IMG/VR virus record: IMGVR_UViG_3300032259_000016
Coordinates: 1-28,965 of that record
Source of the DNA: a virus
Taxonomy: Duplodnaviria > Caudoviricetes
Strand: one strand, 5' to 3'
DNA: 28,965 nt
Position numbers and translations under genes: made by a program. The stretch's first letter is position 1, and each line of letters begins with the position of its first letter. The notes below the pieces were generated by a model. That model did no database searches and was not told the origin of the DNA. It was given only the letters and a program-made list of their open reading frames with translations. Positions 1-28,965 of this stretch are shown in pieces.

Positions 1-244
1 CAGCTCGCCAAGGCTTTCCTGGATTTGTCGGCCCTTCTACAAGATATGCGTATACGCCCTGTATGGGTTCACATTTAAGAACCTTTACTATTTCATTCTT
101 TTTGCCTAGCAGGAATTCTGGATGATCACCACTTGCAGGTTCTATAATATCGGCAGTTAATACAAGTTCATCACCCACCATAATCAAGCTCTCTTCTTTG
201 GCTTCTTGCTCATACTCTTCTGTACATTGTTCTATGGTCCCCAT
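1..244 (-). CDS. Hypothetical protein, runs off the left window edge (MGTIEQCTEEYEQEAKEESLIMVGDELVLTADIIEP...)
   Basis: Read manually: ATG at 244-242 overlaps the TAA of the upstream gene (TAATG); frame stays open to position 1. Confidence 0.75.
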   Translation of the reverse strand, partial: MGTIEQCTEEYEQEAKEESLIMVGDELVLTADIIEPASGDHPEFLLGKKNEIVKVLKCEPIQGVYAYLVEGPTNPGKPWRA

Positions 245-1044
245 TACGACACCCTCACAACAGTTTTTTCCTCAACTTTCACTCCGGGAAGTATCGCACT
301 CTCAAACTGATTGAGGTATTTCTTGAGCTTTCCCATGTTCACATCAAGCAGTTCAAAGGGGGCTTTTCCTTCTGCAATGGACTTAATCAGAGAGGCTTTG
401 TTAAAAACAGTGGGGATTCTCTCTTTCCTTCCGCTCCCTACTCCCTTCAAAGATGGTCTTGTTGTCTGTACCGGGGCAATATGCACCTCTTCTGCCTGTA
501 CCTGATTTATCTCGATAGTCTCCACCTTGTTCCTGAGTTTTGTCGCTAAGACTTCAATCATCTTCGACGTAGCCTCTGCATCAGGACTGCCCACTTCGTA
601 GCTCTCAAGCTTGGTTTCAAGCTCCTCAAGCTGCTTTTCAATGTCAGTGCCTTGTGCAATGTGCTTCTCAAGGCGCTTTGTTATCCGGTCAACCTCTTTA
701 GTTCTTAAATCGGCAAGCCTTTCTTCTTCTATCTGGGCAAGCCTGTTGCATTCGGTAATATAGACACCAATGCTATCCTCAACGATCTTTTTAGCCTGTT
801 CAGGAGGAGAAAGATGTTTTTTTTCCTGAGCACAAATTTCCTTGTGCGCTGCTGAAGCTTTTTTCTTCATAGGCCCAAAAGTTGCGTCCACCTCTTTCAT
901 TAAGGAACGGCAATCCCTTACCATATCCTTTGCAGTCTCAAGGCTCTCATCATCCTTGATTGTAAGAGCTTTGGCCTTTATGACGATAGCCGCCCCTTTT
1001 TCCTCGATAACTTTAACTTCCTTGCCTTCTTTTGCTTCGCTCAT
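244..1044 (-). CDS. Phage coiled-coil hypothetical protein
   Basis: E/K-rich helical ORF; start placed at ATG 1044 (MSEAKE) from the GGAGGG Shine-Dalgarno and ATGA overlap with the upstream stop. Confidence 0.8.
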   Translation of the reverse strand: MSEAKEGKEVKVIEEKGAAIVIKAKALTIKDDESLETAKDMVRDCRSLMKEVDATFGPMKKKASAAHKEICAQEKKHLSPPEQAKKIVEDSIGVYITECNRLAQIEEERLADLRTKEVDRITKRLEKHIAQGTDIEKQLEELETKLESYEVGSPDAEATSKMIEVLATKLRNKVETIEINQVQAEEVHIAPVQTTRPSLKGVGSGRKERIPTVFNKASLIKSIAEGKAPFELLDVNMGKLKKYLNQFESAILPGVKVEEKTVVRVS

Positions 1045-1268
1045 GATTTCCCTCCTAATGTGAATGGCAATAAAGAACATTGAAATCCTGCTGCTTGCTT
1101 GTGCCCTCCACCACCGTGAATTTTGGCTATTTCCCCTTCATAGACCTGCTGCCATGGAAACTTATCACCATAGTTAATTCCGATCATTTCACAATCTGGG
1201 TACGCTCTTTTTACTATTGCCCCGGAACAATGACCATCTAGATCTACTGAATGATAAAAACACTTCAT
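1041..1268 (-). pseudogene. DHH/DHHA1 phosphoesterase remnant with a large in-frame internal deletion (75 aa)
   Basis: N-terminal YHSVDLDGHCSGAI (DxDG motif) joined directly to C-terminal IAKIHGGGGHKQAAGF (DHHA1 motif); the central DF and DHH motifs are missing. Confidence 0.75.
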
Positions 1269-1681
1269 TTTTTATCGTCTCCCTTCTTTTCCTTAAGATT
1301 TATCTTCTTATTTTTATACTCATTCCTGATATGTTTAGCGAAGAACTTACCTGGCGACCCATCACCACAAAGAGCAAGGAAAAGCCTTTGATTTGTTTTG
1401 TAGTAGCGATAAATACCGCTCTTATGGAACTCAATATCAATTGTTTCATCATCCGGGTTATATCTTGCCCTCTTCAGATTGGAAGATTTTAAGTCTGTCC
1501 AGGGTGGGGTTTCTTCCTTCGGCTCTCCATGCTCCATCTTCTCGTAGCAGGAAGGGTCATTGCCTGTTTCCTCCATATCCTGCTGCATATGCTCTTCACA
1601 GATGCGGTTGTCCATTTCATCAAAGTATTCAGCCTCGTTGTCGCAGCTTTCTATTCCGCATGTGTTATTGTTTTCATTCAT
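1265..1681 (-). CDS. KTSC-domain protein with an N-terminal Cys/His cluster
   Basis: SSNLKRARYNPDDETIDIEFHKSGIYRY...SPGKFFAKHIR fits the KTSC pattern; CGIESC...ICEEH at the N-terminus; start 1681 by ATGA overlap. Confidence 0.8.
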   Translation of the reverse strand: MNENNNTCGIESCDNEAEYFDEMDNRICEEHMQQDMEETGNDPSCYEKMEHGEPKEETPPWTDLKSSNLKRARYNPDDETIDIEFHKSGIYRYYKTNQRLFLALCGDGSPGKFFAKHIRNEYKNKKINLKEKKGDDKK

Positions 1682-1887
1682 GGTTTTACCTCTTTTGGGA
1701 AACAATTAATTCTCTCATTGAGGCAATTAGAGTATGCCTGCATTGCCTCAAATTGTTTATGGAGCCTTACCCTTTCCGCCCCTTCAAGAGAGTCGTGTGT
1801 ATCACTCCCCATAAAAGCTGACAACTTGTTTATTTTAATGTCTAATCCCCTCTTCTCCTCAATTACTCTGTCCTGATGTTTTTCCAT
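1678..1887 (-). CDS. Small helical phage protein, crAss001_48-like family (candidate Sequestin-type anti-defence sponge)
   Basis: HQDRVIEEKRGLDIKINKLSAF...LHKQFEAMQAYSNCLNERINCF matches the family pattern as recalled (Q.RV.EE...L..KI..L..F...L..Q...M..Y...L..RI..F). Confidence 0.7.
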   Translation of the reverse strand: MEKHQDRVIEEKRGLDIKINKLSAFMGSDTHDSLEGAERVRLHKQFEAMQAYSNCLNERINCFPKEVKP

Positions 1888-1893
1888 TTTCTA

Positions 1894-2523
1894 CTATCTC
1901 CCTTTCATAAAGTTATAAACTGCTAATTTGTTTAAAAAGAATCTAAAATCACCCCTGTTTGTTTCAGGAATAAACTTAAAATCGCTTCCATCTTTGGGAA
2001 GTTTTAAAACGTATCTCTCCTTTCTCCCTCTGAATTTATTAACCTCTGTATCAAGGTGGTCATAGGCTCCAAGTTGAACGCCTGCCATGCCATGAGCACC
2101 TGTTTTAATGTCCACCACTGCCCTCTTGCCCCCATATTTCCGCTTCAAAGTGCAGATAATATCTGGAGTGCCGGCATAGTTGTATTTGACTGAATACATC
2201 GGCTCTTCAACAACATGAATTTCTTGAACATACTCATCCTTCCATGCAATAAACTGATTGAGAGCATCGGCAATATCAGAATGAAGAGAATCCCAATCTA
2301 CGCCGCATGTGAGATAATAATGGACTGCATTATGAACGGCTGTGCCATGATCCGCTGCCGTGGCAAAGACTTCTTTGGCAACTGCTGATCCGGTGAAGGT
2401 ATCAACGTAATATTCAGCGCCGTAAATATTAGCCTCTACGAATTGCCCTATGATTGTCGTAACTCCGGGAACTTGTACGCCGTTCCATTGGTAAGTATGG
2501 GTCGGGTCGTCAAAGGTTAGCAT
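1894..2523 (-). CDS. PD-(D/E)XK exonuclease (RecE/Cas4-like recombination nuclease)
   Basis: PGVTTII, HGTAVH, E...YAGTPD...VDIKTG and QLGAY motifs; same operon as Bet/RecT. Confidence 0.85.
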   Translation of the reverse strand: MLTFDDPTHTYQWNGVQVPGVTTIIGQFVEANIYGAEYYVDTFTGSAVAKEVFATAADHGTAVHNAVHYYLTCGVDWDSLHSDIADALNQFIAWKDEYVQEIHVVEEPMYSVKYNYAGTPDIICTLKRKYGGKRAVVDIKTGAHGMAGVQLGAYDHLDTEVNKFRGRKERYVLKLPKDGSDFKFIPETNRGDFRFFLNKLAVYNFMKGR

Positions 2524-3173
2524 GGCTTAAATTCCACTACCCACACCCAAGGATTAACGTCCCATCCGTAGCCTCGTTTTTTATTGATTGAATTCCAAAG
2601 AAGTATAAATGAACTTAAAGCGTTAGACATCATGACATTATAGTTATTCTCTGAAAGACCCCAATTGTCTTGCATTCCGTAGCTATCCCTATCGAGGAAT
2701 CGGATACCTTCTGTTATTGCGTCTTTATTTGTCATCTCCTGCACCCTCTCAACCCTGATATCTGTTATTTCAAGGTTGATACGGGAAGCATCACGAGGCA
2801 TATGGATCGAAGGTATTCTCCCAAATTTACGCGCCCACGGTCTGGCCTCCCTTGGTTTATACTCATCACCTTCCCATTCATCATCATAAACAATACAAGG
2901 AATATCGCCAAATCCGGGCAGGTCACACCCGGTAAATGTCTCCCGAACCCAGAGACGCTCCCCTACTCGACCGTAAGGACAAGCGTTTATCCAGTTTTGC
3001 TGTTCTTGGAATTCATATTTCTTTTTATATAGCCACCGCCAAACAGACATTCCGATGCTTCCAAACTTGTATTTGTATGGCTGAGGCTTCATAACCCGTC
3101 TTGTCTGAGTTTTACGGCCAGACAAAACAGCCTTGACCATTTCAGCATTAAATAGTATTGGTTTTTCTTTCAT
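2517..3173 (-). CDS. Phage ASCH/PUA-like protein
   Basis: MKEKPILFNAEMVKAVLSGRKTQTRR, CPYG...LWVRE, PSIHMPR.ASRI.LEITDIRVERVQ and NPWVWVVEF; start 3173 by ATGA overlap. Confidence 0.85.
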   Translation of the reverse strand: MKEKPILFNAEMVKAVLSGRKTQTRRVMKPQPYKYKFGSIGMSVWRWLYKKKYEFQEQQNWINACPYGRVGERLWVRETFTGCDLPGFGDIPCIVYDDEWEGDEYKPREARPWARKFGRIPSIHMPRDASRINLEITDIRVERVQEMTNKDAITEGIRFLDRDSYGMQDNWGLSENNYNVMMSNALSSFILLWNSINKKRGYGWDVNPWVWVVEFKPC

Positions 3174-3886
3174 GGCGGCACCTGATCCCAAACCCTACCG
3201 CAAAGTTTTGGCATCTTGACAAGCTTTCCTTCTTCATCAGGGCCTTGCTTGTAGAAGAAAGGGACTCCGAACGCTTGACACTGTTTCTGTATGGATTCTG
3301 CCCATTTATGCTGCATAGTCCTTGCCCTCCTGCCTGATTCAGCACCACATATCACCCAGTCAAGCAGCCACTCACTATAAGACACGTCTATTTCTTCCAG
3401 CATTGGCTCAATAGAAACAAGCCTCTTTGCTGCTGGAGTAGCTATCAAGACGTTCGCCCTTCTGTTGAATTGTTCTTGATTCTCGGCAGATACCCCAAGC
3501 CAGACATTAGGAGTGATGCCATTAAGATCCACCCACTTGAACATGAATTTTCTCATACGGTCTGGCCGCTTTGTCAGTATTATATAGGTATGCTGTGGAA
3601 TGCTTGCCATTGCCCAGAATATTGTCTCTATGACCCTTTCCGGTAAGTCCTCGTGAAATAAGTCTCCCATGGAACAAACAAACACCCTCTGAGGCTTTCT
3701 CCACGATTTAGGTTGATCAAGCCTGTCTTTATGATAAGCAATCTCATTAAAGCCATAGCCCCACTTACTGCCAAAGCGTCTAAAGATTTCTTCTGCATAG
3801 CAATTCTTGCAACCTTCTGAGATTTTGGAACAACCTGTTACTGGATTCCAAACTCTGTCACACCATTGAATATTAGTTTTAGACAT
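3170..3886 (-). CDS. Phage Gp37/Gp68 family protein (DUF5131, radical-SAM-like)
   Basis: WNPVTGCSKISEGCKNCYA, FVCSMGDLFH, LTKRP, WLGVSAENQ, SIEPML, DWVICGAESG and VPFFYKQ. Confidence 0.92.
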   Translation of the reverse strand: MSKTNIQWCDRVWNPVTGCSKISEGCKNCYAEEIFRRFGSKWGYGFNEIAYHKDRLDQPKSWRKPQRVFVCSMGDLFHEDLPERVIETIFWAMASIPQHTYIILTKRPDRMRKFMFKWVDLNGITPNVWLGVSAENQEQFNRRANVLIATPAAKRLVSIEPMLEEIDVSYSEWLLDWVICGAESGRRARTMQHKWAESIQKQCQAFGVPFFYKQGPDEEGKLVKMPKLCGRVWDQVPP

Positions 3887-3889
3887 TTT

Positions 3890-4123
3890 TCACCTCTTAT
3901 AACAATATCGATCTTGGTTATAAAGTGCTGCGGCTCCACAACACTTCTTGGCCTTCTTGCCGCTCCCACAAAGGCAAGGGTCATTTCTGCCCACTTTCCC
4001 AAGCGTTGTCCTTGTCCCATTTCGCATCCAGAATTGTTCCGGCCAATATGCTATGACCATGACTGGAAGAATTAGAATCAGGAAGAAGAGAAAGGCTATT
4101 ATCAGGGCAATGAATTCGGTCAT
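3890..4123 (-). CDS. Small membrane-anchored SEC-C motif protein
   Basis: Hydrophobic N-terminal segment followed by [21 protein letters not shown]. Confidence 0.8.
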
Positions 4124-4124
4124 T

Positions 4125-4610
4125 TTAGTCCTTCTTAGCCGTTAACAATTCAGCAACCTTGTCATCTTTCAGCATCCCAAGCTCTGCCATTTTCTGCACA
4201 ACAGAAGAGGCGTACATGAAGTCATATTGTTTTTTAATTTCATCAATATGCTTTTTGGCATAAGCTTGAAGCTGCTTTTTAGGGGAGTCCCAAAGTTTGC
4301 TATTGCGGTGCTCTATCTGCTGTATTATCCACTCCTTTACAGTCACCGCTGACTCAGAGTTTGAAGATGGTCTTACTTTTCCACTGGCGACAACCTCCCT
4401 TGTTATCATGGCTACCTCAGTCCCAAGGTTTTGCTTGAATTGTGCTGAAACTTCTTCCTTGACCGTTATTTCAATAATATCCTTGAGTTCGGCTCTAAGC
4501 TGATGAAGAACGGCATGTTTGATGCTATTCCTTAAGCTATCGCTCAGACTATCGCCACTATCTGACCAGACATCTTCTAGGTCAATTGTCACTGTTAATT
4601 TATTTTTCAT
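4125..4610 (-). CDS. Hypothetical phage protein (helical)
   Basis: 161-aa ORF with AGGAGG Shine-Dalgarno, tightly packed with the next gene. Confidence 0.75.
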
Positions 4611-4632
4611 TTACTTCCTCCTGATATCTCTT

Positions 4633-4665
4633 AAAAAGCCCCTGCCCCTCGGTAGAAGGGCAGGG
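4633..4665 (-). terminator. Rho-independent terminator
   Basis: Minus strand CCCTGCCCTTC-TACC-GAGGGGCAGGG (11-bp stem, one G-U) followed by GCTTTTT. Confidence 0.8.
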
Positions 4666-4685
4666 TATGGATGGACTAAAATTGA

Positions 4686-4831
4686 TGCGGACAACAGGAC
4701 TCGAACCTGCAATTTCAGGGGCTGATCAACACCCTAGTATCAGATATCATCAATGACCGCTAAGTCACTGCTTCTTCTCCAATACAACCGGATTAGCATT
4801 CCGGTGCGTCTACCAGTTCCGCCACGTCCGC
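4686..4831 (-). tRNA. Atypical tRNA-like RNA: Leu-type body, GCT (Ser) anticodon, 77-nt structured variable region
   Basis: Acceptor GCGGACG/TGTCCGC+A; D arm TGGCGGAACTGGTAGACGC; anticodon arm CCGGA-ATGCTAA-TCCGG; T arm GCAGG-TTCGAGT-CCTGT; followed by TCA rather than CCA. Confidence 0.8.
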
Positions 4832-4835
4832 TTAC

Positions 4836-5816
4836 TTAAAATTCTACATCTGCATCAAAAGGACATGCCTTACCTGTTCGGACACAAACGCCCTGATCAC
4901 CATCTTTTGCCAGGTCTTCACAACCGTCCGATTTAAACGGACAGTTATCAGGCAAGGAATATTCTTCCGTCATTTTAGTTTTGAGCTTCCCGTAAGATGC
5001 TCTTGCCCATTTTACTGACGTTTTTGAAGTCAGATTTGACAGCCACTTTTCATCACCCTCTTTTCCGAATATGGAGATTTCCTTTAATGTCTCAGTCCAT
5101 ACAGCTTTATCACCAGCACTGTAAACATCTAAAAGAAAGTTCAACTTCTCTACGACATCCCCGTCATCTTTGCCGCTGATCGTTTTTGCCTGCTCCTTCA
5201 GCTTTGAAGCTGTCTTTTTTTCATCTTTGGTGGGTTCTGGTTCATTTGCAGGCTTTACGGTAGAGGCTTTACTTTCAGGGGTAATATCAACAGGGTTATT
5301 AGATTGAAACTCTTCAGCAACATACATATTCCCCACATCTTCAGGAAAAGCCTCTCTTAGTGCCTGGACAAGAGCAACCTTTTTGAGCATTGTCTTCTTC
5401 TTTTTCTGCCACATATCAGTAATGGTGCCGTTCTGCTTTTTCCCAACATACTCATCAAGGTCAACTTCAACCGTGACAGGAACTACATGCCCCTCCACAT
5501 AGACCTTTGCCCATGCAGATTGACCATCATCAGCCATCCCCACTTCATGCCCCTGATATTTTGGGTTCCTTGCCGCCCTCTTCATGAAGACTTTTTTAGC
5601 CGTTACCATCGTAGCCGGGGCAGTACCAAACTTGATAAGGTACACATCCTTTAAGAAAGGATTAAGCTGCTCGAATTTACACAAAGACAGAAACATTTGT
5701 ACTTCCTGATCTGTTACCTTGTCGGCGTCGCCACTGACAAGATATTGCTTGATAATCTTGTCTGACAGTTCGATATTCTGACCGCCTGATACATACTTAG
5801 TTAATTGATTATTCAC
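4836..5816 (-). CDS. bet: Phage single-strand annealing recombinase, Bet/RecT family
   Basis: VTDQEVQMFLSLCKFEQLNPFLKDVYLIKFG and W...KTMLKKVALVQALREAFP...MY..EE; GTG start with AGGAGG. Confidence 0.88.
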   Translation of the reverse strand: MNNQLTKYVSGGQNIELSDKIIKQYLVSGDADKVTDQEVQMFLSLCKFEQLNPFLKDVYLIKFGTAPATMVTAKKVFMKRAARNPKYQGHEVGMADDGQSAWAKVYVEGHVVPVTVEVDLDEYVGKKQNGTITDMWQKKKKTMLKKVALVQALREAFPEDVGNMYVAEEFQSNNPVDITPESKASTVKPANEPEPTKDEKKTASKLKEQAKTISGKDDGDVVEKLNFLLDVYSAGDKAVWTETLKEISIFGKEGDEKWLSNLTSKTSVKWARASYGKLKTKMTEEYSLPDNCPFKSDGCEDLAKDGDQGVCVRTGKACPFDADVEF

Positions 5817-5828
5817 TTTCTACCTCCT

Positions 5829-6527
5829 CTATTCTTCAACGTCAAAACTATCTGCCTGTGGGCAACCATCACTATGAACGCCTTGCTCAGGACTTCCGCA
5901 GTCCTGACACTCGTACATCTCCCCTGCCTCTACGGGATTATCAGGAGCCTCTACGACTCCATTCTTCATAAGATCTTCTAATATTCTTGAAGCCCTGTTG
6001 TACCCGATCTTAAGTTTTTTCTGGAGAAAGGAGATAGTGATAAAGATAGTCTTGTCCTGTTCGACTAAAGTAACTGCTTCACTATAAAGCATATCTCCCT
6101 GTCCATCATGCTCTGCGCTCTCTTCAGTGGACTCCTTGAGAGGTTCGGTATCAGCCTTCTTCTCCTTTTTCTTTCTAAGCTTTAGATGCTGCTGCTTTTC
6201 AAACTCCTCTATTTCAACTATCTTAACGAGGGTCTGAGTGTCAGAGCGAAACAGAGTTTTCTCGTTGTTCTCCCAATCGTAGTGCCACCAGCATTCAACC
6301 TGGCGCATCTCCTGCCCTGTAGACACTTTCTGGCTCAATGCAGATATGTTTGACTCATGGACATTGATTTGCGCCGTGTACTCAGACATAGCCTGTTTTT
6401 TACTTAATTCACTCTGGGTCTTGCTCTGGTGTTCTCCTGCCAACCTTCGGGAATAGTCAAGGGTTTCTTCCTCTGTCAGCTTACAAGACAGTTCCCTTTC
6501 TTCCCTCTTTATGTCATCTGATTCCAT
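5829..6527 (-). CDS. Phage protein with coiled-coil N-terminus, FtsK gamma (winged-helix) domain and C-terminal Cys/His finger
   Basis: DMLYSEAVTLV...ISFLQKKLKIGYNRASRILEDLMKNGVV is the FtsK-gamma signature; YECQDCG...HSDGC near the end. Confidence 0.8.
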   Translation of the reverse strand: MESDDIKREERELSCKLTEEETLDYSRRLAGEHQSKTQSELSKKQAMSEYTAQINVHESNISALSQKVSTGQEMRQVECWWHYDWENNEKTLFRSDTQTLVKIVEIEEFEKQQHLKLRKKKEKKADTEPLKESTEESAEHDGQGDMLYSEAVTLVEQDKTIFITISFLQKKLKIGYNRASRILEDLMKNGVVEAPDNPVEAGEMYECQDCGSPEQGVHSDGCPQADSFDVEE

Positions 6528-6551
6528 TCTCTTTCCTCTCTATGTTATTTT

Positions 6552-7289
6552 TTAATCTTTTAATTCCTCTTTATATCTATTTAGATACTCCCCAAAACCC
6601 CTCTCTGATAGTAATTTCAATATTCTCAAAACCGTCTTTTTAGGATATTTAACTATGTCATTCCAACAAGGCCGATGAACTGAAAATTTACCAATAAGTT
6701 CCCATTCAGTTTTCTTAAATACCTCATTTTCCTCTCTGCGGATTAGCTCAATAAATAGATCATGGCAATACCCATCTGTATAGTTTTTTGCACCGCGAAG
6801 GTTTGCATCGCCAAGGTCTGCACCGCCAAGGTCTGCACCGCTAAGGTTTGCACCGCTAAGGTTTGCACCGCTAAGGTTTGCACCGCGAAGGTTTGCACCG
6901 CCAAGGTCTGCACCGCCAAGGTCTGCACCGCGAAGGTTTGCACCGCGAAGGTTTGCACCGCCAAGGTCTGCACCGCTAAGGTCTGCATCGCCAAGGTCTG
7001 CACCGCCAAGGTCTGCACCGCCAAGGTCTGCACCGCCAAGGTTTGCACCGCCAAGGTCTGCACCGCCAAGGTTTGCACCGCCAAGGTTTGCACCGCGAAG
7101 GTTTGCATCGCCAAGGTCTGCACCGCCAAGGTCTGCATCGCCAAGGTCTGCACCGCTAAGGTTTGCACCGCTAAGGTTTGCACCGCTAAGGTTTGCAGCA
7201 ATAACCACATCTTTTAGAGCTGCTCCCTTGCCTTTATGAATAGCTTTACCTGTATGCCTATGTTTTATTTCAAACTCAATAAGTTTCAC
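6552..7289 (-). CDS. Pentapeptide repeat protein
   Basis: 27 A(N/D)L(S/G/R)(G/D) repeats between unique N- and C-terminal domains. Confidence 0.92.
6792..7196. repeat. 15-bp coding tandem repeat, 27 units
   Basis: Minus-strand unit GCA-RAC-CTT-NGC-GRT repeated over 405 bp. Confidence 0.95.
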
Positions 7290-7467
7290 CCTTAACCTCC
7301 TTCTCAGCTCTCTCCCTTACAATCTCAACACCAACACCCTTGACGCTTGGATGTTCCGGGTGCATACAAAAACCGCCCTCAGAATGTGGACAATCCTCAC
7401 AGACTGCAATATCCCCAGGACATACATCATCTATAAACTTACCAAGCTTTTTCGTGAAATCACTCAT
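7276..7467 (-). CDS. Small Cys-rich hypothetical protein
   Basis: 63 aa, CEDCPH...FCMHP; GGAGG Shine-Dalgarno upstream. Confidence 0.7.
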
Positions 7468-7479
7468 TCCTTACCTCCC

Positions 7480-7659
7480 TCAAATACTTTCAACGTGCAA
7501 AGCTTTTGCCAGCAACGGCAGTTCTTCCGGCCTGATCTTTACTTTCCCTCTTTCGATACGAGAAAGCCTTATTTCCTGAATACCTGTCTTCGCCGCTAAC
7601 CAATGTTGAGTCATGCCAAGCTTTCGCCTGTGCTTCACTATTCTTTCACCTATCTTCAT
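7480..7659 (-). CDS. XRE-family helix-turn-helix regulator (Cro-like)
   Basis: IGERIVKHRRKLGMTQHWLAAKTGIQEIRLSRIERG; first gene after the leftward promoter; AAGGAGG before ATG 7659. Confidence 0.9.
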   Translation of the reverse strand: MKIGERIVKHRRKLGMTQHWLAAKTGIQEIRLSRIERGKVKIRPEELPLLAKALHVESI

Positions 7660-7686
7660 TTCTCCTCCTTTCTGATTCATGGTGAA

Positions 7687-7715
7687 AGCATAGCCTGTGC
7701 GGTTTTCCCTGTCAA
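7687..7715 (-). promoter_or_regulatory. Leftward sigma70-type promoter
   Basis: TTGACA (7715-7710), 17-nt spacer, TATGCT (7692-7687). Confidence 0.8.
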
Positions 7716-7722
7716 GCCCTTA

Positions 7723-7753
7723 TTTCACTTTTCTTTCACTTTTCTTTCACTTT
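7723..7753. repeat. Three direct repeats TTTCACTTT with 11-bp period (candidate operator array)
   Basis: Copies at 7723, 7734 and 7745 between the two -35 boxes; inverted AAGTGAAA at 7794. Confidence 0.7.
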
Positions 7754-7758
7754 ATGTC

Positions 7759-7787
7759 TTGACAGGGTTTGAGGGGCTTGGTATTAT
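7759..7787 (+). promoter_or_regulatory. Rightward sigma70-type promoter with extended -10
   Basis: TTGACA (7759-7764), 17-nt spacer ending TGG, TATTAT (7782-7787). Confidence 0.82.
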
Positions 7788-7817
7788 GGGGGCAAGTGAA
7801 AATTAAAGGGAGGGTAC

Positions 7818-8027
7818 ATGAAAAACAAATTACACATAGCATTGAGCCCTCTAACAAATACTATTTTTGCCGGGAAAATATTGAAAAAAGGCATATGGGC
7901 TGCGGGGAAACAAGATGTGACAATGGATGCGCTTATTTCTGTTGCAGAACATGTGAAGGCTTTTGGAAAACCTGTTGAAATTACAGATAGTGAAGGCAAG
8001 TTAATTTATAAAATTATAGTAGAGTAA
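7818..8027 (+). CDS. Small phage hypothetical protein
   Basis: GGGAGGG Shine-Dalgarno; SPLTNTIFAG...W...KQDVT...VAEH pattern recalled from phage early proteins. Confidence 0.8.
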   Translation: MKNKLHIALSPLTNTIFAGKILKKGIWAAGKQDVTMDALISVAEHVKAFGKPVEITDSEGKLIYKIIVE

Positions 8028-8030
8028 TGC

Positions 8031-8309
8031 ACTTAATCACCAGCGTTAGTATAGATGGTATTAATAATTAAGGAGAAGACGACATGGAACATAACCCAGA
8101 GCGTGAAATCAAAGAAATGGACGAAAAAATTGATGAGCTACATAGCGTAGTAAGTGATCTTGGTGGCGCAGTTAAGTCTGAGTTTATTGAAAAGATAGAG
8201 GCTGTCATTGAAGAATGGACTGACTACACCAAAAAATGTATTGAGGGGCTGGTTGAAGCCCTAGAGAATGCAACTGATGACGCCTAACGACTTAATCACC
8301 AGCGTTAGT
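8031..8309 (+). repeat. Identical 20-bp direct repeat ACTTAATCACCAGCGTTAGT at 8031-8050 and 8290-8309
   Basis: Each copy begins 2-3 nt after the stop codon of a small gene. Confidence 0.9.
8084..8287 (+). CDS. Small acidic helical hypothetical protein
   Basis: AAGGAG Shine-Dalgarno; 67 aa, strongly D/E-rich. Confidence 0.75.
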   Translation: MEHNPEREIKEMDEKIDELHSVVSDLGGAVKSEFIEKIEAVIEEWTDYTKKCIEGLVEALENATDDA

Positions 8310-8318
8310 CTGGTTGAT

Positions 8319-8571
8319 GTTATCGAAAATATCAAAGGGAGGGTTATGTTGGAATATTTAGGAATAGCCACTAAGCTTAGTTCTTATGCTGAAAGGCACT
8401 TAGACGGGGAGGACAAAGAAGCTCTAAATTACTATATCCCATGCAAGGCTTACCTTACTGAAGAAAAGGCCGAAATTGACGGAAGCTTTTTGGTTGCTCT
8501 GGAGGGGATGGGAAGCAGGGACGGACTTGTTCATTTAGATATGTTAGTTATCGAAAATATTAAGGGGAGGG
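8319..8571 (+). repeat. 25-bp near-identical repeat GTTATCGAAAATATYAARGGGAGGG at 8319-8343 and 8547-8571
   Basis: Both copies contain the ribosome binding site of the next gene; partial third copy at about 7798-7814. Confidence 0.85.
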
Positions 8572-8576
8572 AATAA
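8346..8576 (+). CDS. Small hypothetical protein (MLEYLGIATK...)
   Basis: ATG 8346 follows GGGAGGG; preferred over the longer start at 8268, which overlaps the previous gene. Confidence 0.65.
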   Translation: MLEYLGIATKLSSYAERHLDGEDKEALNYYIPCKAYLTEEKAEIDGSFLVALEGMGSRDGLVHLDMLVIENIKGRE

Positions 8577-8755
8577 TGCTCAGGGAATTCATGATATATG
8601 CAAGAGGTCTCGGTGATTGGCCTCAAGATATATTTAAAGATGTTGCCTGTAACAAGTATAGGGGTAGTGGGCGAAAAGGCAACGGGCGCAAGAAAAAGAA
8701 GAATATGAATCGTGTAAGCAGATCGACAAAAAGAAAGCACAATAGAAGAGCTTAG
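8576..8755 (+). CDS. 59-aa highly basic protein (not in the ORF track)
   Basis: Read manually: MLREFMIYARGLGDWPQDIFKDVACNKYRGSGRKGNGRKKKKNMNRVSRSTKRKHNRRA; TAATG overlap and GGGAGGG Shine-Dalgarno. Confidence 0.65.
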   Translation: MLREFMIYARGLGDWPQDIFKDVACNKYRGSGRKGNGRKKKKNMNRVSRSTKRKHNRRA

Positions 8756-8825
8756 GTGGTTGAAATAATACAAGCAGCAAATCAATTAACGTGGCCGGGT
8801 GCATTTGCCCTATGATGTAGGACTT

Positions 8826-9146
8826 CTATTCCTCTTTTTTCAGCGTTTCAATCATGCTCTTTAGCTGACTAAACTGCTGCCTTGATAGCTTTGGCTCCCC
8901 TTCTGCCTCATGTTCTATCTCGCTTTCTTTTAGTATATTGTCAAGCTCGGCACCCCTGTTTTTAAGCCTTCGCCCTTTGATGTTTACCCATATCAATATC
9001 AAGGCTGAAACCGTTGTTGCAATGGCCAGAATGTCGGGCAACCATCCCATCACTGCCGTTACTCCTGAAGCAAGAGAATAGAGATATAGTAATCCTTGGT
9101 TTGACTGTCCTATGTGCTGCCCTGCTGCGGCAATAGTCTCTTTCAT
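8826..9146 (-). CDS. Small membrane protein, possible holin
   Basis: One to two hydrophobic segments then a charged tail; last gene of the structural operon; GGAGG and ATGA overlap. Confidence 0.55.
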   Translation of the reverse strand: MKETIAAAGQHIGQSNQGLLYLYSLASGVTAVMGWLPDILAIATTVSALILIWVNIKGRRLKNRGAELDNILKESEIEHEAEGEPKLSRQQFSQLKSMIETLKKEE

Positions 9147-12100
9147 TTTACCTCTCCAGACTTTAGTTTATTCAAATGATAGAAGAACATTTTACCTTTA
9201 AAGCCAGGAACTTTATCCCTCATTTTTTCCAGTTCCTTACGCTCTTTAGTGTCTGACAATTTCCACCTACCCCAATATATTTGCGCTCTGGCTTTAGGGG
9301 AAGAATAGAGAAGGTCAACCCAAAACTTACGCTCTGGGATATCCTTGAGACGTTCATGTGTCATAAACCGCCTCATGAGCCTTCTTCTCTCAATCGGAGG
9401 TTGTGTCAAGACATACTTCTTTACGTCCTTCTTGCTCACATCTCCATCAAAGTACTTCTGGGTGTAATTATCAAAGTCCCTTGTTACTATGTGCCTCTCG
9501 GTTCTTGCCTCAACGTCAGCTTTTTCAATATCCTTGCCATACTTATAGTAAGGATCTGTGCTTCTTACTATTTTCCTGATAAAAGGCTTTTTAAGTATGA
9601 CCTCTTCCGTTACGAGATTCTTGTCTTTATCGTCAAGCCCTTTAAGCACAGCTTGCGTTCCACCACCAACAAGGGACGTCCATATGTTCCCGTATGTAAA
9701 GTACTGCTGTAGGGCGCTTTTGAGCCTTACAGGTGACATTCCGGTTGCCTTGCCTGCCTTCTTGAACGCTTCTGGTGTATATTTGGTATATTCTTCTTCC
9801 GGCTTAACCTTTGGACCTCTCCAGATATCCTCATTAAACCAGAAATCCTTATTTGCAGAATAGCCAAGAATTGCCTCAACCGTGGGAGGTAAATTTGTTG
9901 GAGAAAAGGGAATGAAGTCTTTTGCTGCCATAGTGACCTGATCTGCATTGACCTCATCACCTATGGATTTGGCTGCTGCTGCTTCTGCTATTGAAGCAAA
10001 TACCCTTTGTCCCTGATCCTTGGCAATCTTGAAGTAGATGTGTCTTTTAGTTCCGGTCTTATCAAGGTAGCTGTATGGAGTTGTGATTATCCAGTTGTTT
10101 GTTTTGTCCCTGTCTGGAATTTCATCCCAAGCATCAGGATTAAGCAGGCTGTTTGCAAGGTAAAGCATAGTAGCAATGCCGCCAACTTGAACAACCTTGG
10201 CAGTTAATAACTTTGGATTGGTAATTCCTGCCCTGGCAATACCTCTTGTAGCCTGTATTCCGGCATTAAGATATGGCAATGCTGAATCAGCCGCCTTTGC
10301 AAGATTGCCGCCCTGAGTAAAGTCAAGATAGTTTCTTGCAATAATTGTTGCCTGTTCAGGTGTAGCACCATTTTTAATGGCTCTTCTTCTCAATGCAAGG
10401 CGTGTCATGATCTCGGAAGTGGTTCCCGTGTAGCCCATTACGGACTGTATCTGTCCTGCTTTTCCTTTTAATTTTGAAGTGAGGCGACCTTGTAGAGTCA
10501 TCCATTCCATGCCTCCACCTTCGTTTATGTAATCGTCATAAGGGCCTTCTCTATTAAATGTTGCTTCTAGTACGGCCTTTAAGTCGCCCCCCGCAAGTAC
10601 ACTTTGAACGCCCTTAGCGGGATGCACTCCGGTAGCAGATGGTAATATTTGAGCCATATCTATTGCCATTTGCCCTATTGCTTTAGGAAGGTAAGGACTA
10701 TATTCTTCGGTTGACATCCATATGAGGGCAATGTCTCTGGGGATATTCGTGAAAGCAAATTCAGGATTCAATCCGGTTGCCATCGGCTTTAATATCTTGG
10801 TTCCCGATAACCACTGGATTGCTTGCGCCTGAGACTGTAATAAAATAGGATCTTTAAATATCCACTCACTAGCAAACTCTTCAGGCATTATCAGTTCTTT
10901 ATGCTTGCCATCGACCATAACGCTGATCTTTGCCCATCCACGAGGGGCAGTCTGGAAAACTGGCTTACCGTCTTTTGTGGTCTTAATTATCTTGGCTTTT
11001 CTCACCATCCCGTTATCAGGTTGGTTTTCAGCCAAATCCCATAGTGCCTGATTTGCTCTATTTTTAAATATCCTTGATTGAGTCCGGTTAATAACCTGGC
11101 TAAGAAGAAGAGAACTATCGCTCTCAACAAGCTTTTCAGTACCTTCCTCGGAAAGCTTCTTTATTCCACTGTCCGGGACCGTTATTGTTTTCCCACCTTC
11201 AAAAGCTGTTGTCATGGGGTCAATATAGTCGAGAACAACACGAGGGGAGTAATAGCGCCCTACCTTCCTGAGTCCTGCCAGTTGTTTATCTGTCAGAAGC
11301 CCATTGTCCTTAAGTTCCTGAAGCTGTTCATCCATTGTTTTCCAATAGACTTCAGCTCTCTTTTTTATCTCTGTAATTGTTTCAGAAGGTATGGCGTCAA
11401 TAAGGGCTTGCATATCGGCCTTAGTCGCACCTCCAGGCATTTTAAAGTCCGGCTTATATGAAGCTATTTCGATATGTCTCTTTGCATAAATATACTGGTC
11501 AAGGTAATCATGTTGTGCCTCTGTGAGCTTCCCATAGATTTCTTTTTCTATTTTATCGGTCATCCTTAGAGCTTTTGAATGAGCGCCGCCATGAGCAATG
11601 TGACGCATAACCGCCTTTTTACCTTCGGGGCCAAGCTTATTAAGAGCGCTTTTTACATTCCCGGATACATCGACAAGGGAAGTCTTAAGCCCCCTGAAGG
11701 TCTGCTTGAGTGTTCGCTTCTTTTTTTCCAAAGAAGTTTCTCTTGCTTCCTTCAGGTCATCATATACCTTGCCTGCCCTGCCTTCTGGACGGGGAGCACG
11801 AGAGAAAAGAGGAGCTTCGTCTACTTTCTCTGTTGGAGTGGATTTAACAGCCTTCCTTTTTTTAGCTACTTTCTTCCCTTCTCCTTCTTTGACAAACTTA
11901 ACCGCATCAGCAATCATATTCTTAACATCATTATCGGAAAGCTTAACATTGAGACCCATCTTCTTGAGCCACTTCCTGATTACTGCAATAACCTTCTGAA
12001 TGAGGGTAGGGTCTGTGCCATTCTGTGCCATCCGTGCAAGAACTTCCTCCGCTGCTTCCTGTTTACCCTGTGCTGTCTTCGTATCAATGCCGTACTCTTC

Positions 12101-13534
12101 TGCAATGGCGTCAGCTTCTTTCCTATACTTCCGGTATGCCTCATTAAGTACAGGCTTGATCTCGCTTCCAAGTGTTCCGCTCAGCCCGTAATGCCCCAAA
12201 GTCTCATGAAAGACAACATCAACTATCTTTTCAGTAGAGGAAATATTATCAGCTATCAGATAAACCGATTGGCTTTTTGGGTCAAAGAGTCCTTCTACTT
12301 TGCCCTCTCCTTTTGATGCAGCGATATATTTACCCAAGTGAGGGGGTAGCTCATCAATATTCTGAACCGTCTTTATTTCAGGTTTATTTGTCCATTTATT
12401 TGTGACGATATCCGCAAAGGATTGAACGTCATCAATGGAAAATTTTTCGGCTTCCGGGGCTTGAGCTTCTTTGAATATTGAACCTACTTCCAAGGGTTTT
12501 TTCTTTTCTCCTTTCTGCGCTTTGGTATAAAGGAGACGGGGGGAAGAATCGCCATCACCTGTAGGGGTCCGTCCTTCATATTCAACTGTCCTTGGCTCAA
12601 CAACAAGTTCTGCTTCGGGTAGTTCTTCGCCAAACTCCGTTGCCAGCTCATCCAGTGTTGGGGCTTCATCAGCGGGGAGAGTGTCTACAGCATCAGGCGC
12701 TACCTCTGCTCCCTCGTAAGGGTCTATGATCTCCTGTTGTGGGGCTGGCGTAGGTTCTGGCTGGCTTTTTTCCTGAAGGGCATGAAGGGGCTGCACAAGA
12801 GTAGTTGCACCAACCGTAGTCAATCCTGCCACTGCTGCGGTATCAATTAACGCTTGCCATAGTTGCTCGTCAGTGTACTTCTTTCCAAGTAACTGTTCAT
12901 CAATGCCCTTCATCTCTGTATAGGTAGCGAGTAATTCCCCCGGTATATCGGCAATAACGCCTTGGGCAAGTCTGGTAATGAACTTTTTCCCCGGCGCAAG
13001 CAATAGCCCTACCGGTATTTTTTCTGTAAGGTATTCGGTAGCTGCCTGTGCTCCTGCTGCCGTGACAGCCGTTCCCATGCTATACCCTTCGTCAAGAGCT
13101 TCTGCACCCTTTTCCGCTCCTGCACGGCCTGCAAGCAAAGCAAGGACAGCCTTGCCCCTACCTACCGCTCCAGTGGTTGCCATCTCTGCAATACTTCTCG
13201 TAGCCTGTCCTGCATACTGCTTACCTTTTGAGGATACTTTGGGTTCCCAATATTTTTCAGCAGGCTTGACATAATCTTTTCTGAAACCACTTTCAGGCAT
13301 ATCAAGGGCCTTCCTGATCATGTGTCCACCTTCAGATACAATTTTAGGAATTGCAAGAGCGCCCTGCATTGCCCCTTTGCCAATTACTTCAAGATAGGAA
13401 TCTTCTTCAGGAACCTCACCCTTAGACAACGAGGCATCAAAAGGATCTACGATACCCGATGATTCAAAGGGGTCTATTATCCCTCCTGCCCCTATCTGCG
13501 GTGGCTGCTTATCAAATGGGTCTACAATTGCCAT
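9143..13534 (-). CDS. Large internal virion/DNA ejection polyvalent protein with zincin-like metallopeptidase and LPD38-like C-terminal domain
   Basis: 1463 aa; GLFDP...VYLIADNI...FHETLGHYGL...AEEVLA; C-terminal WDEIPDRDKTNNWII...YFKIAK...NKDFW...SPVRL; position at the end of the ejection genes. Confidence 0.75.
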   Translation of the reverse strand: MAIVDPFDKQPPQIGAGGIIDPFESSGIVDPFDASLSKGEVPEEDSYLEVIGKGAMQGALAIPKIVSEGGHMIRKALDMPESGFRKDYVKPAEKYWEPKVSSKGKQYAGQATRSIAEMATTGAVGRGKAVLALLAGRAGAEKGAEALDEGYSMGTAVTAAGAQAATEYLTEKIPVGLLLAPGKKFITRLAQGVIADIPGELLATYTEMKGIDEQLLGKKYTDEQLWQALIDTAAVAGLTTVGATTLVQPLHALQEKSQPEPTPAPQQEIIDPYEGAEVAPDAVDTLPADEAPTLDELATEFGEELPEAELVVEPRTVEYEGRTPTGDGDSSPRLLYTKAQKGEKKKPLEVGSIFKEAQAPEAEKFSIDDVQSFADIVTNKWTNKPEIKTVQNIDELPPHLGKYIAASKGEGKVEGLFDPKSQSVYLIADNISSTEKIVDVVFHETLGHYGLSGTLGSEIKPVLNEAYRKYRKEADAIAEEYGIDTKTAQGKQEAAEEVLARMAQNGTDPTLIQKVIAVIRKWLKKMGLNVKLSDNDVKNMIADAVKFVKEGEGKKVAKKRKAVKSTPTEKVDEAPLFSRAPRPEGRAGKVYDDLKEARETSLEKKKRTLKQTFRGLKTSLVDVSGNVKSALNKLGPEGKKAVMRHIAHGGAHSKALRMTDKIEKEIYGKLTEAQHDYLDQYIYAKRHIEIASYKPDFKMPGGATKADMQALIDAIPSETITEIKKRAEVYWKTMDEQLQELKDNGLLTDKQLAGLRKVGRYYSPRVVLDYIDPMTTAFEGGKTITVPDSGIKKLSEEGTEKLVESDSSLLLSQVINRTQSRIFKNRANQALWDLAENQPDNGMVRKAKIIKTTKDGKPVFQTAPRGWAKISVMVDGKHKELIMPEEFASEWIFKDPILLQSQAQAIQWLSGTKILKPMATGLNPEFAFTNIPRDIALIWMSTEEYSPYLPKAIGQMAIDMAQILPSATGVHPAKGVQSVLAGGDLKAVLEATFNREGPYDDYINEGGGMEWMTLQGRLTSKLKGKAGQIQSVMGYTGTTSEIMTRLALRRRAIKNGATPEQATIIARNYLDFTQGGNLAKAADSALPYLNAGIQATRGIARAGITNPKLLTAKVVQVGGIATMLYLANSLLNPDAWDEIPDRDKTNNWIITTPYSYLDKTGTKRHIYFKIAKDQGQRVFASIAEAAAAKSIGDEVNADQVTMAAKDFIPFSPTNLPPTVEAILGYSANKDFWFNEDIWRGPKVKPEEEYTKYTPEAFKKAGKATGMSPVRLKSALQQYFTYGNIWTSLVGGGTQAVLKGLDDKDKNLVTEEVILKKPFIRKIVRSTDPYYKYGKDIEKADVEARTERHIVTRDFDNYTQKYFDGDVSKKDVKKYVLTQPPIERRRLMRRFMTHERLKDIPERKFWVDLLYSSPKARAQIYWGRWKLSDTKERKELEKMRDKVPGFKGKMFFYHLNKLKSGEVK

Positions 13535-14466
13535 TATCTGCCGTATTTATCTTGGTAGTACTGTTTCAAGGAATCAATACTTGCCCCCGGATTTGCCTTG
13601 GTAGCTGCCGCAAGCCATGTGTCAGGATGAGGAGGGGCTTGGATTCTCCCATCACCTGTTTGCTGTCCGCTGTCAACACTGGGCGCTGCTGATTCTGGTT
13701 GCCGTGCTTCTCTGACCTGATCAATTGCAAGTTGCCCTATCCTTTGAGCCGTTGCCGTGGGATTATCCTTTATCAGGTCGTCAATGAGCAATGTTGCTGC
13801 TGCTGCTGTTTCCTTGTCAAGCTGATAGGTCATGCCGTATTCATCTGGCTCTCTTAGAAGTTTGTCCATGTAAGCAAAGGCCGCTTTCCCTTTGCCCTGA
13901 ACACTATCTCCTGCCCCACCTCCTGAACCACTGCCAGGACTCCACCTATCCCCTGTCGTACTGCTTATGGCCTTATCTCCTTGGTAGAGAGTGTCGGTCT
14001 GCTTACCGCCTTTAACGGTGCTCACCTTCTTGGGCGCACCCTTTGGGCCTACGGGAATCAAGCTTTTTGTGTCTTTGTCAAGCACTGCAACCTGTCCATC
14101 TGCAAGAGTAACAATAACTTTATTGTCCTCAGTTTTACCGCTAAACTGCATCCCCTCAAATGACTTAAAAGCCGGGTCTGATGACACATAGCGGTTCAAC
14201 ATATCGTTGCCTGCTTGAGGGTCAAACTTGGCTATCTCAACAATCCTGTTCATTGTTTTATCCAGCCTTGCGCTTTCTCCTTGTCGCCGTAAAGCTGCTG
14301 TACCCATCCTGCCGGTTTCTTTATCGAACCGTCCTGCTGCCCCAACCTCTTTCCCTAGTGCTCCATAAATGAAAGGCTTGGCATATCCTGAACCTTCGGC
14401 AATACCTGAGAGCGCGCTGATATTTCTTTCATGTGGATTTCTTCTTAGTAGATTAGTCCCTGCCAT
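13534..14466 (-). CDS. Putative internal virion (ejection) protein
   Basis: G/A/Q-rich 310-aa ORF between two other ejection-type genes; AGGAGG Shine-Dalgarno. Confidence 0.6.
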   Translation of the reverse strand: MAGTNLLRRNPHERNISALSGIAEGSGYAKPFIYGALGKEVGAAGRFDKETGRMGTAALRRQGESARLDKTMNRIVEIAKFDPQAGNDMLNRYVSSDPAFKSFEGMQFSGKTEDNKVIVTLADGQVAVLDKDTKSLIPVGPKGAPKKVSTVKGGKQTDTLYQGDKAISSTTGDRWSPGSGSGGGAGDSVQGKGKAAFAYMDKLLREPDEYGMTYQLDKETAAAATLLIDDLIKDNPTATAQRIGQLAIDQVREARQPESAAPSVDSGQQTGDGRIQAPPHPDTWLAAATKANPGASIDSLKQYYQDKYGR

Positions 14467-14477
14467 GTCAAACCTCC

Positions 14478-15560
14478 TTATCTTGCGGCACTTGCATAAA
14501 TATCGTTTATGTTGACAGTGGAAGAACTATCGTTACCGCCTCCACCATACCCATAGAGAAAAGCTAATCCTGCTGCCGTATTGCTGATATTTGCCGTTCT
14601 TTGATTATTAAGCTGACTCAAAGCAAGCGCATTGCTTGTATTTTGGTTTTTGGCATTTTGAAGTAGTGCAGTTCCTCCAATTGCTGCTTGGGTAGATGCG
14701 CTTGATTGGTTTAGGTTCTGCGCTAAGTCTGCCCTTCCTCCTGCATCAAGGTAGGACAACGTGCCTAACCACTCCGCCTTATCTCTTGACGCAAGATCAT
14801 GCTTGGCAAGAGTGGCCTGTCTGGAAATATCAACGTCTGCCTCTTTACGGTTCTTGTCGATCTCAGAAATAGTATCTACGTAGGCTCTTGACCCAAACAT
14901 TCCTCTCCTGTTTAAGTCTTCACTCCGGGAACGCTCCTGCTTGTCAAACCTTTCATCAACCCCTTTATGGAGTTCATCGGAAAAGGTTTTGGCGTACTCT
15001 TCATAGGCAAGCAATCTATCTTCTGGCGTCTCGGAGAGATTACCAAGAAGAGTCTGCTTCATGCTATCCCGTAGGTCCCTGTCTGCTACTTTTGCATCAT
15101 ACCTTGTCTGCCAGGTTGTGTGCTTTTCCAAGTAATCCTGGTATTCAGGGTCATTTTGTAATATTTCTGCTCTTTCAGGTGATTCCAGCCATGCAGCGTC
15201 CCTTTCGGCCTTCCAGTCTGTTTTCTCATCTGCAAGAGTACGCTGTGCGCCGCCCCTGTACCCGTACCTAAGCGACAAGCTAGTGCCAGCACTTGGCTTG
15301 AATGGCATAAAATCATCAGGAATGGGTGGCTCTGATGATGCAGGTGGTCGTGGCTCTGGGTCTATCCTTGACTCATAGTTCCCTGTTTCCTCATTAAAGA
15401 CAACCTCTGAAATCAAGTTACCAAATTCATCGTAAGTTAACTGCCCTGCTGTTTCTGGTGCGCCTCCACCACCCTTAAGAGCATCTTTGGCGTCATCATA
15501 ATTTCGCTCACCAGCATAAATACTGTATGCTGTCCCAACTGCTGCCACTGCCCATGACAT
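14478..15560 (-). CDS. Putative internal virion/pilot protein
   Basis: Hydrophobic MSWAVAAVGTAYS N-terminus, LNRRGMFGS motif, helical A/Q/N-rich C-terminus; follows the GNAT gene as in many podoviruses. Confidence 0.62.
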   Translation of the reverse strand: MSWAVAAVGTAYSIYAGERNYDDAKDALKGGGGAPETAGQLTYDEFGNLISEVVFNEETGNYESRIDPEPRPPASSEPPIPDDFMPFKPSAGTSLSLRYGYRGGAQRTLADEKTDWKAERDAAWLESPERAEILQNDPEYQDYLEKHTTWQTRYDAKVADRDLRDSMKQTLLGNLSETPEDRLLAYEEYAKTFSDELHKGVDERFDKQERSRSEDLNRRGMFGSRAYVDTISEIDKNRKEADVDISRQATLAKHDLASRDKAEWLGTLSYLDAGGRADLAQNLNQSSASTQAAIGGTALLQNAKNQNTSNALALSQLNNQRTANISNTAAGLAFLYGYGGGGNDSSSTVNINDIYASAAR

Positions 15561-15562
15561 AA

Positions 15563-15985
15563 TTAATCCCTCCTCATGACTGTTCTTACCGTTTTAAATC
15601 CGGCTCTTTCCCAGAATCTTTTTTTGTTATCAGAGCACTGCGTTTCCACAACCGTAATTCCTTTTTTTTTGAATCGTTGGTCATTTGCTCTGTAGAGGTT
15701 ATCAGATACTACAGAGTTTCTATATTCGGGCATCACGTAGAAGTGAAACCCAAGTGCAACTACTTCACCTTTAACCGGGTCATCATGGATAAATCCATCA
15801 CAAAAACCTATGACCGCTCCATGGTCCACTGCTACGGTTAACAAATATCTTCCGGTTTCCATCAACCCATTTGACTGAGTTTTCCACCAATCAACATTGG
15901 GCTTTGCTTCAGGCTCTAACTCTTTCACCATGGCAAGCCATAGGTGGACTACATCATCAGGCGATTTATCTGTTAGATATTCCAT
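15563..15985 (-). CDS. GNAT-family acetyltransferase-like protein
   Basis: VAVDHGAVIGF, FYVMPEYRNS and RFWERAGFK motifs; ATG 15985 lies 2 nt after the upstream stop. Confidence 0.85.
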   Translation of the reverse strand: MEYLTDKSPDDVVHLWLAMVKELEPEAKPNVDWWKTQSNGLMETGRYLLTVAVDHGAVIGFCDGFIHDDPVKGEVVALGFHFYVMPEYRNSVVSDNLYRANDQRFKKKGITVVETQCSDNKKRFWERAGFKTVRTVMRRD

Positions 15986-15987
15986 AT

Positions 15988-16533
15988 CTACCACTTAACC
16001 CAATAGATAGTGGTGTTAGAAGCTGAGTATATTCGTGCTGTAACGGAAGTCCCGTCGGCATAGAACATGCTGCCATTGAGGGTTAGGGTGCTCCTTCGCC
16101 AGCCGCCGGAATTGATTTCTACCCTTGCATAGCCTCCCAAGTCCACCATCATATACAAGCCTTTTGTTGGGTACCAATAGCCACCCCCGCTTATAAAATA
16201 ACTACCGCTACCGGATGAAGCAGTTATTTTTTGACCTGTCACAGTGCCATTATCAATATCAATGGCATTGGCTGCATCATCCATTATCAGCTGATGGCTT
16301 GTGCTGTCAATATATCCGAACCGCACCCATGCGGTGTTGTCTGCTCTTCTCATATAGGCAACATTGGGCGTTGCTCCCGTATCAATCTTTATCTGAAAAG
16401 GGTACATCGTGGAAGGGTCGCCAGCGCCGCTGCTAAGACTGGCCAGTGCTTGCAGTGAAGCATTGACTTCTGCCCTGAAAGTTACCCCTGTATTTGCATC
16501 ACTTGGTGTAATGTCGAAATCTTTTTGACTCAT
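15988..16533 (-). CDS. Short tail fibre/fibre-anchor protein
   Basis: MSQKDFDI...FRAEVNASLQALAS.SSG...PSTMYPFQ...NTAWV resembles a phage fibre attachment domain; small aromatic/Gly-rich C-terminal domain. Confidence 0.6.
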   Translation of the reverse strand: MSQKDFDITPSDANTGVTFRAEVNASLQALASLSSGAGDPSTMYPFQIKIDTGATPNVAYMRRADNTAWVRFGYIDSTSHQLIMDDAANAIDIDNGTVTGQKITASSGSGSYFISGGGYWYPTKGLYMMVDLGGYARVEINSGGWRRSTLTLNGSMFYADGTSVTARIYSASNTTIYWVKW

Positions 16534-17996
16534 TAAAAACCTCCCCTAACAACCTGCAAGTTCATAGCGCCAAATGAAAGTTGTTTGTCTGAAGTATTGG
16601 TAAAAATCATCTGGACTGTGTTTCCGCCGCCAAAGAGTGGCAGTCTTATTTCTGTATACGAGACTTCATCAATAAATGCAAGAGCGTCCCAATCTGTTAC
16701 AGCATCTATGTAAACTATACTACCTGGCGTCACATCAAAATCAATGTACTGTTCTGCCGGTGAATCTTTCTGATCATAAATAGTCTGCAATGAAGCTGTT
16801 GTTGATTCAAGAGGATAAGCCAATAGCTGCATAATCTTAGGATAAACCTTAGCTATCTTTGATATGATTATGTGCGCTGTTTCCCACCTGTAGACCGGAT
16901 TAGTCCCTGCAAAATCATAGCCTGAATCATATGTATAAAGAAAACCCGTACCGCAAAGCCGCAAAGCTCCGTCTGCCGTTGCAAACATTCCAAGGATATC
17001 ACCACCGACCATACGGCCCCATGCTTTCCATGTATAGCTGTAAATCCTTACTATCCCATTAATAAGAAATGCTAACCATCCGTATTTAGGGTAATGAGCT
17101 ACAGAAGTATTCCCTCCTGCCGCAATGTCAGCCCTTAAATCTGGGTCTATCTTTTCTGATAGGTCAGCAATGTTCAGGCTTCCAGTTGTAACCGTCTGCC
17201 TTAGTGACTTAATGCCCGATCCGTAAATAAAAGCCAAATCAGAACCATAGGAAACAATAGCGTCACTGTTGATAACACCAGCGCCCTCTATCTTCTGAAC
17301 AATAGCAAAGTCTCCTGAAGCTGTAGGGTCTGAACCGGAATAAATAACAACATGATTCCTGAAGAAAAAAACCAGTAAGTCAATATAGGTCACAATGTCA
17401 AGAAGCTCATCACCCCTTCCCAGTACATATTTGAAGTCAATATATCCGGCATCTGCAGCTGTAGTATAGTCTTCTGCTGCGTTCAAGGCTGAATGCGTGG
17501 CAAGCATCTTATCCGTTCTCTCGATTATCCAAACCCTGTTTTTATGGACATGAGACTTAAATCCAGTTGCTGGCGGTGTTCCTCCAAGGTTTGAAACTGT
17601 AGCGCCATCATACTTCATCATGGCATCAACACCATTTGACATAATACAAAGATCGTTAATTTGGCTGAAGTAAACTTTTGCACTGGCATCAAGCCCTGTC
17701 TTGATAGCAGACAGTTCGCCCGTTCCAAGAACCTCATAGATGGTTCCGTTGCCTGCCGTAAGCTCTATGATAGTCCCATCTGACTGCTTAAATTCAAAAC
17801 CTGACAATAGCCCATCACTCACATCAGAACTATTAACCTTGATATATCCAGGAATCTTAGAAACGGCTCCATCAGAAAAAACATGGCAGTTCTGTAGAAG
17901 CTTTGAATATTTTGGCTTCATATCCGAAGCAGGGTATATAAAAGCTTCTCCTCCGGTAAAATCATCATAAGGAACATGTCCGGCTCTATTGCTCAT
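16533..17996 (-). CDS. Tail nozzle/tubular protein B (P22 gp10-like) beta-propeller protein
   Basis: DFTGG N-terminus, beta-rich 487 aa, position after the adaptor; start 17996 by TGATG overlap. Confidence 0.7.
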   Translation of the reverse strand: MSNRAGHVPYDDFTGGEAFIYPASDMKPKYSKLLQNCHVFSDGAVSKIPGYIKVNSSDVSDGLLSGFEFKQSDGTIIELTAGNGTIYEVLGTGELSAIKTGLDASAKVYFSQINDLCIMSNGVDAMMKYDGATVSNLGGTPPATGFKSHVHKNRVWIIERTDKMLATHSALNAAEDYTTAADAGYIDFKYVLGRGDELLDIVTYIDLLVFFFRNHVVIYSGSDPTASGDFAIVQKIEGAGVINSDAIVSYGSDLAFIYGSGIKSLRQTVTTGSLNIADLSEKIDPDLRADIAAGGNTSVAHYPKYGWLAFLINGIVRIYSYTWKAWGRMVGGDILGMFATADGALRLCGTGFLYTYDSGYDFAGTNPVYRWETAHIIISKIAKVYPKIMQLLAYPLESTTASLQTIYDQKDSPAEQYIDFDVTPGSIVYIDAVTDWDALAFIDEVSYTEIRLPLFGGGNTVQMIFTNTSDKQLSFGAMNLQVVRGGF

Positions 17997-18901
17997 CAGA
18001 TAGCCTCCACATCGCCCCAATTAGATTCTGAATTTGTACCCATCGAAAGTCCAAGCTTTGCCTGAAATAAACTTTGATCAAGTCCGGCACTATCTCCCTG
18101 ATTATCAAGAGCAAGATATTTAGCCCCAAGCTCAAGAACATCACCATCAAGGAGCGAAACATCAGTTCCACTGATAAGCCTTTCGGGTTTTTGTAACAAC
18201 TCAACGTCAACCGTATATATTGCATCGGGTGTGGCTGCAAGCTCCACAACCAAGGCCCTACCTGCCCTCCCGTAAATACGGTAAATAAGTGGCTGTGCCT
18301 GGGTCGTCCCCTGGTTCCTTTTGTATGCCCTGAAATCCTTATCAGGATATCTTACTAAGGGCTGGGATGTTCCTATTTGAAGGTGTCTAAGGGTATCGAC
18401 CTTTGAAGTATTGGAAGGATAAAGAGTGTAGGCGCTGATACCCACAACTGTATTAAAGGAGAAGCTCAACTTCAACTCATCAAGCACCCCTGCTTCCATT
18501 ATTATATCTTGAGTTTTGTTCAGGAATGACAGTATCAATGAGGCATGGGCTTCGGCGATAGTTACAGCCTGCGGCATCCTCAATTCTTTCTGAACATTCT
18601 TGACCATATCAAGTGCAGTCTTGCCCCTTGATGGAGAATAAATGTCCTCCGTGCTTACAATCTGAGCATCAGCACTATCATAAACATAGATAATGTATAG
18701 TCCACCCTCAGAAGGGGAAGAAGAGCCGCTTGCAGTGTAGGTTCCGGCATCACCTTCCGTTAAGGCAAGATCACAGTCTGTTGTTGCGGCTGCAATCCAG
18801 GCCGTTCCAACTTCATCCCACCAATAGCTATCGGCTTTGCGCTGTACACGGGCATAAAGCCCGGGCTGCCCTTCTAAGCCCCTATGAGTAATGGCATACA
18901 T
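17996..18901 (-). CDS. Head-tail adaptor/tail tubular protein A with extra N-terminal domain
   Basis: C-terminal two thirds TALDMVKNVQKEL...FNTVVGISAYTLYP...TPDAIYTV...LELGAKY fits adaptor proteins; synteny. Confidence 0.65.
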   Translation of the reverse strand: MYAITHRGLEGQPGLYARVQRKADSYWWDEVGTAWIAAATTDCDLALTEGDAGTYTASGSSSPSEGGLYIIYVYDSADAQIVSTEDIYSPSRGKTALDMVKNVQKELRMPQAVTIAEAHASLILSFLNKTQDIIMEAGVLDELKLSFSFNTVVGISAYTLYPSNTSKVDTLRHLQIGTSQPLVRYPDKDFRAYKRNQGTTQAQPLIYRIYGRAGRALVVELAATPDAIYTVDVELLQKPERLISGTDVSLLDGDVLELGAKYLALDNQGDSAGLDQSLFQAKLGLSMGTNSESNWGDVEAI

Positions 18902-18909
18902 AATTTATA

Positions 18910-19458
18910 TTATCTCCTTTGAAAAGGGATTCTCTGGGCATCCCTGGCAACCAATTCCATGCCCTCTTTATTCTCAAGCTCTCTCTGCTCGTAAATGGTT
19001 TGCTTCGCATCATCAAGAACCCGTACAATATCAAGGGGAACTTTTACCCATTTATCCCTCTTTATCTGATAGACATATCCACCGATGGAAGGAGTAACAT
19101 CATCCTTCTCTGTTTCAGTGGAAGGGATCAAGACCTCCACTTTTTCCTGACTGTTAAGAAGCTCCTTTATGGTCTTAGTCCTTTGTGACTTTGCAGGGAA
19201 TTCTTTGACTGCGCCCTTGTTCTCTCCAAGTACCTTCGGCTTTACCTTCTCAACCTCGCTGGGTACAGGCTTTTCAGCCTCAATCAGGGCAAGCGCCTTG
19301 CCTCTCATGTCAGAACTGATATTAGGAATTCCGGTCAAGGCTTCAAGGTTTTCTACCTTTGGTAGTCCGTCTATAGTAAATAGCCCTTTATTCTCTTGGT
19401 CAAGTTCTTTTATTGCCTCGGCAATAATCTCTATTGACTCCTTCTCGCTTTCGCTCAT
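18910..19458 (-). CDS. Phage hypothetical protein downstream of the capsid genes
   Basis: KVEVLIP...GGYVYQIKRDKWVKVP...VL pattern recalled from N4-gp56-type head modules; GGAGG Shine-Dalgarno. Confidence 0.7.
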   Translation of the reverse strand: MSESEKESIEIIAEAIKELDQENKGLFTIDGLPKVENLEALTGIPNISSDMRGKALALIEAEKPVPSEVEKVKPKVLGENKGAVKEFPAKSQRTKTIKELLNSQEKVEVLIPSTETEKDDVTPSIGGYVYQIKRDKWVKVPLDIVRVLDDAKQTIYEQRELENKEGMELVARDAQRIPFQRR

Positions 19459-19481
19459 CTGTCTTTCCTCCAGTTAGTGTT

Positions 19482-19507
19482 AAAAGGTAAAGGGGGATTG
19501 CTCCCCC
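19482..19507 (-). terminator. Rho-independent terminator after the decoration gene
   Basis: GGGGGA-GCAA-TCCCCC followed by TTTACCTTTT. Confidence 0.7.
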
Positions 19508-19515
19508 GTTACTTA

Positions 19516-20235
19516 CTATCTATACGCCTTGTAAAGCAGTGTTTCACCACTGACATTCACATCTGTATCGGCTCCGATGGTAAAACCATCACTGTACCCG
19601 GCTTCGGTTCCAACGTACTGGCTAATACCGTTTGCAGTAATCTTCTCTTCACCTCCAAGTGAGGATAAGCTGTAAAAGGTATCCGTAAGGTGTCCAGCGC
19701 TAAGCAGGTCCGTACTGGCATCAAAGTCAGTTGATCCGGCTGCAACGGCAAGCCTTAGATATCCTATTGCTGTTTCGCCTGCTGGAGTGGAAGGAATTAC
19801 CGCATTGCCTGCACCATCTGCAATAGCTCCCATTGTCAGAACAGGTGTGCCATCTGCCTGTAACGATACAAGATAACAAGCTTCCTGAACAAGAACGGCA
19901 TCAGCAGCAATATCATGAGTAGTGGCCGTAAAGCCCACTTCTGCTGCTGTCTTGGATTTGAATATTCCTTTGTTGAGGAAAGCAGTGGTGCTTGCTATCC
20001 TGACCTCGGCTGCGCTTGTCGTACCTATCACAAGCCCCGGAGTGGACAGACAAACATTTCCAGCCGCCTTGTGCGCTGAAGCTGCGGCCATACCGTTTTG
20101 CCAATTCATAGAAGGTTTAGCAGGGTTTTCGCTGTCAATATTTACGACCTCTACCCTGTCTGGCAAATAGCCAATTTCTACATTAATTGCTGCGCCGGTT
20201 CCTTCAACCGTGCCTATCGTAATGTCTTCATTCAT
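19516..20235 (-). CDS. Putative capsid decoration/cement protein
   Basis: A/G/T-rich beta protein immediately after the major capsid gene, flanked by terminators. Confidence 0.6.
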   Translation of the reverse strand: MNEDITIGTVEGTGAAINVEIGYLPDRVEVVNIDSENPAKPSMNWQNGMAAASAHKAAGNVCLSTPGLVIGTTSAAEVRIASTTAFLNKGIFKSKTAAEVGFTATTHDIAADAVLVQEACYLVSLQADGTPVLTMGAIADGAGNAVIPSTPAGETAIGYLRLAVAAGSTDFDASTDLLSAGHLTDTFYSLSSLGGEEKITANGISQYVGTEAGYSDGFTIGADTDVNVSGETLLYKAYR

Positions 20236-20260
20236 CTTACTATTCCTCTCTTTCTTGTTT

Positions 20261-20283
20261 AAAGAAGGGGCTTTTCAGCCCCC
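20261..20283 (-). terminator. Hairpin/partial terminator after the major capsid gene
   Basis: GGGGCT-GAAA-AGCCCC followed by TTCTTT. Confidence 0.65.
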
Positions 20284-20289
20284 GGTTAA

Positions 20290-21288
20290 CTACCCTTTGG
20301 CTGCGGTTTCAACTCTAAGCATCCAAAGATCATTGAGGATCACAGTAGCAGTTCTGGTTTTCCAGCCTGCGGTCCCTCTCTGGGCAAGTGGGTCGCTAGA
20401 TGTGGACTGTCCTACGCTATTAAGGTAGGTGCTCACTGCATTCTTTCCGGCAAAAGGAACAAGACCATAAGCATCCTTACCAAAAATAAGAATTGGGTAA
20501 ATATCGGCCTGTGTGCCTGTGGTGCTCATCGTGCTATTCGTTGCGGCTGTGCCACCTGCATCTGCCCAAGGCTCAACGTTATTATCAAAGACAAAACGAA
20601 GCTCACCAATAGCACCGGCCTCACCTTCAACCATTCCCTTTTGTGCCGGATATTCACTAACCGGAACCCAGTCAGTCATTTGCTCAAGGTCGGGCTGCAT
20701 ATCAGAATGACAAACTGCAATATAAGAGGCTGCAATAGGGCTTGTTCCTACGCCTGTGCCGCCCTTGATGTAGCTTGACATTCTTTTTGCTTCCTGTGCC
20801 TTCAAGATACGGATAACGCTTCTAAGGTCGCCCCTCGTTACAACATTATCAACTGTAACCCTTGAGGTCTTGCTGTCGGCATAAAGTACATTCGTTCCGG
20901 CCTTAAGCACTCCTGCTCTCAGTACATCAAGAGTTTCTCCGGCCTGCTCACCAAGGATATCAACTGTTTCCTGAACAACCGGATCTTCGTGGTTGTCAAC
21001 AATAACATCAGTATGTGTCACGTAATCACCATATTGCTTGGTAGCAACGACAATATCTGTTTTGGTGAGAATTTTGCCTGTTGGCGTAACACCCTCAGTC
21101 AAGGGAGTGGTGGCATTTGCAAGCTTGTTGTAACGCCTAAAGCTCACCGATAGACCTGTCTTTTTCGGCAACGGCCTTGACTGTCCAAATTGCCCCAAAA
21201 TATTATTGGGCATTGCTCTTTTGAGCAATCTTCTGTCTACATGCACCTGTGTTCGTGGTGTAATGTCAGAATATTTCATTGTAGCCAT
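20290..21288 (-). CDS. Major capsid protein, N4-gp56 family
   Basis: FGQSRPLPKK...FRRY...PLTEGVTP...QYG, GEAGAIGELRF, DIYPILIFGKDAYG and SDPLAQRGTAGWK...ILNDLWMLRVE. Confidence 0.93.
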   Translation of the reverse strand: MATMKYSDITPRTQVHVDRRLLKRAMPNNILGQFGQSRPLPKKTGLSVSFRRYNKLANATTPLTEGVTPTGKILTKTDIVVATKQYGDYVTHTDVIVDNHEDPVVQETVDILGEQAGETLDVLRAGVLKAGTNVLYADSKTSRVTVDNVVTRGDLRSVIRILKAQEAKRMSSYIKGGTGVGTSPIAASYIAVCHSDMQPDLEQMTDWVPVSEYPAQKGMVEGEAGAIGELRFVFDNNVEPWADAGGTAATNSTMSTTGTQADIYPILIFGKDAYGLVPFAGKNAVSTYLNSVGQSTSSDPLAQRGTAGWKTRTATVILNDLWMLRVETAAKG

Positions 21289-21298
21289 CTAACTTCTC

Positions 21299-22222
21299 CT
21301 ATTTTCCGGCCTTCTCTTCTGCCTCTATCTTGTCCCACTCGTCACTATAGGTCCCTTCTGTTTCCTTGGTCTTCAGTAACGGCGAACCAGAACCGGCTCT
21401 CAAGGTCTGGCCATTAGTTAATTTGATATTTTTCTCAGTTTCTTCCTGTGCTCTTATGCGCTCTGCTTCACCAGAACCTTTACTTTTCTTAAACTCGGTA
21501 AGAGCATAGGAAATGTCTTGAGGGTCACTGGACTCAAGAGCCATAAATCTAAGCCCCTGCGTTTGCTTCTCTGCCCACTTAAACCATTCAACATCTCCAT
21601 CTACATTCTTGCCCGTCATGATAGCGTCAAAATCAGGATGATTCTTTACGATCTCCGGCTTTACAACTGTATTGAAATTAAGAAGAGCGGCTTCTTGTGA
21701 GTTATGTGCTTCAGCATCCTTATTGCCTTTCTTGATGGTTTGTACCTCGGTGGTGAGTCCATCAATAGTTTCAAGGAGCTTATCAAAGAGCGGCCCCCCT
21801 TCAGGGTAGTCCTCTTTGAATGCCTTTGCTGCCAACACAAGATCACCGTTCGCTGCATCCGCTTTCTTCTTCTGGTCTTCAACTTCTTTAGCGGTTGCAT
21901 CACCCTTTTCAAAAGCCTCAACTTTTCTCCTGAGTTCTGCATTCTCTTGTGAAACCTTAGTGGAATGAGACTTAGTATCATTCAGAGCTTTGGTCAGTGA
22001 ATCAACATCACCATGAGAATTGGGCTTTTCTTCTTCGCCAGCTTTTTTTTCTGGGGCCTGAATACTCTCTTCTTTCTTTTCTTCAGGTAATCCCTCTTTT
22101 TTCGCTAAGTCCTTATTGCCCTCTTCATCTTCAACCTTGTCCCACTCTTCAGATAAAATCTCCTCCTCGTTAAGTTCTTCGCCTTCGTTCGTTTTTTCCT
22201 CTTCCTTCTTTTCTTCTCCCAT
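21299..22222 (-). CDS. Capsid scaffolding protein
   Basis: Acidic, coiled-coil, HPDF motif, directly upstream of the capsid gene. Confidence 0.75.
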   Translation of the reverse strand: MGEEKKEEEKTNEGEELNEEEILSEEWDKVEDEEGNKDLAKKEGLPEEKKEESIQAPEKKAGEEEKPNSHGDVDSLTKALNDTKSHSTKVSQENAELRRKVEAFEKGDATAKEVEDQKKKADAANGDLVLAAKAFKEDYPEGGPLFDKLLETIDGLTTEVQTIKKGNKDAEAHNSQEAALLNFNTVVKPEIVKNHPDFDAIMTGKNVDGDVEWFKWAEKQTQGLRFMALESSDPQDISYALTEFKKSKGSGEAERIRAQEETEKNIKLTNGQTLRAGSGSPLLKTKETEGTYSDEWDKIEAEEKAGK

Positions 22223-22239
22223 GACACTTCCTCCATCTG

Positions 22240-22296
22240 GGGCCTCTCTTGAGGTAATCCCTATTTATATTTTCCGGGCCTCTACTGAGGTAATCC
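22240..22296 (-). promoter_or_regulatory. Tandem 21-nt hairpin repeats upstream of the scaffold RBS
   Basis: GGATTACCTC-AGTA-GAGGCCC (22296-22276) and GGATTACCTC-AAGA-GAGGCCC (22260-22240). Confidence 0.7.
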
Positions 22297-22298
22297 GG

Positions 22299-22691
22299 TT
22301 ACTTCTTTTTCCTTCTATATTCCTGATCCTTTACAACTTTCCAAATTATGTAGTCTGGATGATCCTCCTTTTCTTTTTTCTTGTTTAAGAAAATACATAC
22401 ATTAATCTTCAGTCCTGCTATTTCAAGGAATCCACCTAAATACACATCCTTGTCTTTACTCTCTTTTTGCCACAAGCCGCCTATCTTCTGGAGTCCCTGT
22501 GAACTTTTAGCCGCTTTTTTACCTGAAAGCCATGCGATATAATCAGGTTGCTTGCCTTTGGCTTTTTTTTCATTCAGGAAAATGTTGATCCTTACCTTTG
22601 CCCCGTCAACCTCAACAATCCCGGTAAAGTAATCATCTCCAGTCTCTTCATGCTCATGCAGCCAGCAAGCCCCTGTTTTAGCTAACGACAT
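22299..22691 (-). CDS. Protein of two tandem DUF736-like domains
   Basis: G(A/G)xW...Y(F/L)xG...I.IFLN.KK....PDYI occurs twice. Confidence 0.7.
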   Translation of the reverse strand: MSLAKTGACWLHEHEETGDDYFTGIVEVDGAKVRINIFLNEKKAKGKQPDYIAWLSGKKAAKSSQGLQKIGGLWQKESKDKDVYLGGFLEIAGLKINVCIFLNKKKEKEDHPDYIIWKVVKDQEYRRKKK

Positions 22692-22901
22692 TTAATCTTC
22701 CTCCTCCGCTTCCTCATCAGCAATCATCTGATCAGGCAGGTCAAGTACCCACTGCAAATCCTCCCTTGCACCCTGAACCTTCCTAAAGGCCGCTTCATCC
22801 TTGGCACAATCATACTCTTTGGCTTTTTTGTTAAAGCGTTCCTCTATTGCAGCCATGAATCTCTTAAAGCTGTGCATTTGTTGTAGTTCGGATACTGACA
22901 T
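22692..22901 (-). CDS. Small portal-adjacent phage protein
   Basis: 69-aa helical ORF with FRKVQG...VLDLP; TAATG coupling to the portal gene. Confidence 0.75.
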   Translation of the reverse strand: MSVSELQQMHSFKRFMAAIEERFNKKAKEYDCAKDEAAFRKVQGAREDLQWVLDLPDQMIADEEAEEED

Positions 22902-24880
22902 TAAATGTCCCTCCCTGGCGTCAAGGGTGATACGTGGGAGGACGCACTTGCCCCCTCTACACCATCAGGAGGGATAACTATATTTTCACGGTTTTGATCT
23001 GGCTGAATACCAATGGCCTCTAGTATCTGCGATTGCTCATTAGGTGTTATAAGTGGGAATAATCTATCTAAGTCCACCATCTCCCTTATGTCTTTACCCT
23101 GTGAACCTCTCTTTGCCATCTCTGCAAAAATTTCCTCAATTTCTTCATCTGTCCTCATTCCGTCAACTTCAAGAATTCTCTCAACTTCCTTCATGAGTTT
23201 AGGCCGGTCCTGCATCATGGCATCCTGTGGATTACTGCCAGTGATTTGAAGGAATCTTAAGATATTTTCAAGCCTGATCTCTTTGGCAATCAATGAATCT
23301 GTGCCAGTGGCTTTTACCTTTACTGGTAAATTAAATCCGCTTTCCATCTCTGTAAACCATGATACAAATGCCTCAACTATAGGCTCAACCCAAAACCTGT
23401 CTATGTTCTTCAAGGCAGGCTTAAGGTTGATATTGACTGCATTCATTAACATGCTCATTCCTGTAGCTGTCTTGTTTAGAAAACTTGCCTGCTCTCCATG
23501 AGTATATTTGGGTATGCCGGTTTCCTCATCGGCAAACCTTTCAAACATCTCAATCATTTCTTTTATCCCATGGGTAACATCGTCAATCTTTACGCTCTTA
23601 ATAACCTCATCAGGAGAGTAATTCCCTTTTGTGTACCAAACCTTACCCGGATAAACTTTATTGTTTTTGGTTCGCTTGGTGTCAACTCTGTCCATGTTGA
23701 TACCAACCATTCCAGCGCCAGACAGGGCTTTATTGTCTATGTAGAGTCTTGCCCCAGAATTAACCATCTTCTGCGAATCCCTCATTGACTCGGCAATGCC
23801 TATTCCATAAATTGTGTGAGGCTTTTTCTTGTAAGGACAAACATAAAACGGCCTACGATTTAAAGGGTTTAGTGCGGCCTTGATAATTACTCCATCAGCG
23901 GCAAGAACAACAAGCCCCTCTACCAATTCCCCTGCCTCAAACTCCATATGTTCGGGGATATCAGCGCCAGCGGCCTTAAGTAGGTCAATATCAACAATGC
24001 CCCAAAACTCCATGACGCTCACTCTCTTGTCTTTAGGGTCGTCATCCCCTATGTAGAGTTCTCCAAGCTGTATATTCCTCTTGTCATTCTCATCATTGAT
24101 AGTTGCTCTGGTGGCTGCAAGCCTGACATTTTCGGCATTATATCCACCCTGATTAGCCAACTTGAGGAACTGGCTTGGAAGTAGCCTTTGAAAATGGATT
24201 TCCGCAATAGAATCCCTTGCCCTCTTTGCATTTATATCAACGTAATATTCCCATAAAGGCATGTGGTCAATAATTGGCACATGAACGGTCTGCTGTCTGT
24301 ACTCAAAAGGATTGATAGAAGGGTCGATCTCTGTAGCAGGAATACCGCCTATCATTCTCTGCGTGGCAACCATTTCTTTCTGAACGTCAACTATGGGTCC
24401 CTTCAGTACTGCCGTGCCAAGTATGGCCAGTTCAAGTACTGCTGAATCAAGAATGTCATCAAGCTCTATCTTTTTGAAATGTCCTTCAAGCTTTAACTTG
24501 AATTTATTTACCTGCTTTTTAATGTCCTCCATGTCTGCATTTTCAGGAAGGTCTATTCCTGAAAGTTCAAAGGGTAGCTTCCCATCACCTGGCAGGGCTG
24601 CATCAATGATCTTTGCATGTGCTGTTTGGCATTTAAGAGGAGTGAGCCGTATAAATATTTTACTCTTACCATCCGCTCCCTCTGTTTCGCTCCTCCAATT
24701 CTTATCGGCTTGGTACTGAGAGAGGAAGTTATACCAGCACTCTTCCCATATTTTTTCTATGGTATTTTGCCTTGCGCTGGCAAAGGACTCAAATATGTCC
24801 TTGCAGTAGCTTACAAGATCGGGATTATCCAACGCCCCACCTGACGCTGCTTTTTGTTTTTCTTCAAATTCAGATCCCAT
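22901..24880 (-). CDS. Portal protein (podovirus/P22-like)
   Basis: 659 aa after TerL; LGTAVLKGP, YGIGIAESMRDSQKMVN and ETGIPKYTHG...TATGMSMLM motifs. Confidence 0.88.
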   Translation of the reverse strand: MGSEFEEKQKAASGGALDNPDLVSYCKDIFESFASARQNTIEKIWEECWYNFLSQYQADKNWRSETEGADGKSKIFIRLTPLKCQTAHAKIIDAALPGDGKLPFELSGIDLPENADMEDIKKQVNKFKLKLEGHFKKIELDDILDSAVLELAILGTAVLKGPIVDVQKEMVATQRMIGGIPATEIDPSINPFEYRQQTVHVPIIDHMPLWEYYVDINAKRARDSIAEIHFQRLLPSQFLKLANQGGYNAENVRLAATRATINDENDKRNIQLGELYIGDDDPKDKRVSVMEFWGIVDIDLLKAAGADIPEHMEFEAGELVEGLVVLAADGVIIKAALNPLNRRPFYVCPYKKKPHTIYGIGIAESMRDSQKMVNSGARLYIDNKALSGAGMVGINMDRVDTKRTKNNKVYPGKVWYTKGNYSPDEVIKSVKIDDVTHGIKEMIEMFERFADEETGIPKYTHGEQASFLNKTATGMSMLMNAVNINLKPALKNIDRFWVEPIVEAFVSWFTEMESGFNLPVKVKATGTDSLIAKEIRLENILRFLQITGSNPQDAMMQDRPKLMKEVERILEVDGMRTDEEIEEIFAEMAKRGSQGKDIREMVDLDRLFPLITPNEQSQILEAIGIQPDQNRENIVIPPDGVEGASASSHVSPLTPGRDI

Positions 24881-26344
24881 TTAATATCCAGCCTCCGGGT
24901 CAAGTGGTTTCCAACCATCATCATCGTTCATATCGTCAAGATCGTCCTCAGTCTTCGTATATTCAGCCATAGGCTCCGCAAAAGTCATAATGTGGGCATC
25001 GGCCTTATTTGGAGAGGTTGCACTGTCAGCAGTGGCCTCCTTGAGCCGTTTTTTCATACCGTCTTTACTCTCTATGACAATAAGACCTTTTGCTGTTATA
25101 GCGTATTTCGGTGTTGTTAGCTCTCCAAGAAGATCACTGTCTGAGTTATCCCAAAGTTTCCCTCTCCTCATTTCCAGCCAGTCCCGAAAATTTCCCCAAA
25201 GCTCATCCCTTAACTTCAGATAAACATTTGGCTGCGTCGCCGGTGATTCAGAAACATTTACAGGTGTGACGGGATAGTTTCGTTCATAAAGCCTGTCAAA
25301 TACCCCGGCGCCCACTCCGATAGTATCAATGAAGATCATTTCCGGCTTTTCCTTGTTCGCCAAGTGAGCCACATAGTTTGCAGTCTCCATCGTTGACTTA
25401 CCTCTAAGTATATGATAGGGAAGGAATTCATCACCCTGCCTTATAGCAATAACCGTGTCATCATCACCGTATCTGGCAACATCAACGCCGAAAACTTTTG
25501 GCAACTGTTTTTGGCTGGGTATCTCTCTGATAAGCGAATCTTCAACAAGGTCATAAGGAATAAATGAATCCCCGTCCCTTAGTGGAAATTTCCCCAAAAC
25601 TCTGACACGGTAAATATTTGAATCAATACCGTACTTCCTGGAAATACGCCTTGCGTATGTTGGTGGAGCTATAGGGCTATCAAGGCAACTCCACTGAAAG
25701 GTCGTGTATTCATCTTTGATTTTATGGTGGGAATGATAGAAAGTACCTGTAAGCCTTGTAGGATTGGCGCACATAAGTTCTTTTGTTTCGATTATTCCAT
25801 GTGCTCCATCAGCTACCTCAAAGATTGCCTCCGGTACTCCGCTGGCCTCATCAATAACTCTCAGTACATAATCAGCATGAAAGCCCTGGAGAGCTTCAGG
25901 ATTTTCTTTGGTTGCTGTTCTGGCTGCGGCAAACCACTCTTCGGGATATTGCTTATGGAAAAACTTTTCTTTTGTCCACTCAAACCTGTGGGCAAAGTAT
26001 GAACCGGCTCCCGATCTCAACATCATCCGGTGAACCTTGGATATTTCAGCCCAAAGGATATCATGCAATTGGTGCTTACTTGGGGCAGTGCAAGGAATCT
26101 TAGGGAAAAATCTGAAATTCATATAGTGATGAACTGCTACGGACTCAATAAAGCTCTTGCCGCACCCATGGCCTGAAGCAATAGAAATATGGTCATTAGT
26201 GTCCATGGCCTTGAGAGCATCCCCTTGCTGATCCGTAGGGGTAATGCCAATGATGTGCTTGCAGAATCCTACACGATCATTTTCAAACTCACGCATGAAC
26301 TGAAGAATTTTGCCATCTTTTTGATCTGCTGCTAATGCACCCAA
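24881..26344 (-). CDS. terL: Terminase large subunit
   Basis: Walker A SGHGCGKS, Walker B VIDEASG, coupling motif ANP, nuclease GVDVARYGDD and SPNKADA; TTG start with AAGGAG. Confidence 0.95.
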   Translation of the reverse strand: MGALAADQKDGKILQFMREFENDRVGFCKHIIGITPTDQQGDALKAMDTNDHISIASGHGCGKSFIESVAVHHYMNFRFFPKIPCTAPSKHQLHDILWAEISKVHRMMLRSGAGSYFAHRFEWTKEKFFHKQYPEEWFAAARTATKENPEALQGFHADYVLRVIDEASGVPEAIFEVADGAHGIIETKELMCANPTRLTGTFYHSHHKIKDEYTTFQWSCLDSPIAPPTYARRISRKYGIDSNIYRVRVLGKFPLRDGDSFIPYDLVEDSLIREIPSQKQLPKVFGVDVARYGDDDTVIAIRQGDEFLPYHILRGKSTMETANYVAHLANKEKPEMIFIDTIGVGAGVFDRLYERNYPVTPVNVSESPATQPNVYLKLRDELWGNFRDWLEMRRGKLWDNSDSDLLGELTTPKYAITAKGLIVIESKDGMKKRLKEATADSATSPNKADAHIMTFAEPMAEYTKTEDDLDDMNDDDGWKPLDPEAGY

Positions 26345-26362
26345 TCTTTTCTCCTTAAACGC

Positions 26363-26401
26363 AAAAAACCACCTGACGCTTACCGCATCAAAGTGGTTTT
26401 T
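26363..26401 (-). terminator. Long-stem terminator directly upstream of terL (possibly bidirectional)
   Basis: AAAAACCACTTTGATGC-GGTAA-GCGTCAGGTGGTTTTTT. Confidence 0.7.
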
Positions 26402-26445
26402 ACCCTCGCGTATTACCGAGGGGGAAACAATTATGTTTAAACTAA

Positions 26446-26541
26446 TTAACTATCTAAAAGCTCTTTAAGCTTGTTCGTTACTCCATTTAAAAGTCTTATA
26501 ATTTCTCGTAGTAATTTTTTCTGTACAGTATTTAAAGCCAT
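26446..26541 (-). CDS. 31-aa amphipathic helical peptide (not in the ORF track)
   Basis: Read manually: MALNTVQKKLLREIIRLLNGVTNKLKELLDS; ATG lies 2 nt after the LamG gene stop. Confidence 0.55.
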   Translation of the reverse strand: MALNTVQKKLLREIIRLLNGVTNKLKELLDS

Positions 26542-26543
26542 AA

Positions 26544-27275
26544 CTAAAACACCATTCCAAATCCGCCTAGTTTGCGCCTCTCTGCCGACAACCCACCTAA
26601 ACCTATTACTAAGCCATTTCCACTATTATAAATTTCTCCAATTTCTCCCGTGGCTGTTTGGCCTACACTTATTCCACCATCTGTTAGAACGCTATCAAAT
26701 ATTCGAGGGGTGTCTATATACCCGTCCCATTCCTCGCCACTACCTTGCTCAGACCGTCCTATATAATTTTGGCTATAAGCGAAAGAATTTAATGTTTTGG
26801 TTGCCCCTGCAACTAAAACCCCGTTTACATATAATTTTACAAAATTACTTGACGACACGCTTACAGCAACATGCACCCACTGGGCCAGAGGTATTAAATT
26901 AGGGTCTTGTAAATTAGCTGCTGCGCCGCCACCTGAGAACATGGCTTTTTTTTGGAAAATTACTATACTGCGCCTTGTCCCGCCCCCCGCATAGGGTTGC
27001 TCGCCCCAGTTTAGTATTGTGTATGCGCTAGACCCTATACCTGCATCCGCCCAGGCCCACGCGTCGATAGTAAAGTCATTCTTTAAGTCGAGCGTTGCCG
27101 GATAATCAGCTATAAAATAATCGTTTAACCCGTCGAATAAAGCTGAATGCGTCCCTAGCTTTTTGACACTAGAGGAATAAGTAGGGCCGAAAGCAGTAGC
27201 ATGGTTAAGGCCAATGCTATCAAGACCATTGTTGTCAAATAGCCATTGGGCTATACACTTATCTACAAGAGCCAC
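26544..27275 (-). CDS. LamG/concanavalin A-like domain virion protein
   Basis: AQWLFD, SALFDG, FTIDAW, WVHVAV...KLYVNG, YIGRS...WDGYIDTPRIFD. Confidence 0.88.
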   Translation of the reverse strand: MALVDKCIAQWLFDNNGLDSIGLNHATAFGPTYSSSVKKLGTHSALFDGLNDYFIADYPATLDLKNDFTIDAWAWADAGIGSSAYTILNWGEQPYAGGGTRRSIVIFQKKAMFSGGGAAANLQDPNLIPLAQWVHVAVSVSSSNFVKLYVNGVLVAGATKTLNSFAYSQNYIGRSEQGSGEEWDGYIDTPRIFDSVLTDGGISVGQTATGEIGEIYNSGNGLVIGLGGLSAERRKLGGFGMVF

Positions 27276-27616
27276 TACACCAATACCTTAATCGTCGTTG
27301 GTATATCCGGCTGAGACTCAGCTTCATCATGCCTGCAATCAGTTTCATACAATTTATTGCCTGCCGTACCCGTGTGAAAGAACCCTGGAACTGAATTTAA
27401 GGATTCACTGAAATTAGTCCTGCTTTCTTCTGTGTTAAAAAAAAGAGACCAACTTAAAGTATCAACACTCTCCATATTTGGTGACCGCGTTATTTCATTC
27501 CTTGCCCCGCTTCCATGATACAGATGTGAATCATTTATATCTGGCAGTGCAGCCTCCAAAGCATCAAGAAAGGTACTGTCATCACTTGATATGGATGTCC
27601 TTGAATAGTAAATCAT
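27275..27616 (-). CDS. Hypothetical protein
   Basis: 113-aa ORF coupled to both neighbours; CRHDE motif near the C-terminus. Confidence 0.65.
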   Translation of the reverse strand: MIYYSRTSISSDDSTFLDALEAALPDINDSHLYHGSGARNEITRSPNMESVDTLSWSLFFNTEESRTNFSESLNSVPGFFHTGTAGNKLYETDCRHDEAESQPDIPTTIKVLV

Positions 27617-27822
27617 TTGCCGTATGCCCTCTTTAACCTGCTAAGCTCTGCTTCGATAGAAGCATTATTAGAACCATCTTTATTTTTCCAAAGGGTGGCC
27701 CTAAACCATCCGGGCCTTTTGCCAACAAGATCAGAAACCTCTATCTTGTATCTCATCTTACCGAAAGCACTGGAGAGTGGATTTAAGGCCCTTACAGGCT
27801 TTATGTGGTGCAATTCATACAT
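27613..27822 (-). CDS. Hypothetical protein
   Basis: 69-aa ORF, ATGA overlap with the downstream gene. Confidence 0.6.
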   Translation of the reverse strand: MYELHHIKPVRALNPLSSAFGKMRYKIEVSDLVGKRPGWFRATLWKNKDGSNNASIEAELSRLKRAYGK

Positions 27823-27825
27823 CTA

Positions 27826-28143
27826 TTATCCCAACCCATTAATATGCAACGTCCCACCTGCAGAGTCCTGAATAACCGCTATCCTCGTATGATCTCCGCG
27901 TGTGTAATACCGTGTTGTATCAGCAGGCAGAAAAAAATCTGTAGTAGTAGCAGTCACAGTATCATCACTCAGGCTTATATAGCAGTCGGTATCAGAAAAT
28001 AATTCAAGAATTGCCACACCGCTATCAAAGTCGCTGGTAGACCTGGCAGAAGCAGCCCCTACCGTTATCTTGTCACTCCCTACAGTACCTAAAGCTCCCT
28101 GTATTGGGTTCCCGTTTCTATCTAATGCCAAGCCTGTCTTCAT
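27826..28143 (-). CDS. Small beta-rich putative virion protein
   Basis: ILELFSDTDCYI...ATTTDFFLPA...IAVIQ...GGTLHI pattern; GGAGG and ATGA overlap. Confidence 0.65.
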   Translation of the reverse strand: MKTGLALDRNGNPIQGALGTVGSDKITVGAASARSTSDFDSGVAILELFSDTDCYISLSDDTVTATTTDFFLPADTTRYYTRGDHTRIAVIQDSAGGTLHINGLG

Positions 28144-28547
28144 CTCTTTCCTCCTTGATTTATGGGTACCACGCTCCCATTGTCTATTCCCTCCTTCTTA
28201 GCTTCGGCCTGCCTCTCTTCATGTATCTTCTTCAGAGCATCATCGGCGTCCGTATGTTCGCCTTTATCCTTATCGGACTCAAACCTATGATCTGCAATAA
28301 CCTTGTCAGCAAAGAGTTTCTTGTAAAGCTCAGCAGCCTTCAGCCGGTCACTATGTTTTACCTTCAAATCAATCTCTATAGGGTTCCCGTCCTTATCAAA
28401 AGCTTTGGCAATATTTTCCTTCTCTTTGCCCTGGATCATCCTTAGAAGATAGAGCCGGATAATCTGCATATCCTTGATAATGCTCTTCTCGATAACCGCC
28501 AGTAATTTATGACGGGGAAGTTTTATTTCTTTTGCTTTGACAGTCAT
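28140..28547 (-). CDS. Putative terminase small subunit
   Basis: First gene of the packaging operon; VKHSDRLKAAEL resembles the TerS oligomerisation motif; lacks an obvious HTH. Confidence 0.55.
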   Translation of the reverse strand: MTVKAKEIKLPRHKLLAVIEKSIIKDMQIIRLYLLRMIQGKEKENIAKAFDKDGNPIEIDLKVKHSDRLKAAELYKKLFADKVIADHRFESDKDKGEHTDADDALKKIHEERQAEAKKEGIDNGSVVPINQGGKR

Positions 28548-28579
28548 TAGTCGCCCGATACCTTAGCCTATTAAGTTAT

Positions 28580-28718
28580 TTATGTATTCAAGGGGCAAGG
28601 GGAGTATATCACTCCAAGGGGTCAACCTACCTCAACGCTTTCACCTCATGGGACTAAATCACAAGTCACAGCTATCATGCGCCCGTTTCAGGACACATCC
28701 TGCCCCTTCAATACATAA
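28580..28718. repeat. 18-bp inverted repeat (17/18 match) enclosing 103 bp
   Basis: TTATGTATTCAAGGGGCA (28580-28597) and TGCCCCTTCAATACATAA (28701-28718). Confidence 0.8.
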
Positions 28719-28965
28719 TCATATACAATTACCCCTACACCCACACGCGCGTAATGTCAAGAAATATATCCACAGAAGAAAAACCTCTTCTTTTTGAAAA
28801 ATTTATTTTTAGAAGGAAGGTCTTCATGGGCAAGCCTTGTAAACCTCAGAATTTTTCAGGAAATTTTTCCCAACAAGACCTTCTTTGGTGGATGTAATAA
28901 GTGAAAAAACAGTCTCATCAATCCCTGCGGCTTCGTCAATCCGAAAGTTTGGAAATGTCGGGGGT

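Follow-up and report, generated by a model that had tools for sequence, protein, structure and literature searches.

Phages T4 and T5 encode RNAs that their annotations carry as "tRNA-like stable RNAs of unknown function." In T5, RNA1 and RNA2 (NC_005859, 30501-30644, 144 nt, and 32959-33083, 125 nt, both annotated "tRNA-like stable RNA with unknown functions") are oversized tRNA-shaped RNAs with D and T arms that sit in a tRNA cluster. RNA1 has a Leu-type D loop (GGAAUUGGUAGAC), a U before the T stem, an insertion in the anticodon arm, and a normal-sized variable arm; RNA2 has extra helices between the D and T arms. The stable T4 species 1 and 2 RNAs (rnaC and rnaD; 139 and 119 nt) also lie in a tRNA cluster, and rnaC ends in a T arm. 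A synthetic counterpart is the engineered V-Spinach tRNA, which, in the available text of Masuda et al. (PMC5397188), has a cognate anticodon, CCA, and a large self-folding domain in the class II variable loop; of the Spinach fusions tried, the V-loop one alone was stably expressed in Escherichia coli, and a ~100-nt aptamer in this loop lowered the kcat/Km of charging 2.7-fold and supported translation in E. coli. This activity is called marginal in the available part of Mukai 2020 (PMC7590224). Finally, the allo-tRNAs, as far as the available text of Mukai et al. 2017 (PMC5389517) describes them, combine a long V arm and an anticodon mismatched to identity with 8/4 or 9/3 branches, a tRNA-Sec-like D arm with a long stem and a tetraloop, and G73/U73 Ser identity; they have a mobile-element context, and missense or non-coding roles were proposed for them.

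Here, we analyze a tRNA-shaped phage gene in which frame, anticodon, and cargo are separable, so that its role, and with it the question raised by the T4 and T5 annotations, is directly testable. What is new is an arm-kept subtype, in which the anticodon arm is retained while the variable slot holds a long cargo, of 77 nt in the gene analyzed here. More broadly, hundreds of phages appear to carry Leu-frame tRNA-like RNAs, which are missed by ARAGORN. Our literature search, with subscription journals and the older T4/T5 work mostly outside its scope, found no paper on such RNAs; the supplements of PMC5389517 may list irregular phage tRNAs.

The window, that is, the whole stretch of DNA analyzed, is a whole virus contig of 28,965 bases. 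The element and its parts are as follows.

4686..4831, minus strand: tRNA-shaped gene of 146 nt with a Leu-type frame; G1 is 4831 and the discriminator A73 is 4686
4825..4831, minus strand: 5' strand of the acceptor stem, GCGGACG, with the pairs G1-C72, C2-G71, and G3-C70
4806..4822, minus strand: D arm, with A14, A15 (4817), G18G19 (4814-4813), and A20a (4811)
4788..4804, minus strand: anticodon arm CCGGA-AUGCUAA-UCCGG, with the anticodon GCU at 4797-4795 and A32 at 4799
4737..4785, minus strand: predicted hairpin V1, with an 8-bp stem, an internal loop, a further 8-bp stem, and a UAGC loop
4716..4736, minus strand: predicted hairpin V2, with a 0-nt junction to V1
4711..4715, minus strand: AAAUU linker, whose last base is U48, the partner of A15
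4694..4710, minus strand: T arm GCAGG-UUCGAGU-CCUGU, with U54, U55, C56, and A58
4686..4693, minus strand: 3' strand of the acceptor stem, UGUCCGC, followed by A73

The sequence-only reading had proposed that all four arms pair and that a structured 77-nt variable region with two hairpins separates the anticodon and T arms. All four arms are indeed present at 4831-4686 on the minus strand: the acceptor stem (GCGGACG/TGTCCGC) has 7 bp, including one G-U; the D stem has 3 bp and the D loop is GAACUGGUAGA; the anticodon stem (CCGGA/TCCGG) has five Watson-Crick pairs and a 7-nt loop, AUGCUAA; and the T arm pairs. The variable region, at 4787-4711 on the minus strand, has the size given to it, and both hairpins appear in the minimum free energy (MFE) fold, with a 7x6, purine-rich internal loop (GAAGAAG/AUGAUA) in V1. 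For the whole element, the MFE structure is the cloverleaf plus the two hairpins (−53.6 kcal/mol, z −2.82), and 1 of 200 shuffles folded as well; for the 77-nt insert folded alone, the values are −23.9 kcal/mol and z −3.11, a stability that 2 of 200 shuffles reached. Mean pair probabilities are high in V1 (0.99/0.98), the acceptor stem (0.93), and the anticodon stem (0.95), lower in V2 (0.82/0.72), and weak in the two-dimensional ensemble for the D stem (0.37) and the T stem (0.46). V1 and V2 may stack coaxially. The insert contains six G-U pairs and folds 12.7 kcal/mol better on the strand of the element than on the opposite strand (−23.9 versus −11.2), which supports the earlier proposal that the G-U pairs favor folding as an RNA on this strand.

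The expectation that scanners may miss the element was borne out for ARAGORN, which called no gene in the window, and not for Rfam, in which model RF00005 matched it with 45.4 bits (E 8.3e-07). With the variable region cut to 4-25 nt in silico, ARAGORN called tRNA-Ser(gct) in 341 of 341 cases. The variable region was also thought to exceed the class II size; this holds against the tRNAs parsed here, as the longest variable region among 173 Leu, Ser, and Tyr tRNAs was 22 nt. The element does not encode CCA (positions 73-76 are AUCA) and is, by Rfam and ARAGORN, the sole tRNA-like gene in the contig. It recurs without differences in a contig of a sediment metagenome run (X1), which is possibly the source of the window and not independent of it.

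To judge from its sequence, body and anticodon of the element disagree: the frame is of the Leu type, and the anticodon is the Ser anticodon GCU instead of a Leu anticodon with A35. The E. coli LeuRS determinants given in the available text of Giege and Eriani (PMC9976931) are all in the element (A73, A15-U48, G18G19, A20a, G18:U55, G19-C56, and U54:A58), as is C2-G71, an antideterminant for E. coli SerRS; according to the same text, E. coli LeuRS still charges variants lacking the anticodon arm and the variable arm. In a naive Bayes comparison of shell positions, the element scored −33.7 log2 units as Leu, −68.5 as Ser, and −70.4 as Tyr. The training set of the classifier comprised 136 Leu, 28 Ser, and 9 Tyr tRNAs in the fetched loci, of which 170 of 173 were assigned correctly when left out one at a time; the Leu margin of ~35 log2 units is inflated because these loci were fetched with a Leu-type D-loop pattern. 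A73 is the commonest discriminator among tRNAs generally.

Like class II tRNA-Leu, the element has a 7/5 acceptor-T branch, G1-C72, C2-G71, A15-U48, A20a, and A73. In contrast to tRNA-Leu, in which the anticodon is NAG/YAA and the variable region at most 20 nt (136 parsed), it has GCU, A32, and a 77-nt variable region with two helices and a 5-nt linker. The marks of tRNA-Ser (G73, G2-C71, and a single short variable helix) are replaced by A73, C2-G71, and the two-helix region; among the Ser tRNAs parsed, G73 was present in 22 of 28 and G2-C71 in 24 of 28. The anticodon arm resembles that of a tRNA-Ser: it shares CCGGA-N-UGCUAA-UCCGG with tRNA-Ser(GCU) of Cronobacter phage CR3, which has C32, G73, an encoded CCA, and a 15-nt variable arm, and its loop differs from the phage tRNA-Ser(GCU) loop at position 32 alone. 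A32 departs from the rule of pyrimidine 32, U33, and purine 37, and it occurs in 3 of 436 ordinary tRNAs parsed, the A32/A38 combination in none of 436. As U33 and A37 are kept and position 32 is the sole difference, the loop is nearer to a decodable one than those of most relatives with a long variable region, which are described below. Two phage tRNA-Asn(GUU) genes (L129:395-483 and L136:385-470) among the fetched loci have a class II variable arm and G73.

Several known identities were considered and rejected. With the allo-tRNAs, the element has in common a long V arm, an anticodon that does not fit its identity, and a mobile-element context; however, its branch is 7/5, its D stem has 3 bp below a Leu-type loop, and position 73 is A. 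tmRNAs are marked by the G3-U70 Ala identity pair, the lack of a D stem, and a tag reading frame; the element has G3-C70 and a D stem, the insert holds no tag-like frame, and ARAGORN reported no tmRNA. The catalytic core of a group I intron comprises some 200 nt or more; the insert has just 77 nt and no Rfam match. An attP site or mobile-element remnant was dismissed, as there is neither an integrase among the 39 window proteins nor a flanking direct repeat.

By our best reading, the window RNA works like the T5 tRNA-like stable RNAs, with which it shares the oversized tRNA shape with D and T arms and, with RNA1, the Leu-type D loop and the U before the T stem. The layouts differ: the insertion of RNA1 is in the anticodon arm and its variable arm is of normal size, whereas in the window RNA the anticodon arm is canonical and the extra sequence, 77 nt, fills the variable slot; and the T5 RNAs are in a tRNA cluster, whereas the 29-kb contig has no tRNA-like gene besides this one. 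We found no sequence similarity between the inserts of T5 RNA1/RNA2 and that of the window. Unlike the window RNA, the folds of T4 rnaC and rnaD have no evident Leu-type D arm or anticodon arm, and unlike the V-Spinach tRNA of the available text of PMC5397188, the window gene is natural and its anticodon non-cognate. The T5 RNA1-like layout was also seen in L050:2993-3130 and in L107 (minus strand), which hold tRNA-Leu(UAA)-like genes with ~50 extra bases in the anticodon arm.

The frame is not confined to this phage and recurs in a large family of RNAs, most of them from phages. Scanning viral contigs with a pattern of a Leu-type D loop, 75-105 free bases, and a T loop listed 120 loci of an estimated ~370, with 98 distinct sequences, 80 of them frame-complete (acceptor with at least 6/7 pairs and T stem 5/5; 18, comprising tandem genes and broken frames, were dropped). 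The letters of the D loop and T loop were set by the patterns, which leaves A73, U48, and the stems as the only free tests. The acceptor, which the pattern left unconstrained, is paired in 81 of the 98 sequences among the matches listed, as opposed to a mean of 10.8 and a maximum of 21 with shuffled partners; and among the 80 frame-complete matches listed, U48 is present in 78, A73 in 67, and ACCA in 3. The middles are hypervariable and form 88 clusters among 111 elements, after a 28-member cluster of tandem-gene artefacts was removed from 139 elements. That cluster consists of loci in many metagenome and genome contigs (L167, L184, L189, L198, L209, and others) in which a tRNA-Leu 5' half, cut after the anticodon arm, lies directly upstream of a full tRNA-Leu; these half-gene loci were counted as false matches. 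Among the matches listed, 41 of the 55 family loci of at least 3 kb have no ordinary tRNA. A downstream terminator was detected in 0 of 45 family loci by a detector that does pick up that of the window.

The window element has the paired acceptor and T arms, the Leu-type D loop, U48, and A73 of this family, lacks an encoded CCA, and has a predicted long folded domain between the D and T arms. Its intact anticodon arm sets it apart, since an anticodon stem of 5/5 pairs in register is found in 0 of the 80 family frames among the matches listed. On these sequence traits, the element is a variant of the Leu-frame family, with the marks of frame and cargo and without the replacement of the anticodon arm; we file it as a variant rather than a typical member because one cargo lineage, that of L348 and L016 described below, varies in the arm trait. 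The outline of the family comes from our pattern scans, not from a published description.

A second pattern, in which the anticodon position had to read GA-N7-TC and the variable region to be long, matched 16 viral, 76 metagenome, and at least 120 genome loci, most of which are tandem genes; in a first version of an arm-plus-long-V pattern, all five matches were tandem-gene false positives. Removal of tandem genes, N-gapped records, and one likely duplication left 27 distinct frame-complete sequences, including the window. The arm-kept subtype is real: in 21 of these 27 among the matches listed, the three free positions of the anticodon stem are paired, compared with a shuffle mean of 4.4 and a maximum of 12. 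The window has the longest variable arm of these 21 arm-kept sequences among the matches listed. In the 11 members among the matches listed with a variable region of at least 45 nt (the window included), none has a Leu anticodon or CCA, the canonical Y32-U33-R37 loop is kept in two, and A73 is present in 10; in the 10 with less than 45 nt among the matches listed, eight encode CCA and seven have canonical loops (Fisher test for long versus short, CCA p 2e-4, loop p 0.03, with members that are not independent and include some near-identical pairs). Among the matches listed, the long-V relatives have no common anticodon, 5 of 11 have lost U33, and the anticodon loops of the arm-kept relatives all differ. 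In these sequences, longer arms go with the loss of CCA and of the loop consensus, which suggests a path from tRNA to cargo carrier.

Two pairs of sister sequences show compensatory changes. In L218 and L141, two-sided changes are found at 5 of 28 predicted pairs. L348, in which the anticodon arm is kept, and L016, in which it is replaced by a longer hairpin, have one common cargo, the 19-nt loop of which is identical in both; two-sided changes are found at 10 of 33 predicted pairs, three of them in the cargo stem. Both are two-sequence comparisons and do not bear on the window's own insert. In a third subfamily, of four close sequences, the cloverleaf is missing from the consensus fold (1 of 45 pairs). 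The string GUAAGUCC in the cargo of L016 and L348 is also found in L097 and in T5 RNA2. The conserved cargo loop UGAGAGUCCGGAUGCUAAA (L016:638-648, L348:332-342) contains CCGGAUGCUAA, which is one base short of CCGGAAUGCUAA in the window's anticodon arm (4793-4804); this may be chance. Of 445 loci, 5 contain the string CCGGA(N)UGCUAA (in the arms of two phage tRNA-Ser, in the window's record, and in the L016/L348 cargo loop), a count that was noticed post hoc, with about two chance matches expected in 2.2 Mb and all five in tRNA-like elements.

Relatives of the insert itself were sought in four ways. By blastn against cultured phages and plasmids, only D-arm and T-arm pieces or chance words were found; the internal-loop pattern matched three loci in viral contigs, and the one read (L362) is not a tRNA; in the 2.2 Mb of fetched loci, neither blastn nor nhmmer gave anything beyond E 0.11; and pairwise comparison with 139 family frames gave a score of at most 22. 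As no homologue of the insert was found, the structure of the window cargo has no covariation support. The insert also contains a string resembling box C/D (UUGAUGA-UAU-CUGA) and, ahead of a frame of two codons, an SD-like GGAG; either would have to displace the stem of 0.99 probability, and both were taken as chance.

The contig encodes a terminase, an SU10-type portal, a major capsid protein (N4-gp56 family in homologues), and a 1463-aa LPD38 polyvalent protein (window 9143-13534) that is located within the virion block. The element lies at the end of the recT gene run in a leftward gene block with an HTH regulator, RecT/Bet, and exonucleases, and its surroundings are as follows.

7687..7715, minus strand: sigma-70-like promoter TTGACA-17-TATGCT upstream of the HTH gene, with 10/12 consensus matches
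4836..5816, minus strand: gene for a RecT/Bet ssDNA-annealing protein (PF03837, E 3.2e-31), with the stop codon 4 nt before G1
4633..4665, minus strand: terminator-like hairpin of 11 bp, 8 of them G-C, and U run, 20 nt after A73
4125..4610, minus strand: downstream gene of 161 aa of no known family, with eight homologues at 49-67% identity

From this arrangement, the RNA is probably the 3'-terminal part of an early transcript, and its gene the last of a putative early operon led by the promoter near 7715. Promoter and terminator were recognized by consensus, and matches of either kind are no more frequent than the shuffle means; as 4000-9200 contains four terminator-like sites and shuffles of it 4.7 on average, the terminator match by itself is no proof. 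A pentapeptide-repeat protein (window 6552-7289) is encoded in the same putative operon. Among the ORFs listed, one alone overlaps the element; it encodes 68 aa, lies at 4519-4725 on the plus strand, and runs antisense to both the element and the gene that follows. A 10-nt inverted repeat (4858-4849/4691-4682) would allow the 3' end of recT to pair with the acceptor 3' strand and trailer, and a free recT tail drops the predicted pairing of the acceptor from 0.85 to 0.16-0.64. An equal drop was seen with 9, 3, and 34 of 100 shuffled leaders, so the native repeat disrupts the acceptor only slightly more than these do, and a folding switch coupled to translation is a weak lead only.

The capsid protein has homologues in one MAG of the Geobacteraceae (64%) and one of the Nitrospirae (55%), which hint at a host without assigning one. 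In 50 of 81 capsid- or recT-related virus records, which were scanned with RF00005, there was a match in one, of 73 nt and thus of tRNA size, and in none of six that are near-complete; the gene is not conserved among the phage's kin, although at about 40-64% capsid identity these are remote, and most are fragments. The synteny search with recT gave one viral relative (33%), the locus of which has no tRNA, and the downstream 161-aa gene had no relative among viral contigs and one distant cultured match.

We favor, at somewhat better than even confidence, the reading that the element is a non-decoding, likely leucylated tRNA scaffold that carries a folded cargo, because one frame recurs with unrelated middles in many phages and because the sister subfamilies show compensatory changes in both frame and cargo. 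Among the functions listed by the sequence-only reading, a tRNA-scaffolded ncRNA or stabilized carrier is thus the best supported, by the recurrence of the frame and the sister pairs; of its own insert, no homologue was found in which covariation could be sought. According to this model, transcription would start from the promoter near 7715, RNase P would cut the 5' end 4 nt past the recT stop, and the 3' end would be trimmed at A73 before CCA is added, with the elbow and the acceptor stem being what the host tRNA enzymes see. The host LeuRS would probably charge the RNA; the E. coli enzyme needs neither the anticodon arm nor the variable arm. In this way, the frame would get the RNA excised from the early phage transcript, matured, and protected, and the folded insert would be the working part, a cargo that binds a host factor, in an RNA that would not read codons. 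The Ser-like anticodon arm would be a structural filler of a slot that relatives appear to swap freely, and the variable loop a slot that may tolerate cargo, because among Spinach fusions the V-loop one alone was stably expressed (available text of PMC5397188). The weakest step is the target, and it is a guess that we hold as doubtful: the cargo might bind a host protein that the phage encounters soon after infection, either an RNA-binding or an anti-phage one.

An unlikely alternative to the scaffold is a missense tRNA, which would receive CCA, be charged with Leu by LeuRS, read Ser codons AGC/AGU, and thereby corrupt host proteins, with the giant arm tuning activity or stability. The complete 7/5/5 cloverleaf with U33 and A37 is what such a tRNA would need, the Leu body scores 35 log2 units above Ser (in a training set biased toward Leu), and V-Spinach tRNA-Tyr is charged and translates in E. 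coli (available text of PMC5397188). However, its activity is called marginal in the available part of PMC7590224, A32 is rare (3/436; A32/A38, 0/436), and the long-V relatives among the matches listed have neither a common anticodon nor, in 5 of 11, U33. Recoding of AGY to Leu in the phage was rejected, with 0 of 18 AGY positions aligning with a majority Leu in homologues of two proteins; the AGY codons of the phage are plain Ser, so that missense would hit its own proteins too (179 AGY codons in 23 ORFs). A specific form of this alternative, and quite an improbable one, is a natural "V-Spinach" tRNA, charged with Leu, which would enter ribosomes despite the 77-nt arm and place Leu at AGC/AGU, with the arm serving as a protein-binding switch. 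If true, the window RNA would mark the decoding end of a continuum from tRNA-Leu over long-arm missense tRNAs to anticodon-less cargo carriers.

Even less probable, in our view, is an anticodon-arm decoy, in which the GCU arm would bait a host anticodon nuclease or a tRNA-sensing defence aimed at tRNA-Ser(GCU) and the insert would bar entry into the ribosome. The arm equals that of phage tRNA-Ser(GCU) save position 32, its string is found in just 5 of 445 loci by the post hoc count, and the gene is in a putative early operon. However, about two of these matches are expected by chance in 2.2 Mb; among the matches listed, the loops of the arm-kept relatives all differ and most family members have no such arm, and our literature search found no paper on such decoys.

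We regard it as very unlikely that the element is a one-off pseudogene, that is, an initially normal phage tRNA now in decay after an insertion of 60 nt. The absence of an insert homologue and of a match in the capsid-related records, A32, and the lack of CCA would fit this; yet every stem is intact, the predicted helices have G-U pairs and zero A-C mismatch, the insert has z −3.1 and a strong strand bias, and the architecture recurs independently, with compensatory changes in sister pairs. Finally, the suggestion of the sequence-only reading that the insert is removed and the ends joined, giving a normal-size tRNA with anticodon GCU, is highly improbable: although any shortening is valid for ARAGORN (341/341), strict bulge-helix-bulge (BHB) motifs, which mark archaeal-type introns at their borders, number 0 and relaxed ones 5 (shuffle mean, 5.0), Rfam matches no intron or ribozyme, removal of V1 would leave a 21-nt hairpin and five unpaired bases unlike class II arms, an RNA ligase or splicing nuclease is absent among the 39 window proteins scanned, and the product would remain a Leu body with a Ser anticodon.

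Other unusual tRNAs were noticed among the fetched loci. In L176:1652-2595 (also L158 and L161), a gene for a 275-aa class II aminoacyl-tRNA synthetase catalytic domain (PF00152), which itself follows a ThyX gene, is succeeded after ~5 nt by a tRNA that has a GUU anticodon, G73-CCA, and a variable arm of 41 nt forming a single rod; the two may be a phage paralogue of a synthetase and the tRNA belonging to it. In L199:2484-2587, L228:2488-2593, and L244:1496-1612 (the type also in L174 and L220), there are tRNAs with a Leu body and arms of 33-46 nt. Their loops are one letter from Leu NAG anticodons (UGG, CGG, and AGG; Pro codons) and three of them adjoin an IS1595 transposase, which makes them candidate transposon-borne missense tRNAs. 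In L332 and L349, which are cellular (Gammaproteobacteria MAGs), Leu-body genes have the loop (C/U)UCGCAC, a 32-nt arm, and an encoded CCA.
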